A stretch of DNA of 64,000 nucleotides from Gemmatimonadales bacterium (GTDB lineage Bacteria > Gemmatimonadota > Gemmatimonadetes > Gemmatimonadales > GWC2-71-9), in assembly GCA_041577295.1 (NCBI GenBank), contig JBFGJG010000019.1, forward strand, positions 4,420 to 68,419. The letters are read 5' to 3'. The notes beneath the pieces were generated by a model. That model was not told the DNA's origin. It made no database searches and saw only the letters and a program-made list of their open reading frames with translations. Shown here in pieces: positions 1 through 64,000 of the stretch (position 1 is the first letter of the stretch; the number at the start of each line of letters is the position of its first letter). The position numbers were made by a program, and so were the translations under genes.

Positions 1-320
1 CCTTGCACGAACATGCGGAAGGCGTGAACGAGCACCGCGACGACGGCGGCGTCCGACGCGTAACGATGAAGCGAGCGGACCCAACTCCCCGTCCACGTCT
101 GTTGGGTGAGGTTGGCGACCGAGGCATAGGGCGATCCGAGTCGATAGAAGAGCAGGAGATAGACGCCGGTCAGCAGCACCACCACGAGCAGGGCGACCAC
201 GAGGGCTCCGCTGTGGTAGAGGGGATTGAAGCGCCACCCGTAGAGACGGTTCATGAAGGCGTCCGCGGGGGTCAGCACGGCCCGCCCCATCCGGGCGAAT
301 CGGTTGCTCAGTCCCAGCAT
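1..320 (-). CDS. Cytochrome b/b6 N-terminal-domain membrane protein (partial; runs off left edge)
   Basis: Not in the ORF track (no stop in window). My translation from ATG 320 with AGGAG RBS: MLGLSNRFARMGRAVLTPADAFMNRLYGWRFNPLYHSGALVVALLVVVLLTGVYLLLFY...WVRSLHRYASDAAVVAVLVHAFRMF. The TG-x-L-x-x-x-Y and R-x-x-H...H-x-x-R pattern matches cytochrome b helices A/B with heme-ligand His residues. Confidence 0.8.
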   Translation of the reverse strand, partial: MLGLSNRFARMGRAVLTPADAFMNRLYGWRFNPLYHSGALVVALLVVVLLTGVYLLLFYRLGSPYASVANLTQQTWTGSWVRSLHRYASDAAVVAVLVHAFRMFVQ

Positions 321-426
321 CACACTCCTTGCGTGGAATCGGGTTAGGGCTCTTGCGCCCTTCGAAACATCATATTAACATGAGAATAACAGAAATGCCA
401 GCCGCGACGCTGTTTGGAGGGTTCTC

Positions 427-840
427 GTGTTATCCAGTACTGCGGAATACGCTCTCAAGGCCGTCCTCTACCTCGCCAACAACGCGCGCGAGCAGCCCGT
501 GCGGGTAGGGGAGGTCGCCGAGGCCCTCGGCATTCCGCAGAACTACCTCTCGAAGATCCTGCACGAGCTGGCGCGCGACGGCGTGCTCACGTCTTCGCGC
601 GGTAAGCACGGCGGCTTTCAGCTCGCCCATCCGCCGGACAAGCTCTCGCTGCTGACAGTGGTGCAACGGTTCGATCGCATCGCCGAGGAGCGCAGCTGTC
701 TCCTCGGTCGCCCCCAATGCAGTGACCGTCATGCCTGCGCGGCCCACTGGCGTTGGAAGGCGGTGTCGGAACAGGTCTCGACGTTTTTCCGGGAGACCAC
801 CGTGGCCGACCTGATGGCCGGGGAGGCTATCGCGGCCTGA
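427..840 (+). CDS. Rrf2-family transcriptional regulator with 3 conserved Cys (likely Fe-S binding)
   Basis: EYAL..., YLSKILHEL, S-x-RG-x-x-GGF-x-L and CLLG-x3-C-x5-C-AAH. GGAGG RBS before the GTG start. Confidence 0.93.
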   Translation: MLSSTAEYALKAVLYLANNAREQPVRVGEVAEALGIPQNYLSKILHELARDGVLTSSRGKHGGFQLAHPPDKLSLLTVVQRFDRIAEERSCLLGRPQCSDRHACAAHWRWKAVSEQVSTFFRETTVADLMAGEAIAA

Positions 841-860
841 TGGCAGGCAAGGAGGATTCC

Positions 861-1007
861 ATGGCCAACTCGAAACCTCCACTGGGCCAGCGGATCTTCG
901 ACAACTGGTTCCTGCTTCTCCTCGCCGGGATTCTGGTGATGGGTGTGTTTTATACGGCGTGGGGGTTGTGGGAAGTGTTGTCGTTGCCGCCGGCCCCGCT
1001 GCCGTGA
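861..1007 (+). CDS. Small single-TM protein (48 aa), probable accessory subunit of the oxidase/NOR complex
   Basis: GGAGG RBS at 851-855, ATG 861. MANSKPPLGQRIFDNWFLLLLAGILVMGVFYTAWGLWEV has one hydrophobic helix and lies inside the operon. Confidence 0.75.
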   Translation: MANSKPPLGQRIFDNWFLLLLAGILVMGVFYTAWGLWEVLSLPPAPLP

Positions 1008-1022
1008 GGCAGGAGGGTGGCA

Positions 1023-1592
1023 ATGAATACCGGCATCGAGTCACCGCAAGGCGTCTGGTGGAAGCCCGCGCACCGTACCGAGCGCTACTGGGTCATCGTG
1101 GCGTTCGTTTGGTGCATCGTGCTGTTCGCCATGATGCCGCTCTGGCACCTCAAGGGGGGGCAGAATCCCTCGGGGATCCGTCACAAGGTCGATCCGCAGG
1201 CTTTCATGGCGCGGACGCAGGAGTTCATCAACGCCTATCAGGTAGGTGAGGAGAACGGGATCCCCATCGTCGAGCCCCCGCCGGGGAGTGACATTTACCT
1301 CATCGGGGTGATGTGGAGCTGGCGGCCCACGCTCAGGCTCCAGAAGGACGCGGAGTACATCCTCCACATCTCGTCACTCGACGTCAATCACGGTTTCAAC
1401 CTCTATCCCATCAACGTGAATTTTCAGGTCGTACCCGGGTACGACTACGGCCTCCGCGTGACGCCCACCGAGGCCGGCGACTTCCGCATCATCTGCAACG
1501 AGTTCTGCGGAATCGGTCACCACCTGATGGTGGGCCGTGTGATCGTTGTGGATGACACGCAGACCACGGCTAGCGCGGGAGGGGTGCCATGA
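1023..1592 (+). CDS. Heme-copper oxidase superfamily subunit II (CuA; B-family/eNOR type)
   Basis: One N-terminal TM helix; CuA ligands DVNHGF and CNEFCGIGHHLM; AGGAGG RBS before ATG 1023. Confidence 0.93.
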   Translation: MNTGIESPQGVWWKPAHRTERYWVIVAFVWCIVLFAMMPLWHLKGGQNPSGIRHKVDPQAFMARTQEFINAYQVGEENGIPIVEPPPGSDIYLIGVMWSWRPTLRLQKDAEYILHISSLDVNHGFNLYPINVNFQVVPGYDYGLRVTPTEAGDFRIICNEFCGIGHHLMVGRVIVVDDTQTTASAGGVP

Positions 1593-3109
1593 ACGGAAGC
1601 TTCCGCACCTGCCCGACCACGGGGCTCAAGGTGCACGCGCAGGCGGACGGTCTGATCAAGGCCAACGCCGTGGTGGCCACGGTCGCGTTGCTCATCGGCG
1701 GCATCGCCGCCGTGCTCGTGATGCTCACCCGCTGGCAAGCGATTCACCTGCTCTCAGCGGAGTGGTTCTACCGCATGCTTACGATCCACGGGATGAACAT
1801 GCTCATCTTTTTCATCCTGTTCTTCGAGATGGCGGTCCTGTACTTCGCGAGCGCCGTGCTGCTCAACAGCCGGGTCGCCACGCCGCGGCTGGCCTGGTTC
1901 TCGTTTTGGCTGATGGTCCTCGGCACAGTCATCGTCGAGTGGACGATGTTTGCGGGGAAGGCAGACGTGCTCTTCACGTCCTACGTGCCGCTCAGGGCCA
2001 CTCCCTGGTACTACCTGGGTGTCATCTTGTTCGCTGTGGGGGCGTTGCTGGTGGTGTGCATCTTCTTCGCGACCTTGGTCGTGGCCCGGCGCGAGAAGAC
2101 GTACACGGGCTCAGTGCCGCTGGTGACCTTTGGGGCGGCGACAGCCGCGATCATCGCCGTGATCACCCTGGGTCATGGGGCAGCCATCTACATCCCCACG
2201 TTCCTCTGGTCGCTTGACCTCATGCACGTCGACGCGCAGGTCTATCGGCTGGTGTGGTGGGGTCTGGGGCATTCATCGCAGCAGATCAACGTGGCCGCGA
2301 TGGTCTCGGTCTGGTACCTCCTCGGTGCGTTCACCGTGGGCGCGGTGGTGCTCAACGAAAAGATCAGCCGCACGGCGTTCGTGCTGTACGTGCTGTTCAT
2401 CTCGATGGCATCGGCGCACCATCTGTTGGTGGATCCCGGCATGGGACCCACGTGGAAGGTCTGGAATACCAGCTACGCCATGTATCTGGCGGTGCTGGCG
2501 AGCATGATCCACGGGTTCACCGTACCTGCCGGTGTCGAGCTTGGGCAGCGGCTGCGCGGATACGCCAAGGGTCTCTTCGAATGGTTGCGCAAGGCGCCAT
2601 GGGGTGATCCCGGATTCTCATCGTTGATCTTCTCGATCATCATCTTCGGGTTTGTCGGTGGCATCACCGGGGTCACGTTTGGCACCGAGCAGATCAACAT
2701 CATCGCCCACAACACGCTCCGGATTCCCGGCCACTTCCATGCGACAGTTGTCGCGGGAACCGCACTCGCATTCATGGGCGTCACGTACTACGTGATTCCG
2801 CTGATCTTCCGAAAGCAGATCGCGTTCTGGCCGCTCGCGAAGATTCAGCCGTACCTCTTCGCGGTGGGGATGCTGATCTTCTCGGTCGCCATGACGTTCG
2901 CGGGCACGTTCGGCGCGCCCCGGCGGCACTGGGATATGACCTTTTCTCAGGCGCCGTACGAGGTGCAATTCTCGCCCGCGGTGGATCTCGTCATGGGCGT
3001 GATGGCGATCGGTGGACTGATCGCTGCCGTTGGTGGGGCGATCTATATCCTGGTCACGGTGTGGTCGGTGTTCTTTGGCCGGCCCATGCCGGAAGGAGGG
3101 CAGGCATAA
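1589..3109 (+). CDS. Heme-copper oxidase superfamily subunit I, eNOR-type nitric oxide reductase (active-site Tyr replaced by Gln)
   Basis: All six His ligands present (TIHG, GHSSQQ, SAHH, GHFH). Helix VI reads H228-S-S-Q-Q232 instead of H-P-x-V-Y. ATGA overlap with subunit II. Confidence 0.85.
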   Translation: MNGSFRTCPTTGLKVHAQADGLIKANAVVATVALLIGGIAAVLVMLTRWQAIHLLSAEWFYRMLTIHGMNMLIFFILFFEMAVLYFASAVLLNSRVATPRLAWFSFWLMVLGTVIVEWTMFAGKADVLFTSYVPLRATPWYYLGVILFAVGALLVVCIFFATLVVARREKTYTGSVPLVTFGAATAAIIAVITLGHGAAIYIPTFLWSLDLMHVDAQVYRLVWWGLGHSSQQINVAAMVSVWYLLGAFTVGAVVLNEKISRTAFVLYVLFISMASAHHLLVDPGMGPTWKVWNTSYAMYLAVLASMIHGFTVPAGVELGQRLRGYAKGLFEWLRKAPWGDPGFSSLIFSIIIFGFVGGITGVTFGTEQINIIAHNTLRIPGHFHATVVAGTALAFMGVTYYVIPLIFRKQIAFWPLAKIQPYLFAVGMLIFSVAMTFAGTFGAPRRHWDMTFSQAPYEVQFSPAVDLVMGVMAIGGLIAAVGGAIYILVTVWSVFFGRPMPEGGQA

Positions 3110-3306
3110 TGGCACTCCATGGCGTTCCCCAAGGCATCGTGTCGCCACCGACGTCCACACCGCGGAGTGAGGACGCCGGTGACGAGCACGGCATTGGCGG
3201 GAGGACTCCCGGAACGGTCATTCTCGTGTTCGTGTTTCTCCTCGCCTTCGTGCTGTACTACTTCGTGAACTGGAAGCTGTTGTCGTTTGTCTGGCGCATC
3301 GGATAA
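3109..3306 (+). CDS. Small single-TM protein (65 aa), subunit IIa-like accessory helix
   Basis: TAATG stop/start overlap with subunit I, GGAGG upstream, and TM segment PGTVILVFVFLLAFVLYYFVNWK. Confidence 0.75.
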   Translation: MALHGVPQGIVSPPTSTPRSEDAGDEHGIGGRTPGTVILVFVFLLAFVLYYFVNWKLLSFVWRIG

Positions 3307-3313
3307 CTCGGTC

Positions 3314-4195
3314 ATGCGGGAGCGGGGGTTCACCGGTCTGGTAGTGCTAGCCATCGTCGTCGCGATCACGATGGTGTGGTGGGCCCTCGCCCTCTGGCCC
3401 GTCAATGACACCCCCGTCTGGCTCGAGCGAACAAGGGACGTGTGCTTCGGCACGCGGTCCAACGGGTTACCGGACGTGGCGGGGTGGACCGTGCTCGTGC
3501 TCCAGCCGGCCATGATGGTGGGCGCGGTGGTGGTGATCTGGGGTCGAACCTTGGTGCGGGACCTCGCCGCGTTCGCGCGGCTGCCCGGTGGCCGACTGGC
3601 TTTACGTGGTACGGGCGTCGTACTCCTGGTGGCGATCACGGCAGCCGCGTGGCGCGTGGCAAGCGCGTCGAGTGCAAATGCGTTTGACGAAATCACGGCC
3701 GCGCCCCTGCCTGATACGTACCCGCGGCTCGATCGCCCCGCACCGGAGTTAGGGCTCGTCGATCAGCGTGGCGACACGGTGCGCCTCGGCGACAACCGTG
3801 GCCACGTCGTACTCGTCACGTTTGCGTTTGGACACTGCGAAACCGTGTGTCCCAAAATTGTGAGCGATGTGCTTGTGGCGCGGCGTCGCCTCACCGACCA
3901 GGGCCACGCAGTGCGCGCCGTCGTGGTGACGCTCGACCCCTGGCGTGACGTACCGAGCCGTCTTCCGTACCTCGCGCAACGCTGGCACCTCGGGGAAGGG
4001 GATTTCATGCTGAGTGGCGCTGTCCAAAATGTGGAAGCGGCACTCGATGCCTGGGGCGTCGCCCGACGGCGTGATCTGCGCACGGGGGACGTCACCCACC
4101 CGGCGCTGGCGTACATCGTGGACCCGGATGGCATCATCGCGTATGGGGTGGTCGGCGGGGCAGACGCGATCGTCGAGCTCGTGGGGCGGTTGTAA
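3314..4195 (+). CDS. SCO/SenC copper chaperone with N-terminal multi-TM extension
   Basis: CETVC (CxxxC) motif, TLDP-x-RD, distal His (THPA), and three hydrophobic segments upstream. Confidence 0.9.
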   Translation: MRERGFTGLVVLAIVVAITMVWWALALWPVNDTPVWLERTRDVCFGTRSNGLPDVAGWTVLVLQPAMMVGAVVVIWGRTLVRDLAAFARLPGGRLALRGTGVVLLVAITAAAWRVASASSANAFDEITAAPLPDTYPRLDRPAPELGLVDQRGDTVRLGDNRGHVVLVTFAFGHCETVCPKIVSDVLVARRRLTDQGHAVRAVVVTLDPWRDVPSRLPYLAQRWHLGEGDFMLSGAVQNVEAALDAWGVARRRDLRTGDVTHPALAYIVDPDGIIAYGVVGGADAIVELVGRL

Positions 4196-4335
4196 CTCCT
4201 TCACCTCCTCGCAGCGGCCTCAGCACCTTTCTCAAATCACCCCCCAACCGTACCGGGCCGCTTGACCGAACTCCTACACCGGGAACTTTCCGACGGCATC
4301 GTGGTTCTAGCGGTCGTCCCGATCAGGAGGACTCC

Positions 4336-5103
4336 ATGTTCGCCGCTCGTGCACTGACCGTTCTGATCGCGACCGTTATACCCGCGATCGCAGCACACGG
4401 TCAACAGACCGTTCATTTCCTCGCTGAAGACTCTGTGGTTGTGTACGGTCATCTCTATGCCGCTCCTCAAGGCGCACAGGCGCTGATTCTCGCCTTCCAT
4501 CAGGCGGGAGCCAACGGTCGCTCGGAGTATGAGCCCATCGCCCGCCGACTCACGGCATTGGGGTACACCGTGCTGGCCGTCGATCAGCGGGCTGGTGGCG
4601 ATCGGTTTGGTGGAACGAACCGCACCGTCGACCGTCTCGGGATTTCCCGCGGCTATTGCGAAGCGGCGGCCGACCTGGAGGCGGCGGTGCGGTATGGGCG
4701 GGACACGTTTCCCGGAGTACCACTCGTGCTTTGGGGGAGTAGTTATAGCGCCGCGCTTGTGCTGCGCCTAGCCGCCACGCAGCCGGCTGAGGTGGCCGCC
4801 GTGCTTGCCTTCTCGCCGGCTTCCGGGGAGCCGATGGCGGGATGCCGCCCAGAGGAGCTTTCAGATCGCATTATTGTTCCAACCCTCGTGCTGCGCCCAA
4901 AGGCGGAGATGGACGTTGCGTCGGTGGTAAGCCAAGCTGAGATCTTTCGCGACCAGGGGCACGCGGTGTTCGTGGCAGATCCGGGGCGACACGGATCCTC
5001 GATGCTCGTGGAAGACCGCGTTGAAGGATCGGTCGAGCACACCTGGGTAGCGGTGCTGGCGTTTCTGAGTGACGCCTTACGGGATCGAAACGTTGGTATC
5101 TGA
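4336..5103 (+). CDS. Secreted alpha/beta hydrolase (dienelactone hydrolase-like)
   Basis: Signal peptide; FHQAG, DQR-x-GG, nucleophile elbow WGSSYSA, C-terminal HGS; AGGAGG RBS. Confidence 0.85.
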   Translation: MFAARALTVLIATVIPAIAAHGQQTVHFLAEDSVVVYGHLYAAPQGAQALILAFHQAGANGRSEYEPIARRLTALGYTVLAVDQRAGGDRFGGTNRTVDRLGISRGYCEAAADLEAAVRYGRDTFPGVPLVLWGSSYSAALVLRLAATQPAEVAAVLAFSPASGEPMAGCRPEELSDRIIVPTLVLRPKAEMDVASVVSQAEIFRDQGHAVFVADPGRHGSSMLVEDRVEGSVEHTWVAVLAFLSDALRDRNVGI

Positions 5104-5198
5104 AAAACCGCAATGGCGTGCGTAGGTATAGTCATCGTCGACGACGGAGATGCTTCAGATTCTTGCAACGCAACTCATCACGGAGATAGCATTCTCGA

Positions 5199-6026
5199 GT
5201 GACCTCCGATCCTGGTGTTCGTTTTAGCGTGACTAGCGAAGTCTGGCGTGCGTTTGCCGTCTGGGAGACCACCACCACCCAGAACGTGCCGACGTTGGTT
5301 AAGGCCGCTGGCGTGCGTGCGGGACAGCGGGTGCTCGACGTTGGGACCGGCACGGGGGTCGCGGCCGTCACGGCGGCGCGAATTGGCGCACGCGTGTCCG
5401 GCGTGGATCCCACCCCGGAGCTGTTAGAGCTTGCGCGCGAGAACGCCAGCATCGCGGAGGTGAACGTTGATTTTCATGAGGCTGGCGCCGAGGAAATTCC
5501 CTTTGCCGACGAAGAGTTCGATGTGGTGCTCAGCCACTTTGGCCACATGTTTGCTCCACGTGCACAACGGGCTGCCGACGAGATGCTGCGCGTGCTGCGC
5601 ACCGGTGGTACGCTCGCATTTACTTCGTGGCCGCCGAACGACAGCCTCGGAGTGATTTTCGAAGACCTTGCCGTGCACCTCCCCGCGCTCCCAGAGGGGA
5701 CTGACGATCCCGAACAGTGGGGAGATCCGGAAGTCGTCCGGCAACGACTGGGCAGCCGGGTGCGCGACCTCGTGTTCGAGCAACACGAGATGCGGAGTCC
5801 CGCGCTCAGCGTGCGCCACTTCCGACTCCGCATGGAGCAGGTTGGTCCCGGAAAGGTGGCCGCGCAGACGCTCGAACCGGCCGTGCTCGCCAAGTTCCGT
5901 GCCGGCCTCGAACGAAATCTGATGCCGGACTTCCGAGACAATATCATGCATCTGCGGTATCTCCTCGTCCGCGCGATCAAGACGGGAAGCGGCGCCCCCA
6001 TGGCTTTTAGAGACGCACCGTACTAA
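5199..6026 (+). CDS. Class I SAM-dependent methyltransferase
   Basis: VLDVGTGTG motif I, PFADEEFDVV, and RVLRTGG. Start position uncertain. Confidence 0.88.
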   Translation: MTSDPGVRFSVTSEVWRAFAVWETTTTQNVPTLVKAAGVRAGQRVLDVGTGTGVAAVTAARIGARVSGVDPTPELLELARENASIAEVNVDFHEAGAEEIPFADEEFDVVLSHFGHMFAPRAQRAADEMLRVLRTGGTLAFTSWPPNDSLGVIFEDLAVHLPALPEGTDDPEQWGDPEVVRQRLGSRVRDLVFEQHEMRSPALSVRHFRLRMEQVGPGKVAAQTLEPAVLAKFRAGLERNLMPDFRDNIMHLRYLLVRAIKTGSGAPMAFRDAPY

Positions 6027-6211
6027 CATTCGTTATCCAGATCCCGCGGAACGCTCGCTTCACTGGCGTCGGTCATCCGGCGGAGCCCACCGTAACGACT
6101 GAGTCTCGACGACAGTAAGCCTTGCCCGTACAGGGTGTGGTGCGGACGCGGTTCTCCGATCTGCCCGCCAAGTTTTTCGGTTACATATCGCTTTCCCTCT
6201 GAGGAGGAAAT

Positions 6212-6661
6212 ATGCCGGCACCATCCACCAAGATCGCTCCCGAACAGCTGATTCAGGCCGCGAAGGCGCCGTTCACCGCGTACAACAACAAGGACTGGAA
6301 GGCGGCACGTGCCAGTTTCACGTCCGACTTCGTGTACGACGAGGTGCCAACCGGTCGCAAGGCCAAAGGGGCCGACGACGTGATCGCGCTGTGGAAGGGT
6401 TGGGGCACGGCGTTCCCGGATTCGAAGTGCACGTACCACAAGGAGTACGTCAGCGGGAATACCGTCGTGCTCGAGCTCACGTGGAAGGGAACGCACACGG
6501 GACCGATGCAGACTCCCGATGGCCCGATCCCGGCCACCAACAAGAAGATCGACATCCGGGCGTGTAATGTCGTCGAGATTTCGGGTGACAAGGCCAAGTC
6601 GCAACGCCAGTACTTCGACATGGCAACGATGATGCAACAGCTCGGCCTCGCCAAGAAGTAG
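6212..6661 (+). CDS. SnoaL-like ester cyclase / NTF2-fold protein
   Basis: AFPD, GTHTGP-x-x-x-x-x-G-x-IPATNK and RQYFD motifs; GAGGAGG RBS. Confidence 0.9.
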   Translation: MPAPSTKIAPEQLIQAAKAPFTAYNNKDWKAARASFTSDFVYDEVPTGRKAKGADDVIALWKGWGTAFPDSKCTYHKEYVSGNTVVLELTWKGTHTGPMQTPDGPIPATNKKIDIRACNVVEISGDKAKSQRQYFDMATMMQQLGLAKK

Positions 6662-6689
6662 CGGAACGCGTTCAACAGGAGGGTGTCAG

Positions 6690-6722
6690 AGGCCGGGGGA
6701 TCGTGCTGATCCCCCGGCCTTT
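6690..6722. terminator. Intrinsic terminator hairpin between convergent genes
   Basis: 13-bp perfect stem AGGCCGGGGGATC / GATCCCCCGGCCT with a 5-nt loop, followed by a short T run. Confidence 0.8.
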
Positions 6723-7231
6723 CATTCGTGTGTCGCTCGGCTCCGAGCTTGCACTTCCTCTTCCGTCAATCCGTACAGCGGCGGTGTTGTGATATCCAGC
6801 ATCCCGAGCATCAGGTAGATCTGCCCACGATGGTGCACTTCGTGCTCGACCATCGCGCGTAGCCATTTCCATACGGTGATCGTCACCCCGCCGGGCGTCG
6901 AACAGCGGCTCCGAAGATCCTCAGGGGTTAAGGTCGCGAAGATCGCGACCGCCTCACGGTGCATGCGGTCGATGAAGTCACGGACCTCGGCGGGTCCTCT
7001 CGCCAAGTCGGGTCCGTGTCCAGGGTACCGGCTGGGGTTCTTCTGAGCGTTTTCGGCGAACATGTACCGCTCGATCGCTGCGAGGTGGCGGATGAGGTCC
7101 GCGAAGGTCCATGCCCCCGGTCGATGACTCCAGTCGTAGCGATCATCGGGAATACACGCGATGACAGCATTGGTCCGGGCGCGGATTTTCTCCCAGTAAT
7201 CCAGGAACGTGGCGACCGATTGGATTTCCAT
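6722..7231 (-). CDS. DinB/YfiT family protein
   Basis: IRHLAAIERY and EHEVHHRGQ His-triad motifs. Confidence 0.93.
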   Translation of the reverse strand: MEIQSVATFLDYWEKIRARTNAVIACIPDDRYDWSHRPGAWTFADLIRHLAAIERYMFAENAQKNPSRYPGHGPDLARGPAEVRDFIDRMHREAVAIFATLTPEDLRSRCSTPGGVTITVWKWLRAMVEHEVHHRGQIYLMLGMLDITTPPLYGLTEEEVQARSRATHE

Positions 7232-7313
7232 GACATATCCTCGCGATGGGCCTCAGGCGCGATCCAGCCAAACGACTCGACCCGTCCGAAAGTTAGCCCC
7301 TCCAGGGATCAAT

Positions 7314-7342
7314 TTGACAACGTACAAAATTATTTGTACGTT
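7314..7342 (+). promoter_or_regulatory. Sigma70-type promoter overlapped by a palindromic operator; probably leaderless mRNA
   Basis: TTGACA (7314-7319), 17-bp spacer, TACGTT (7337-7342). Perfect inverted repeat AACGTACAAA-ATTA-TTTGTACGTT at 7319-7342. ATG at 7348 with no RBS. Confidence 0.75.
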
Positions 7343-7347
7343 AGCAC

Positions 7348-7944
7348 ATGCGTCAAGATGTCTTGCTCGTGGACTCCGTAGAGCAGGCGACGGTGCTGCT
7401 CAAACCGCGGCGGATTGAGCTCCTCGCCGAGATGGCGGAGCCGCGCACGTGTCCGGAGCTAGCTGAGCGGTTTCGGGAGACGCCGCAGAAGATCTACTAC
7501 CACGTGAAGACCATGGAGCGCGCGGGTTTGGTGGAACGGGCGGGGGAGCGCTCGGTCAACGGCATCGCCGAGGGCCATTATCGCGCCAAGGCGCGGGCCT
7601 TCTGGTTGTCGCCACGCTTGGTGCGTGGCCTAGGTGGCCAGAAAGCCGTCCAGGAGCAGACGAGTCTCCGGATCCTGGCGGGCCATGCCGAGCAAATGCT
7701 CGAGGACGTGGGCCATCTTGCGGAGCGCTCGGCCGCAGGCGAGCACACGCCCTCGTTGTCGCTGGCGGTCGATATCACCTTGCCGACCCGCGAGCGACGC
7801 GAGGAGTTCTTGAATGCGTTGACCCAGACCTTCGAGCAGCTCGCCCGCCAGTACACCGGCACGGCACCGACGAAACGCGAGGCGCCCGAGACATTCCGCT
7901 TCACTCTCACCTGCTATCCCACGCCCGCGCGGGAGGCGTCATGA
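7348..7944 (+). CDS. ArsR/HTH_20-like winged-helix regulator
   Basis: P-x-R-x-x-LL, PQKIYYHVK-x-x-E-x-AGLV, and a wing ending in Y-x-A-x-AR. Confidence 0.88.
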   Translation: MRQDVLLVDSVEQATVLLKPRRIELLAEMAEPRTCPELAERFRETPQKIYYHVKTMERAGLVERAGERSVNGIAEGHYRAKARAFWLSPRLVRGLGGQKAVQEQTSLRILAGHAEQMLEDVGHLAERSAAGEHTPSLSLAVDITLPTRERREEFLNALTQTFEQLARQYTGTAPTKREAPETFRFTLTCYPTPAREAS

Positions 7945-8879
7945 CTTCCGTTTTGCATTATCAGCTCGCTCTGCCGGCCTCGCCGGCCGAGGTGTTTCGT
8001 GCCCTCACCGAAAACGCGGCGCTCGAGACGTGGTTCGCCGAGCACGCCGATGTCTCGCTGAAGGACAAGCGGTATGACTTTTGGGGCCGCTTCACGCCGG
8101 AATCCCCCGCGCGCACAGAGGGGCATCACCCCATCACGGCGTTCGTGCCGAACCGTCAGTTGTCCTTTAGGTGGCAGCTTCGCGGAGTCGATACCACGGT
8201 GGATCTCAAACTCACCAAGCGTCACGATGTGACCGTGCTTGGTCTTTGGCACCGCGGGGTTCCGTCGATTCCCGAAGGGGAGCCAGGCTGGTATGCACTT
8301 GACGACGTCTGGGCTCTCTGGCTGGAGAACCTGCGCCGTTACCTCGACGGTCGCTCGGTGATCCGCTGCGATTTCTCGGCCATCACCGGTGGTGATGTCA
8401 CGCGCACCATCGAGATCGATGCGCCGGCCTCTGCCGTGTGGGATGCCCTGGTGAATCCCGAGCAACGCAAGCGGTGGATTGCCAGCAAAGATCTGGACAC
8501 GCCGGACGTCGGTGGCGTGTGGATCGACTGGGCTCAACACGGGGCGCTTCGCATTGTCGAGATGGTCCCGGAAAAACGAATGTCGCTTGAGTGGCAGATC
8601 GGTGGCGTGCCGACGGTGGTGACCTGGACGCTTGAGGAGCAGGGCGGGAAAACCCGATTCACCTTGGCCCACAGCGGCTTCGCTCCAGACTACCGAACGG
8701 ACGGCGAGTTGTTGGGGTGGCTGAGCTACTTGAGTTGGTTGCAATCGCTGGTCGAGTATGGATTCGACTGGTTACCGCCCGTCAAGCAGATCGCGCGTGA
8801 CGTAGCGCTCTTCCACGCGGCCTCGATCTGGTCGCGCCAGGACGAGTTACTGGACGAAGACGACGCGAGTTGGCGCTGA
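7941..8879 (+). CDS. Tandem SRPBCC/AHA1-domain protein
   Basis: Two repeats of A-x-x-x-x-V-[FW]-x-AL...W, each ending in W-x-x-x-L-x-x-L. ATGA coupling to the regulator. Confidence 0.88.
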   Translation: MTSVLHYQLALPASPAEVFRALTENAALETWFAEHADVSLKDKRYDFWGRFTPESPARTEGHHPITAFVPNRQLSFRWQLRGVDTTVDLKLTKRHDVTVLGLWHRGVPSIPEGEPGWYALDDVWALWLENLRRYLDGRSVIRCDFSAITGGDVTRTIEIDAPASAVWDALVNPEQRKRWIASKDLDTPDVGGVWIDWAQHGALRIVEMVPEKRMSLEWQIGGVPTVVTWTLEEQGGKTRFTLAHSGFAPDYRTDGELLGWLSYLSWLQSLVEYGFDWLPPVKQIARDVALFHAASIWSRQDELLDEDDASWR

Positions 8880-8942
8880 TTGCGGTGGCGTCACTTGCTC
8901 GGTGGCAAGGGGCGCGGTAGGAATAGCCTGGCTCGGAACCGG

Positions 8943-9536
8943 TCAGTCGAATTCTGCCGTGCTCAGCGCCAGCAACCCGAGTCCAGCGATTCCGATCCTC
9001 AGAAACATCGACAGTGCGCCCCGTCCGTACTGCTCGGCGTACCAGTGACCGGCGCTTGGGCCCATCAGCACACCGGCGCTGGCGACTACCAACCCTACGC
9101 CTAGGGTGCCCTGATTGTCGTTCCAGCCGCCGGCGGACGCGAGGCCCAGCCCGAGGGCGGTTGGCACCAGCGTCGCCCCCAACGACCAGAGCAGAGCGGT
9201 GCTCTCCGATTTGAGGCCGGAGGGTTGTTGGCTGGGGTAATCGACCCGGATGGGTTGGCTCAGATTGCTCTGCCCCCGCCCGCCGACGGAAACGACAATA
9301 CCCACGCGCCTGTCGACCGGGTCGATCCACGGTGCGGCGCCGAGTGCGGTCCGGTTGTACTTCCGCGCCGACCCGGGGGCGGCTCCAACGTCTATGAGCG
9401 CGACGAGTCCCACGGCAGCGCCGGCACCGAAGGCCAAGGCGAAGCCGAGTTCGTTCTGTGCCCGAAGAGCCGGCGGGCGTACCGTCGCCGCCAACACGAC
9501 GGCAGCAAGCAAAATTGCAACGGTTGCCGACCGCAT
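8943..9536 (-). CDS. Hypothetical exported/membrane protein
   Basis: Signal peptide (ALRA|Q), several Gly/Ala-rich hydrophobic segments, GPSAGHWY motif; GGAG RBS. Confidence 0.65.
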   Translation of the reverse strand: MRSATVAILLAAVVLAATVRPPALRAQNELGFALAFGAGAAVGLVALIDVGAAPGSARKYNRTALGAAPWIDPVDRRVGIVVSVGGRGQSNLSQPIRVDYPSQQPSGLKSESTALLWSLGATLVPTALGLGLASAGGWNDNQGTLGVGLVVASAGVLMGPSAGHWYAEQYGRGALSMFLRIGIAGLGLLALSTAEFD

Positions 9537-10051
9537 CAGGTTCTCCTTGTCTGTTCCTCGCCACTCTTCAAGAACATCGCAGTCTGATCGCCATAGTACA
9601 CCATCTGCCCATTTTGCGAGAACTCAAACTCGAATCGGACGACGATACGGCGTGCTCCGCGTCGGGAAGCCGATTCGCGTGAGCGGAGCGTGAGGGGCGG
9701 ACCGATCAGCGCCAAGGCCTTGAAGTCTGCTCGGTGAATACGGTTTCCATACCCAACCCAGCCATCAGCCCACCGCAATCCGTGGTAGAACCACCCATGC
9801 AGAGAGCCCATATGGGCCGTGGCCATGATCAGCTCACCGACCGAGAGGTGCGCGGGGTGACCTGGCCCCGATCGCTGATGGGCCACGTACGGGAACTCTC
9901 TCGTTGTGTCGAGCCTGGCGACGATTTCGGATCGGTCGGCATCGAGACTGACGATTTCGTCGATCAGAAAGCTGCCATCGTCGTAGAGGAAGGTGTCGAG
10001 GAACTCCTCCATCTCGGATGGATCGTGTGGGCCGGGGATGTGGCGTGACAC
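9536..10051 (-). CDS. Hotdog-fold (FabA/FabZ-like) protein
   Basis: FLIDEIV, H...H segment and ADFK-x-x-x-x-x-G, consistent with dehydratase-like hotdog topology. Confidence 0.55.
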   Translation of the reverse strand: MSRHIPGPHDPSEMEEFLDTFLYDDGSFLIDEIVSLDADRSEIVARLDTTREFPYVAHQRSGPGHPAHLSVGELIMATAHMGSLHGWFYHGLRWADGWVGYGNRIHRADFKALALIGPPLTLRSRESASRRGARRIVVRFEFEFSQNGQMVYYGDQTAMFLKSGEEQTRRT

Positions 10052-10153
10052 CGGGGTTGGGCCTCCGTGGGATGGTGGGTGAGGACGTTAGTCGTATTGG
10101 CGGCAGGCCGAAACCTTACCAAGGGTGGCAGGAATTACTACTTTGTGCACCCC

Positions 10154-10414
10154 ATGGTCGAAACCTCGAAGGGCACGACTCGGACGACGTCACGCTTTGC
10201 CGTGCATCTCGGGCACACCGAGCCCGGTCGCCAGCGGGGCTGGACGCTGTGCGATCGCCGCATCGGCTTGGGCGACGATGAGGTCATTCCATACGACGTG
10301 GTGGACATCTCGCAGCTCGACGCCGTGGACTGTTCCCGCTGTCTCGAACTCGTCGGCGGTCGAACGAGGCGGTGGGGACCGCGACCCCGCCCGCCGCGAC
10401 GCGGCGTCCCGTAA
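10154..10414 (+). CDS. Small hypothetical protein with possible His/Cys3 metal site
   Basis: VH...TLC...DCSRC pattern. Start uncertain. Confidence 0.4.
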   Translation: MVETSKGTTRTTSRFAVHLGHTEPGRQRGWTLCDRRIGLGDDEVIPYDVVDISQLDAVDCSRCLELVGGRTRRWGPRPRPPRRGVP

Positions 10415-10577
10415 GCGGTTTCATAGGATCCTTCCCCTCGAGCCAACACGCTCGGTGGGCGGAGTGCCTGCGTGAACTGCGTCTCACGACGGGATTCGTT
10501 GAATGCTCGGGGTACCCCCACACTGTTTGTGGTCCTTCATCACGTCCCGCGATCTCACTCGTCGTCGTGGCCGCTAG

Positions 10578-10841
10578 CCCATCTCCGCGATCCGTCTGGA
10601 ATGCAGCCGTCGGGCCATCATCTTCCCGATCCAACAGGACCAGTGGATCGGCACCACCACGAACTTCATCGCGGGGGAGTTGGGCGTAGTCTTCCGACCG
10701 ACCCGACGGACCGTCATCAAAGCTGTGTACCTGCGTGACCACTGGGATCGGGCCATTACATTCTCACGCAACGGACACGCTTTCGCATTCCAGATAGCCC
10801 ACCACTTCGATGTGGTCTCGCTGTTCCAGACTGCGTGTTAG
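10578..10841 (+). pseudogene. Start-less open frame resembling the C-terminal fragment of a beta-rich protein
   Basis: 88 codons between TAG 10575-10577 and TAG 10839-10841: ...ELGVVFRPTRRTVIKAVYLRDHWDRAITFSRNGHAFAFQIAHHFDVVSLF. Coding-like third-position GC, no 5' start codon. Confidence 0.3.
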
Positions 10842-11695
10842 CCTCGCCGCCGACCCTTGGACCAAATGAGAATCAAGCCACAGTTGTTTCCGCGATACTT
10901 CGCTGGTGCCAGCGCGCCCGTGTAAATCTCGATTCCGGCAATGTCGTCTGGGGCGAGCGCATCGACGTCCATATCCGTACGCGGGACCCCATCGACGTAG
11001 ACCGGAATAGGACAGTCCGTGCCGAGCGTGTCCGCGGGATTAGAAAACTCGGTGGCGAGCGTGTCTCGCGGGCTGGGTAGGTCGATCCGAATGGACTGCC
11101 GTATTTGACGCTCACTCGTCACGATGCAACCCGAGCCGCCGCGGCAGCGCAATTTCACGCTGGGGATCGATCGAAAGAGCTGTGATACCCGAGTGGGTTT
11201 CTGCTTAGCCACGTCGGCTTCAGTGATGAAGTGACCCACACCGCGTCCCCTTCGCTCGCGGAACTCGGCAAGATCAGCTGTGCCCGCCACACCTTCCACG
11301 ACCAGCGAATCGAGCGGGAGCGCTACCGGCGGTAGGGGGATGGTACCGAGGTCGACTTCGGCAACTTGTTCGTTTGGGAAATCGATCTCGACTTCCATCG
11401 AACGATACCCGTCGCCATGAAATTGGAGCACGAGACTTGGCCCGTGCGTGAGGGTCAACTCAAAAGTGCCCCTGGGGTTCGTGACTCCGGTGGTGCCGGA
11501 GCCGACCACAATGACGGTCGCGTTGACAATCGGTGCGCCGCTGATGGAGTCCGCTACGACGCCTCGCAGAGTCGTTGGACGGTCCTGAGCCAGGCCAGCC
11601 TGCGGGGTACCGAGCACCATCCCGCAAGCGATGAGGCTGACCAAAACACCGCCGCCGTGAAACCACGAGCCCAAGAAACAGTGCAATCGGGACAC
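10838..11695 (-). CDS. Carboxypeptidase-regulatory-like domain plus TonB plug-like domain protein
   Basis: LRGVVADS-x-SGAPI-x-NATV, F-x-ERR-x-x-G-x-GHFIT, C-x-x-x-VYVDGV and IAGIEIY...CG-x-ILIWSK. GTG 11695 follows an AAGGGGG RBS. Confidence 0.8.
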   Translation of the reverse strand: MSRLHCFLGSWFHGGGVLVSLIACGMVLGTPQAGLAQDRPTTLRGVVADSISGAPIVNATVIVVGSGTTGVTNPRGTFELTLTHGPSLVLQFHGDGYRSMEVEIDFPNEQVAEVDLGTIPLPPVALPLDSLVVEGVAGTADLAEFRERRGRGVGHFITEADVAKQKPTRVSQLFRSIPSVKLRCRGGSGCIVTSERQIRQSIRIDLPSPRDTLATEFSNPADTLGTDCPIPVYVDGVPRTDMDVDALAPDDIAGIEIYTGALAPAKYRGNNCGLILIWSKGRRRG

Positions 11696-11872
11696 GGATG
11701 CCCCCTTTTTTGCTATTTGGTACCGCTTCCGTAACGGACAGGTTCCTCGCCCGCCCCGCCACCTCTTCCTCCAAGCCGGCCGAAGTCTTGCCGGTGCTAC
11801 ACGTACCCGCACTCTCGGGAGCCACAATGCACCGTAGACACCACGTTCAATAGGTACTACCATTCGCACGCA

Positions 11873-12730
11873 ATGAAAGATTACCAGCTCATCGTGTCGA
11901 ACCCTCCACATGGTGAGGTCGATCTCACCGCGGCTCTGCCCTCCTTCCGACTTTCTCGAGCCGAAGTTGAGATGAAGGCGAACTACGCGCTGCCGGAGAT
12001 CTGGTTTGCCAGTTCAGAACCGGCGCGCTTGGAGTCGACATTTGGGACGCTCCGCGCAGCCGGACTCAGCGTAGTACTAATTGCCGGTGAGGCGCTGCGC
12101 TCACTCCCTAAACAAGCCCACGTAACCGAGTTCACCTTTGGCGAGCAGGACCTCGCTATTCATGTAGAAGGGCGCGAAATCAAACTGCCGTATCAGGCTT
12201 CCATTACGGGTATCGCTTGTCGCCCGTCGCACGTCTCGGATGCGCTGTCGCGTGCCTCCCGAAGTACGGCGCTCGGCCGCTTGTCACACTCCGGTCTAAC
12301 CCCGAATTCGCTGGTGGGGCGCAGCGAGCGACGCCCCGAGAAAGCCAAATCGGATGCATACGATCCGGAGTTCTCGTCCTTCGTAGACCTATTCTGGCAA
12401 GAGAAGGGGCAGATCTTTCGAGCCTCGTTTTTCGAGAGTAGTGGCGCACGCGGCGAGCGGGCCGTAGCGGACCTCGACGCTCTCGCTGGTGAGCTGGAGC
12501 AGCGGTTTGCCAACGCGCTCTTCGACCGTCGCGGCCTCGGAATGCGCGTTCGGCGTCGCATCATGGTTGGTGAGTACCCCGACGACGACCGCCGGAAAGG
12601 GTTCTCCTACGCCACCCGAGCGCTCAGCCAGTTGCTCGAAGCGATCTCTCCGGACCTCAAGCGCATCGCTGACGTCGAGCTGGCGTCCCGCCTGGGGTAT
12701 CTCACGATTCGAGCGGGATCGGGCGGTTAG
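11873..12730 (+). CDS. Hypothetical protein (285 aa)
   Basis: Long ORF with ATG start and protein-like composition; no motif recognised. Confidence 0.65.
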   Translation: MKDYQLIVSNPPHGEVDLTAALPSFRLSRAEVEMKANYALPEIWFASSEPARLESTFGTLRAAGLSVVLIAGEALRSLPKQAHVTEFTFGEQDLAIHVEGREIKLPYQASITGIACRPSHVSDALSRASRSTALGRLSHSGLTPNSLVGRSERRPEKAKSDAYDPEFSSFVDLFWQEKGQIFRASFFESSGARGERAVADLDALAGELEQRFANALFDRRGLGMRVRRRIMVGEYPDDDRRKGFSYATRALSQLLEAISPDLKRIADVELASRLGYLTIRAGSGG

Positions 12731-13301
12731 CACGCCCTCTCGAAGGCATTCGGGTCAACGCGAGCCCAACCGCCAACACCAATCCCAAGCCAACGAAGAC
12801 CCTCGGCTCCAGTACGACGACCCGCCCGAGCAGTCGAAGTCGCCCACCCGGCGGTCGGTCGCTACTCGAAGTCTCGAAAAGCACGTCGAGGTAGTAGCGT
12901 CCTGGTTGATGGATCTCGAAGGCCGGTAGACGCACCGGTGGCGCGCCCGGAAACGCGCGAACCCACGGTCGCGCCCACCCGGATTGCTCGCGCACGATCG
13001 CTCCAGCCGTGTCGAGGATTCGAAGCCGATATCGCATGCGCTCGCGCAGTCGCGGTTGGAGTTGCGCGAGGTCGACACGGTAGGGGGACCGTTGCGGCGT
13101 GAGGCGGAGCGACCCAATTCGGGCGGACAGTCCGCTGTCCACCAGGCTGATGTTGAGCCCCATGAGCGGTGTCGTCCGACCTGACGGAAGCTCGAGAACG
13201 GCCACGGTTTCCCCAACCACCCAAATCACCCACACCCAATAGCCGAAACCGGCCCCAAGCGCGAGCGCCACGAGTGCGGCTCCGATGATGGGTGGGCGCA
13301 A
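12702..13301 (-). CDS. Hypothetical membrane protein (N- and C-terminal TM helices around a beta-rich domain)
   Basis: Hydrophobic ends; TTG start 7 nt after the glpD stop. Confidence 0.55.
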   Translation of the reverse strand: MRPPIIGAALVALALGAGFGYWVWVIWVVGETVAVLELPSGRTTPLMGLNISLVDSGLSARIGSLRLTPQRSPYRVDLAQLQPRLRERMRYRLRILDTAGAIVREQSGWARPWVRAFPGAPPVRLPAFEIHQPGRYYLDVLFETSSSDRPPGGRLRLLGRVVVLEPRVFVGLGLVLAVGLALTRMPSRGRANRPIPLES

Positions 13302-13307
13302 GCTACC

Positions 13308-14873
13308 TTACGCGTCCACCAAGTACCCACGAGCGATCTGTTCGTACGCTCTGGTCTGACGCACAATCCACTGTTGATCCCGATCGAGGAGCTCTGCCAT
13401 GACCTGCGCCACGCGCGGTGCCATGAGGAGAGCTGCACGCGCATTCAAAAACGTGGCGCGGCTCCGCCGAGACAGATAATCGTCCACCGTGCGTGCCATC
13501 TCATGCTTCACCGACCAGACGATCTCCCCCGCCCGATACGGCAGTGCCGGATGGAGCTGGTCTGCGTAACCAGTGCCGGACTCGATCAGCGACTCCACCG
13601 CGGTCGCGTCGGCACCGTACCACGCCAGATCGCCGAAGCGGTCCGCATCGCGCATATGGCCGTGAATCCGCAGCGTTTTCGTGACACAAGGACGTTCCTC
13701 CAGATCGCCAATGGTAATGGCCTGATCGACACAATCCTCGGCCATGTTGCGATAGGTCGTCCACTTCCCACCGGTGATGGTCATCAATCCGGAGTGTGAG
13801 ATCTCGATCGTGTGATCGCGCGACAGCTCTGCCGTGTTCTCCGATTCTCCCATGCGCACGAGCGGACGAATGCCGGCGAACACCGACAGAATGTCCTTCT
13901 TGGTGGGATCTCTCACGAGATATTGAATCGCCGTCTCGAGGATGAAATCGATCTCTTCCGGCTTGGCGCGAGGCTCCAACGGGCAGTCCTCTAGGGGAGT
14001 GTCAGTTGTGCCGACGATCACGTGATTGTGCCACGGCACGGCGAATAAGACTCGTCCATCGGATGTGCGGGGCACCATGATCGCCGAGTCGCCGGCAAGA
14101 AACTCGCGCGGCAACGTGATGTGGACGCCCTGACTCGGGGAGATCATGGGCTTTGCGTCGGGCTGGTCGAGACGACGAATGGCATCGGTGAAGGGCCCGG
14201 TGGCATTGATGACGACACGAGCACGCGCCGTCAGCTCCTGGTCACCTTCGACGTCATGCACACGGACACCGGATACGAAGCCGCCGCCGTTCTTGATCAA
14301 TTCTGTGACGCGCGCGTAGTTGATCACCGTGGCGCCCTGCTCGAAGGCCGTCCGGGCGAGGGCGATCAGCAAGCGCGCATCATCAAATTGGCCGTCGTGG
14401 TACAGGACTCCGCCGCGCAGGCCGGCCCGCTCGATATTGGGGAGCCGCTCGATGGTCTCAGCGACGGAAAGCGACTGCGACTTTCCAAACCGATACCTCC
14501 CGGCCAACACATCGTACACCTTCATCCCGACGCCGTAGAACGGCGCCTCCCACCACTCGTAGTTGGGAACGACAAACTCGAGGTCGCGCACCAGGTGGGG
14601 GGCGTTCTGGTGGAGGATCCCCCGCTCCCGTAGCGCCTCCATGACGAGGGGGACGTTTCCCTGTTTCAGATAGCGTACCCCGCCATGCACCAGCTTTGTC
14701 GATCGCGTGGAGGTACCCTTTCCAAAGTCGGACTGCTCGAGCAGGAGGACGTCGTAGCCTCGAGAGGCAGCGTCTACAGCAACACCCATCCCCGTGGCGC
14801 CACCACCGATGATGAGCAGGTCCCAGGGAGCCGACCGTTCCAAAAGCCGGTCGATCATCGCATCACGGTCCAT
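13308..14873 (-). CDS. glpD: FAD-dependent glycerol-3-phosphate dehydrogenase/oxidase
   Basis: IIGGGATG, GTSTRSTKLVHGGVRYL, DGQFDDARL, INATGPF, LSRDH and GGKWTTYR. Confidence 0.96.
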   Translation of the reverse strand: MDRDAMIDRLLERSAPWDLLIIGGGATGMGVAVDAASRGYDVLLLEQSDFGKGTSTRSTKLVHGGVRYLKQGNVPLVMEALRERGILHQNAPHLVRDLEFVVPNYEWWEAPFYGVGMKVYDVLAGRYRFGKSQSLSVAETIERLPNIERAGLRGGVLYHDGQFDDARLLIALARTAFEQGATVINYARVTELIKNGGGFVSGVRVHDVEGDQELTARARVVINATGPFTDAIRRLDQPDAKPMISPSQGVHITLPREFLAGDSAIMVPRTSDGRVLFAVPWHNHVIVGTTDTPLEDCPLEPRAKPEEIDFILETAIQYLVRDPTKKDILSVFAGIRPLVRMGESENTAELSRDHTIEISHSGLMTITGGKWTTYRNMAEDCVDQAITIGDLEERPCVTKTLRIHGHMRDADRFGDLAWYGADATAVESLIESGTGYADQLHPALPYRAGEIVWSVKHEMARTVDDYLSRRSRATFLNARAALLMAPRVAQVMAELLDRDQQWIVRQTRAYEQIARGYLVDA

Positions 14874-15049
14874 GGGGGAGAATGGTAACCCCCGTACCGG
14901 ACCTCGTCAGCGGTGCGGGGCCGGGTCCGGGCCCTCGGCAGCGAGATATTCGGAGATCGTGCCATGTGGAAGAACGGCGCCATTGATGCCGATGGCGAGT
15001 CTCGATGTCGTGGAGCGGCACACACAGCTGCCGACGGCGCTCCACGCCA

Positions 15050-15335
15050 TAGGGAAGGTCGGGGACCGGAACGGCCTGTGGAGGTCGGGGGGATCGACTG
15101 GCTCGAGGACGCCGGAAACTACGTGCGCCTCCATGCCTGAGAGCAGACGTACTCGCTGCGCCGCGCACTCGGCTCCCCGGAACGTGCCTTCGATCCTAAG
15201 CGGCTCGTCCGGATTCACCGTTCGACCATCGTCAACCTCGATCGCGTCGTGAAGCTGCGACCGGAATGGCATGGAGACTTCGACGTCGTCCTCGCCGACA
15301 GATCCTGCTGCGCATGAGCCGCACGCATCGCTTGC
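15050..15335 (+). pseudogene. Degraded LytTR DNA-binding domain gene
   Basis: IDWLEDAGNYVRLHA*EQTYSLRRAL...LVRIHRSTIVNLDRV...HGDFDVVLAD, then LRMSRTHR in another frame. In-frame TGA at 15138-15140 plus a frameshift near 15303. Confidence 0.85.
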
Positions 15336-15498
15336 GAGTGCATCCGAACGAGCGGTGCGGCGAGGGGCATACTTGTTGCGCTTGTGAGCTACTTCACTGG
15401 GACTTCCGGGCTCGGAGGACCAGTACAATGTCGCATCGGCTCACCGTTGTCGATGACACGCGACGCCAACACGAGCCCGGGGCCACCACGGAGGACTC

Positions 15499-15870
15499 AT
15501 GGCGCGGTCTGCGAGCGAACGCGAAGGGATTCTCATCGGGACTGACCAGCAATACCGCTGGCTCGATGGCATCGTCCGCGCGGTGGTGCTGCTGAACCTC
15601 GCCGACGCGCTCTTTACCCTGTGGTGGATTCACGCGGGACTTGCCGTCGAGGCGAATGCGCTCATGCGTGACCTGGTCGATCACGGGGCGCTTCCATTCG
15701 TGCTTGCGAAGATCGCGTTGGTCTCGCTGGGAGCGACATTCTTATGGCTGCGCCGCACCCATGCGCTCGCCGTGGTAGCCATATTTGGGACCTTCCTCGT
15801 CTACTATCTCGTCCTCCTCTATCACATTCAATTCACCAGCCAGCTAGTCATCGTCCGCTTCGGACTGTAG
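15499..15870 (+). CDS. Small membrane protein (DUF5658-like)
   Basis: LN-x-x-DA-x-FT, EAN-x-LM and F-x-x-x-K motifs; 3 TM helices; GGAGG RBS. Confidence 0.75.
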   Translation: MARSASEREGILIGTDQQYRWLDGIVRAVVLLNLADALFTLWWIHAGLAVEANALMRDLVDHGALPFVLAKIALVSLGATFLWLRRTHALAVVAIFGTFLVYYLVLLYHIQFTSQLVIVRFGL

Positions 15871-16010
15871 CGGCTGCGGGGGTTTGACCACCCGCCGGTT
15901 CTGATTACACTGCCGACCGACCACTAGCGCCCAGATACGTCTCAGGCGTTTCCCCAGCACCGTTCGGCGGGATGTGATCTCATGACGTTCGAGCCCGCGA
16001 CCATGCACAG

Positions 16011-17555
16011 ATGACGAAGGTGACGGCCGCCACGTTACGGCGTTGGTGGGTGGCGCTCGCGTTGTTCACCGTACTCCTTCGGCTGCCGGCGCTGTTGCAT
16101 CCCCGCCAAATCGACGACGAGGCGGTCTACGCTGTGGTGGCCGTCGAGATCGTGGAGGGGGGAAAGCCTTACGTCGACGCGGTGGAGCGAAAACCACCGC
16201 TGCTGTTTTGGACCTATTCGCTGGTCGTGGCGTTGGGGGGAGCCTACAACTGGTACGCCTTGCATCTGGCGTGCGCGATCTGGACCCTCCTCACCATGGC
16301 CGCGATCTACGCGCTCACAGCCCGTCTCTTTGAGCCGCGAGCGGGGCTCGTCGCGGCAGCGCTCTACTCGCTGTACGTCCCGTGGGCGACATGGAAGAAC
16401 CTCGCGTTCAACGGCGAGGTGCTCATGAACCTCCCCATCGCCTGCGCCTTCCTTTTGACGCTGCGACCATCCTCATCGCGAACGCGTCCCGAGCTGGTGC
16501 TGGCCGGGGCGCTGTTGGCGGCGGCCTTTCTGCTGAAACAGCCTGGCGCCATTGCCGCGGTGCCGGCCGGGATCTACCTGCTGCTCCCCAGTTACCGGCG
16601 CGTTCGCGGGCTGGGGCTGGGGCACTCACTGTTGCACGCCGGGAGTCTGACGCTGGGATTTTGGCTGACGCTGGCTGGTGTGGCAGCCGTGCTGTGGCAG
16701 CAAGGGATACTCACAGAAGCCTACTTCTGGACGATCACCGATCACGACGTCCCGCACGGGATCAGCGATCCTGTCTTTTGGGTCCGTGGTGGGCGGATGA
16801 CGCTGGCGTTCGTGGGGGCATGCGCCCCGCTTGTTATCGGGAGCGCGATCGTGATCCGGGAGCGATGGGATGGCGCCGCCGAACGCTGGCGGGGGAAAGA
16901 GGCGGAGTTTGTAGCGTTGGCCCTACTGCTGGTTGCATCGGTGATCGGCACAGCCGCAAGCGGCAGGTTCTACCCCCATTACTTCATCCAAGCGGTCCTT
17001 CCACTGTCTATCCTGGCGGCCCCGGTGATTGCTGAGGTGCTAGCCAACCGGCGGACGCGTCACCTGCGATGGTTGAGCCATCGTGTGATCGGTGTGTGGT
17101 TGGGGCTCACCGCCGTCGGGTTCCTCACGGCGCATGCGATTGGGCTCAGCCGGCAGCGCCAGGAGATGGACGTAGGGCGCTACGCGCGGGAACAGACCAG
17201 CGCCGACGCGCGAATCTTCGTCTGGGGTCAAGCGACGGGAGTCTATTGCGATGCGCAGCGGCGACCGGCCTCCCGGTACATCGCCACGTTCCCGCTCACG
17301 GGCTACATCTTTGGGAGCCCGCTGAGCTGGGATCCCACCCACGATACCGCACATCGGATTGTCTCGGGGAGTTGGGAATCATTCCTGGCGGATGTGCGCG
17401 CGCACCCCCCTACTCTCATCATTGACGTCGACGCGGCACGGAGAGTTCCCCGCTATCCGATTGAGCAATTCCCCATTCTGGCCGAGCTCGTCGCGTCGGA
17501 GTATGAACTGGTCTATCGCGGGCGGGAGGGTCACGTCTACCGGAGGCGCGGATAG
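16011..17555 (+). CDS. GT-C glycosyltransferase (ArnT/PMT family 39-like)
   Basis: DDEAVY, PY-x-D-x-x-ERKPP, LLKQ, GR-x-YPHYF and many TM helices. Confidence 0.88.
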   Translation: MTKVTAATLRRWWVALALFTVLLRLPALLHPRQIDDEAVYAVVAVEIVEGGKPYVDAVERKPPLLFWTYSLVVALGGAYNWYALHLACAIWTLLTMAAIYALTARLFEPRAGLVAAALYSLYVPWATWKNLAFNGEVLMNLPIACAFLLTLRPSSSRTRPELVLAGALLAAAFLLKQPGAIAAVPAGIYLLLPSYRRVRGLGLGHSLLHAGSLTLGFWLTLAGVAAVLWQQGILTEAYFWTITDHDVPHGISDPVFWVRGGRMTLAFVGACAPLVIGSAIVIRERWDGAAERWRGKEAEFVALALLLVASVIGTAASGRFYPHYFIQAVLPLSILAAPVIAEVLANRRTRHLRWLSHRVIGVWLGLTAVGFLTAHAIGLSRQRQEMDVGRYAREQTSADARIFVWGQATGVYCDAQRRPASRYIATFPLTGYIFGSPLSWDPTHDTAHRIVSGSWESFLADVRAHPPTLIIDVDAARRVPRYPIEQFPILAELVASEYELVYRGREGHVYRRRG

Positions 17556-17587
17556 AAGGGTACGAGGACTGCTATCTTCGTAGGGGT

Positions 17588-19186
17588 ATGAACGTGCCCA
17601 GTCGAACGATCGCGGCGGCGGCCCTGCTTCTGAGCTGGCCCTCGGCGGCGCCCTCGCAGAGTCCACGAGTGACCGACCCACTTGCGGTGGCACGGATCGA
17701 CTCCGTGATCGTCACCCAGCGCAACGTGTTTGACGAGGACGAGGCGCGTTCGAACTTTCTCTTCCGACTGTCCAACGCGTTTCACATTCAGACACGCAGT
17801 TTTGTCATCCGCCAGGAGCTGTTGTTCGCTCCTGGCGATCCCGTGGACACGCTCGTGTTGAACGAGACCGCGAGGAACCTTCGGGCGCTGGGGCTCTTCC
17901 GCGACGTCGACATCGACACCGTCCGCGTGGATGATCGCCTCGTTGCTCAGGTGGACGTGGCGGACGCGTGGACCACGACGCTCCAAGCGGATGCGCGCAC
18001 GACGGGAGGGCAGGTGATGTGGGGGCTGGGTCTCAAGGAGAAGAACATTCTGGGTACTGGCACCCTGTTTCGCACGAAGTTCCGCAAGGAGGTCGATCGA
18101 AACTCCTTTACGCTCGAGGCGTCCCAGAACCGGTTGCTGGCTTCGCGCGCGGGTTTCTTCTGGCGGTGGGACCAGCTCAGCGATGGCAACAAGGGCGACT
18201 GGGGTGTTGGTCTGCCATTTCGGGCGTTCGCGGATCGCAACGCTTTCGAGTTGACTGGCTCGTGGGCATCGCGCCGGGTCCTCCAGTTTCGCAACGGATT
18301 TCTCAACGATTCCTCGGGCCAATTCTTTCAGCGACTATTCTCGCTGAATATGCGCACGGCGGTGGCACCGAAGGCCTCCGAGAGCGGCTATGTGCGCTTG
18401 GGATTTCTTGCGCAACTAAAGCGCGAGGAGTACATGCTGTTGGCGGATACGGCGCGCGCGGTACCGGACACGGTGAGCGCAGCGGTCGGCGTCGGTATCG
18501 AGATGGCCAAAGCCAGATTCCTCGTCACCCAATACTATCTCGCATTTGCCCGGGACGTCGACGTCGACATCTCTCCCCGGCTCGCCGTGGGTCTGTGGCT
18601 GGCACCGAGCGCGTTCGGATACGAGCGGACCGGCATCGGTCCGGTCCTCGATTTCCAGATCGGCGGATCGATAGGAGGGCGACACTTCGCGGTGATCGAG
18701 GGGCACGTCAACGGGCTGTTCACGTCCTCCGGCCTCGACTCCGGGCAGGTACGCGGTGTTCTGACCGCCGTGACGCAACCGATACCCCGAACGGCTACCG
18801 TGTTGCGCGTGGAAGCGGGCGTGCTCGAGGGAGCCCCCCCGTCTCACGAGTTCGACGTAGGCTTCGACCGTGGGCTGCGACGATTCCCCGCGCACGCTTT
18901 CACGGGGGAGGTTGAGCTCTGGTGGACGTTGGAGGAACGGGTGTTTCTCATCGATTCGTTCCTCAAGTTGTTTGGGATCGGATTTGCAGGGTTCGTCGAC
19001 TATGGAGGCGCGTGGTTCCAGGACCAGCCCGCCCGTTTTGGTGGCAGCGTTGGCTTCGGGCTGCGGTTATCGTCCACCCGTGCAGGTGCCATCACCATGG
19101 GCCGGCTCGACCTCGCGTACCGCTTTGGCGAAGGATTCGGTGACAGTCGCTGGGTGTTTAGCTTCGGCAGAAATGTTACGTTCTGA
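17588..19186 (+). CDS. Omp85 (BamA/TamA-like) outer-membrane protein with one POTRA-like domain
   Basis: H-x-x-TR-x-x-VIRQELLF-x-x-GD, ETARNLR, E-x-NILG-x-G, GLR-x-FP, F-x-DYG-x-AW and terminal Phe. Confidence 0.85.
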   Translation: MNVPSRTIAAAALLLSWPSAAPSQSPRVTDPLAVARIDSVIVTQRNVFDEDEARSNFLFRLSNAFHIQTRSFVIRQELLFAPGDPVDTLVLNETARNLRALGLFRDVDIDTVRVDDRLVAQVDVADAWTTTLQADARTTGGQVMWGLGLKEKNILGTGTLFRTKFRKEVDRNSFTLEASQNRLLASRAGFFWRWDQLSDGNKGDWGVGLPFRAFADRNAFELTGSWASRRVLQFRNGFLNDSSGQFFQRLFSLNMRTAVAPKASESGYVRLGFLAQLKREEYMLLADTARAVPDTVSAAVGVGIEMAKARFLVTQYYLAFARDVDVDISPRLAVGLWLAPSAFGYERTGIGPVLDFQIGGSIGGRHFAVIEGHVNGLFTSSGLDSGQVRGVLTAVTQPIPRTATVLRVEAGVLEGAPPSHEFDVGFDRGLRRFPAHAFTGEVELWWTLEERVFLIDSFLKLFGIGFAGFVDYGGAWFQDQPARFGGSVGFGLRLSSTRAGAITMGRLDLAYRFGEGFGDSRWVFSFGRNVTF

Positions 19187-19235
19187 AGTTGGGATTGGCC
19201 GGATGGAATACCGATAGCTCGAGGAGCGGGATACC

Positions 19236-19445
19236 GTGGGCAATCAACTCCAGAAACCCCTTAAACGCTCCACAGACGATCGCATGATCGCGGGCGTCTG
19301 TGGCGGCATCGCGAAGTGGCTCGACTGGGATCCGACCGTCGTTCGTGTCGCGTACGTCCTGCTCTCGCTATTCTCGGCCGCGTTCCCCGGCATCATCGCC
19401 TACATCATCCTCTGGCTCTTGATCCCCGAGGAAGGCTACGCCTGA
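19236..19445 (+). CDS. pspC: PspC domain protein
   Basis: RS-x-x-DRMIAGVCGGIA, DPT-x-VR and YIILWLLIP. Confidence 0.93.
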   Translation: MGNQLQKPLKRSTDDRMIAGVCGGIAKWLDWDPTVVRVAYVLLSLFSAAFPGIIAYIILWLLIPEEGYA

Positions 19446-20254
19446 GTTACGTGGCGCACTTTGCGCATACGAGTGAGCACCCAGCCTCCCGCTAGTAGCA
19501 GGAACGTCATGAGGACTGCACCCGTGATCCGCGCGGGGAGGCTGGCCAGGCTCGCGTACGTCTGCATCTGCCCGTCGGCCGCGATGACGCGGATGCGCGG
19601 ATTTCCCGCGATGCCGTCGAGCAACGGCAGACGTCCCATGATTCCCGTCGGTCCCCAGTAGTTGCCAAACCGTTCCAGCACGTACACCGCGCCGTCATTG
19701 ATCGCTATCCCCGTTGGGAACCACAGCCCCCGGCTTCGGGCAATGGTGGTAACGTGACCTGCTGGGGTCACTTTACGGACGCGATGGTTGTCATAATCGG
19801 CCACGTAGAGATTGCCAGATCCATCGACGCTAAAGGCCACCGGCCTGCGGAATCTGGCCTGGTGGCCGTTGGCGTCGCGAAAACCCGGCTCCGCACTCCC
19901 CGCCAAGATGACCACCGAGCCATCGGTCCGCCGCATGAGTATCCGGTTGCGATCGATGCGATATGCCGGACCTGATATCGCACCGGTGAACACCGTGTCC
20001 GGAAGATATCCTCCCTCGGGAAAGTCGACGGAACCGTCTGGTCGCACAAACAACACGTTGGTGTGAACACCCCGTGCGATCGCGGTGAGGCGGCCATCGG
20101 CCTCCACTCGCCAGACGATGTCTCGCGCCGTATCGCAGAAGTACAGCCGGCCGGCGTCGTCGAATACGATGGCAGACCCAACGTGCGCTTCCGCGGGCGA
20201 GACGACCGCCGCCGTCGCCAGCAACACGCCGAGGACGTGAATGGACCGGCTCAC
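19436..20254 (-). CDS. Exported NHL-repeat protein with C-terminal TM anchor
   Basis: Signal peptide AEA|H; ARF-x-x-P...D-x-x-GNLYVADYDNHRVRKV; C-terminal hydrophobic helix followed by basic residues. Confidence 0.82.
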   Translation of the reverse strand: MSRSIHVLGVLLATAAVVSPAEAHVGSAIVFDDAGRLYFCDTARDIVWRVEADGRLTAIARGVHTNVLFVRPDGSVDFPEGGYLPDTVFTGAISGPAYRIDRNRILMRRTDGSVVILAGSAEPGFRDANGHQARFRRPVAFSVDGSGNLYVADYDNHRVRKVTPAGHVTTIARSRGLWFPTGIAINDGAVYVLERFGNYWGPTGIMGRLPLLDGIAGNPRIRVIAADGQMQTYASLASLPARITGAVLMTFLLLAGGWVLTRMRKVRHVTQA

Positions 20255-20688
20255 GCGAGCATCTCGAGCAGCCCTAGGAGTTCGTAGGTCTTGGGCGTCA
20301 GCTGATCGTGTACAGCTCGTTTCTTGAGCGCATTCGGGGGAACGAGTACGAACCCCATGCTCTCGGTCAGCACGGGTTCGAGACGAACGTAATCATCGAA
20401 ATCGATGGTCAGGCGATAAAGGTGGTACACGGCGTCCGATAATCCCACCTCGTGCCGCTTGGGTTTGAGCTTGCGCGCTCGCTTAGCCAGAAGGCCACTG
20501 GCTTCTTCCTCAGCAAGCTCCCGGACGAGGCCATCAAACGGCTTTTCTCGGGGCTCGATATGGCCGCCCAAGAGCTCGAGCCTTCCGTGCTTGCGCATCC
20601 CTGGCGCCTGCTTGCGTGAGAACAACAGAAGGTCGTTCTCCCCTCGAACTGTGACGAGCACCTTGGCCACCTCCGGCAAACGCCCCAC
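20251..20688 (-). CDS. NUDIX hydrolase
   Basis: GGHIEPRE-x7-RELAEE Nudix box. Start set to GTG 20688 (GGAG upstream), just after the stop of the upstream small gene. Confidence 0.75.
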   Translation of the reverse strand: MGRLPEVAKVLVTVRGENDLLLFSRKQAPGMRKHGRLELLGGHIEPREKPFDGLVRELAEEEASGLLAKRARKLKPKRHEVGLSDAVYHLYRLTIDFDDYVRLEPVLTESMGFVLVPPNALKKRAVHDQLTPKTYELLGLLEMLA

Positions 20689-20693
20689 GCGTC

Positions 20694-20894
20694 TCAGCGC
20701 TCCAAGCAAACGCCCTGTGGTCCCGATACGTCCGGACCGCAGCTGAGCGAACAGCACTCGAGATCCCCGATACAGCGTTCACCGGTGGACTTGCACACTG
20801 GGTTGGTTCCGGCGATGTCGCATCCGGCAAGTCCGGGCGAAACGAATGACACCACACCCAACAACAGAGCGAGCGAGACGCGTCGTTTGCGCAT
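20694..20894 (-). CDS. Small Cys-rich lipoprotein with knottin-like C-C-CC-C-C framework
   Basis: MRKRRVSLALLLGVVSFVSPGLAG|C lipobox, then C-x6-C-x5-CC-x3-C-x10-C. Fills the gap between co-oriented genes. Alternative TTG start at 20921. Confidence 0.72.
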   Translation of the reverse strand: MRKRRVSLALLLGVVSFVSPGLAGCDIAGTNPVCKSTGERCIGDLECCSLSCGPDVSGPQGVCLER

Positions 20895-20917
20895 CCGGTG
20901 AGAGCGATGGCGTTGGA

Positions 20918-21703
20918 TCAAAACCCTGCCGTAATGCCGGTCTTGAGGGCCGTGTCGAGCGATCGCACGTCGTCGGGTGGGCGACTGTCGTATCGCAGAT
21001 CGAACGAGACTAAGAGCGAGATACGCTGGCTGACTGGCACCGTGAGGTCGACCTCGGACAGGTTGCGCAAATCGCCAAAACGGTCGATTCGAGGCTGCAG
21101 GTAATTGATGGCGGTCAGGACGATGTCCCGCCCGAATTCGACCCGCACCGACACGTAATTACTCCAGCGGCTGACGTTGGTGGTGCGGGGATGTTGCGCG
21201 CCCAAGGGCAGATCGAGACGCTCGTGCTCGAACATGTAGGCCGAACCCACTCGGATCTGGGCGGTTTCTGCCGCGAGCAGGCCGATACGGACCCCGCCAC
21301 CGACCAACCAGCGAAGGTCGAGCCGCTGCGGCTTGTTGTAGTTGACCTGGGCAAAGGCCTCCGGTCCGAACCGCGGACGCACCCGGTATCCCTGTCGGAG
21401 ATGGACCAAGGCTGCGTTTGAGAACCGATCTCCGCCCTGAAAACCTAGGTCGCCATTCACGATCAATAGTGTGCTGCTTCTCTCCGAGTTGTGATCCAAC
21501 CTTCCGCGAAGCGTAAACTGCACGATATCGACGTTGCCCGTGCGCACCGAGAGGTCGAGTCCGGCGGTGCCGGAAACCCCAAGCGCATTCTCGTCGGGTC
21601 GCAGACTCTCGATGTTGACCTGTGCAGCGGCCGGGCCCGCATTCGCGACGAGGAGAGTTACGATTGTCGTCCAGCGCACGGTGCTGTTGGCAGCTCGTTT
21701 CAT
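20918..21703 (-). CDS. DUF481/YdiY-like outer-membrane beta-barrel protein
   Basis: Signal peptide AAA|QVNIE; TGN, E-x-F-x-Q, R-x-L-x-GGG-x-R, Y-x-QP, YDS-x-PP and terminal Phe. Confidence 0.8.
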   Translation of the reverse strand: MKRAANSTVRWTTIVTLLVANAGPAAAQVNIESLRPDENALGVSGTAGLDLSVRTGNVDIVQFTLRGRLDHNSERSSTLLIVNGDLGFQGGDRFSNAALVHLRQGYRVRPRFGPEAFAQVNYNKPQRLDLRWLVGGGVRIGLLAAETAQIRVGSAYMFEHERLDLPLGAQHPRTTNVSRWSNYVSVRVEFGRDIVLTAINYLQPRIDRFGDLRNLSEVDLTVPVSQRISLLVSFDLRYDSRPPDDVRSLDTALKTGITAGF

Positions 21704-21915
21704 GCACGAATGATCAACCGAAGAAGCGGGACAGGTGCCTGAGGAGGGCCAACATAGTGGGCACGCGTACGACGCACAACACGCTTTACTCCAACTGGTG
21801 ACGTGACACTGTGGGCAGAGGGCGAGGGGGAGACTCGTCACTAAGTGTGTGTGACGCAGCCACATCAGCTGCGGTTGTTAGGTTCGTCACAGCTTGAGCA
21901 GACCGTCCCTGTCTA

Positions 21916-22968
21916 TTGTCGCCCCCGACTGGAGCGCAGGGAGGTCTGAAATTGTCGCTGAATCGTGAGCAAAAACTCGCCGCTTGGACCACTCCGCTGA
22001 ATGGCATCTTGTGCTTGGCGCTCGTGTTGGCATGTGAGATTCCCGAGCCACCGGATGCCGTTTGGGTACACATTCCCGAGGGAGCCTCGCTTGAAGCGGT
22101 TTCGGAATCCCTTGCGACCCACGCAATCGTGTCATCGGCTGCATCCTTTGCGCGGTTCGCGCGGATGGGCCAGAAGCACTTGGGAATCAAGCCTGGCACC
22201 TACCCCTTCCGCCCGCGCACTCCGATGGGCAAGGTGCTCGGTGCCCTTCGCAAGGGCCGTCCCCCAGTCCAGCGGGTCGTGGTCCGCGAGGGGGGGTGGT
22301 TAGATGAGATTGCCGCGACGGTCCAGCAGCGGATGGGGATTCCTGCTGAGAGCCTACACGCAGCGGCTCGGGATTCCGCGCTGCGCTCCATCGCCGGCAC
22401 TCGGGGGCAGAACGTCAATGGGTACCTGTTCCCGACCACGTACTACGTCCCAGTCCACGCGTCGGCACACGAGGTGCTTCGGCAAATGGTCGACACGTTC
22501 GTGACGCGCTGGCGGCCGGAATGGAATGCGCGGCTCGACACGTTGGGGCTCAGTCGCGATGAGCTCGTAACGCTTGCGTCGATCGTCGAAGGGGAATTAG
22601 TCCACGGGGGCGACCGCGGCGAGATTGCGTCGGTCTATCACAACCGGCTCGCGCGCGGGATGCGGTTGCAAGCTGATCCCACCGTTGTCTACGCGTTGGG
22701 TAAGAGACGACGGCTCTACCACGGCGACTATGCGGTCAAATCTGAATACAACACCTATCGCTTCAACGGGCTGCCGCCCGGTCCGATCAATCAGCCATCG
22801 CTCGGCAGTTTGGAGGCGGTGCTCTATCCGCCCGATACGGAGTTCCTCTATTTCGTGGCGCAACGCGACGGTCGGCACGCGTTTTCACGGACCTACAAAG
22901 AGCACCTCCGGTCCATCAGGGAAATCCGTGGCAGACGGGTGAAGCCAAAGCAGGCGGCCGGTCAGTGA
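21916..22968 (+). CDS. mltG: Endolytic transglycosylase MltG
   Basis: GYLFP-x-TY, LASIVEGE, V-x-x-NRL-x-x-GM-x-LQADPT, YNTY-x-x-x-GLPPGPI and LYFVA. Start uncertain. Confidence 0.93.
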   Translation: MSPPTGAQGGLKLSLNREQKLAAWTTPLNGILCLALVLACEIPEPPDAVWVHIPEGASLEAVSESLATHAIVSSAASFARFARMGQKHLGIKPGTYPFRPRTPMGKVLGALRKGRPPVQRVVVREGGWLDEIAATVQQRMGIPAESLHAAARDSALRSIAGTRGQNVNGYLFPTTYYVPVHASAHEVLRQMVDTFVTRWRPEWNARLDTLGLSRDELVTLASIVEGELVHGGDRGEIASVYHNRLARGMRLQADPTVVYALGKRRRLYHGDYAVKSEYNTYRFNGLPPGPINQPSLGSLEAVLYPPDTEFLYFVAQRDGRHAFSRTYKEHLRSIREIRGRRVKPKQAAGQ

Positions 22969-23022
22969 TGCCAAATCGATAAGGGATAGGCAAGGGGGAG
23001 CGCATCCTCGCCGTCAACCCTC

Positions 23023-24201
23023 TCACGGCTCACCACTCCGTTCGAAGCGAGACAGGCGATACTCGCGTAGCAGATCGACCTGCGTATCGTCGAGAATCTC
23101 CACGGCGGCGAGGTGCCCGATGAGCGGTGCCAGGGTAATGCCACTGTGCATGACTGCGAGATAAACGTCCGGGGCTGCGGGTGAGAAGCCGACGATGGGG
23201 TACTCGTCCACCGGTAACGGTCGCCAACCCAGGGTCACACGCTCCAGCGGGATATTGCGGAGTTTGGGTAGGAACTTCGCGGCGTCTTCCAGGATGGTCT
23301 CTCCCCGGTCGCGCGAGGCTTCTGTGATTGGTGTGCCGCCAAAGCTCGAGCCGGCAACAATGCGGCCGTCGCGCTTCTGCTTGAGGTGCCCCCCAGGAGA
23401 TAACACGACCCTGCCGATGAGTCGGTCCGCGGGTTGCGTGTGCGCAAGCAGTCCGGGCGAGTCCTTGAGTGGAACCGTGAGCCCCGCCATGGCCGCGAGG
23501 CGCGGCGTATCGACGCCAGCGGCGATCACGACCACGTCGGCAGGCTGATCTCCGTTCACCGTGCGCACGCCGCGCAGCTTTCCCCAACGGATGTCCAGAC
23601 CGGTTACTTCGGCCGGGTACTCCACACGCGCTCCGGCCCTCCGTGCTTCCGCCAGCAGCAGTTCCGTTGCGTGGACGGGATCGATGCTTCCCTCGTGCTC
23701 CGCAAAGGCCACCGCCAGCGCATGACCGGGTTCGACATTTGGCTCGAGGATACGAAATTCGTCCTCGTCGATGAGCCGAACCGGATATCCCAATGCTTGA
23801 TGGCGCAGTACGTCTTCCCTTAGTTGGGCGGCGTGGTCCGGTCTCCCAAACCACTGCAGGCTACCTCCCCACTGCACCTCGAGTTTGCTGTCGAGCTCCC
23901 GCTCGAGGTGCCGGTACGACAATGCGCTGAGCCGATTCAATCGATGATAGTGATAGGGCTGCTTCGAGAATGTAGCGTTGATCCAGGCAAACGAGTTGCC
24001 AGTCGCACCGGCCGCTGGCTGCTCCTTCTCGAACACGATCACCTCGGCGCCACGACGGGCAAGATGCAGCGCGACGGAAGCACCGAGGATCCCCCCGCCC
24101 ACCACCACGATTCGACGGGGCCGCGGCGTGCGCAAACGCCATCGAGGCACACCGGTGATGGCCAATCCGCCGAACAGCTCGATGAATTGGCGGCGTTGCA
24201 T
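23023..24201 (-). CDS. Tat-signal FAD-dependent oxidoreductase (DAO/glycine oxidase family)
   Basis: MQRRQF Tat motif; VVGGGILG, GAT-x-NSFAWIN, RPLP-x-D and HSGITLAP. Confidence 0.9.
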   Translation of the reverse strand: MQRRQFIELFGGLAITGVPRWRLRTPRPRRIVVVGGGILGASVALHLARRGAEVIVFEKEQPAAGATGNSFAWINATFSKQPYHYHRLNRLSALSYRHLERELDSKLEVQWGGSLQWFGRPDHAAQLREDVLRHQALGYPVRLIDEDEFRILEPNVEPGHALAVAFAEHEGSIDPVHATELLLAEARRAGARVEYPAEVTGLDIRWGKLRGVRTVNGDQPADVVVIAAGVDTPRLAAMAGLTVPLKDSPGLLAHTQPADRLIGRVVLSPGGHLKQKRDGRIVAGSSFGGTPITEASRDRGETILEDAAKFLPKLRNIPLERVTLGWRPLPVDEYPIVGFSPAAPDVYLAVMHSGITLAPLIGHLAAVEILDDTQVDLLREYRLSRFERSGEP

Positions 24202-24350
24202 TGGCGTCCTTCCTCGTGGGGACGGAGTTAAACGACTGGGAAGTGATACGCGCACTAGGCGAGCCCGTCAACGAGAGAGTGGCGCTCACGAAAATCGACC
24301 ATAGATTGGCGCACGTGCGCGTCCTCGGGCCTCGCAATCAGGAGACCATC

Positions 24351-25472
24351 ATGGACCGTCGAGACTTTCTCTTTACCGGTACCGCCCTTGGGGTGTTGGG
24401 GTTGAGTGGAGTGCGCCCCGCCGTCGCCGTCCCAGCGCTCCCCAAACCCCGTCCGTCGGACACGCTGCTGCTGAATTCCAACGAGAACCCGCTGGGCCTG
24501 TCCCCCGCGGCCCGAAAGGCCGTCATCGACGGCATCGCCCAGGCCAACCGTTACCCAGACGACTCCGAGAATCGACTCCTGGAGACGTTGGCGATCACCA
24601 ACGGAGTGACGAAGGACCAGATCGTCCTTGGGGCGGGATCGACGGAGGTCCTGCAGATGCTGGTGCAGGCCACCGCCATCGCAGGTGGGACAGTGATCAT
24701 GCCGAATCCCACCTTCGAAGACGTGGAACGTTATGCAGCCCCGTTTCCCGCGAACATCGTCAAGATTCCTCTCGACGACCAGCACGCGCACAACATCGAT
24801 CAGATGCGCGGGCGAGCCGAGCGCGCTGCCCGACCCGTGCTGGTGTACATCTGTAATCCCAACAACCCAACGGGTACGGTCACGCCGTCGCGGCTGATCG
24901 ATGAATGGATCGACCAGGCGCCGGGCGCCACGACGTTTCTGGTGGATGAGGCATACTTCGAGTACGTCGATGACCCGCGGTATTGGGCCAGCCTCCGTTG
25001 GGTGGCGAGCCGACCCAACGTCGTGGTGGTTCGCACGTTCTCGAAGATCTATGGCATGGCGGGGTTGCGGGTTGGCTACGGGATCAGCCACGCCGAGACC
25101 GCCGCGAAGATGCGCAGGTTCATCAGTGGCAACAACACGAATCACCTGGGTCTCGTGGCTGCACTGGCGTCAATGGGCGACGCGGAGCTGGTGAGCCGCG
25201 GCCGCGCCAGCAACACCAAAGCAAAACAGATCCTCCACAAGTCGCTCGAGCAGCTCGGGCTGCCGTACATGCCGAGCAATACCAACTTCGTCATGCATCG
25301 GATCAACGGTGATCTGGAGACCTACATCCGTCGGATGCGTGAGCGGGGCGTCCGCGTTGGGCGTCCGTTTCCTCCTCTGGTGGGTTACAATCGCTTGTCG
25401 ATAGGCCTGCCCGACGAGATGGAACGATTCAGCCAGATCCTGCGGGAATTCCGTAGCAAGGGATGGATTTGA
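24351..25472 (+). CDS. Tat-signal PLP aminotransferase class I/II (HisC-like)
   Basis: MDRRDFL Tat motif; NENP, NRYPD, CNPNNPTG, DEAY and RTFSKIYGMAGLRVGY; AGGAG RBS. Confidence 0.92.
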   Translation: MDRRDFLFTGTALGVLGLSGVRPAVAVPALPKPRPSDTLLLNSNENPLGLSPAARKAVIDGIAQANRYPDDSENRLLETLAITNGVTKDQIVLGAGSTEVLQMLVQATAIAGGTVIMPNPTFEDVERYAAPFPANIVKIPLDDQHAHNIDQMRGRAERAARPVLVYICNPNNPTGTVTPSRLIDEWIDQAPGATTFLVDEAYFEYVDDPRYWASLRWVASRPNVVVVRTFSKIYGMAGLRVGYGISHAETAAKMRRFISGNNTNHLGLVAALASMGDAELVSRGRASNTKAKQILHKSLEQLGLPYMPSNTNFVMHRINGDLETYIRRMRERGVRVGRPFPPLVGYNRLSIGLPDEMERFSQILREFRSKGWI

Positions 25473-26518
25473 TTCGAGGAAATAGAGGGGGTAGTTCTCC
25501 GTATCTGCGGATGGGCGTTTGTATGTTCCTGACGCTTTGCGGGTGTGGCTCTGGTGAAGAACGACCGGGCGTTTCCGAGAGCGGGGAGCTGGGGGAGGTT
25601 CGGCTGTACGCGGTGGATCGGTACGAAGGTGTTTTCCAACTCGATCCGCATACGCTGGCCGTGCTCGATACCATCGAGACCGGCCCGAGGCCGCACGGCA
25701 TCGTGGTCTCACCGGACCGCCGCTACCTCTACATTAGCGTGGAGACGAGCAATGAGTTGCTGAAGGTGGACGTAGCGACTCACGAGATCCTCGCCCGCGT
25801 GGACGTGGGACCGGTTCCCAACGAGCCCACCATCAGTCAGGACGGGCGGCGCGTCTTCGTGCCCCAACGCGGCGGTGACCAAACGGCCATTGTCGACACG
25901 GAAACCATGCAGGTCGTGAAGACGCTTCCCGCGGGCCGTGCGCAACACAACGCGTATACGTCGGCGGACGGCAGGCACGTCTACGTCACCTCAATGGGCG
26001 ACAGCCTCCTCACCGTCATCGATCCCAAAACGTTGGAGATCAATCGAAAGATTCACGTTGGCGGCATCCCACGGCCGGTGGCGCTGACCAAGGACAACAC
26101 GCGTGCGTATGTCGCGCTCTCCAATCTGATTGGGTTCGTGACCGTTGATCTTGCCACGGATCAGGTGGTCCAGCGTCTCGAGTTGCCCATTCCCGCGGGA
26201 ACACCACCACCGCCGCTCGATACCTACACGCACGGGGTGTTGCTCACGCCCAACGAACGGGAGCTGTGGATCGCCGTCTACGCGACGGACAAGGTGCTCG
26301 GGTTCACGATGCCCGAACGGGAGCAGTTCGCGGACGTTACTGTGGGGGGTGGACCCCACTGGTTCACGTTACACCCTGACGGGGAGCCGCTGTACGTGAG
26401 CCTCGAGCGGGGTGGGAGCGTCGCCGCGATCCATCGCGGTCTGCGTGAAGTGCTCACGAAAGCCATCGTCGGTCAGGCTCCCACCCGTATCCTAGCGTTT
26501 CGCGTTCCCGTCGAGTGA
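25463..26518 (+). CDS. YncE/YVTN beta-propeller lipoprotein
   Basis: Repeated G-x-x-PH/PN...S-x-DGR-x-x-YV blades; LCGC lipobox-like sequence. The true start may be ATG 25511. Confidence 0.85.
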   Translation: MDLIRGNRGGSSPYLRMGVCMFLTLCGCGSGEERPGVSESGELGEVRLYAVDRYEGVFQLDPHTLAVLDTIETGPRPHGIVVSPDRRYLYISVETSNELLKVDVATHEILARVDVGPVPNEPTISQDGRRVFVPQRGGDQTAIVDTETMQVVKTLPAGRAQHNAYTSADGRHVYVTSMGDSLLTVIDPKTLEINRKIHVGGIPRPVALTKDNTRAYVALSNLIGFVTVDLATDQVVQRLELPIPAGTPPPPLDTYTHGVLLTPNERELWIAVYATDKVLGFTMPEREQFADVTVGGGPHWFTLHPDGEPLYVSLERGGSVAAIHRGLREVLTKAIVGQAPTRILAFRVPVE

Positions 26519-27366
26519 ACATTCGCGTCGTCTCGGTCCCTTACGACTCGGGGCGGCGCAGCTTTCGCATGGGCCGTGGCCCGGAGCATCTCGTTCGAAA
26601 CGGGTTGCTCGATCGCCTCGAGACTGCCGGTCACGCGATCGACTTTCGGGAGATTGTCATCGACGAGCCGAGGGTTCCGTCCGATATTGGCTCGGCCATG
26701 GCGCTCAACCGCCTGCTCGCTAATGCGGTCGCACCCCACACAGTTGCACTCGTTTTGGCCGGCAACTGCATTACCAGTCAAGGGGCCCTCGCCGGCCTCG
26801 GCTCCAAGGATCTTGGAGTTGTCTGGTTCGACAGCCACGGAGACCTCAATACGCCAGACTCGACGACCAGCGGATTTCTCGATGGCATGGCACTGTCGGT
26901 GATCGCCGGACGCTGTTGGAAAGCGGTCTCGCAAACGGTGAATGGGTGGGTTCCCGTCGAGGAAAGCCGCATCGTGCTGGTTGGTGCGCGTGACCTGGAC
27001 CCCCCCGAAGAGGCCTACCTTCGTGCATCAGCCATCACCCACGTGCCCACCGATGCGATCCTCACCCAAGGCGTCCGCGCGGGCCTGTCATCGGTGTTGG
27101 ATGCGTTGGCCGAGCGCGTGTCGGCGTTTTACGTCCATCTCGACTTGGACGTCATCGATCCAGGCTCGGCCCGGGTGAATGAATATCAGGCCTCGGGTGG
27201 GTTGGACGTGGACACACTTCTCGAGTGTCTAGAGTTGATTGCCGCCCGCCAACCGGTGTCCGGTGCAGCGCTCACAGCCTACGACCCGAACTGTGACGAT
27301 GACGGCCGTGCGTTGCGGGCGGCGTTTCGTGCGGTGGAAGTGTTGGTAAACGGCAGCCGAGGGTAA
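26515..27366 (+). CDS. Arginase/ureohydrolase family protein (atypical ligands)
   Basis: WFDSHGDLNTP, GARDLD and HLDLDVIDP. The usual GGDH reads AGNC and HGM reads DGM. Confidence 0.88.
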   Translation: MNIRVVSVPYDSGRRSFRMGRGPEHLVRNGLLDRLETAGHAIDFREIVIDEPRVPSDIGSAMALNRLLANAVAPHTVALVLAGNCITSQGALAGLGSKDLGVVWFDSHGDLNTPDSTTSGFLDGMALSVIAGRCWKAVSQTVNGWVPVEESRIVLVGARDLDPPEEAYLRASAITHVPTDAILTQGVRAGLSSVLDALAERVSAFYVHLDLDVIDPGSARVNEYQASGGLDVDTLLECLELIAARQPVSGAALTAYDPNCDDDGRALRAAFRAVEVLVNGSRG

Positions 27367-27395
27367 CAGGAAACTCGGCCTTGCGACGGCTCAGG

Positions 27396-28706
27396 CTAGA
27401 GCTCCGACGAGTCGAGCGCGAGTAGCGTATTGAGGAGCACGTTGGCCCCGTTGACCAGCCCTTCGGCTTTTGTAAACTCCCGTGGCGAGTGGCTGATTCC
27501 CCCCACGCTCGGCACAAAGATCATCCCGACCGGAGCAATCTGCGCGATGCTCTGAGCATCGTGTCCCGCCCCGCTGGGCATCCGCTGATGGGTGAGAGTG
27601 AGATCGTCCGCCACCCCATCGATGATCTCGCGGATTCCGGGATCGGTGGGCGCGGGCGGTGTGTTGATATCGGTATCGGTGATGGTAAATCGCGTGCCAC
27701 TCGCGCTTCCGATGCGGCGCGCCTCAGCCTCGATCTCGCGAAAGAGTCGTTCGATCTTTGCGGCATCGAGGTCCCGAATCTCGAGACTGACCGTGACGCG
27801 TCCCGGAATCACGTTTGGCGCGCCAGGATGTGCCTGGATACGGCCAACCGTCCCCACCTGACGGCCCGGGACGCTGGTCACGATTCGATTGACAGCCTCG
27901 ATGAACTTCGCTGCGGCGAGTAGCGCGTCCCGACGCTGATCCATGGGAGTGGTGCCGGCGTGGTTCGCGAAGCCCTCGATCTGGACATTCCACCAGCGAA
28001 TGGAGACGATGCCTTCGACGACCCCGATGTCGATCCCAAGTCGGTCCAGCTCCGCTCCTTGCTCGATGTGCAACTCGAGATATGCTTTGACGTCCCCACG
28101 CTTGCGGACCGCGGCTTGGAGGCTGTCCGGATTCCCTCCGAGGACCCTGATACCCTCCCGGATGGTCGGACCGTTTTGGCTGCGCTGGTCCAGCACAGAC
28201 GGTGGCAACGTGTCCACCATGAGGCTACTCCCAATGAGACCACCCTCCTCGTTTTGAAAGATCACGACGTCGATGGGGTGGCGGGTGCGAATCTCACGGT
28301 CCATGAGCGTCCATGCGGCCTCGAGTGCACCCATCGAGCCAACGTTGCCGTCGTAATTCCCGCCATCCGGAACCGAGTCGATGTGCGATCCGATGAGAAG
28401 CACGGGAAGCGTGTTGTCACGACCGACGCGCCTGCCCAGGATATTACCGGCCGCGTCGATGCGGACATCGAGTCCGGCCTCGTGCATCAGGTCCATGACG
28501 AAGCGTCGGCCTGCGATGTCGGCGTCACTGTACGCGACGCGAGAGACCCCGCCGGCGGGTGTCTTGCCAAAGGCCGAGAGCGCCTGAAAGTGGCGAAGGA
28601 GCCTTTCGCCATTCACGCGAACAGGCTCCGCATCTTGCTGACGGTGCTCGATGAGCGTGAACCCTGCCAGCGCGGCGAGCGTGCCGCCGAAGTCGCGTCG
28701 ATTCAT
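27396..28706 (-). CDS. Tat-signal M20 Zn amidohydrolase (allantoate amidohydrolase / N-carbamoylase family)
   Basis: MNRRDF; GSHIDSVP-x-GGNYDG, NEEG, ELHIEQG, NHAGTTPM, SGAGHDAQ and GISHSP. Confidence 0.93.
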   Translation of the reverse strand: MNRRDFGGTLAALAGFTLIEHRQQDAEPVRVNGERLLRHFQALSAFGKTPAGGVSRVAYSDADIAGRRFVMDLMHEAGLDVRIDAAGNILGRRVGRDNTLPVLLIGSHIDSVPDGGNYDGNVGSMGALEAAWTLMDREIRTRHPIDVVIFQNEEGGLIGSSLMVDTLPPSVLDQRSQNGPTIREGIRVLGGNPDSLQAAVRKRGDVKAYLELHIEQGAELDRLGIDIGVVEGIVSIRWWNVQIEGFANHAGTTPMDQRRDALLAAAKFIEAVNRIVTSVPGRQVGTVGRIQAHPGAPNVIPGRVTVSLEIRDLDAAKIERLFREIEAEARRIGSASGTRFTITDTDINTPPAPTDPGIREIIDGVADDLTLTHQRMPSGAGHDAQSIAQIAPVGMIFVPSVGGISHSPREFTKAEGLVNGANVLLNTLLALDSSEL

Positions 28707-28832
28707 GGCGCATACAGTATGGGCTAATTGGCGTTGCGTGCAAGCGCGTCCCGATGGTAACCTTGGCACGGCGTCTCTAAGCTTCTGAACGGGCGCTCTC
28801 ACCAAAGCCCAAAATCGCTACGCTGCGTCAAG

Positions 28833-31700
28833 GTGAATGTCGTCATGCGTATCTCGACCTCTCTCATCTGGTTGATTCTGGCTGGTGGCCTGTCGTTGCC
28901 CGGTTCGCGGGATGCGCTCGTGGGGCAGGAGCTTCCGACCATTCCGGCGGACCGGTGTCGCTCGGAAAATGACGCTCGTCTCGCGTTTGGGTTGTGCCCT
29001 GGGGAGACCTTCGATTTCTACGCGAGCGGTCCGTACCGTGAGGGGATACCCCGGCCCGAAGACGTGTTGCGGTATCCGATCGGAAGCTGGCACACGACGT
29101 ACGGTCGGATGGAGCGCTACCTCGACGCGCTCCAGCGAGCGACCCCAGCCCGTGTGCGTGTGATCGATTATGGAACGAGCGTTGAGCACCAAACGATGCA
29201 CTTGGTGGTCGTTTCGTCGGAGGCCAACATCGCACGACTCGACGAAATTCGTGGAAATCTCGCACGTCTGGCCGATTCCCGTCGCACGACGCGGTCCGAT
29301 GCCGAGCGAATCATCGCACAGACCCCAATCGTGACGTGGCTCAACGCCGCCAACGACGGAAACGAAACGGCGGCGTTCGAGGCGGCCATGCAGGTGGCCT
29401 TTCAGTTGGCGGCGGGTGAAGATCAACGAACCCGCATGTTGCGGGACAGCGCCGTCACCGTCATCAACCTGGCGCACAATCCGGAGAGTCACGAACGGCA
29501 TGTAGCGTGGTACAACGCATTTGTCGTGGGCGATCCGGATCCGCTGGCGCTCGAGCACGACGCACCCTGGGGGATGAGCACCAACAACAACCACTATCAG
29601 TTCGATCTCAATCGTGACGCACTCGGTCTCACTCAGACGGAGACGCGCGCCGTTGCGGCCGAGCTGCAGCGGTGGCGGCCACAGGTGTTCGTCGATCTGC
29701 ATGGCCAAACCACACAGTTCTTCTTTCCTCCCGCAGCACCCCCGATCATGCCGCTCTACCCTTCGTCACTCAACGAGTGGCTGGATGTGTTTGGACGTGG
29801 GAATGCGGTCGCGTTTGACGGTTATGGCTGGAGCTACTACACGCGAGACCGGTTCGACCTCTTTTATCCGGGGTACTGGGATACGTATCCGGCGTTGCAT
29901 GGCGCTACGGGGATGACCTACGAGACCGACGGTGGGGGGTACAAGGGGGCACGGTGGCGACGCGACGATGGAACGATTCTCACGTTTGCGGATGGGATCG
30001 CGCACCATTTCGTCGCCTCGTTGGCGACTGTCGAGACCGCTGCGCGTCACCGGACACCGCGATTGATGTCCTATTTCGAGTTCTTTCAATCCGCTTTGCA
30101 GCAGGCGGGTGGTGGGCAGGTGCGGACCGTGTTCTTCTTGGCGGGCCAAAAGCCCAATAGGGCTGCGCGACTCGCAATCACACTATTGCGGCATGGCATC
30201 GAGGTGGGGCGCTCCCAGCGAGCAACGCGGGTCACCGTCACGCGTTTCGCCACCGGACAGCAGGAGCAAGTCGACGTGCCGGTAGGAGCGTATGTGGTCG
30301 ACCTCGCTCAGCCAAACGGTCGGCTCGCGGCGACGTTGCTGGCCCCGGACATTCCAGTGCCGAACGAGTACGCCGCCGCCGAGTTGGCGAGGTTTGCCCG
30401 GAATGCACGTCGCGCACCGGACGAGCAGGAGCGCTACACCTTTTACGACGTGACCGCTTGGAACCTCCCGCTCGCGGCAGGAGTCGACGGTTTCTGGAGT
30501 ACGCAACCGCTCGATCTCGGTGCGACACCGCTCAGCGTCTCGGATGAGCAGCGTAAGGCTGCCGGTGGATGGCTCAGCGAACGGCACACTGAGGTCGGTG
30601 GAGGCGTGTCCGGTACGGCGCAGAGCGCATACGTCTGGTCACCCGGCGATCCGGGGGCTTATCGTCTCCTTGCGAACCTGCTGGATGAGGGGTTCAACAT
30701 CGCAGTCGCGGCACGCCCCATCGTCGTGGATGGGCGTGAATTCCCACGCGGAGCCATGGTGGCGCGCGTGGGCCGGAATTCCGAGGAGCTGCACGAACGG
30801 ATCGCGGCGCTCTCGCGTTCCGCGGGTGTCATGGCGCTTTCCGCACGGAGCGCGTTTCCCGATCGCGGGCAGGCCGGCACGGGATCCGATGATACCCGCT
30901 CATTGAAGGCGCCCCGTGTAGCGCTGTTGGCCGGGGACGGCGTGCGAGTGACGTCGTATGGCCACATCTGGTTCGAGCTCGAGCGCCGAATCGGCTATCC
31001 CTTTACTCCGGTGCGGGCCACTGATGTTGCCCGTGCTGACATCGACCATTTCGATGTCATTGTGATTCCGGAAGGTTCCTACGACAACGCACTGGGCGAG
31101 CGCGGCACCGACAAGTTGCGAGATTGGGCGCGCCGCGGCGGCACCATCGTCGGAATCGGAGGGGGAGCGGCATTCGTCATGGATGGCGACTTCGGCACAT
31201 CCCACGAGGCCGCCGACACCACCCGCCCGCCCACCGACACGATCGCCGCGATCCTGCGGACTATCGATGCCGCCGCGCCCCCGGCGACGGTCCTCCCGCC
31301 CACGATGAGCCCCGATGCCCGGCCGCATGCGCCGCAACGGGTTCCCGGTAGTTTCCTCCGCGCCCGCGTCGACAGGACGCATTGGCTCACGGTTGGCTAC
31401 GAACAAGATGAGCTACCCGTGTTCATGCGATCCCTTCCGCTGAGGACCTCCAAGAGCGGTACGAATCCCGTTGTCTTTGCAACAGACGCCCCGCTGGTCA
31501 TCGCTGGCTTCTCGTGGCCCGACAACACCGATCGAACCTATCGAGGAAAGCCGTATGTGACCGTCGATGCGGTGGGCAATGGTCGTATTATCCTCTTCGC
31601 CGAAGATCCACTATATCGAGGAGTGTACGACAGTGGTGCGGGGTTATTCTTCAATGCCATCTTCCTCGGTGCGCCCATGCGGCGCGATGCTGACAATTAG
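28833..31700 (+). CDS. Secreted M14-like zinc carboxypeptidase with C-terminal GATase-like domain
   Basis: DGNE, NHY-x-FDLNRD, DLH, FD-x-FYPGY, MTYE and YDVTAW-x-LP. The start may be ATG 28845. Confidence 0.88.
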   Translation: MNVVMRISTSLIWLILAGGLSLPGSRDALVGQELPTIPADRCRSENDARLAFGLCPGETFDFYASGPYREGIPRPEDVLRYPIGSWHTTYGRMERYLDALQRATPARVRVIDYGTSVEHQTMHLVVVSSEANIARLDEIRGNLARLADSRRTTRSDAERIIAQTPIVTWLNAANDGNETAAFEAAMQVAFQLAAGEDQRTRMLRDSAVTVINLAHNPESHERHVAWYNAFVVGDPDPLALEHDAPWGMSTNNNHYQFDLNRDALGLTQTETRAVAAELQRWRPQVFVDLHGQTTQFFFPPAAPPIMPLYPSSLNEWLDVFGRGNAVAFDGYGWSYYTRDRFDLFYPGYWDTYPALHGATGMTYETDGGGYKGARWRRDDGTILTFADGIAHHFVASLATVETAARHRTPRLMSYFEFFQSALQQAGGGQVRTVFFLAGQKPNRAARLAITLLRHGIEVGRSQRATRVTVTRFATGQQEQVDVPVGAYVVDLAQPNGRLAATLLAPDIPVPNEYAAAELARFARNARRAPDEQERYTFYDVTAWNLPLAAGVDGFWSTQPLDLGATPLSVSDEQRKAAGGWLSERHTEVGGGVSGTAQSAYVWSPGDPGAYRLLANLLDEGFNIAVAARPIVVDGREFPRGAMVARVGRNSEELHERIAALSRSAGVMALSARSAFPDRGQAGTGSDDTRSLKAPRVALLAGDGVRVTSYGHIWFELERRIGYPFTPVRATDVARADIDHFDVIVIPEGSYDNALGERGTDKLRDWARRGGTIVGIGGGAAFVMDGDFGTSHEAADTTRPPTDTIAAILRTIDAAAPPATVLPPTMSPDARPHAPQRVPGSFLRARVDRTHWLTVGYEQDELPVFMRSLPLRTSKSGTNPVVFATDAPLVIAGFSWPDNTDRTYRGKPYVTVDAVGNGRIILFAEDPLYRGVYDSGAGLFFNAIFLGAPMRRDADN

Positions 31701-31723
31701 AGGTACGAAATGGTCATGATTCC

Positions 31724-31751
31724 TTACTCCTCATCTCTTACTCCTCGCACC
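31724..31751. repeat. Intergenic heptamer-period repeat
   Basis: TTACTCC TCATCTC TTACTCC TCGCACC. Confidence 0.5.
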
Positions 31752-31753
31752 TT

Positions 31754-33064
31754 TTGGGGCTGAGTCGCAGGACGTTCACGTTCGCGGCTGGTGTGGGGTT
31801 GGGCGGATTGGTGCTGCGCGATCGGCGCTGGCCGTTGCGGCTCCCGCGGATGCAGATCGACGGTGACCGGGTGCTGCGTCACCTCAGGGGACTCGCCGCT
31901 TTTGGCAGGACCCCGGAGGGTGGCGCCAACCGCCTCGCATTCAGCGACGCGGACAAGGCCGCGCGCGAGTACGTCCTCGGCTTGATGAGCGGGGCAGGCC
32001 TTACCACAGCAGTGGACGCCGCTGGGAACCTCATCGGTCGTCGCCCAGGGAGCCAGGATGCTCCACCGGTCATGTTCGGTTCCCACATCGATTCCGTTCC
32101 CGGCGGTGGAAACTACGATGGCCCAGTCGGCGCAATCGGAGCCATCGAAGTTGCCCAATCTTTGGCGGAGCAGGGCATCCGCACGCGTCATCCCCTCGAG
32201 GTCGTGGTCTTCAGCAATGAGGAAGGTGGAAAGACGGGGAGTCGCGCACTCAGCGGTGAGGTCGAGTCGCGAGAGCTCGAGCTGATGACCGCGAGCGGGA
32301 AGACCATCGGGGAGGGACTCGCGTTCATCGGTGGCAATCCCGCCGCACTGGACGCGGTGCGACGGCAGCCCGGGTCTGTCGCCGCGTACCTGGAACTGCA
32401 CGTCGAACAGGGAGCCATTCTCGAGTCACAAGAGATCGACATCGGTGTTGTAGAGGGAATCGTCGGCATCAAGCGGTGGAACGTGACCGTGACGGGGTTT
32501 GCCAATCACGCCGGGACGACACCGATGAACCAACGCCGAGATGCACTCCTGGCAGCCGCGCAGTTCATTTGGACGGCCAACCGAGCGGCCGTAGAGCGTC
32601 CCGGCCGCCAGGTGGCGACCGTCGGTCGGCTCGAGGTAGAACCCGGCGCTCCCAACGTGATCCCAGGGGAAGTGTTGCTCAGTCTCGAGATTCGTGACCT
32701 CGAGATGGATCGCATCGACGAATTGTTCGGTGACATGCAGCTCGAAGCGATGCGGATCGCGGAAGAGACCGGGACGACGTTCGCCTTCGATCAGTTCTAC
32801 GTGAGCCGTGCGGCGCCAACTGACGAGCGGCTCCGGATGATCATAGAACGGTCTGCCCGCGAGCTCGATCTTTCGACACTCCGGCTTCCGAGCGGTGCCG
32901 GACACGATGCCCAGAGCATCGCCTTGCTCGGGCCGGTGGGAATGATCTTCGTCCCGAGCGTGGCAGGGATCAGTCACTCGCCCCGCGAGTTCTCGTGGCC
33001 ACGGGATGTCGTGAACGGGGTGAATGTTTTGTTCCAAGCCGTTTTGGGAGCTGACACGTTATGA
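31754..33064 (+). CDS. Tat-signal M20 Zn amidohydrolase, paralog of 27396-28706
   Basis: SRRTF; GSHIDSVPGGGNYDG, ELHVEQG, NHAGTTPM and SGAGHDAQ. Confidence 0.93.
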   Translation: MGLSRRTFTFAAGVGLGGLVLRDRRWPLRLPRMQIDGDRVLRHLRGLAAFGRTPEGGANRLAFSDADKAAREYVLGLMSGAGLTTAVDAAGNLIGRRPGSQDAPPVMFGSHIDSVPGGGNYDGPVGAIGAIEVAQSLAEQGIRTRHPLEVVVFSNEEGGKTGSRALSGEVESRELELMTASGKTIGEGLAFIGGNPAALDAVRRQPGSVAAYLELHVEQGAILESQEIDIGVVEGIVGIKRWNVTVTGFANHAGTTPMNQRRDALLAAAQFIWTANRAAVERPGRQVATVGRLEVEPGAPNVIPGEVLLSLEIRDLEMDRIDELFGDMQLEAMRIAEETGTTFAFDQFYVSRAAPTDERLRMIIERSARELDLSTLRLPSGAGHDAQSIALLGPVGMIFVPSVAGISHSPREFSWPRDVVNGVNVLFQAVLGADTL

Positions 33065-33089
33065 CACGCTTCACTTGGGAGAACAGACG

Positions 33090-36000
33090 ATGAGGTCGAT
33101 GAGTAGGGCCTTGCTGATCGTGGGACTCATGTCGCTGCCTTTGGAATCGGGCGCGCAGCAGCCGGATCGCAACATCGTGTACAATCCGGCGCTGTTTGAC
33201 GGCATGAAGTATCGGATGGTGGGTCCCTATCGTGGTGGGCGGTCTACGGCAGTCGCGGGGATCGCCGGAAACGCACGGCTCTTCTTCATGGGAACGACTG
33301 GTGGCGGTGTGTGGAAGACGACGGATGCCGGACAGTGGTGGACGAACGTCAGCGACGGTTTCTTCGGCGGGTCCCTCGGCGCGGTGGCCATTGCGCAGGC
33401 GGACCCCAACGTGATCTACGTCGGTACCGGCAGTGCCGACATCCGCGGTAACACCTCGACCGGCCGGGGCATATGGAAGTCAACCGACGCGGGGAAGAAC
33501 TGGGAGTTCATTGGGCTCAGAGAAGCCGGCCAGATAGCCTTCGTCGTCGTCCACCCCACGGACCCCGATCGGGTCTACGTGGCGGCGTTGGGTCATGCGT
33601 TCGGCAAGAATCCTGAGCGAGGCATTTTTCGCTCCCGTGACGGCGGGAGCACCTGGGATCACGTGCTGGCGTTGAACGACAGCACCGGTGCGTCCAGCTT
33701 GTCGATGAATCCCCGCAATCCGCGCGAGCTCTACGCCGGCATGTGGCGGGGTGAACGGAAGCCGTGGACGCTCATCAGTGGTGGGCCGGAGGGCGGCGTG
33801 TACAAATCGACCGACGCGGGGGCGACCTGGATCAAACTCGGAGGCGGTTTGCCGGGGGGGATCGTCGGAAAGGTGGGTGTGAGCGTTTCTGGTGCCAACC
33901 CAGACCGCGTGTGGGCCATGGTGCAGGCGGAGCCGGCCGGCGGGCTGTACCGGTCCGACGACGCGGGAAAAACCTGGACTCGTGTGAACAGTGAGAACAA
34001 GCTCCGGCAACGTGCCTTTTACTACACGCACGTTCGCGCCGATCCACAAGACGAACACACGGTCTATGTATTGAACACCCGGCTCCACAAGTCAGTGGAC
34101 GGCGGACGCACGTTCGAAGTCGTGGAGGTTCCTCACGGTGACGTGCACGACCTGTGGATCGATCCCACCAACCCCGAAGTCATGATCGTTGGAGACGACG
34201 GAGGTGCGCAGGTCACGCTCAATGGTGGCGTGACCTGGACGTCGTACCACAACCAGGCAACGGCCGAGTTGTACGACGTCATCGTGGACAACGCGTTCCC
34301 GTATCGCCTTTACGGCGCGCAGCAAGACAACACCACCATCAGCGTACCGGCTTGGACCAGCAGCAACACGCTGCACGCCAAAGAGCATTGGTACATGGTT
34401 GGCGGGTGCGAGACAGGGCCCATCGCGCTGCACCCGGATCACCCGCAGGTTGTCTATGCCGGCTGTTACGGCGGGGTGATCGATCGGTACGACCGCGTGC
34501 GTGATCAGCGACGGTACATATCGAACTACCCGCAGCTGCAGGTGGGTGAGGCGGGGCGTAACCTCAAGTATCGTTTCCAGTGGGTTTCGCCGATCGTCGT
34601 GTCCCCACACGATCCCAACACGGTTTATCACGCATCCCAGTACGTTCATCGTACGATGGACGGGGGCATGACCTGGGAAACGATTAGTCCGGATCTCACC
34701 ACAAATAGTTCGGAGCATCAAGCGGCGTCCGGCGGCCCAATCGACCACGACATCACCGGGGTCGAGATCTTCAACACGATCTTCTCACTGGCGGTGTCAC
34801 AGCATTCAGCCGATGTGATTTGGGCGGGCAGCGATGATGGACGAGTACACGTTACGCGTGACGCCGGTGCAAGCTGGACCGATGTAACCCCGCGCGCCAT
34901 GCCGGCACTGGGAACAGTCGATGAGATCGATCTGTCGGTACACCAGCCTGGTCGTGCGCTCGTGGCGGTGCATCGATACCGGGTGAATGATTTTCGACCG
35001 TACATCTTCCTCACAACGGATTTCGGCCGGTCGTGGCGGGTGCTCACGGACGGCACCAATGGCATTCCTGCGGATCATCCCGTGCGCACGGTGCGTGAGG
35101 ATGCGGAGGTCCCTGGGCTGCTCTACGCTGGGACGGAGTTCGGCGTGTTCGTCTCGTTCAACGACGGGCGCACCTGGCAGCCGCTGCAGCTGAACCTCCC
35201 CATCACGCCGGTCACGGGGATGCGCGCCCACAGGACGGACCTCGTGATCTCCACGCAAGGCCGGTCGTTCTGGGTACTGGACGATTTGAGCCCCCTGCGG
35301 CAGTTGACGCCAGAGATCGCACGAGCTGCGACGCACCTCTTCGCACCGCGCGAGGCCTATCGCGTGAACGCGGCGGGTGTCGAGGGGAACGACGGCGAGA
35401 CCGCGCCCGAGGTCCTCCCGGGGAACGCCATCATTTACTACTACCTGCGTTCAAAACCGACCACCTCGGTGACGCTGGAGATAACCGATGGGGCAGGTCG
35501 CCTCGTGCGTCGCTTCACGAGCGATTCGGCGACAGCCGAGGAAATGAAGCTCCCCAAGATCTCCGCGGATTCCGGGATGAACCGGGCCACGTGGGACATC
35601 ACGTATCAAGGTCCGGTGGTACCCGATTCGGTGATCGTTTGGGGGTACACGGGTGGAGTGAAGGCGCCTCCCGGGACCTATCAAGTCCGCTTGGTAGCTG
35701 GAGAGGCGACACACACCCAACCGATTACCGTCCTCAAGGATCCGCGGCTCGATAACGTGCAGCAGGCCGATTTCGAGGAACAGTTCGCGCTCGCCGTCCA
35801 GGTTCGGGACACGCTCAACGCTGTCTACCACGCGCTCGCGCAATTGCGTTCCGCCCGCACGCAGATCCAATCGGTGGCCGAGCGAGCCGTGGTCGGTGGC
35901 TATGGCGAGGACCTAAAACTGGCAGCTGACTCCGTTGCCGGCGCAATCGCTGCAGTCGAACAGGAGCTCACCCAAACGCGGAACCAGAGCAACCAAGATC

Positions 36001-36302
36001 CGCTCCGATATCCACCACAGTTAGATAATCAATTGGTGACGCTCTACGGATTCGTGACGGGAGCGGATTCCTATATCTACGGTGGGCCAGAAGGTCGACC
36101 CACGGCCGGTGCGTACGAGCGATTCAACGACCTCAATGGCGAATGGGCCGTGCTGCGTTCGCAGGTTCGATCCGTGATGGACGAGAACGTTGCGGTGTTC
36201 AACGAACGACTCAGAGCGCTGGGCATCCCGGGTGTGATTCTTCCGGCGGCCGGTGAACGGGTGACGTCTATGCGAAGCGACGAATCGCCGAGGCCTCACT
36301 GA
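33090..36302 (+). CDS. Secreted BNR/Asp-box (sortilin/VPS10-like) glycosyl hydrolase-like protein
   Basis: GPYRGGRS and many S/T-x-DG/AG-x-TW Asp-boxes; C-terminal FlgD-Ig-like and coiled regions; GGAG before ATG 33090. Confidence 0.9.
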   Translation: MRSMSRALLIVGLMSLPLESGAQQPDRNIVYNPALFDGMKYRMVGPYRGGRSTAVAGIAGNARLFFMGTTGGGVWKTTDAGQWWTNVSDGFFGGSLGAVAIAQADPNVIYVGTGSADIRGNTSTGRGIWKSTDAGKNWEFIGLREAGQIAFVVVHPTDPDRVYVAALGHAFGKNPERGIFRSRDGGSTWDHVLALNDSTGASSLSMNPRNPRELYAGMWRGERKPWTLISGGPEGGVYKSTDAGATWIKLGGGLPGGIVGKVGVSVSGANPDRVWAMVQAEPAGGLYRSDDAGKTWTRVNSENKLRQRAFYYTHVRADPQDEHTVYVLNTRLHKSVDGGRTFEVVEVPHGDVHDLWIDPTNPEVMIVGDDGGAQVTLNGGVTWTSYHNQATAELYDVIVDNAFPYRLYGAQQDNTTISVPAWTSSNTLHAKEHWYMVGGCETGPIALHPDHPQVVYAGCYGGVIDRYDRVRDQRRYISNYPQLQVGEAGRNLKYRFQWVSPIVVSPHDPNTVYHASQYVHRTMDGGMTWETISPDLTTNSSEHQAASGGPIDHDITGVEIFNTIFSLAVSQHSADVIWAGSDDGRVHVTRDAGASWTDVTPRAMPALGTVDEIDLSVHQPGRALVAVHRYRVNDFRPYIFLTTDFGRSWRVLTDGTNGIPADHPVRTVREDAEVPGLLYAGTEFGVFVSFNDGRTWQPLQLNLPITPVTGMRAHRTDLVISTQGRSFWVLDDLSPLRQLTPEIARAATHLFAPREAYRVNAAGVEGNDGETAPEVLPGNAIIYYYLRSKPTTSVTLEITDGAGRLVRRFTSDSATAEEMKLPKISADSGMNRATWDITYQGPVVPDSVIVWGYTGGVKAPPGTYQVRLVAGEATHTQPITVLKDPRLDNVQQADFEEQFALAVQVRDTLNAVYHALAQLRSARTQIQSVAERAVVGGYGEDLKLAADSVAGAIAAVEQELTQTRNQSNQDPLRYPPQLDNQLVTLYGFVTGADSYIYGGPEGRPTAGAYERFNDLNGEWAVLRSQVRSVMDENVAVFNERLRALGIPGVILPAAGERVTSMRSDESPRPH

Positions 36303-36307
36303 TCCGG

Positions 36308-38029
36308 ATGCGACGGAAGGGCCCACGGGGCTTTCTCCTTTGGGCCGCTGTCTTGCTGCCCGCCTGCGCCGGTGATTCAACACCGGACGCAGATCTCGTC
36401 CTTCTTCACGGCAATGTCCTGACGGTCGATCCAACTCGGCCGATTGCCGAAGCGGTTGCGGTGAGCGGGGACACGATCGTGGCGGTGGGCAGCGATCGGG
36501 AAATCCGCCGGTACGTCGGACGGGAAACGGAAGTGATCGATCTGGGTGGCTGGACCGTGCTCCCAGGTTTCATCGAGGGGCATGGGCACTTCATGAGCCT
36601 CGGCCGTTCGAAGATGAATCTCGATCTGACCACGGCGCGGTCGTGGAACGAAATCGTGACGATGGTCGGCCAAGCTGCGGCCGACGCACCGGTCGGCGTC
36701 TGGATTCAGGGACACGGCTGGCATCAAGAGAAGTGGGACGTGGCCGCCGATCCTGCCATTGAAGGCCTTCCCACACACGCGTCGCTTAGCGCAGTCTCGC
36801 CCAACAATCCCGTGGTACTCACGCACGCCAGCGGTCACGCATCCTTCGCCAACGCGCGTGCACTCGACATGGCAGGGATTCGCCGCGGCACACCCAATCC
36901 GCCAGGCGGGACGATCGTCCGCGACAGGGCGGGGCAGCCGACCGGTGCGCTGAGGGAAAGAGCACAGCTTCCGGTACGTGAGGCTCTTGCGCGATGGGAG
37001 TCCACGCGCAGTCCTGCAGAGAACGCTGCTCGGCAGCGGCGTATGGTCGAGCTCGCGGGGCGTGAGCTGCTCGCTAAAGGGGTAACGTCGTTTCACGATG
37101 CTGGATCGTCGTTTGCCACGATCGAGTTTCTGCAGGAGCTGGCCGAAGCTGGGGAGTTGCCCGTCCGATTGTACGTCATGGTACGGTATCAGACGAACGA
37201 CGAGATGGCCGCGCGGCTACCGGAGTTTCGGCGGATCGGGGTGGGCGGAGGGTTCCTCACGGTTCGCTCCATCAAGCGGCAGATTGACGGCGCCCTAGGG
37301 CCACACGGGGCTTGGCTGCTTCGACCGTACGAGGATCTTCGGAGCACCGGCTTGATTCTCGAGCGTCCGGACGACATTGCCCGCACGGCGGAGTTGGCGA
37401 TCCAACATGGATTCCAACTCAACACCCATGCGATCGGTGACCGCGCGAATCGCGAGGTGCTCGACATCTACGAGCGCGTGTTCGCGGCGCATCCCGGGGC
37501 AACCGATCTTCGGTGGCGCATCGAACATGCCCAACATCTCCATCCGAACGACATTGCACGGTTTGGCCAGCTCGGTGTGATCGCTTCGGTGCAAGGGATC
37601 CACGCTACCTCGGACGGGCCGTGGGTGATCAAACGGCTGGGTGAGCAGCGCGCATTTGAGGGAGCCTACGTGTGGCGTAAGCTCATCGACGTCGGGGCGT
37701 TGGTGACCAACGGTACCGACGCACCCGTCGAAGACGTCGATCCCATCGCCAGTTTTTACGCTTCGGTCACCCGTCGTCTTGCGGACGGTTCCGTGTTCTT
37801 TCCGGAGCAAAGCATGACCAGAGACGAGGCGCTGCGCTCTTACACCATCAACAACGCGTATGCCGCGTTCGAGGAGGCGATCAAGGGATCGCTCGAGCCG
37901 GGGAAGCTCGCAGATATCGTGGTGCTGTCGCGAGACATCATGACGGTGCCGGAGGATCGCATACCGGGCACTGAGGTGGTGATCACGATCGTGGGTGGAA
38001 AAGTGGTCTACCGGTTGGGCGAGTCTTAG
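36308..38029 (+). CDS. Amidohydrolase-3 (YtcJ-like) lipoprotein
   Basis: LPAC lipobox; PGFIEGHGH, DGALG, HAIGDRAN, RIEHAQ, GTDAPV and GKLAD. Confidence 0.93.
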   Translation: MRRKGPRGFLLWAAVLLPACAGDSTPDADLVLLHGNVLTVDPTRPIAEAVAVSGDTIVAVGSDREIRRYVGRETEVIDLGGWTVLPGFIEGHGHFMSLGRSKMNLDLTTARSWNEIVTMVGQAAADAPVGVWIQGHGWHQEKWDVAADPAIEGLPTHASLSAVSPNNPVVLTHASGHASFANARALDMAGIRRGTPNPPGGTIVRDRAGQPTGALRERAQLPVREALARWESTRSPAENAARQRRMVELAGRELLAKGVTSFHDAGSSFATIEFLQELAEAGELPVRLYVMVRYQTNDEMAARLPEFRRIGVGGGFLTVRSIKRQIDGALGPHGAWLLRPYEDLRSTGLILERPDDIARTAELAIQHGFQLNTHAIGDRANREVLDIYERVFAAHPGATDLRWRIEHAQHLHPNDIARFGQLGVIASVQGIHATSDGPWVIKRLGEQRAFEGAYVWRKLIDVGALVTNGTDAPVEDVDPIASFYASVTRRLADGSVFFPEQSMTRDEALRSYTINNAYAAFEEAIKGSLEPGKLADIVVLSRDIMTVPEDRIPGTEVVITIVGGKVVYRLGES

Positions 38030-38044
38030 TGCACGCGAGGTATC

Positions 38045-39058
38045 TCAGACGTCGGAGGCTGCACGGCTCGTCCTGACCGGAATCTTCATCGAGAAAACGG
38101 TCTCACCATTTGCACCGCGACTTTGCTCGAGCCACCCGCCCGCGCGCAGGACGAGCGCACGACACAGCTCGAGGCCGAGGCCGGAGCTCCCGGGCTGGCT
38201 CGTGCCACCGGCAGGCCCCGCATCGCTCACCCTGAGATGTGCCGTCCCGTGCGTGATAGTTCCCTCGATGAGGACGGGGCCAGGCTTGGCGTACCGGATC
38301 GCGTTGTCGATTAAGATGGCACAAGCCTGACGCACGACTAGCATGTCGTCGCAGTAACTCTCATCGTCCCCAGACACGTCCACCCGCAGGTCTTTGCGGC
38401 GCAACTGCGCTTCCGTGAGAAACCCCCGTAGCTCGGCGGTCAGGTCGGTTGCAAGCTCGTGCCCAGAACGCGGTGGTACCTGGGCCGGTGAGATTTCCAT
38501 ATCCGTTTTCGCCAAACCCAGGATGCTATCGAGCTTTCCGAGGCTGCGGGTGAGTCGTGCGACAACGGGTGTCAAGAGGCTCGAGTCCGGCCGTTCGCCG
38601 CGGGCGAGCTCTCCATCGACATACTCGAACGTCTCCACCGCCATGCTCAGCGGGGATCGCAGGTCGTGCGCAAGGAGCGACATGAGGAGGCGATTTAGCT
38701 GGCTCGAGCGTGTCGCCTCCTCGCGCGCGCGGCTGATCTGGATGCGACGGGTCTGGATGCGAAGGGCGATTGCACAGGCGGCAGGGAGTGTAAGCGAAAC
38801 GAAGATTCGGTTCGGAATCCAGACGGCTTCTGGTGAGATTGGGCCTCGACCGAACGCCGCTGCGATGAAAAAGCCGACGAAAGCGATGCCGAACGTGAGC
38901 CACACTGATCGACGGTCGTCCGTCAGCGACGAAAGCATGATGGGGATGCAGAGGAGAATCCCGACGACGATCCCTGCAGGAGTAAGCCAGTCGAGGATGA
39001 GGATACCCACGACACCGGCCAGGCTCGTTGCGGTCAAGCCAACGCTATGCCCGATCAC
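38045..39058 (-). CDS. Membrane sensor histidine kinase (intramembrane-type N-terminus)
   Basis: About 4 TM helices; AHDLRSPL H-box, DNAIRY N-box and GLGL G-box. GTGA overlap with the regulator stop. Confidence 0.92.
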   Translation of the reverse strand: MIGHSVGLTATSLAGVVGILILDWLTPAGIVVGILLCIPIMLSSLTDDRRSVWLTFGIAFVGFFIAAAFGRGPISPEAVWIPNRIFVSLTLPAACAIALRIQTRRIQISRAREEATRSSQLNRLLMSLLAHDLRSPLSMAVETFEYVDGELARGERPDSSLLTPVVARLTRSLGKLDSILGLAKTDMEISPAQVPPRSGHELATDLTAELRGFLTEAQLRRKDLRVDVSGDDESYCDDMLVVRQACAILIDNAIRYAKPGPVLIEGTITHGTAHLRVSDAGPAGGTSQPGSSGLGLELCRALVLRAGGWLEQSRGANGETVFSMKIPVRTSRAASDV

Positions 39059-40416
39059 AGGCCATAGCGGCGCCGTTTTTCCCATAGCGTTTTCCGCGAG
39101 ATGCCCAGCAGCCGAGCAGTGTCCTCCATCTGCCGGTCGGGATCGTACGCGAGGGTGGCGGCGATGTATCGCCGTTCCACCTCTTCGAGGGCGAGCCCGT
39201 GGTCGAGCGCGACAGCATCCGCTCCCGCCGTCAGGCCATCTGGCTCCCGTGCCGGTGGTCGGATGCGGAGTGGTCCACCGCCGTGAAAGATGAGTGCTCG
39301 CTCGATCGCGTTGCGAAGTTCCCTCGCATTGCCGGGCCAGGAATAGTCTTGCAGATCGGCGAAGGAGTCGGCATCGATTTCAGGAGTCGGACGTTTGAGA
39401 TCCTCACTCAAGTCATGAACGAATCGGGCAGCGATCTCGGGGATCACGCCTGCCATTTCTCGTAAGGCCGGCATTTCGATCGATGCGACGTCGAGTCGGT
39501 AAAGGAGGTCCAGCCGGAATTCACGTTGTCGCACGCGTTCCTTCAGGTCTTCGTTCGTGGCGGCAACGACGCGGCACGTGATGGGAATGGGGTGCGTGCC
39601 GCCCACCCGCCGAATCTCTTGGCTCTCGAGAAAGAGCAACAGCTTTCCCTGAAGCTCGAGCGGGAGGGCGCCGATTTCATCCAGCAGGAGTGTGCCTTCG
39701 TGTGCGAGTTCAATGAGTCCGCGTTTGAGCGCCTTCGCGTCCGTAAACGCCCCCTTTTCGTGGCCAAACAGTTCGGACTCCAGGAGATTCGCTGGGATCG
39801 CGGCGCAGTTCACTTCCATGAATCGGCCGTCGGAATCGGACAGATCATGAATGGCTCGGGCGAGAACACTCTTTCCCGTTCCTGACTCGCCGGTGATCAG
39901 GATCCGGACTGACGAAACGCCCGCAACCTGCTCCGCAAACTGGCGGACTTCGTCCAATCGACTATGTGTTCCAACGATCACCCTTCCGATGTCGTAGCTA
40001 CTCTGGCTCGCCAGCCGCCGCGACACTTCCTCTCGCACGGGCCGTTCTGCCACCGCACGCTCGACGAGGGCGAGCAAGGCATCGGTGTTCACCGGTTTTG
40101 GCAGGAAGTCGTTTGCCCCGGCCCGGATGCCGTCCACCGCACGCGGGACCGTCGCGTGTGCGGTCACCAGAAACGTCGGGAGTGATGGATCTGACTGTCG
40201 AATCCGACGAACGAGTTCGATGCCATCCACCCCCGGCATGGCGAGATCGGTTATCACGCTATCGTAGGGCTCCCGGGCGAGGGCGACGAGGGCTTCCTCG
40301 GCCGAGCCTACGAGGTCCGCGTGGACCCGGGCTCGCCGGCCAAAGTTCGCCTTGAGGATCCGGCCCTCGAGCGGGTCGTCATCCACGAACAGCACTCGCA
40401 GTTGTCTAGGGCACAT
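39055..40416 (-). CDS. Sigma-54-dependent response regulator (REC-AAA+-HTH)
   Basis: VDDD, D-x-x-MP, KP; GESGTGKS; ESELFGHEKGAFTDA; LLLDEI; WPGNARELRN; LGISRKTLW. Confidence 0.96.
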   Translation of the reverse strand: MCPRQLRVLFVDDDPLEGRILKANFGRRARVHADLVGSAEEALVALAREPYDSVITDLAMPGVDGIELVRRIRQSDPSLPTFLVTAHATVPRAVDGIRAGANDFLPKPVNTDALLALVERAVAERPVREEVSRRLASQSSYDIGRVIVGTHSRLDEVRQFAEQVAGVSSVRILITGESGTGKSVLARAIHDLSDSDGRFMEVNCAAIPANLLESELFGHEKGAFTDAKALKRGLIELAHEGTLLLDEIGALPLELQGKLLLFLESQEIRRVGGTHPIPITCRVVAATNEDLKERVRQREFRLDLLYRLDVASIEMPALREMAGVIPEIAARFVHDLSEDLKRPTPEIDADSFADLQDYSWPGNARELRNAIERALIFHGGGPLRIRPPAREPDGLTAGADAVALDHGLALEEVERRYIAATLAYDPDRQMEDTARLLGISRKTLWEKRRRYGL

Positions 40417-40484
40417 CCGGTACTCCTCACCGGATCTTGAAGCTCGGAACCGGCCGTGACAAGCATCGGGCCGGGACGGGCTGC

Positions 40485-40525
40485 CGTGTTACGAAAGGTT
40501 ACGCACGTAACGTTCCCGTAACACG
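40485..40525. promoter_or_regulatory. Nested palindromic upstream activator sequence (probable enhancer-binding-protein site)
   Basis: CGTGTTACG (40485-40493) / CGTAACACG (40517-40525) enclosing GTTACG-CA-CGTAAC (40498-40511), giving four GTTACG half-sites. Confidence 0.72.
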
Positions 40526-40600
40526 CTTCGACAAGGGTGCCCATCGGGTCGACGACGTCAAGTCGGTGCAATGAAATCACTTGGGCCCTGTGGCACGAGT

Positions 40601-40616
40601 TGGCCCGGGGGTTGCT
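40601..40616 (+). promoter_or_regulatory. Sigma-54 (-24/-12) promoter
   Basis: TGGCCCGGGGGTTGCT has exact GG-N10-GC spacing, one mismatch to TGGCAC-N5-TTGCW, and lies about 75 bp downstream of the palindrome. Confidence 0.78.
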
Positions 40617-40680
40617 TCTCCAACGCGCTTTGCAACCCGCAAGCGGGGCGTCCGCACTGTCGCGAACACCGCCAGGTTGC

Positions 40681-40760
40681 ACCGCGAGAATGGCACCCCG
40701 GCCGTGAGGCCGGTCCGCAAAGCTCAGGATCTCCACCGAGATGGCCGAGCCGCCGAAGGA
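40681..40760 (+). ncRNA. Cyclic di-GMP-I (GEMM) riboswitch
   Basis: GGCA, P2 CCGGCC-GUGA(GNRA)-GGCCGG, CGCAAAGC junction, P3 GCUC/GAGC and AUCU/AGAU, 3' GCCGAA. Lies in the 5' UTR about 30 nt before ATG 40793. Confidence 0.82.
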
Positions 40761-40792
40761 CGAAATGGCAACTCACTTGGAGGAGATCGTTG

Positions 40793-41776
40793 ATGAGCAA
40801 CGCAGGTGCAGTACGTAGTCTCGTGGGTGCGGCAGCGGTGGGCTTGGTGCTGACCGCCTGTGATCGTGCCCCGGCCGATCCGTTGGCCGTGGAAGACGCG
40901 ATCAACCTGTCCGCGACCAACCGGACCAACACGGCACAGTCCGTGATGATCGTGCTGTATGGTGCGAGCGACTTCGTCATCGAGGAAGAGCAGACTTGGT
41001 CGTACGCGTTCTCAGGTCAGCCGGGTGCCGTCGCCGCGTTCGACACGTATTTCACGGTGACGACTTCCGGGGGCCCCAATGCAAGCCAGATTGCAACGGC
41101 CAAGCATAACGCGTTCAAGGCGCCGAACCGGTGTAATCTGTGGAACGGTAACGCTCTCCAGACGGTCACTTCGACTTTTGGCGGTCGTTCTGTGACCGCC
41201 ACGCCTAAGTCGCCTAGCACACACGCTGCGAAGACCGGCTGGAACGTGGAGGTGACGGGTGGTGGGCCCGTGGAGGTCAGTCTCGACTATGGCTCGTACA
41301 TTGCGAGCCAGAACGCAGTCGACAAGGCGACCAGCAATGGAAACCAGCCCTGGAAGCGCAAGTACTCGTTTGGGTTGGACGAGGCAAGGATCGTTGGCCT
41401 CACGGTTGAGCTGCTCGACGCTGCCAACTACGTGGTGGCCCCATACAGTGGCGAAGCCGGTGTATCCGGATACTACGCAGGCGAAGACTTCGAGTATAAC
41501 GGCAACGCCGGTTCCAGCGGACCGAACGGAATTCTGGCCAACGGTTTGGTCAGCGGTATCTTGAACGGCACAGTTGGTGGAAATGACGGCAAGAAGGATG
41601 ACTTCGCCGGTAACGATGGTGAGGGTGCGGTGAAAGCCCACCTCAACTCGATGACGTGGAGCCTGGGCGAGGGTGAGTATACCCTGTCCGTCCGGGGGAC
41701 CGTGCGGGGTGTGGCCGGAGCCATGGATGCGTTGTTCAACGGCACGAAGCAGGTCACAATATTGGGCGGTTGCTGA
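40793..41776 (+). CDS. Uncharacterised secreted lipoprotein (327 aa, Gly/Asn/Thr-rich, beta-rich)
   Basis: GGAGGAG RBS; LVLTA|C lipobox; ends ...VTILGGC; no family recognised. Confidence 0.85.
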   Translation: MSNAGAVRSLVGAAAVGLVLTACDRAPADPLAVEDAINLSATNRTNTAQSVMIVLYGASDFVIEEEQTWSYAFSGQPGAVAAFDTYFTVTTSGGPNASQIATAKHNAFKAPNRCNLWNGNALQTVTSTFGGRSVTATPKSPSTHAAKTGWNVEVTGGGPVEVSLDYGSYIASQNAVDKATSNGNQPWKRKYSFGLDEARIVGLTVELLDAANYVVAPYSGEAGVSGYYAGEDFEYNGNAGSSGPNGILANGLVSGILNGTVGGNDGKKDDFAGNDGEGAVKAHLNSMTWSLGEGEYTLSVRGTVRGVAGAMDALFNGTKQVTILGGC

Positions 41777-41822
41777 TTCTCGACATCGCACGAGTAGTGA
41801 AAAGGATGACATAGTTACACGA

Positions 41823-41861
41823 CTGCTGCCGCTTCACCCCCCTGGGGTGGGGCGGCAGCAG
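41823..41861 (+). terminator. Strong hairpin downstream of the lipoprotein gene (terminator or 3' stabiliser)
   Basis: CTGCTGCCGCTTCACCCC-CCT-GGGGTGGGGCGGCAGCAG forms an 18-bp stem with two G-U pairs; no U-tract. Confidence 0.6.
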
Positions 41862-41894
41862 ATCGCATCAGCAACACATTCTTCGGAGTTTCCA

Positions 41895-42641
41895 ATGCAG
41901 GCCCGCCGTGCACGAGACCGAGTCCCGCATATCGCCAGCTGGAGCCCCAGCTTCGGCCCGGCGGGTCTTCCCGCCTACGAGCGTGCCAAGCCGTCGTTCA
42001 TGCTCATCGACCCCGGTGGACCTGGACTCCTCTTGATTCCCACGGATCACGTCCGCGAGATCCCCCGTGGTGAGGGAGGCGAGGAGCTATCCAGGCGCGT
42101 CCGCGCGCGCGCAGCGCGGTGGCTGGAAAGCACGGAGCGCTCGCGACGGAGGACCTTGATTACCGAGACGCTCGTGCTCCTGGCCGAGGAGTTGAGTCGC
42201 ATCCGGTCGAGCGTGGAAGTCATCGAGGCGCTGCTTCGCCATGGGGAGACGATCTTCGGCTGTCGAAGAGCGTTCATTCTTGCATTTGAACCTTCTGAAC
42301 CCGGGGGAATGGGCACCTGGCGGTTGTGGCACGGTGAGGGAGACCGCTCGTTCGCTGCGCCGTCCCTTTCGGTTGTGCCTTTTTCGTTTGCACCGGTGTT
42401 CGTGAGGCGCGAAGCACAGAACAAAGAAACCGGGTCGTGTTTCTCACTGGTGTTTGACCAAACGGATGCCCATGTGCTCTGTGCCGCAGCCATTGCCGAA
42501 GATTGTTTGCTGGTCGTGGCGGAGAGGCGGGGTGGAGCCGAACCCGATGCCGATGACTGGTACGTGCTGCGAACCGTCGCCCGCTTTGCCCAAGCAGCGC
42601 TGTCCCACAGTCGCATGCTCGACGAGATCGGCGGCGGCTAA
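41895..42641 (+). CDS. Stand-alone GAF-like domain protein
   Basis: GGAG RBS; L-x-x-x-x-EEL...I-x-x-x-x-RAFIL and ...LLVVAERR...DDW-x-VL-x-x-VA-x-x-A-x-x-AL-x-x-x-RML, a typical GAF C-terminal helix. No output domain. Confidence 0.62.
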   Translation: MQARRARDRVPHIASWSPSFGPAGLPAYERAKPSFMLIDPGGPGLLLIPTDHVREIPRGEGGEELSRRVRARAARWLESTERSRRRTLITETLVLLAEELSRIRSSVEVIEALLRHGETIFGCRRAFILAFEPSEPGGMGTWRLWHGEGDRSFAAPSLSVVPFSFAPVFVRREAQNKETGSCFSLVFDQTDAHVLCAAAIAEDCLLVVAERRGGAEPDADDWYVLRTVARFAQAALSHSRMLDEIGGG

Positions 42642-44455
42642 GAACCCCCGAGCAACACCTCGAGCTTTTGGGCACGCAAGATCGACTCCTCGAGCGCCTC
42701 GATGAGTCGATTCCGCTCTCGGATCAGTGTTGTCTCGGCGAACTGATACCGATCAGTTCCTCGCGGTTCCTCCCTGAGAATGCTGGCGGGAGCCAGCCCC
42801 GGTAGCATACCCAGACTCACGCCAGGATCGGGGTGGTACGGATCCGACGGGGAGTAGAGCACCCGGTGCAGCGGCCGGAGCAGATCTACCAGCGCCACGT
42901 CCAGCTGTTCATCGGCGACCGGCGGAACCTTCGCATGAATCCGCTCGATGAGTTGCGCGAGGTCTTGTTGCCGACGCGTCGCCTCACTGAGGTCGAGGCG
43001 TCCACCCGATTCGTGTTCCCGTTGGCGAATGAGGTCACCCAAGCCAGCGAGTTCAGCCCGCAGATCGAGTGGCAGCATCGGTGCGGCTAGCAACTCGGAG
43101 AGCGCGTCGACATAGAGCTCGGTATCGGTCTCGAGGACCGTAAAGTCGACCTTGTCAAAGGTGTCTTCCGGTGTGTGCCACCACCAATAGCCTCCGTCCT
43201 CCGCGAGCCGCGTGTGGTGAATCTGAAAGAGCGGTAACCCAATCCCGTTGAAGGACTGGTCGGAATTGCGTCCCGGCCGGCCTGGATCGATGCGGTTGCC
43301 GGTCGCCCGCTGAATGACGCGCTGCGCCAGCGGTGCCAGTGAAGATGTGGTCGACGCAGCGAACCGCTTGGCGCCCATTTGCCCCACGCCGTCGATGTTG
43401 ACATACGCGATGCCCCGGTCGCGCAGCTCCTGAAAGAAATGATCCGCAAACCAAGTCGAACCGGCATATCTAGCGTTGCTATGTCCGGGCCACCAGGCGA
43501 CGACGAGCCCCCGGCGGAGACGGTGACGCTCGCGTTCAAAGGCGCGCGCCAATTCCACCATGGCGGCGTTCGAAGCCCCCTCGTCCGTCCCACCGCGATA
43601 CCACGCGTCGATATGTCCACCGAGCAAGACATACGGTGCTGCGTTCGCATCGGGTGGGTCGACCCGGGCGACTGCCAGACGGAGCGGTTTCCACCCGGTG
43701 CGCACCTGGACGGTCAAGCGGACGCGCACCGGTCCCGTTGCCAGCCACTCGCGCAGGCGTGCTCCTGCACTTCGCGTAATCTGCGCGACGGGGATATCTG
43801 GCAGCCGATGCGCGTTGCGCAGCGACGGGATTCCCCACGTCGACGTGACGATGAGATCGTTGAGACGTTCCTCCGGATTCACGAAGACTACGCCGGCGGC
43901 GCCGAGCTCGGCGAGTACCGTGGTGGGCACGTTGCGCGGGAGGCCGTCGACCATGGCGATGGCACCTGTGAGGTTTGGGTCGCTCGGTCCCACCGGCAGG
44001 ACCAGGCGTTCGCCGGTGCCGGTCTCGAGCGCGGGCAGATCGTCCAAAGATCCGAGGTCCACCAGCGCCGCTTCCAATCGATCCGCCGAAGCGGAGAACG
44101 ACGCGGTAATCGCCCGCGGGGTGAAGTCGTGCCCGACGACTTCTAGCTGCGCCGCAAAGGGGTCGCTGGCATAGGCGAGAAACTCGTGGACGTCGACGCG
44201 AATCCCTTCGGCCCGCAACGTCTCCACGATGTAGTCGATCGCCGCATTTTCTCCAAGACTGCCGGACGGGCGCTCATGCGCCACGATCGCCCGCGTGTGC
44301 CGCTCTAACCTGGTCGGTGTGATGTGTTGCCGAGCGGCCAGCGAGAGCAGGCGTACGGCAGGGTCCGGCTGTGCCTGCTGGGCGAGAGTTGGCGAGGCGG
44401 AGGCCGCCAGCAGTCCCAGCGTGATGGCGATAAAGGACTGTGATGCGGCAATCAT
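42638..44455 (-). CDS. Secreted M28 peptidase with PA domain
   Basis: GHIDAW, G-x-x-DE, WPGHS, YVNID and WWHT-x-EDT-x-DK. ATG 44455 overlaps the GMC stop. Confidence 0.88.
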   Translation of the reverse strand: MIAASQSFIAITLGLLAASASPTLAQQAQPDPAVRLLSLAARQHITPTRLERHTRAIVAHERPSGSLGENAAIDYIVETLRAEGIRVDVHEFLAYASDPFAAQLEVVGHDFTPRAITASFSASADRLEAALVDLGSLDDLPALETGTGERLVLPVGPSDPNLTGAIAMVDGLPRNVPTTVLAELGAAGVVFVNPEERLNDLIVTSTWGIPSLRNAHRLPDIPVAQITRSAGARLREWLATGPVRVRLTVQVRTGWKPLRLAVARVDPPDANAAPYVLLGGHIDAWYRGGTDEGASNAAMVELARAFERERHRLRRGLVVAWWPGHSNARYAGSTWFADHFFQELRDRGIAYVNIDGVGQMGAKRFAASTTSSLAPLAQRVIQRATGNRIDPGRPGRNSDQSFNGIGLPLFQIHHTRLAEDGGYWWWHTPEDTFDKVDFTVLETDTELYVDALSELLAAPMLPLDLRAELAGLGDLIRQREHESGGRLDLSEATRRQQDLAQLIERIHAKVPPVADEQLDVALVDLLRPLHRVLYSPSDPYHPDPGVSLGMLPGLAPASILREEPRGTDRYQFAETTLIRERNRLIEALEESILRAQKLEVLLGGS

Positions 44456-46053
44456 TCTCGAGCAGGGAACGCTTCGCCGATCGCGATGGCGGACCGCAAG
44501 CCGAGCGCTACGAAGGTGAGCGTGCCGTTGGCGCAACCGCCAGTCGGCATCGTCGGAGCGCCCACGACGAACAGATTTTCATGGTCGTGGGTTCGCCCGT
44601 AACTGTCGCACACACTGGTAGCCGGATCGGATCCCATGCGGCAGCCGCCAGCAGGGTGGTCTTGAAACTCGTTCACGCCCATCCACAGGATCTTCCCATT
44701 TCCGGCGCGTGCCATCTCGCCAAACAAGTCTCTGATGCGTTGCTCGGTATGGCCGCGAAGTGCGGCAGATGCTTCACCGTCCCGGAACTGCAGGCGGGGA
44801 AGCGGATCTCCCCACGGGGTGCGACGCGTCCTGTCCAGTGTTAACTCGCTGTTCCGCGCTGGAAGCACATCGTAGTACGCGCGTACCCGTGCTGTGCCAC
44901 GACGCGTCCGTGCACGCCAATCGCGCATCATGGCGTCGCCCAACAGCAGATGACCGTCCTCATCTCGCAGCCTCGGTTGCTTGCCGAACGACGACTCCCA
45001 GATCCTGAGATCGTGGCGAATGTAGCGGTCGAGCGGACCCGGCCGCATGAACTTCTTCGTGACCAGGCTGTGCTGTGCGTTCATACCGGGATAAATGTCG
45101 AGCGGCAGATCGATGTAGGCACTCACGCTGCGGTGACCGTTCAGGTACTTGCCCACGAGCCCCGAACGGTTTGCGATTCCCTGAGGAACGCGATCCGATG
45201 CCGAAAGCAGCAGGAGATGCGCGCTCCACACATAGCCGCCAGCCACCACGAACGTCTTCGCGCGGAACTCTACTGGCTGATCGGGCCGATCGCGATCGAG
45301 TGCTATGGCCCGTTCGATCCGGTCGCTGCCAGCTGCAAGCTCGAGACGCCGCACGACCGTGCGTGTGAGCAAGTCGACTTTTCCGGCAGCGCGCAGCGCG
45401 TTCCAAGTAAAATCGGGAGAGTACTTCGCCCCGATTGGGCAGATGGGCGAACACGTATCGTTGCGACAACAGGGGGGACGACCGTCGTATGCGATGGAGT
45501 TCTTTGCGGACGGCTGGCTCCAGAACGGGATGCCAGCGCTCGCACCCCATGCGTCGAGCTGCTCAAGGTTGTAGGACAACGGGAGGGCGGGGAGCGGATA
45601 CGGCTTGCCACGGGGATCCAACTCGGGCGGTCCCTGCGCTCCCGCGACGCCCATCCGTTCCTCAGCCTCTTGGAAGTAGGGATCCAGGTCATCATAGGTC
45701 AGGGGCCAATCGGCACCTACGCCGTAGAGCGTCTCGACGCGAAAATCCTCCGGACTGAACCGGGGTGTCACACCTCCCCAGTGCATCGCGAGCCCTCCGA
45801 CACACATGGACCGCGATTGGATTCCGTCCACTTCCATGCCGTCGATGTGATCGCTCGGCCATGGATTCTCCTCGTACTGCACGAACCGCGCGCGACGCGC
45901 GGGGCGACGCTCCAACGGGACAACGTGGTCACCCGCCTCCACGACGACCATTCGGGCCACACGCTCCTTGGCGATCTTCTCCGCAAGCAGAGCGGCCGTG
46001 ATGCCCGAGCCGATGATGCAGATGTCCGTCTCAACTACCCGCGGCCGTGTCAT
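44452..46053 (-). CDS. GMC-family flavoprotein oxidoreductase
   Basis: IIGSGITA, GG-x-x-x-HWGG, DWP-x-x-Y, CC-x-x-x-x-C-x-x-x-CPIGAKY, H-x-x-GGCRMG and HENL. ATG 46053. Confidence 0.94.
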   Translation of the reverse strand: MTRPRVVETDICIIGSGITAALLAEKIAKERVARMVVVEAGDHVVPLERRPARRARFVQYEENPWPSDHIDGMEVDGIQSRSMCVGGLAMHWGGVTPRFSPEDFRVETLYGVGADWPLTYDDLDPYFQEAEERMGVAGAQGPPELDPRGKPYPLPALPLSYNLEQLDAWGASAGIPFWSQPSAKNSIAYDGRPPCCRNDTCSPICPIGAKYSPDFTWNALRAAGKVDLLTRTVVRRLELAAGSDRIERAIALDRDRPDQPVEFRAKTFVVAGGYVWSAHLLLLSASDRVPQGIANRSGLVGKYLNGHRSVSAYIDLPLDIYPGMNAQHSLVTKKFMRPGPLDRYIRHDLRIWESSFGKQPRLRDEDGHLLLGDAMMRDWRARTRRGTARVRAYYDVLPARNSELTLDRTRRTPWGDPLPRLQFRDGEASAALRGHTEQRIRDLFGEMARAGNGKILWMGVNEFQDHPAGGCRMGSDPATSVCDSYGRTHDHENLFVVGAPTMPTGGCANGTLTFVALGLRSAIAIGEAFPARE

Positions 46054-46643
46054 CGCCCACCTCCACCACCAAGCGGTTTTGGCTTGCTGGGCGCTTGATC
46101 GAGCGAACGACAGGTTTCCTTTCCGATGACGGCACGGTAGCAGAGGTCGGCTGCCTCCGGCGTACTGTAGAAGTAGGCGAGCAACCCCAGCGCGACGTGC
46201 GGTGCTGCAGTGGGGTGGGGGAGTCGTTCGTCGGAGACGAGGTTCTCGATCTCTTCGGTCACGAGACGCTGCCGGGCGACGAGAGAGGTGTCGGTGAACG
46301 CTTTCATCTCTTGCCGCCGTGCCGCCTCCTCCAGCGCCGTCAGCTGCGCCGTCCATTGCTCGGTTGGATCCTCCGGCAAATGCTCGATCTTGCCTGTCCC
46401 GTAGCCGTGATCTCGTTCTGCGCCGGGCCGATAGGCCTGCAACCACCGATCGAACGCGGTGACCACGCGCTCAACTCCGTGCGATCCCAGCTCTGAGGGC
46501 AACACCACCTCACCGAGCGCCAGAAGGAGGCCGCGGTCGAAAATGGAGGTGAGAGGTTGTGTGCGTATGTTGCCCGCGAGCGACGCGGCGGGAACCGCAC
46601 CCGCGACGGTCGCAACGAACTTTCTACGGTCGAACGGAGTCAT
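46050..46643 (-). CDS. Tat-signal small subunit of the GMC dehydrogenase (gluconate 2-DH subunit 3-like)
   Basis: DRRKFV Tat motif; VLPSEL and YFYS-x-x-EA-x-DLCY. Translationally coupled to the GMC gene. Confidence 0.75.
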   Translation of the reverse strand: MTPFDRRKFVATVAGAVPAASLAGNIRTQPLTSIFDRGLLLALGEVVLPSELGSHGVERVVTAFDRWLQAYRPGAERDHGYGTGKIEHLPEDPTEQWTAQLTALEEAARRQEMKAFTDTSLVARQRLVTEEIENLVSDERLPHPTAAPHVALGLLAYFYSTPEAADLCYRAVIGKETCRSLDQAPSKPKPLGGGGGR

Positions 46644-46682
46644 TTTCTCTCCTGCCTCTTCTGACTCTGTGTCTCTCCTCTC

Positions 46683-46705
46683 GATCCCGCTGATCCCGCT
46701 GATTC
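46683..46705. repeat. Intergenic 9-mer tandem repeat
   Basis: GATCCCGCT x2 followed by GATTC. Confidence 0.5.
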
Positions 46706-46718
46706 TCGAGAGGCAGAT

Positions 46719-47924
46719 CTAATTCTTATAAACGTTCCCACCCCTCATCACAAACGCCACCCGCCTGAGCGCCGTGACGTCTTCCAACGGGTTGCCGTCG
46801 AGTGCAATGATATCGGCGGCCATCCCTGGTGCGATCGACCCAGTCTCGTTGTGGAGGCCAAGAGACCGGGCGGCCCGGCTGGTGGCTGAGACGATGGCGT
46901 CCATGGGATCCTGCCCGCCCTCCTGCACGCGGTAGATCAGCTCCTCGAAGTTGCGACCGTGCGATCCAGCCACCGCATCTGTGCCAAACACGATAGCGAG
47001 GTTGGGTGTTTGAAGTGCCTGCCGAAACACCGCGAGCGCCTTTGGCACCGCGCGCTCCATGGCGGCAAACCCTTCTTCGGTGTAGTTACCAACGCCCAAG
47101 AACTTGGCTTTGTTTTCGAAGTAGTTGCGAAAGATCAGCCCGATGTGTGGGTCATAATACGTTCCGGCTTGTGCCATCTGGAGAAGGGTCTCCCGGTCCA
47201 GCAGCGCTCCGTGCTCGATGACGGTACAACGCGCATTTACCGTTCGGCGCGCGCTTTCGGGACCGTGCGCGTGCACGGCAATTCGCAGCCCCAAGCCCCG
47301 CGCCTCGTCACAGGCGGCGACGAGCTGTTCCTGCGTCATCGTTGGGCCACCGCCGTCACGAATGCTCTCTGACGCGAAGAGCTTGATCACCCGAGCGCCC
47401 TGTGCCTGTCGCTCCCGCACCACCACGCGGAGCTCATCCGGCGTACCCGATCGGGAGCCGAGCGGCGCAAGCGATGTGATGACGCGGGGTCCCGGTAGCC
47501 CGTGTTCGATTGCTTTGGCAACCGGTCCCTCGACCGGTGAGCCGAGACTCTGCACCGTCGTGATGCCACCCAACAGCGTGCGATACGCGTTCTCCGCCGT
47601 GTGAAGCGCCGCGTGCGCGGACTCGGCATCGGCGTCGCCTGACGCGGTGTGGATGCGATTACCGTCATCAAAGTGCCACGACAGGTGAACGTGCGTGTCG
47701 ATTCCGCCTGGCATCACGGTGAACGCCGAGAGGTCGTACGTCGTTGTGCCCGTGCTTGCTTGCACGGCGACGATTTCCGATCCGCGAATCACGACCGTTT
47801 GATCGGTGAGCACTCCGCCGCGGCCGTCCAACAGCATTCCAGCACGGATGGTCACTGGTGATTGCCCGAAGACAAGGCTGGATGCGGAGAAGGTCAGGCA
47901 GACGGCGATTGCGGCTTGCCGCAT
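46719..47924 (-). CDS. Secreted amidohydrolase-1 family protein (prolidase/imidazolonepropionase-like)
   Basis: PG-x-IDTHVH, G-x-TTV, HAHG, EHG, FGTDA and ADIIA-x-DGNPL. Confidence 0.92.
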   Translation of the reverse strand: MRQAAIAVCLTFSASSLVFGQSPVTIRAGMLLDGRGGVLTDQTVVIRGSEIVAVQASTGTTTYDLSAFTVMPGGIDTHVHLSWHFDDGNRIHTASGDADAESAHAALHTAENAYRTLLGGITTVQSLGSPVEGPVAKAIEHGLPGPRVITSLAPLGSRSGTPDELRVVVRERQAQGARVIKLFASESIRDGGGPTMTQEQLVAACDEARGLGLRIAVHAHGPESARRTVNARCTVIEHGALLDRETLLQMAQAGTYYDPHIGLIFRNYFENKAKFLGVGNYTEEGFAAMERAVPKALAVFRQALQTPNLAIVFGTDAVAGSHGRNFEELIYRVQEGGQDPMDAIVSATSRAARSLGLHNETGSIAPGMAADIIALDGNPLEDVTALRRVAFVMRGGNVYKN

Positions 47925-48085
47925 GACGATGCCCCGTTGTGTGGAAGGTCCTGCATATGGTGGCGTAACAAAGTGGCCTGCGGAAGGGGCACGGCGGGAA
48001 CCCTTCCCGCCGGGAATCGGTAGTAATAATCTCGGAGAGCGGCTCCTTCCCGCGTGCCGCCTACCTTCAACCGCCAGCTTGCCTC

Positions 48086-48511
48086 ATGACACGGATACTC
48101 CGCCTGTATCGACTCGTGTCCTTCAGCGCACTCGCCACGGCGTTCGTCGCGTGTGGTTCCGGTCCAGTCGAAATGAGTGGCCCCGGTACCCTCCTGGGGA
48201 CGTTGCACTCGCCCAATGGACCCGAGGGTGCGGCCGTAATCGATCTGGTAGGCCCAGGGCTTGGGCTCCTTCGGGTCGAAAGTGGGCTCGCGTTTACCAG
48301 CGTGTCAGGTGATGTCACGCGCGCCGTCATCCTGCGCGACCGGCCGGGCGTGATTGAGTTTACGCTCGAGGTACCCGATCGCGGCTCGCCTCCGGCCGTG
48401 AATCTCATCGAGGTGGCAGGCGGAGACGATCAGTTGCGGTCCTCACTCCAGGAGTATGCGGTCCGCTTCGCAGCCGTCCCGTCGTCTCCAGAGCGTGCGG
48501 CATCGCGATGA
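48086..48511 (+). CDS. Small beta-rich lipoprotein of unknown function
   Basis: FVA|C lipobox; alternating hydrophobic strands; ATGA overlap with the protease gene. Confidence 0.75.
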   Translation: MTRILRLYRLVSFSALATAFVACGSGPVEMSGPGTLLGTLHSPNGPEGAAVIDLVGPGLGLLRVESGLAFTSVSGDVTRAVILRDRPGVIEFTLEVPDRGSPPAVNLIEVAGGDDQLRSSLQEYAVRFAAVPSSPERAASR

Positions 48512-50133
48512 CGAACGTCCGCCTGTACACCCGGCTTGCTGTTCTGACAGTCAGTGTCTTACCACTGAGGCTGCTCGCCGCGCAGGACATCGAGGTGACT
48601 TCACAGGTCACCGGGGTTCCACTTCCGCCAGCGTACTTTGAGCGTATCGCGAGGCAACCGAACGCATTCGAGATCGAGGAGGGGTGGATCGCACGTGCTG
48701 CGCAGATGCGCGCGTCCGGGCAGGCGGTGACGGGCACGCTGCCGGTGGTAGTGATTCTCGCGTTGTTCTCCGATTCGCGAGAACCGTCCATCTCGCACAC
48801 TGATGTACAGCAGGCGCTGTTCGACGGCCCAACACCCAACGGCACTTTGACCGATTTCTACCGCGAGGCGTCGGGCGGGTTGCTCACGGTGTCCGGTCAG
48901 GCGCTGCCCTGGGTGCGCACGCAGATCACCCTGGCGGAGACGGTTGGAAACAACTTCGGGTTGGGCGGATCGCAGACCGGGGTGTATCTCACCCAGGCGC
49001 TCCAGATGGTCGATCCCGGCACCGACTTTGGCGAGTTCGACAACGACGGTCCCGACGGTATCCCCAACAGCGGGGACGACGATGGGTTTGCGGACGCCGT
49101 GGCGTTTCAGTTTCTCGAACCGGCAGCTTCCTGTCCGGGTCCTGGCATCTGGCCACATCGATCGAGCCTCGCCGCATGGAACGGGGAGCCGTTCGCGACC
49201 AATGATCTCCGCCCGAGTGGCGATCCCGTTTTCGTCAACGGGTACATCATTCAGAGCACAGTCGATTGTGGCGGCACCGAGATCCAGAACGCCGGCACGA
49301 TCGCCCACGAGATGGGACACGTGCTCGGGTTGCCTGATCTGTACGACAATATCGAAGGGATCCTCCCGGAGAACCGTTTTTGGGTGGTGGGGTGCTGGTC
49401 GCTCATGGCCGCTGGGGCATGGGGCTGTGGCACCACGCAAGATCGCACCCTGGTGCGAAGGCCCCCGCACATCGGCGCGTGGGAAAAGGTCCGCTTGGGG
49501 TGGGTCACCCCAGATTCGATCACCGCTACGACGGACTCCACTATCCTGCTGCAACCGATTCGCACGACTGGACAGTTGCTCAAAGTCCAACTTTCACAAA
49601 CGGAATACCTCTTGGTCGAGTACCGCGACAAGCAAGGGTTCGATCAGGACCTCCCCTCGGCGGGGGTGCTCGTGTACCGGGTGGACGACAAGCGCTTACT
49701 GAGACCGTGTCGCTCGTGCCCGCGTCTCTATCACGTGCAGTTGGTAGAGGCAGACGGGAACGAAGGGCTGGTGCGCAACATGCCACGGGGAGGGAATCGG
49801 GGTGAGGCGGGTGATGTGTTTGGGACGCAGGTCAACAGATTCACCAATGCCACCATTCCCTCGACCCGATTGACCACTGGTGCGGTGACCGCAGTGGCGT
49901 TTCACCGGATCGTGGTGGAAGACGGACACGCACGAGTCGAATTGTCCACCAGCGATCTCGAGGCTGCACGCCTCGTTGGGGTATTGCTCGGAACTGGGCA
50001 ACTCACGGACGACGAGCTGGCGTTCCTCGACAGGGTGGGTAACGCGAACGGCCGATACGACGTCGGCGACCTCAGGCGTTACCTCCGGGACCATCCGGCG
50101 GCGCGGTCAAGCGCACAGGCGTCATCGCCATGA
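48508..50133 (+). CDS. M6 (immune inhibitor A-like) zinc metalloprotease
   Basis: FDNDGPDG-x-PNSGDDDG, IWPH, HEMGHVLGLPDLYD, W-x-LM-x-x-G-x-W and EYLLVEYR. Confidence 0.93.
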   Translation: MTNVRLYTRLAVLTVSVLPLRLLAAQDIEVTSQVTGVPLPPAYFERIARQPNAFEIEEGWIARAAQMRASGQAVTGTLPVVVILALFSDSREPSISHTDVQQALFDGPTPNGTLTDFYREASGGLLTVSGQALPWVRTQITLAETVGNNFGLGGSQTGVYLTQALQMVDPGTDFGEFDNDGPDGIPNSGDDDGFADAVAFQFLEPAASCPGPGIWPHRSSLAAWNGEPFATNDLRPSGDPVFVNGYIIQSTVDCGGTEIQNAGTIAHEMGHVLGLPDLYDNIEGILPENRFWVVGCWSLMAAGAWGCGTTQDRTLVRRPPHIGAWEKVRLGWVTPDSITATTDSTILLQPIRTTGQLLKVQLSQTEYLLVEYRDKQGFDQDLPSAGVLVYRVDDKRLLRPCRSCPRLYHVQLVEADGNEGLVRNMPRGGNRGEAGDVFGTQVNRFTNATIPSTRLTTGAVTAVAFHRIVVEDGHARVELSTSDLEAARLVGVLLGTGQLTDDELAFLDRVGNANGRYDVGDLRRYLRDHPAARSSAQASSP

Positions 50134-51131
50134 GAGGTCTGGTCGTGCCCGCAATCGCCGTCGTGGTGCTGAGTGGTTGTTCGGATGCCACGATGCCGGG
50201 CGGGGTGCCGTCGCTTGTGTTCGTGTCCACGCGTGACGGCGATGAAGAGATCTACTTCGTCCACGAAACGGGTGCGCTACGCAACATCAGCAAGCACCCC
50301 GCTAGGGACTGGTCGCCGGTATGGTCACCGGACGGATGGCGGCTGGCGTTTGTCAGCGATCGGAACGGCAACGCCGACATCTACGTCGCCAGCTTTTTCA
50401 CACCCACGCCAAAGCTGGTCAACGTCAGCCGGCACGACGCAGCTGACGTCGAGCCCGCCTGGGCGCCGGACGGTTCCCGGTTGGCGTTTACCAGCTACCG
50501 TGATGGGGATGGTGAGATCTACCTGGTGAATCCCGATGGCAGCGCGTTGCGGAATCTCACGCAAGATCCAGCGCCAGATACGCAGCCGGCGTGGTCACCC
50601 GACGGCTCGCGCATCGCGTTCACCAGCGCCCGAGGATCGCGGAGCGACATCTTCAGCATAGACGTCACCCGGGGCGAGGTGCGCCGACTCACGGGAAGCG
50701 CCGAAGGCGACAGCTACGGACCCTCATGGTCCCCCACCGGTACGTTCGTGCTGTTCACCACGCTGCAAGATTCCCGAACCGACGTCATGATGGTCCAGTC
50801 GGACGCGACGGCACTGCAGAATCTCTCGCTGCATGCAGCGTTCGACGAGAACCCCACCTGGTCACCCGAAGGGTCACAGATCGCCTTCGAGAGCCTCCGT
50901 GATCTCGGGTGGGACATCTTCGTGTTACGGGGTGACGGGACGCTACTCAACATCACCGCGGGGCCTGGCTTTGAGAGTGCACCCGTCTGGTCGCCCGATG
51001 GCATGCGCATCGCCTTCGAAAGCAACCGTAATGGCAATTGGGATGTCTTCATTGCCAACGCGGACGGTACCGGTGTCATCCTCGTCGACGATAGTCCGGC
51101 CAACGAATCGTCGGTGACCTGGAGGCCCTAG
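50130..51131 (+). CDS. TolB-like PD40/WD40 beta-propeller lipoprotein
   Basis: LSG|C lipobox; six P-x-WSPDG-x-x-[LI]AF-x-S-x-R-type repeats. Confidence 0.92.
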   Translation: MRGLVVPAIAVVVLSGCSDATMPGGVPSLVFVSTRDGDEEIYFVHETGALRNISKHPARDWSPVWSPDGWRLAFVSDRNGNADIYVASFFTPTPKLVNVSRHDAADVEPAWAPDGSRLAFTSYRDGDGEIYLVNPDGSALRNLTQDPAPDTQPAWSPDGSRIAFTSARGSRSDIFSIDVTRGEVRRLTGSAEGDSYGPSWSPTGTFVLFTTLQDSRTDVMMVQSDATALQNLSLHAAFDENPTWSPEGSQIAFESLRDLGWDIFVLRGDGTLLNITAGPGFESAPVWSPDGMRIAFESNRNGNWDVFIANADGTGVILVDDSPANESSVTWRP

Positions 51132-51134
51132 GAG

Positions 51135-51164
51135 CCGTCCTTCCGTCCTTCCATCCTTCATCCT
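51135..51164. repeat. Intergenic octamer tandem repeat
   Basis: CCGTCCTT CCGTCCTT CCATCCTT CATCCT. Confidence 0.55.
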
Positions 51165-51212
51165 AGAATTCATCTCCGCTGACCTCAATCGCGCGCCTAA
51201 CGGAGGCTCCTC

Positions 51213-52676
51213 ATGCGCACGCGGCACTTCTCACACATCGTCATCGCTTCGCTGCTCACTCTGCTCGTCGCCTCTGGTGCAAACGCCCAAACAACGCCCA
51301 CGGAGCGTGCAGCAGCTCGCGACGTCATACGACAGATCGAGGATCTCCAGAATCGGCTCAAGCCCACGGAGAACGGTCAGCGCATGGCTCTCAAGCGGGA
51401 CGCGGACAGAGACCGTCTGTTTTCGCGCATCGATGAGTTGTGGGTGGGCGGCATGCGGGACCTGAGCGATTACATCGGTCAGAATCCCGAGGTCGGATGG
51501 CAGGAGTACAAATCGGTGGACACGCTCACGGCCGTGCTTCGCAGTTACGGGTTCGCAATCGAGACGGGGCAGGCGGATCTCGAGACCGCATTCGTCGGCG
51601 CGTGGGACTCACCGGCTGGAACGAACGGCCCCACCCTCGGCATCATCGTGGAATATGACGCCCTCCGCAGTACCACTGAACCGTTCCACGGGTGCCAGCA
51701 CAACGCGCAGAGTCCCGTTGGTTTTGCCACAGCCATCGCGTTGTCGGAGTACATGAATGATAGACGCGTACCAGGCCGTATACGCGTATACGGCACGCCG
51801 GCCGAGGAGATGGGACCGCCAGCGAAAACCATCATGTGGGAAGCGGGTGTGTTCGACGGGGTCGACATCCTCGTGCGAAGTCACGGCTCCGGCGAGACCT
51901 CGCGTAACCGCGCCGGCTTTGGAGTCTGTTGCCTCAACATCAACGAGGTGAAGTACATCTTCAAAGGAAAATCAGCCCACCAGCGCGCATCGTGGCACGG
52001 ACGCAACGCGCTCACAGCCGCGGTGATGTTCTACTCTGCGGTCGACGCGCTCCGACCTACGTTTCGTCCCGAGGCGTCGATTCAAGGTGTCATTCCCGAG
52101 GGAGGCGTTGCGCCAAACGTCGTGCCCGATCGCGCGGTGGTTGACTACTACATCCGCTACCCAGACGAAGTGTATTTGGCGCACATCGACTCGATGATGA
52201 CGAACGCGGCGCGTGGTGCCGCACAGGCTACCGGCACCGAAGTCGAGATCGAGCGCTACGGGGAGTACCGCGACGGCATTACCCTCGGTACGCTCGAAGA
52301 GTTGGCATTCGCGTACGCCGAGGCATTGGACGCACCGGAGATCAACCCCGAACCGCAAAGGCCGGCCGGCTATGAGGAGACTGGGTTCCTCACGCGAGAT
52401 ATCCCGGGTGTGGGCGTGAGCGTGTTCAGCTCACCGGCGGCGGGCCACACCATCGAGCGCTGGCTCGATTCGATGAAGCCGGTGGGGCATACCGGATTTC
52501 TGCTCGATGCCAAGATCATGACGGCCGTGCTCTATCACTTTCTCACGGATGCCCGCTTCCGCGATGCGGTGGCACAAGAGCATCGCACGATGGCTGCGCT
52601 GTTCGATGAGTACCTCGAGCGGCTGCGAGAGACGTACGCAGACGAGATTGGGAGGCCGCCAGTTGGGAGCCGTTGA
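51213..52676 (+). CDS. Secreted M20 amidohydrolase (AbgB/Acy1L2-like)
   Basis: PE-x-G-x-x-E, EYDAL, HGCQHN, GTPAEE, G-x-NAL and G-x-x-PNVVP. Confidence 0.9.
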   Translation: MRTRHFSHIVIASLLTLLVASGANAQTTPTERAAARDVIRQIEDLQNRLKPTENGQRMALKRDADRDRLFSRIDELWVGGMRDLSDYIGQNPEVGWQEYKSVDTLTAVLRSYGFAIETGQADLETAFVGAWDSPAGTNGPTLGIIVEYDALRSTTEPFHGCQHNAQSPVGFATAIALSEYMNDRRVPGRIRVYGTPAEEMGPPAKTIMWEAGVFDGVDILVRSHGSGETSRNRAGFGVCCLNINEVKYIFKGKSAHQRASWHGRNALTAAVMFYSAVDALRPTFRPEASIQGVIPEGGVAPNVVPDRAVVDYYIRYPDEVYLAHIDSMMTNAARGAAQATGTEVEIERYGEYRDGITLGTLEELAFAYAEALDAPEINPEPQRPAGYEETGFLTRDIPGVGVSVFSSPAAGHTIERWLDSMKPVGHTGFLLDAKIMTAVLYHFLTDARFRDAVAQEHRTMAALFDEYLERLRETYADEIGRPPVGSR

Positions 52677-52724
52677 TTGCTGACTGCTGATTGCTCTGTG
52701 TTGTTTTGTAGAGTGTTGAGTGTT
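52674..52724. repeat. Intergenic heptamer tandem repeats
   Basis: TGATTGC TGACTGC TGATTGC, then GAGTGTT x2. Confidence 0.55.
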
Positions 52725-52907
52725 GGCTGAGAACGGAAGGTAACTGGTGGTGCGGTTCGTCCTCCGTGCTTCAACCCTCTGTTCCATTTCATCTTTGCGC
52801 CCTACCACCTCCGAGCGAAGGTTCACCACTATTTCACCCCGCTTTCACATGGCGATCGAGAGTCTATGAATGGACGGCTATGAAAGCGTCGTGTTGGTGG
52901 AGGTTAG

Positions 52908-53228
52908 ATGGTTGGGGTCCTCATTATCCTCGCTGCGCTCCTGCTGATGGGAGCTGGCATTTTCGTCATGTTGCCAGCGGTCGGGGGCGGTTTGGTCGGC
53001 CATCGGGAAATCCAACTGGACGTGTGGTGCCCGGTTACGCGGAGGATCCAGCACCTCGACCTCGTGCTGGACTCGGAGGATCGGCTTTCGAAGTTGCGCC
53101 GGTGTGACTGGTTTGCCGGGGGACCACCATTCTGCGGCCACCCCTGTCTCGTCCAGCTCCGTCCGACGACCGTCCGTAAACGGTCAAGCCATCAACGACC
53201 TCTACTACAGCCTCACGCGCCGAACTGA
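52908..53228 (+). CDS. Small membrane-anchored protein with 4 Cys
   Basis: GGAGG RBS; N-terminal TM; WCP...RCDW...CGHPC. Confidence 0.68.
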   Translation: MVGVLIILAALLLMGAGIFVMLPAVGGGLVGHREIQLDVWCPVTRRIQHLDLVLDSEDRLSKLRRCDWFAGGPPFCGHPCLVQLRPTTVRKRSSHQRPLLQPHAPN

Positions 53229-53472
53229 GCGGCGCATCAGCCCCAACCGCTTCTCACCTGGATAGTGGACAGAGGATGGCACGGCGCGCGCGCCTGCGCG
53301 GTGTGTCGTTTTGGCGTAGACTGTATGGTCGCCAAACTGCAGCATGCGTGGCTCTGCCTGTCCGCCGGTCCTAATCCCGCCAATCCCGCCCCTCAACAGT
53401 AGATTGTACCGTCTCCACCACGAGCAAGGCGCCGTGAGCACCGTGTCCCCTCCATCGCTCCAAGGTCGTGCA

Positions 53473-55218
53473 ATGACCGAAACTGACGGCGGCACCCTCA
53501 TCGCCCGCATCCTTGCCGAGCAGGGTGTCGAGTTCGTATTCACGCTTTGCGGCGGGCATATCTCACCGATCCTCGTCGGCGCCAAGCGTCACGGGATTCG
53601 GGTGATCGACGTCCGTGATGAGGCGAGTGCAGTCTTTGCGGCCGACGCGGTGTCACGTCTCACCGGGGTTCCGGGAGTGGCCGCCGTCACCGCGGGACCC
53701 GGCGCGACCAACGCCATTACCGCGGTCAAGAATGCACAACTCGCACAATCACCGGTGATCGTCCTCGGTGGCGCCACGGCCACGATCCTCAAGGGGCGAG
53801 GCGCCCTTCAAGATATTAACCAGATGGCGTTGTTCCGGCCGCACGTGAAGCAAGCCATGACAATCCGTCACGTGCGTGACTTCGTACCGTATCTCGAGGA
53901 GGCCTTCCTCGTGGCGCAGGAAGGCGTGCCCGGGCCGGTGTTTGTCGAGTGTCCCGTTGATCTCCTCTACCCGGAGTCCGTCGTGCGGACGTGGTACCGA
54001 TCGGCCACACCACGTGCGGATGCCCATGCCCTCGGCGACCGGGTACGCCGCGCGTATCTGCGACGCCACCTCGATCGGATCTTCGATAACGCCGATCGCG
54101 TTGAGCCCGACGAGCGAGAACAACCCATTGTAGCACCCGTGACGGAGGGTGACGTGCAGCGGGCGATCGAGCGCATCACGCTCGCCCGTCAGCCCGTGCT
54201 CATGCTCGGGAGTCAGGCCATGCTGCATCCGGATGATGTGGAGGAGCTGGCCCATGCGGTGACCCGGTTGGGCATGCCGGTATATCTCTCAGGTCTTGCC
54301 CGCGGGCTGCTGGGCCGGGAGCACCCGCTTCTCCTGCGTCATCGTAGGCGCGAGGCGTTGCGCGAGGCCGATCTCGTGTTGCTCGCTGGGGTCCCGTGTG
54401 ATTTCCGTCTGGATTACGGGCGACAGATCAATCGCAGCGCGGTGCTGTTATCGGTCAATCGTAGCCGTAAGGATCTCACGAGGAACCGGCGGCCAAACGT
54501 GCCGATGTTTGGAGATCCGGCGGAGTTTCTGCGCCGGCTGGCAGGCTCGCTGGACGCGGACGACGGACAGTACGGCGATTGGCTGGACCGGTTGTTGGCT
54601 CGCGATGCCGAACGCGAATCCGAGATCGAGCAGCTGGCAAAGGAGCCTACCGAATACGTGAATCCGCTCGCCCTGTGCCGTGCTGTAGACGACGTTCTCG
54701 ACGAGGACAGTGTGCTAGTGTTAGACGGAGGCGACTTCGCAGCCACCGCGTCGTACATGACCCTGCCGCGTACGCCGCTCAGTTTCCTCGATCCCGGGCC
54801 GTTTGGCACCCTCGGTGTTGGGGGAGGGTATGCGCTCGGGGCCAAACTTTGCCGTCCTAGGGCCGAGGTCTGGCTGTTCTACGGCGATGGCTCGGCGGCC
54901 TTTAGCCTGGCCGAGTTCGACACCTTCGTTCGCCATGCCATTCCCGTGATTGCGATCGTCGGCAACGATGCGTGCTGGACCCAGATTGCACGGGGCCAGT
55001 GTGAAGTCTTTGGCGATGACGTGGCCACGCGGCTCCGGCGAACCGCGTATCACACCGTTGCCGAGGGGTACGGCGGAAAGGGACTGCTGCTCGAACGGCC
55101 CGAAAACCTCGAATCGACACTCGCCAAGGCCAAGGAGTTGGCTCGCCAGGGACACCCCGTGTTAATCAACGCCCTGATCGGCCAGACCAGCTTCCGAAAA
55201 GGGTCGTTGGCTATTTAA
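53473..55218 (+). CDS. ThDP-dependent enzyme (acetolactate synthase-like / 2-hydroxyacyl-CoA lyase IlvBL type)
   Basis: [36 protein letters not shown] and GDGS...GND. Confidence 0.93.
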
Positions 55219-55399
55219 GGCGGGATTGGCGGGATCGATCTCATGGCCGTGCGGCTATCCTGCTGAAATCATTTAACTTGACTCCTATCTGCCCGCACTT
55301 GGGCGCCCCTTGAGGCTCGCTCTCTAGCTTTACACCCGAATCGGTGCGGTCGGTCACGCACATCGATTCTCTGGCGTCTTTCTCGGCGGTGAGGTACGA

Positions 55400-55627
55400 A
55401 TGTCGGTCTTAGCTCGACGATTAAGCGACGCCCAGTTCTCGACGCGGGAACTCGAGCGTATCCGATTAGCCGCACGCAATGCCTTTAACCTGACGTGTCC
55501 GCGCTGTGGGGCAGCGCTCACGTGGTCCACCATCAAGGAGCCCACCAGCCCACCCCGCGCTGTCTGCATGATTCGATGTTCGAGTTGCCGCCGCTTCTTG
55601 ATCTTGCGAAATGGCGAGGATCTGTAG
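55400..55627 (+). CDS. Small zinc-ribbon protein
   Basis: GAGG RBS; CPRC...CSSC. Confidence 0.65.
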   Translation: MSVLARRLSDAQFSTRELERIRLAARNAFNLTCPRCGAALTWSTIKEPTSPPRAVCMIRCSSCRRFLILRNGEDL

Positions 55628-55730
55628 CATCGTTCATATGTCCAACGTTGTGAGTTGGAACACAGTGCCTGACGCGGTGTTTTCTAAGGTTTAGAGGGGC
55701 ACCGAGACAAGTCGAGGCAAGGAAGGGAAT

Positions 55731-56126
55731 ATGATGCGACGGCTTCCTTTCGCTGTGGTGCTGGTTGCGATTCTGGCGTCTCCCCAACTGCTCGTTGGGC
55801 AGTCGGCCGATGGGGACGAGCAGTCGCCGACTGCCACAAAGACGCATGTGGTAGTCGAGAACGACAACATGTTGGACATGCGTATCTACGCCGTGAGCGC
55901 CGGTCGCAGGCATCAGTTGGGAACGGTCACAGGCTTCACCTCGGCGGTTTTTGTCTTGCCAAGCTGGTTGCTCGCGCAGAACGCACCGCTCCAGCTGATC
56001 GCCCTCCCTATCGGAACACGAAAGGATGTCGTCAGTCCGTTCGTGCTGGTCGATCCAGGGGATCTGGTGGAGTGGCAGCTGCGTGGAAACCTGGGGTTCT
56101 CGAACATCAGTGTGTGGAAGAGCTGA
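55731..56126 (+). CDS. Small secreted beta-sandwich-like hypothetical protein
   Basis: Signal peptide; V-x-V-x-N, D-x-x-IY and R-x-x-LG-x-V; AAGGGA RBS. Confidence 0.75.
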   Translation: MMRRLPFAVVLVAILASPQLLVGQSADGDEQSPTATKTHVVVENDNMLDMRIYAVSAGRRHQLGTVTGFTSAVFVLPSWLLAQNAPLQLIALPIGTRKDVVSPFVLVDPGDLVEWQLRGNLGFSNISVWKS

Positions 56127-56149
56127 TCTGACCACGTGAATCGCCCGAG

Positions 56150-56180
56150 ACGGCCGATCCCAAGCTAGATCGGCTGTTTT
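56150..56180 (+). terminator. Intrinsic terminator
   Basis: ACGGCCGATC / GATCGGCTGT stem followed by TTT, downstream of the stop at 56126. Confidence 0.65.
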
Positions 56181-56238
56181 GCTTCACGCTGCGCGTGCTT
56201 CTCTTCATCTCCGTGCTCCCCTTCTGCTCCACTACCCC

Positions 56239-56276
56239 CTCTGTGGGCTCCTATTCATCTCTGTGACCTCTGTGGT
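56239..56276. repeat. Intergenic CTCTGTG-type repeat
   Basis: CTCTGTG three times, including CTCTGTGAC-CTCTGTGGT. Confidence 0.5.
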
Positions 56277-56341
56277 TTGTGGGGGGTGGGGCCGTTCCCG
56301 CGCTTGACGATGTGGAATGGGCCTCAGAGCTTTCGTCTCCC

Positions 56342-58033
56342 ATGCGTACTGGGTTACTCGTCATAATGCTCGTCGGTGTCCTCGGGATCGCGCTCGGGGC
56401 ATGGGAGCGACCGGTCGCGGAGCCTGCGCTACATCTGTCGAGCGATCGTGGTCACTCCCTCGACGCGGCGGAGCTAATCGCAGAGCTCGGCTGTGCTGCG
56501 TGCCACGCGGGCGTGTCCCACGTCTCGACCATCAGGCGGCGCGCGCCCCGCTTGCAGGATGCCGGCCTGCGGTACCGACCTTCCTACGTCTTCGACTTCC
56601 TGCAGAATCCGACCCGTGTTCGCCGCCACATCGGACGCTCTCGGATGCCGGGATTCCATCTCGATGAAGCCGAGAGCGTGGCGCTCACGCTGCATCTCGA
56701 GACCCGCACGCAGGCAATGGCTCCAGACGTACCGGATCCGACAAGCGATCGTGACAACGCCCAGCGAGGGGAGCAGCTGATCGGAGAACTCGGCTGCACA
56801 GGGTGCCACACGTTGGGTAGCGAGGGAGTTGGAACGGCGCTCGAGCTCACAAACGTTGGCAAACGGGTTCAGGGCCCCTGGCTCAGACGCTTCCTCACTG
56901 ATCCAACCGCGTTTGATTCGGCGACGCCGATGCCCGCGATCTTTTTCGAGCGGGCGGCGAGGGGGGTCTACGAGCCGCGCACACCGGGTGGAGCGGCACT
57001 GCTCGAGTCGGTGAGTGAGTTTCTCGATCAGACGAGCAGCGACGAGCGTCGCGCGCTCGAACGCGCGTACGAGGCAGCCAAGCGGCGCCATCCGCGTGCG
57101 ACCGCCGAGGTGGGTGAGCGCATGTACGGAGCGCTCGGCTGTGCGGAGTGTCACGAGGCAGGTGCTGCTCCCATCCCAGCCAACGCTCCCGATCTGGCCG
57201 CTGTTGGATCACGAGTGCGTGCCGATTGGCTCCGCGCATACCTCACCGCACCGCATGTCATCCGTCCCTTTGGCTTCATCCCGGGCACTGGAAGCCGTAT
57301 GCCGGACTTCCGCTTGAGCGCGGACGAGGCAGCCTCGATCACCGCGTTTCTCACCGCGAACAGCGGCGCGCCCACCCGCGAACCCCCCGCGCTCAGCGCG
57401 TTCGCCCGGCACAAAGCGGAGCGCCTCCTCTCGGATCGACTCTCCTGCCTCGGTTGTCATCGACTCGACGGCGAGGGCGGACGTATCGGGCCCGATCTCT
57501 CCACGGTGTCCACCCGGCTGCGGCCGGAATACCTGGCGGCTGTGATTCGCGACCCGACTCGGGTGCTGCCAAACAGTGTGATGCCGGTCGTCCCGATGCC
57601 GCGCGGCCAACTCGATCTGCTGGCTACCTATCTAGCCACTCGCACGCCGACCGAAGTCCCCTCTGCCGAGTACCTATCGCTGGTGGAGAACGAGCCGCAG
57701 CCCATCATGTTCCAGGACACCGGTCCCGCTCTGTACAAACGGTATTGCGCGATGTGTCATGGGACGTTGGGGCAGGGCGACGGCTACAACGCTCCCTTTT
57801 TGCCCGTGAGCCCAACGCGTCACGCCGACAGCAGCTACATGGCGAGCCGGCCGGACGATACGCTTTATGACGGGATTCACGCCGGCGGGTACATCCTCAA
57901 CCGGGATCGTCGGATGCCGGGATTTGGACACACGCTGTCGACAGGCCATCTCGATAGTCTCGTGGGTTATCTCCGCGAACTCTGTCGCTGTAGCGGCCCT
58001 GTGTGGTCCCGCGATGGCGTTGTGAGTCGGTGA
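56342..58033 (+). CDS. Penta-heme c-type cytochrome (tandem monoheme domains)
   Basis: CAACH, CTGCH, CAECH, CLGCH and CAMCH, each followed by a distal MP; N-terminal signal/anchor. Confidence 0.92.
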   Translation: MRTGLLVIMLVGVLGIALGAWERPVAEPALHLSSDRGHSLDAAELIAELGCAACHAGVSHVSTIRRRAPRLQDAGLRYRPSYVFDFLQNPTRVRRHIGRSRMPGFHLDEAESVALTLHLETRTQAMAPDVPDPTSDRDNAQRGEQLIGELGCTGCHTLGSEGVGTALELTNVGKRVQGPWLRRFLTDPTAFDSATPMPAIFFERAARGVYEPRTPGGAALLESVSEFLDQTSSDERRALERAYEAAKRRHPRATAEVGERMYGALGCAECHEAGAAPIPANAPDLAAVGSRVRADWLRAYLTAPHVIRPFGFIPGTGSRMPDFRLSADEAASITAFLTANSGAPTREPPALSAFARHKAERLLSDRLSCLGCHRLDGEGGRIGPDLSTVSTRLRPEYLAAVIRDPTRVLPNSVMPVVPMPRGQLDLLATYLATRTPTEVPSAEYLSLVENEPQPIMFQDTGPALYKRYCAMCHGTLGQGDGYNAPFLPVSPTRHADSSYMASRPDDTLYDGIHAGGYILNRDRRMPGFGHTLSTGHLDSLVGYLRELCRCSGPVWSRDGVVSR

Positions 58034-58037
58034 CCGC

Positions 58038-60404
58038 GTGATGGCGCGCAAGAAAAGACGTTCCCGGCCGGCGGCGCCGAGGCCGCGCCCCGCGAAAAAC
58101 GCTGCGGCACCATCGCGCGAGCACCGACCGGTGCGACGCCTCGTAGGTATCGCGCTGTTCGCGGGCGTTGTGTTGGCAGGTGGCATTGCCGTATGGCTTG
58201 GGTTCGAGCGCGGTGCGGGCGAACTCGCGGCCTTTCCATCACACGTGGAAGCAGGAGGGACCGAGCCAGTTGTTGTGCCAGCAGACTTCGTTGGGGCAGA
58301 GGCGTGTCGCGAATGTCACGCACCGCAATACGCAGCGTGGCAGGGATCGACGCACGGCCGTGCGGGCGACGAGCCGGATCGCCAGACCGTGATCGCACCG
58401 TTCGGACGTCAACCCATTCGCTTTCGTGACGCCGTTGTGATCCCGGCGCGAACCGCCCTGGGGGAATACACGTTTACCGTCCAGCGAAGCGGCCGCGATC
58501 CCGTGGTCTATCGAGTGGATGGCGTGATCGGTGGAGGACACATGGTGGGTGGTGGTACCCAGGGATTCGTCTCGCGCATGCCGGACGGGACCGTGCGATT
58601 CCTCCCGTTCGATTTCGTGAGGCGCGAGGGGGAGTGGTTCTGCAACACCAACACGCGGGTGGATCGCGGTTGGGTCCCCATCACGCCGGACCTCGCGTTG
58701 GCAGACTGCGGAGACTGGCCTCCGGTACGCGTGTTGGGCACCACGCCGCGGTTCGCGAACTGCCAGGACTGTCATGGAAGTCAGATCCTGGTCGAGTTTG
58801 ACAAGGACGCGAAGGAGTACGAGACGAACATCCAGAGTCTGGGCGTGAACTGCGAGTCTTGTCACGGCCCAGGTCGCAGCCACGTGTCGCGAGCTCGGGG
58901 TGGCCAGCTCGGTGACGCCAATGACATCGCCATTCGCGCGCTGGGTACCCTCGACAAGGACCAGTCACTCGCCGTCTGCTTCCAATGCCATGCGCTCAAG
59001 GAGCCGCTCGAGCAAGGCTATCTACCGGGGAAACAGTTCGAGGCGTTCTACTCGCTCAAGCTCCCGTTGGTTGGCGAGCGGCCGCTCTTTCCCGACGGCA
59101 GGGTCCGTACCTTCGCCTACCAGGAGAATCATCTGTACAGCGATTGCTATCTCAATGGCTCGATGACGTGTGTGGACTGTCACGACCCCCACGGTCAGCA
59201 CTACCGCGATATCTACGGTCGCGTTTTGGATGGCCGCTTCGACGATGGTCAGTGCGTGGACTGTCATGCCAGCAAAGCCCGGGACCTCGAAGCGCACACG
59301 AAGCACGCGCCAGGCTCGGCTGGCAGCCGGTGTGTCGCCTGCCACATGCCCTATCTCCAACATCCGGAAGTGGGAGATGGCGTCCGGTTCACGAGGTCCG
59401 ATCACACGATCCCCATTCCCCGGCCGGCGTTCGACACCGCGTTGGGCATCGAGACCGCGTGTTCCCAGTGTCACGGGGACCGCAGCGTCGAGGAACTGGA
59501 CCGGCAGGTCATGACGTGGTACGGAACGCTCAAGCCGCATAAGCCCATCGTTGCCGACCTCGTGGCGAGCACCGGCTCGCTTCATCCCGATGCCCAGCAC
59601 CCGATGGCGCAAGTTGCCGAGCTGAACACCTTGTTGACAGAGCGCCTCCGTCCCAACACGCCCACGGAGCCGCAGATACTGGAACGGCTCGAGCAGTTGT
59701 CGGAGGATCCCGATCTTGATGTTCGCTCGGTAGCCCTCGCTGCCCTGCATTTGGCGTTTGGCGACGACCGCGGTGTGCGACGGTCGCTCGTGCGGCGCAT
59801 GGAAGACCTTGGGGAGATGGACGGGCTGGTCCGCCGCCGTTGGGCTGTGGTGTTGGGCTTCGTGGCGGATCGTTACCGTGAGCGAGGCGATCTCGTGGCT
59901 GCGATTACGGTGTATCGCAAGGGCCTCGAGGTGCTACCACGTCACGGCGGGTTGCTCCTCAATCTCGCGGGAGCGTACGCGGCCGCTCAGGACCACACCA
60001 ACGCATTGGAGTATTACTCGCGGGCATTAGATGCGCATGATGATCGTGCGCTGGTGCTCGTGAACATGGGGGTCCTGTTGGAACGCCTCGATCGCACAGC
60101 AGAGGCCGTGACTGCGTACCGGCAAGCCGTCGAGATCAACCCTACCGAGCCCCTGGCGCACTTCAACTTAGGGAACCACCACCTTCGCCGTGAGGAGTTG
60201 GCCGAAGCCATCTCGGCGTATCAGCGTGCAGTGACCTACGATCCAGGACTGGCTCGAGCCCACTTCTATTTGGCGAGGGCGTACATCCTCACCAACCGTC
60301 TCGCTCCAGCCCTCGAGGCCGCGCGGCTTGCCCTCGAGTTCGAACCCGACAACCAGGGTGCGCGGAACATGATCCGCGACCTCGAGGCCGCGCTGGCGCC
60401 GTAA
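58038..60404 (+). CDS. Octa-heme c-type cytochrome with HEAT/TPR C-terminus
   Basis: Eight CxxCH motifs (CRECH, CQDCH, CESCH, CFQCH, CVDCH x2, CVACH, CSQCH); N-terminal TM; about 5 TPRs. Confidence 0.92.
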   Translation: MMARKKRRSRPAAPRPRPAKNAAAPSREHRPVRRLVGIALFAGVVLAGGIAVWLGFERGAGELAAFPSHVEAGGTEPVVVPADFVGAEACRECHAPQYAAWQGSTHGRAGDEPDRQTVIAPFGRQPIRFRDAVVIPARTALGEYTFTVQRSGRDPVVYRVDGVIGGGHMVGGGTQGFVSRMPDGTVRFLPFDFVRREGEWFCNTNTRVDRGWVPITPDLALADCGDWPPVRVLGTTPRFANCQDCHGSQILVEFDKDAKEYETNIQSLGVNCESCHGPGRSHVSRARGGQLGDANDIAIRALGTLDKDQSLAVCFQCHALKEPLEQGYLPGKQFEAFYSLKLPLVGERPLFPDGRVRTFAYQENHLYSDCYLNGSMTCVDCHDPHGQHYRDIYGRVLDGRFDDGQCVDCHASKARDLEAHTKHAPGSAGSRCVACHMPYLQHPEVGDGVRFTRSDHTIPIPRPAFDTALGIETACSQCHGDRSVEELDRQVMTWYGTLKPHKPIVADLVASTGSLHPDAQHPMAQVAELNTLLTERLRPNTPTEPQILERLEQLSEDPDLDVRSVALAALHLAFGDDRGVRRSLVRRMEDLGEMDGLVRRRWAVVLGFVADRYRERGDLVAAITVYRKGLEVLPRHGGLLLNLAGAYAAAQDHTNALEYYSRALDAHDDRALVLVNMGVLLERLDRTAEAVTAYRQAVEINPTEPLAHFNLGNHHLRREELAEAISAYQRAVTYDPGLARAHFYLARAYILTNRLAPALEAARLALEFEPDNQGARNMIRDLEAALAP

Positions 60405-60417
60405 GCGTCGCACGACC

Positions 60418-60834
60418 TCACTTGAGCACGAGCACGGCGCACGGTGCAACGATCGCCACCTGGTGGCTGATAGTGAGAAATCCTTTGGTCGTGTCGTCTG
60501 GATCGACCCGGTGCGAGGTGATCACGATGAGGTCGCTTTGCTGTTCTTCGCTGAAAAAGACGATCTCGGGAGCCCGCTTGCCGTAGCGGATCTGGAACTT
60601 GTGAACGACGCCGAGGGACCTGAGGGGCTTGGCCAGGGCGGTCATACGGGTCTGGGCGTTTTCCTCTAACCGTCGATAGAAGTCCTCCAACTCCTCGAAC
60701 GGTGCGTCGAGGGTTTCGATGACGTGCAGGACGGTGATCTCACCTCCTCCGTGGCGGGCCAGCTCACCGGCGACCTCGATGGCGCGGACATTCTTTTCGG
60801 TGAGGTCGACAGGGACGACAATTCTCTGAAACAT
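60418..60834 (-). CDS. Universal stress protein
   Basis: MFQRIVVPVD, LHVIE, DLIV and APC-x-VLVLK. Confidence 0.93.
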   Translation of the reverse strand: MFQRIVVPVDLTEKNVRAIEVAGELARHGGGEITVLHVIETLDAPFEELEDFYRRLEENAQTRMTALAKPLRSLGVVHKFQIRYGKRAPEIVFFSEEQQSDLIVITSHRVDPDDTTKGFLTISHQVAIVAPCAVLVLK

Positions 60835-60955
60835 GAAGGACTCCGGTCTTCGCGGTTGACGGTGGTGGCGGGCCGCCGTGTGGCGAGCTAGAATCACCCC
60901 GAAATGGGTCTTTGGCTCCTGAGCCACGCCCCAGCATGTGCAGCGAGGAGCGGTC

Positions 60956-61321
60956 ATGCCGGTAACCAAAATCCATCTCCGCCAAAAGCTGTCCGAATTC
61001 ACCGATCATTGGAAGCCACGGATCGTCGGGGAGCTCAACGGACAGCAGGTGAGGCTCGCGAAGCTGTTGGGCGAGTTCGTCTGGCACCACCACGAAGCGG
61101 AGGACGAGTTCTTCCTCGTGCTCCACGGCCGGCTTCGCATCGCCTTTCGCGATGGAGAGGTCACGCTGGAACCGGGGGAGTGCTGCATCGTGCCACGAGG
61201 GATGGAGCACAAGCCCATAGCCGACGAGGAGGTGCACGTGTTGCTGTTCGAACCAGCCTCCACGCTCAACACCGGCAACCTACGGAACGAACGCACCGTC
61301 GAACAACTCGAACGGCTGTAG
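60956..61321 (+). CDS. Cupin domain protein (mannose-6-phosphate isomerase-like)
   Basis: GEFVWH-x-H-x-x-EDE-x-F and VP-x-G-x-EHKP; GAGGAG RBS. Confidence 0.93.
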   Translation: MPVTKIHLRQKLSEFTDHWKPRIVGELNGQQVRLAKLLGEFVWHHHEAEDEFFLVLHGRLRIAFRDGEVTLEPGECCIVPRGMEHKPIADEEVHVLLFEPASTLNTGNLRNERTVEQLERL

Positions 61322-61385
61322 CCGATACCCGGACGCTTCGCCGTGCCGTCGTGCGACGGGGTGATGGATGGAACGAGGAGCTGAG

Positions 61386-61736
61386 ATGCCCGAAGCCCTC
61401 AACGAAAAAGTTAGCAAGCTCAAGGCGGCGCTAGAAACGATCGAGCGTGAGGTCATCGTTGGGTCGGCCACCGCCGACACGCTCGAGGAATTCAAGATGG
61501 CGATCGACCACATCCGCATTAGCGTGTGGGCGATTCTGACCGAACAGCATGCCGGAGGGCATCAGTCCATCGTCGCGCGCTATCGTGTGAAACGGATCAA
61601 GGAGATGTGTCGGCACCTGATGCAGGATATCGAGGTGGGCTTGATTCCGCTTGGCGACCCCGAGTTGGAGGTGCTCAGAGACGTGCTCGAGGAAACGGCA
61701 GCGCACGTGACCCGCCTGATCGAAGCAGTCGAGTAA
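61386..61736 (+). CDS. Hypothetical helical protein (116 aa)
   Basis: GAGGAG RBS before ATG 61386; amphipathic helical pattern. Confidence 0.7.
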   Translation: MPEALNEKVSKLKAALETIEREVIVGSATADTLEEFKMAIDHIRISVWAILTEQHAGGHQSIVARYRVKRIKEMCRHLMQDIEVGLIPLGDPELEVLRDVLEETAAHVTRLIEAVE

Positions 61737-62929
61737 ACCCGCTGCTCAGGAAGACTCCGTTCCATTCTCGCACTGCCGCGCTCTGCGACAGCCAGAATTG
61801 GCGTCGCTGGGCGGGATACTTGGCCGCCAGTTCGTACGAGCTGGTCCACGACCGCGAGTATCATGCGATCCGCAGTGCGGCAGCGCTGTTCGATATCACA
61901 CCGCTTTATAAGTACGAGATCACCGGGCCCGATGCCGTGCGGCTGCTCGATCGCGTGATGACGCGGGACGTGACGAAGTGTAAGGTCGGACAAATGATGT
62001 ACACGCCGTGGTGCGACAGCCACGGCAAGGTGATGGACGACGGCACCATCGCGCGGCTGGACGACAACTTGTTCCGCATGACGGCGGCGGATCCGAATCT
62101 GCGGTGGTTGCACACCAACGCTGCGGGACTCTCCGTGGCGATTGCGGACGTCTCGGAGGCGCTCGCTGCGCTCTCCCTCCAGGGACCCCACTCGCGGGCC
62201 ATCTTGGAGCGACTCACCGAGGCCGATCTCCAGAACCTCAAGTTCTTTCGCCTCACCTCCGCCGCAGCACGGGGCCTACCGATCACGATCTCCCGCAGCG
62301 GGTACACGGGCGATCTCGGGTTCGAGATCTGGGTGAAGAACGAGCATGCCCTGGCGTTGTGGGATGCCCTCATCGACGTCGGAACTCCCTTCGGGCTCAC
62401 GCCAGCGGGGCTCCTGGCGCTCGACATGGCCCGCATCGAAGCGGGCCTGCTGCTCATCGATGTCGACTATGTTTCGTCACGCCGTGCGCTCATCGAGATG
62501 CAGAAGTCGACCCCGTTTGAACTCAACCTTGGCTGGACTGTCCGGTTGGACAAGGGACCATTTGTTGGGAAACGGGCGCTGATGGCCGAAGCTGCGCGAG
62601 GACCGGCCTGGCAGCTGGTGGGGGTCGACGTCGATTGGGACTCTTTGGAACAGCTATATCTGGAGGTGGGGTTGGCCCCACGACTCCCAACCGCTGCCTG
62701 GCGGACCAGCGTTCCCGTGTATGCCCAAGGTGGTCAGGTGGGCTATGCCACGAGCGGTTTGTGGTCACCGATCCTCAAGAAGTACGTGGCGCTGGCACAC
62801 GTTGAGGCCCCGTTTGCGGCGCCCGGGACGAGACTGGAGATTGAGATGACCATCGAACACCGCAGGCGGCGAGCGCTTGCGCACGTCCGTACGACCCCGT
62901 TCTTCGATCCGGAACGGAAGCGCGCCTGA
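61733..62929 (+). CDS. Aminomethyltransferase (GcvT-like) family protein; no canonical start codon at the expected position
   Basis: KTPFH, EY-x-AIR, FD-x-x-PL-x-K, DDGT, QGP-x-S, SR-x-GYTGDLGFEIW, RIEAG and PFFDP. Confidence 0.9.
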   Translation, partial: VNPLLRKTPFHSRTAALCDSQNWRRWAGYLAASSYELVHDREYHAIRSAAALFDITPLYKYEITGPDAVRLLDRVMTRDVTKCKVGQMMYTPWCDSHGKVMDDGTIARLDDNLFRMTAADPNLRWLHTNAAGLSVAIADVSEALAALSLQGPHSRAILERLTEADLQNLKFFRLTSAAARGLPITISRSGYTGDLGFEIWVKNEHALALWDALIDVGTPFGLTPAGLLALDMARIEAGLLLIDVDYVSSRRALIEMQKSTPFELNLGWTVRLDKGPFVGKRALMAEAARGPAWQLVGVDVDWDSLEQLYLEVGLAPRLPTAAWRTSVPVYAQGGQVGYATSGLWSPILKKYVALAHVEAPFAAPGTRLEIEMTIEHRRRRALAHVRTTPFFDPERKRA

Positions 62930-63022
62930 GGCGTGAGCGGGATCACGGCGATCCCGGGCCTGATTCCACCTCTTATCTGCAGTGATTCTCAACCACGTGC
63001 TCCTGACGATGAAAGCGATGCT

Positions 63023-64000
63023 ATGATCGTTACGATCCGCCAGCTCCGAACGTCCGTGTGCCTGTGCCTAGGTGTCGCTTTCTTCGCATGTAACGGCGAT
63101 GGAACGGGTCCGCTTCCAATAACGATTGGACCCGACGGTGGGGTACTGACCTTTGCCAACGGCAACGTGACGCTCGTGTTCCCCTCTGGTGCGGTGGCGG
63201 AGGAGACGGTCGTCGATGTGGTCCCTACGACCAGCTTCCCAAATAATCCCACGCTCGTGACCGGAACCGCGTTCGACTTTCGACCAGATGGACTTCAGTT
63301 TTTGTCGCCGGTGGCGCTCACCATTCGATACGAAGATGCCAACGTGCCTACCGGGGTGAACGAGGGCGACCTTCGTCTGTTTCGTGCCGCTGGAAATACC
63401 TGGAATCAGGTATCCGGCAGCAATCCCAACACCAGTGAGAATGTGGTGACCGGGCCGATTACCAGCTTCAGTGTGTACGCCGTACTCGCCACCGAAACGA
63501 ATGCGCCCGTGGCGTCCGTCACTGTAATTCCGGCTACCGCGTCGGTCGAGGTGAACGGCATTGTCCAGCTGACAGCCGAGCTTCGGGACACGCAAGGGAA
63601 CCTGCTGGAGGGGCGGGAGATCGCCTGGTCTAGTGAGACACCGGATTTCGCCTCGGTAGACGAGGACGGGCTCGTGACAGGCCGCGCAGCGGGCACCACC
63701 ATGATTACGGCCACCAGTGAAGGGCAGAGCGGCAGCGCGGAGCTCACAGTGTCAGGTGTAACGACGGCCATCGCGCTGGCGCCAATTGTCGACGGGCTGG
63801 CCAACCCAGTGTACCTGACGGCACCCCCGGGGGACAACGATCGAGTCTTCATTGTCGAGAAGGGTGGGGTGATTTCCATCGTGAAGGACGGGCAGCAGCT
63901 TGCAGAGCCGTTCCTCGACATCTCGAACCTCGTCTCAAACGGATCCGAGCAGGGGCTGCTTTCGATGGCGTTCCATCCGGCCTACGCCGAAAACGGACGG
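63023..64000 (+). CDS. Lipoprotein with ZU5-like, Big_2 Ig-like and glucose/sorbosone (PQQ) dehydrogenase domains (partial)
   Basis: Not in the ORF track (no stop). My translation from ATG 63023: FFA|C, IGPDGG...FP-x-GAV...PDGLQF-x-x-PV-x-LTI-x-Y, VASVTV-x-P...WSS...G-x-VTG, and GL-x-x-P...PGD-x-x-RVFIVEK-x-G...EQGLLSMAFHP. Confidence 0.88.
   Translation, partial: MIVTIRQLRTSVCLCLGVAFFACNGDGTGPLPITIGPDGGVLTFANGNVTLVFPSGAVAEETVVDVVPTTSFPNNPTLVTGTAFDFRPDGLQFLSPVALTIRYEDANVPTGVNEGDLRLFRAAGNTWNQVSGSNPNTSENVVTGPITSFSVYAVLATETNAPVASVTVIPATASVEVNGIVQLTAELRDTQGNLLEGREIAWSSETPDFASVDEDGLVTGRAAGTTMITATSEGQSGSAELTVSGVTTAIALAPIVDGLANPVYLTAPPGDNDRVFIVEKGGVISIVKDGQQLAEPFLDISNLVSNGSEQGLLSMAFHPAYAENGR

Follow-up and report, generated by a model that had tools for sequence, protein, structure and literature searches.

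A putative two-signal AND gate, with a sigma-54 activator and a c-di-GMP-I riboswitch, at a lipoprotein gene of a Gemmatimonadales bacterium

Sigma-54 promoters have the consensus TGGCAC-N5-TTGCW, and in the NtrB/NtrC and AtoS/AtoC systems a REC-AAA+-HTH activator and its cognate kinase are combined with tandem palindromes located about 100–120 bp upstream of a GG-N10-GC promoter. With FleQ, VpsR and FlrA, a single protein integrates the activator signal and the c-di-GMP signal when transcription is decided, and the genes concerned are surface or biofilm genes. These three are proteins of the sigma-54 activator type to which c-di-GMP binds directly (compare PMC3424551). Vc1 (PMC4744006) is a class-I aptamer in the 5′ leader before gbpA of Vibrio cholerae, which encodes a secreted surface or colonisation protein; c-di-GMP raises its expression.

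Here we describe a locus in the window (the whole 64,000-nucleotide stretch of DNA analysed) which we judge, with a probability of roughly 65%, to be a dedicated two-signal AND gate for a single lipoprotein gene. The coordinates of its features are collected in Table 1.

Table 1. Features of the lipoprotein locus and its surroundings, with positions in the window and the basis of each assignment
Feature	Position	Strand	Basis
6.3-kb stretch absent from a same-genus genome	36303..42637		Genome comparison
Histidine kinase, 346 aa	38045..39085	-	Pfam HATPase_c, E 2.5e-08
NtrC-family sigma-54 activator, 453 aa	39055..40416	-	Pfam domains, motifs
Putative enhancer (UAS), four GTTACG/CGTAAC half-sites	40485..40525		Inverted repeats, shuffles, conservation
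Sigma-54-type promoter, TGGCCC-N5-TTGCT	40601..40616	+	Motif scan, L013 alignment, rpoN in genome
c-di-GMP-I (GEMM-I) aptamer, short-P3 subtype	40682..40757	+	Rfam RF01051
Predicted anti-Shine-Dalgarno segment (in aptamer stem P3, from its 5′ strand and loop)	40728..40740	+	Inverted repeat, MFE
Shine-Dalgarno region and start codon (ATG 40793)	40776..40795	+	Sequence, folding
Lipoprotein P0001, 327 aa, secreted family without a name	40793..41776	+	Lipobox, family searches
Stable hairpin, ~21 bp	41820..41865	+	Folding, no U tract
Orphan ORF P0108, 248 aa	41895..42641	+	Codon-position GC pattern looks coding

Organisation and distribution of the locus

Like NtrB/NtrC and AtoS/AtoC, the locus has an activator–kinase pair and tandem palindromic sites upstream of a GG-N10-GC promoter. 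The divergent regulator/kinase operon claimed in the sequence-only reading was confirmed by Pfam, the regulator consisting of Response_reg (6e-25), Sigma54_activat (5e-61) and HTH_8 (4e-07) domains and being followed by the HATPase_c kinase; the regulator start codon (ATG 40416, minus strand) and that of the lipoprotein gene (ATG 40793) are separated by 376 bp, as had also been stated. The activator has the Walker A motif GESGTGK, a Fis-type HTH and, as read from the translation, the phospho-acceptor Asp57 in a DLAMPG context. Its gene overlaps the start of the kinase gene by 31 nt. Unlike the NtrC and AtoC regulators, it matched no NCBIfam equivalog above cut-off; the best models were those for AtoC, NtrC and a PEP-CTERM-box regulator, and the scores fell short of the cut-offs (333/714, 329/559 and 326/503 bits). 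A further difference is the sigma-54 contact loop, GAFTDA, in which five of the six positions are as in GAFTGA; the variant is found in four of the 12 strong sigma-54 activators of the genome. The kinase also differs from those of the known systems, being membrane-embedded and without a recognised sensor domain. It carries the H-box AHDLRSPL (from the translation), and its N-terminus, read by eye, has about four hydrophobic segments with no evident extracytoplasmic domain. All its matches to NCBIfam histidine-kinase models were below their cut-offs.

In the 4.74-Mb genome, rpoN is present (446 bits against a cut-off of 277), there are 17 GGDEF matches, and four c-di-GMP-I riboswitches occur besides the one before the lipoprotein gene.

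The whole module recurs in one other MAG (L013, Gemmatimonadales), with kinase, activator, enhancer, TGGCAC-N5-TTGC, aptamer, Shine-Dalgarno (SD) sequence and homologous lipoprotein. Protein identities across the module are 55–69%, with 55% for both the kinase and the lipoprotein and 69% for the activator, which has the GAFTDA loop and an identical C-terminal HTH helix. The description of the locus as a self-contained module is well founded, given that the genome has no second copy of the enhancer and that the order kinase–activator–enhancer–promoter–riboswitch–lipoprotein is repeated in this second MAG. As to the gene arrangement being kept in relatives, the picture is mixed: it holds for the one MAG, whereas searches of 40 relatives, 400 genomes of the phylum and 298 other genomes of the bacterial family found no member of the lipoprotein family. 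In a same-genus genome that lacks the 6.3-kb stretch, which comprises the genes for an amidohydrolase (36308–38029), the kinase, the activator and the lipoprotein as well as P0108, the two flanking genes are 52 bp apart. This stretch is not flanked by repeats of at least 8 nt, and no anomaly was found in its composition.

Downstream of the lipoprotein gene, the predicted strong hairpin is present: a 124-nt region has a folding energy of −50.8 kcal/mol (z −5.0), and none of 200 shuffled sequences was as stable. A terminator scan called no terminator on it; the hairpin may be either a terminator or an RNA-stabilising element. The following gene, P0108, had been read as GAF-only, and this did not hold up: there was no Pfam match at E ≤ 1, no NCBIfam match and no GAF chain among three weak PDB sequence matches. 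A remote GAF-like fold is possible; the single-sequence model (mean pLDDT 37.7) was too poor for a fold search. No relative of P0108 was found apart from itself, and it was not found in L013 or in two same-genus genomes.

The aptamer and the ribosome-binding site

The claimed GEMM-fold RNA was recovered by the covariance model, RF01051, at 42.5 bits (gathering score 35; E 5.9e-05) in a match spanning the full model (1–87). The L013 ortholog scores 43.5 bits. Among the five c-di-GMP-I riboswitches of the genome, this aptamer has the lowest score. It keeps the consensus letters AAUGGCA, CGCAAAGC, GCCGAA, the 3′ internal loop C and the P3 bulge G, and in a nine-member alignment of the subtype both partners have changed in six of the 19 pairs. 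With these letters the consensus is kept at the positions that we take to correspond to G20, A47, A48 and C92 of Vc2 and to the inter-helix C and G. The ligand contacts of c-di-GMP-I aptamers, as given in PMC4744006, are G20, A47, A48, C92 and an inter-helix C and G. The locus resembles Vc1 in having a class-I aptamer with equal ligand-contact letters in the 5′ leader of a secreted-protein gene; it differs in that P3 is short, the P2 internal loop is different, the expression platform would be a simple anti-SD inside P3, and a sigma-54-type promoter and its own adjacent two-component system are present, with ligand binding being predicted here.

In detail, the P2 tetraloop is of GNRA type (GUGA in the window, GUAA in L013). 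The P3 stem is 11 nt shorter than the variable region of the model, and the standard receptor for this tetraloop is therefore not evident. The P2 internal loop is ACC/UCC, compared to AAA/GAC in the consensus. The c-di-GMP-I-GGC variant (RF03167) was considered and rejected as an assignment, its 49.2 bits being below the cut-off of 59 and the sequence reading CGCAAAG where the model has CGCGAAG.

The strong ribosome-binding site and start codon of the sequence-only reading are present, with GGAGGAG at 40779–40785 and ATG at 40793. From the predicted transcription start the leader is 166 nt long. Within it, the 13-nt segment at 40728–40740 is 85% complementary to 40776–40788, and in the minimum free energy structures of both leaders, those of the window and of L013, the SD is paired with the 5′ strand of P3; the probability of the SD bases being unpaired in the absence of ligand is ∼0 in both. 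The pairing has undergone a compensatory change, GAUCUCC/GGAGAUC in the window being GGUCUCC/GGAGACC in L013 (A-U to G-C). No terminator was found in the 35 nt between the aptamer and the ATG. Because the anti-SD lies inside the aptamer, folding of the aptamer and hiding of the SD are mutually exclusive; since the SD pairs with the 5′ strand of P3, c-di-GMP should therefore switch translation on. The energy models of the two orthologous leaders thus suggest an ON switch, and the conserved letters suggest c-di-GMP as its ligand. In an automated survey of 18 leaders of the family, which picked the wrong start codon for L013, the designs were mixed, with at least three of four SD bases paired to the aptamer in 6/18.

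That the aptamer is instead a diverged subtype with another ligand, or an OFF switch, we consider unlikely. The departures in P2 and P3 would fit such divergence, as would the modest RF01051 score beside the higher score of the variant model and the A found at the G20 position in other aptamers of the same genome; pilin-type genes of relatives have the SD in the 3′ strand of P1, a design that looks OFF. Against these readings, the letters at G20, A47 and C92 are canonical and the GGC-defining position is an A, on the mapping that we assume. The location of the anti-SD, by which hiding of the SD excludes folding of the aptamer, also speaks against them.

Promoter and enhancer

The GG-N10-GC promoter of the sequence-only reading is present as claimed, the motif scan giving TGGCCCGGGGGTTGC at 40601–40615; the GG and GC elements are exactly 10 bp apart and there is one mismatch to the consensus, the −24 element being TGGCCC rather than TGGCAC. 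The motif alone is at the level expected by chance, with one occurrence in the window where 0.28 were expected (at least one was found in 24 of 100 shuffles) and 20 in the genome where ∼19–22 were expected. Support for it comes from its position, its conservation and its enrichment before riboswitches rather than from the match itself. In the single ortholog available, L013, a TGGCAC-N5-TTGCG aligns with the promoter while the flanks have diverged. A second TGGCAC lies at 40591–40596 with the wrong spacing.

The enrichment was determined for GGC[AC]C-N5-TTGC in 204,850 nt in all, with both strands counted. The motif lies 32–80 nt upstream of 9/35 c-di-GMP-I aptamers of the bacterial family and has only three matches in the remaining ∼196 kb. 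It also precedes 5/17 of a further set of aptamers, and when the two copies of the module are removed it is found 32–80 nt before 12/50 of the family's c-di-GMP-I aptamers. As around a quarter of these riboswitches have a sigma-54 motif before them, the combination is a recurring design. Among such cases in the family, only this module has an adjacent regulator of its own. No sigma-70-like promoter was found in 37800–43000, using a scan that may not suit this phylum. Taken by its sequence, the lipoprotein gene would be transcribed in an RpoN-dependent manner, from a start predicted near 40627.

The four-half-site palindrome that had been claimed was also confirmed: the pattern occurs once in the window, in 0/100 shuffles, and nowhere else in the genome, another difference from the NtrB/NtrC and AtoS/AtoC systems. 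The half-sites are spaced by 10–11 bp. The outer arms (40485–40493/40517–40525) are 100% complementary and the inner arms (40495–40503/40506–40514) 89%; L013 matches exactly in three of the four half-sites. The centre precedes the predicted transcription start by ∼122 bp and is only ∼89 bp from the start codon of the activator. This points to a putative binding site for the activator and, the site being single in the genome, to a single target gene.

Alternatively, the −24/−12 match could be fortuitous, with a real riboswitch served by some other promoter and the activator sites controlling only the divergent operon or acting in repression. The lack of enrichment in window and genome, the closeness of the enhancer to the activator's own start codon and the GAFTDA loop would all be consistent with this. 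We nevertheless hold it to be rather improbable, because the motif is kept at its exact spacing in L013 between diverged flanks, is strongly enriched before the aptamers of the family and lies at a distance from the enhancer that is typical of such activators, and because of the negative sigma-70 scan, with the reservation given above.

The lipoprotein family and the proposed AND gate

The lipoprotein begins with a signal peptide, read by eye as MSNAGAVRS, a hydrophobic core and the lipobox LTAC with Cys23; by a rough pattern search, 28/87 full-length relatives have a lipobox-like motif. The family comprises 100 cluster representatives; its conserved features are a TAQS motif close behind the signal peptide, Cys114 and, at the C-terminus, Cys327. 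The claim that it belongs to no assignable family was borne out, there being no match in Pfam or NCBIfam. A sequence search of solved structures with the family profile gave no match at E ≤ 10, and a fold search, in which the middle domain was not a separate query, gave only generic Ig-like matches (best Z 7.3). The gene of one relative, P0006 (44% identical), immediately follows a PilZ gene (E 1.8e-12), which ties the family to c-di-GMP independently of the riboswitch. Most likely, the lipoprotein is built around an Ig-like β-sandwich and has a cell envelope or surface role in the high-c-di-GMP (sessile) state. Its being a subunit of a Bacteroidota type V (fimbrillin) pilus or fimbria, rather than belonging to a new family as a matrix or adhesion protein, is improbable: the UniRef name of a Flavihumibacter relative (P0010, ‘Fimbrillin family protein’), the many members that are lipoproteins of ∼320–360 aa made of β-sandwiches and the conserved second lipoprotein gene alongside the Bacteroidota members speak for it, and the absence of fimbrillin Pfam families from 35 members (0/35, with one weak DUF4493 match), the lack of a solved structure among the profile's matches and the generic Ig-like matches of the fold searches, none with the middle domain alone, speak against it.

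The sequence elements and the alternative pairing, both conserved in L013, would operate in two steps. In the first, the membrane-embedded kinase would phosphorylate its NtrC-type partner, which would then bind the four-fold GTTACG enhancer ∼120 bp upstream and open the sigma-54 promoter, so that the transcript would start near 40627. In the second, the 5′ strand of P3 (GAUCUCC) would pair with the SD region (GGAGAUC) in the absence of ligand and hide the ribosome site; with c-di-GMP bound, the aptamer would retain the P3 strand, the ribosome site would be free and the protein would be made, as a lipid-anchored, secreted Ig-like β-sandwich. Since the gene lies behind both a sigma-54 promoter and a c-di-GMP riboswitch, the lipoprotein is probably made only when the kinase signal and c-di-GMP coincide.

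The locus had been described as a triple-input circuit. The kinase and c-di-GMP signals stand, but the RpoN promoter does not count as a third, because all it does is pass on the action of the activator; there are two signals, not three. ‘Undescribed system’ is apt for the protein family and not for the control parts, as c-di-GMP-I riboswitches of the bacterial family commonly have sigma-54 motifs before them: the control parts of the module are of known kinds and the protein family is new. As with FleQ, VpsR and FlrA, a sigma-54-family activator and c-di-GMP would jointly set the expression of a surface or biofilm gene; unlike there, the signals would act serially, the activator on the DNA and then c-di-GMP on the mRNA.

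A broader reading, which we put forward only tentatively, is that the TAQS…Cys proteins are a new c-di-GMP-dependent envelope or surface family, and/or that a sigma-54 promoter with a c-di-GMP-I riboswitch is a phylum-wide serial AND gate. If so, the family would be wired to c-di-GMP in two ways, through a riboswitch in Gemmatimonadales and, in another lineage, through a PilZ receptor encoded next to it. The phylum would have an AND gate for envelope remodelling, in which the activator decides transcription and the messenger translation; it would apply to about one riboswitch in four, in front of pilin-like genes and various lipoproteins. The locus described here, having a two-component system to itself, would then be the only example that is fully self-contained.

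Genes, control region and conservation of the locus

The window derives from a metagenome-assembled genome of 4.74 Mb (153 contigs, 62.6% G+C). Within it, a sensor kinase gene and a response regulator gene, which overlap by 31 nt, are divergent from a gene for a lipoprotein that matches nothing in Pfam or NCBIfam. The sequence-only reading had listed a four-half-site palindrome, a promoter, a riboswitch and a ribosome-binding site in the 376-bp gap, and all of these were found there, between the divergent genes, where it had placed them. The module is compact, with ∼2.8 kb of regulators plus the 376-bp control region.

Features of the locus and of one related contig (window coordinates unless a locus handle is given)
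Feature	Position	Strand	Length	Characteristics
Amidohydro_3 (amidohydrolase) gene	36308-38029			starts 6 nt after the stop codon of the BNR gene; inside the 6.3-kb stretch
Kinase	38045-39085	minus	346 aa	HATPase_c; H-box AHDLRSPL; ∼4 N-terminal hydrophobic segments
Activator	39055-40416	minus	453 aa	Response_reg (6e-25), Sigma54_activat (5e-61), AAA_lid_14, HTH_8
Sigma-54-type promoter motif	40601-40616	plus		TGGCCC-N5-TTGCT
c-di-GMP-I aptamer match	40682-40757			RF01051 type
Lipoprotein	ATG 40793	plus	327 aa	lipobox LTAC, Cys23
ORF P0108	ATG 41895		248 aa	after the hairpin; coding-like GC across codon positions
Single-domain PilZ gene	L014:72-437		121 aa	directly precedes the gene for the nearest metagenomic lipoprotein relative; E 1.8e-12

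Searches for the lipoprotein gave no match in 40 relatives (two of them from the same genus), in 298 other genomes of the family or, using a family profile, in 400 sampled genomes of the phylum. The tally of 40 relatives and the family aptamer tally (see below), and probably the 400- and 298-genome tallies, include the unpublished genome G016, on which no claim rests. A one-genome-per-species scan with a profile from a four-member alignment returned one contig, L013, whose genome belongs to the same family. The search for synteny proposed by the sequence-only reading has a mixed outcome: among the genomes covered, one other has the arrangement, which is complete there from kinase to lipoprotein: kinase, activator, enhancer (three of the four half-sites exact), promoter, aptamer (43.5 bits), Shine-Dalgarno sequence and homologous lipoprotein gene, the last interrupted by the contig end. 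Between the two copies, the only ones known, identity is 55% for the kinase, 69% for the activator and 55% for the lipoprotein, and the DNA-reading helix at the activator C-terminus is identical.

In a same-genus genome, the genes that flank window positions 36303-42637 (a BNR/sortilin-like gene and an M28 peptidase gene) are separated by just 52 bp. An insertion of this 6.3-kb stretch in the window's genome and a deletion in the same-genus genome are equally possible explanations. A mobile insertion was considered and set aside, as the stretch is unmarked, having neither flanking repeats nor a composition shift.

The stretch also contains P0108. The lipoprotein gene is followed by a stable hairpin (z −5.0) without a U tract, and P0108 lies beyond it. 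This ORF had been described as a GAF-only gene, but all of the identity evidence is negative, leaving that description unsupported: there was no Pfam or NCBIfam match at E≤1, no relative among 5.8 billion proteins in a word-based search, and no match in the genome of L013 (G412) or in two same-genus genomes (G001, G002). The structure model is of low confidence (pLDDT 37.7). P0108 is at most a candidate member of the module.

The c-di-GMP-I aptamer and its expression platform

The predicted riboswitch was borne out by the covariance-model check, the aptamer scoring 42.5 bits where the Rfam gathering score is 35. The model for the c-di-GMP-I-GGC variant gave 49.2 with permissive filters, below its own cut-off of 59, and this identity was rejected because the aptamer has an A at the position where the GGC consensus has a G. 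When aligned to the canonical model, the aptamer retains the letters GGCA, CGCAAAGC and GCCGAA, which we take to be the equivalents of Vc2 G20, A47, C92 and the inter-helix C–G pair. In PMC4744006, G20, A47, C92 and the inter-helix C–G pair are given as ligand contacts.

Three features depart from the consensus: P3 is 11 nt shorter (RF01051 alignment), the loop is GUGA, and the P2 internal loop is ACC/UCC rather than AAA/GAC. Together these mark a lineage subtype. An alignment of nine such aptamers (one each from the window and L013, seven from loci in related genomes) shows P2 near-invariant and the P3 pairing preserved, with two-sided changes at 6 of 19 pairs. Elsewhere in the window's genome there are four c-di-GMP-I aptamers, scoring 58–67 bits, and the genome has 17 GGDEF matches.

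Many c-di-GMP-I matches of the genome and the family carry AGAGCA instead of the consensus AGGGCA. Loci of this kind are C11:22994-23073 and C70:15021-15108 in the window's own genome (L002, L005), where the aptamers stand before a pilin-like gene and a Big_2/pectate-lyase-like gene, as well as L026, L034, L037, L041, L042, L044–L046 and L051. The change puts an A at the position mapped to G20, as in the cGAMP-sensing GEMM-Ib type. Tandem aptamers were also seen: the related genome G043 has three c-di-GMP-I aptamers each at C3:4761-5163 and C36:1983-2385, ∼157 nt apart.

The aptamer lies 35 nt from the ATG of the lipoprotein gene, and a terminator scan found no terminator between the two. The longest inverted repeat of the gap pairs 40728-40740 (the 5′ strand of P3 plus the loop) with 40776-40788, a segment that takes in the Shine-Dalgarno sequence GGAGGAG. 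When the leader is folded without ligand, the Shine-Dalgarno bases have a probability of ∼0 of being unpaired, in the minimum-energy structure as well as in the ensemble. Because P3 needs the same nucleotides as the Shine-Dalgarno pairing, a ligand-stabilized aptamer should free the ribosome site. The leader should then act as a translational ON switch for c-di-GMP, a direction that we infer from the modelled folds. The anti-Shine-Dalgarno pairing is retained in L013 with a two-sided change (GAUCUCC/GGAGAUC in the window, GGUCUCC/GGAGACC in L013). An automated survey of this pairing in 18 family leaders was heterogeneous, with one start codon mis-picked, and no support is drawn from it; four DNA metagenome runs yielded short contig pieces only, with no leader variant that could be used.

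At four loci in relatives (L057, L059, L060 and L062), type IV pilin-like genes that are 39–51% identical begin 7–9 nt behind c-di-GMP-I aptamers, with the Shine-Dalgarno sequence within or beside the 3′ strand of P1. This layout suggests an OFF design, the reverse of that predicted for the lipoprotein leader.

The sigma-54-type promoter and its pairing with riboswitches

Taken alone, the promoter motif is unremarkable: it occurs once in the window where 0.28 occurrences are expected, and 20 times genome-wide against ∼19–22 expected from a first-order model. Its support comes instead from the presence of rpoN and 12 strong activator genes in the genome, the adjacent enhancer, conservation in L013 and enrichment before aptamers. 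The enhancer is a set of four GTTACG/CGTAAC half-sites that face the same side of the helix, and its centre lies ∼122 bp ahead of the predicted transcription start. A genome-wide pattern search found this tetrad nowhere else in the window's genome, and it is likely to be the binding site of the adjacent activator. The promoter motif aligns with TGGCAC-N5-TTGCG in L013, with diverged flanking sequence. The sigma-54 contact loop of the activator reads GAFTDA, a variant common to 4 of the 12 activators of the genome.

A perfect TGGCAC also occurs at 40591-40596, 10 bp ahead of the −24 element, but no TTGC follows it at the right spacing; this copy may be a relic or serve as a second contact for RpoN. 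Counting the studied locus, 3 of the 20 genome-wide −24/−12 matches have one of the 12 activator genes nearby. The other two, strict matches at C12:31986 and C25:48880, are each ∼2 kb from an activator gene (C12:34060 and C25:50990), and these activators likewise have the GAFTDA loop.

The enrichment before aptamers was seen across the family. Of 35 c-di-GMP-I aptamers, 9 have GGC[AC]C-N5-TTGC 32–80 nt upstream on their own strand; the scan covered 204,850 nt, and the other ∼196 kb hold only three more matches, both strands counted. In a second set of 17 further aptamers, picked for shortness and not for promoters, the motif precedes five. Excluding both copies of the module leaves 12 of 50 aptamers, although the loci include orthologues and the counts are not independent. 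In this bacterial family, a sigma-54-type promoter is commonly stacked on a c-di-GMP-I leader. In the freely accessible literature that was searched, no description was found of such a promoter combined in cis with a c-di-GMP riboswitch.

What is particular to the studied locus is the private two-component system with its unique enhancer, together with the target protein family. Using tblastn, no activator gene was found within ∼1.5 kb of 49 other riboswitch loci, and the ORFs behind the 17 short aptamers had no match to the lipoprotein family at E≤10.

The lipoprotein family and a proposed two-signal gate

An exhaustive HMMER search of 1.84 billion cluster representatives gave 100 homologues at E≤0.001, 39 at 1e-10 and 7 at 1e-30, most of them 300–360 aa long. 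In a 35-member alignment, a signal peptide or lipobox is followed by TAQS opening the mature protein; Cys114 and a C-terminal Cys are near-invariant, and further motifs are NKCxFWxG, TGW, KYSF, NAGxFGN and VKGN. A Cys falls within the last 12 residues in 91 of the 100 matches. No Pfam family is common to the 35 members, and named members are 'hypothetical protein' with one exception, a UniRef 'Fimbrillin family protein' whose name is unconfirmed.

The alignment-based structure model is of good confidence, with a mean pLDDT of 85.9. Foldseek returned no PDB match at E≤0.001, and the family profile gave nothing at E≤10 against PDB sequences. When the whole-protein model was searched with VIA-align (wide), the best Z was 7.3 (rmsd 3.2, 86 aligned), and 6.8 in a second look; all fold matches were generic Ig-like domains from the N- and C-terminal strands. 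An Atlas search with the Flavihumibacter relative (P0010) reached 0.82 at best, below lead level.

Some members occur in Chitinophagaceae (Flavihumibacter, Ginsengibacter). No riboswitch was found at those loci, where the gene always adjoins a conserved second lipoprotein gene (L010:4684-5844, L011:4605-5843, L012:7361-8476). These second lipoproteins are 57–72% identical to one another, share the motif GNNLSFPV(I/L)W, have no Pfam match, and have no relative that could be found in the window's genome. L009 and L012 also have a tRNA gene just upstream. A metagenome scan gave one locus. It holds the nearest metagenomic relative of the lipoprotein (44% identity), whose gene begins ∼30 nt behind a PilZ gene on the same strand. 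This neighbour is a second, independent link of the family to c-di-GMP, in a single case. From the secretion signals and the regulation, we would guess at an envelope or surface role.

The model with the best support from these sequence features is a serial two-signal gate. The kinase and activator would act through sigma-54 to drive transcription of the lipoprotein gene, and c-di-GMP acting on the mRNA would then free translation; the product would be a protein from an unnamed family, sited in the envelope or at the surface. The RpoN promoter had been counted as a third input; it would be the conduit of the first signal only, making two signals and not three. Control by a membrane kinase through sigma-54 would give very tight OFF states. 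If the model is true, the module would be a compact natural two-input gate, with one input at transcription and one at translation, small enough for transfer to a reporter strain. It would also offer the first functional handle on a secreted family of ∼100 cluster representatives that is nameless in databases, and sigma-54 promoters and c-di-GMP riboswitches would be systematically paired within one little-studied phylum.
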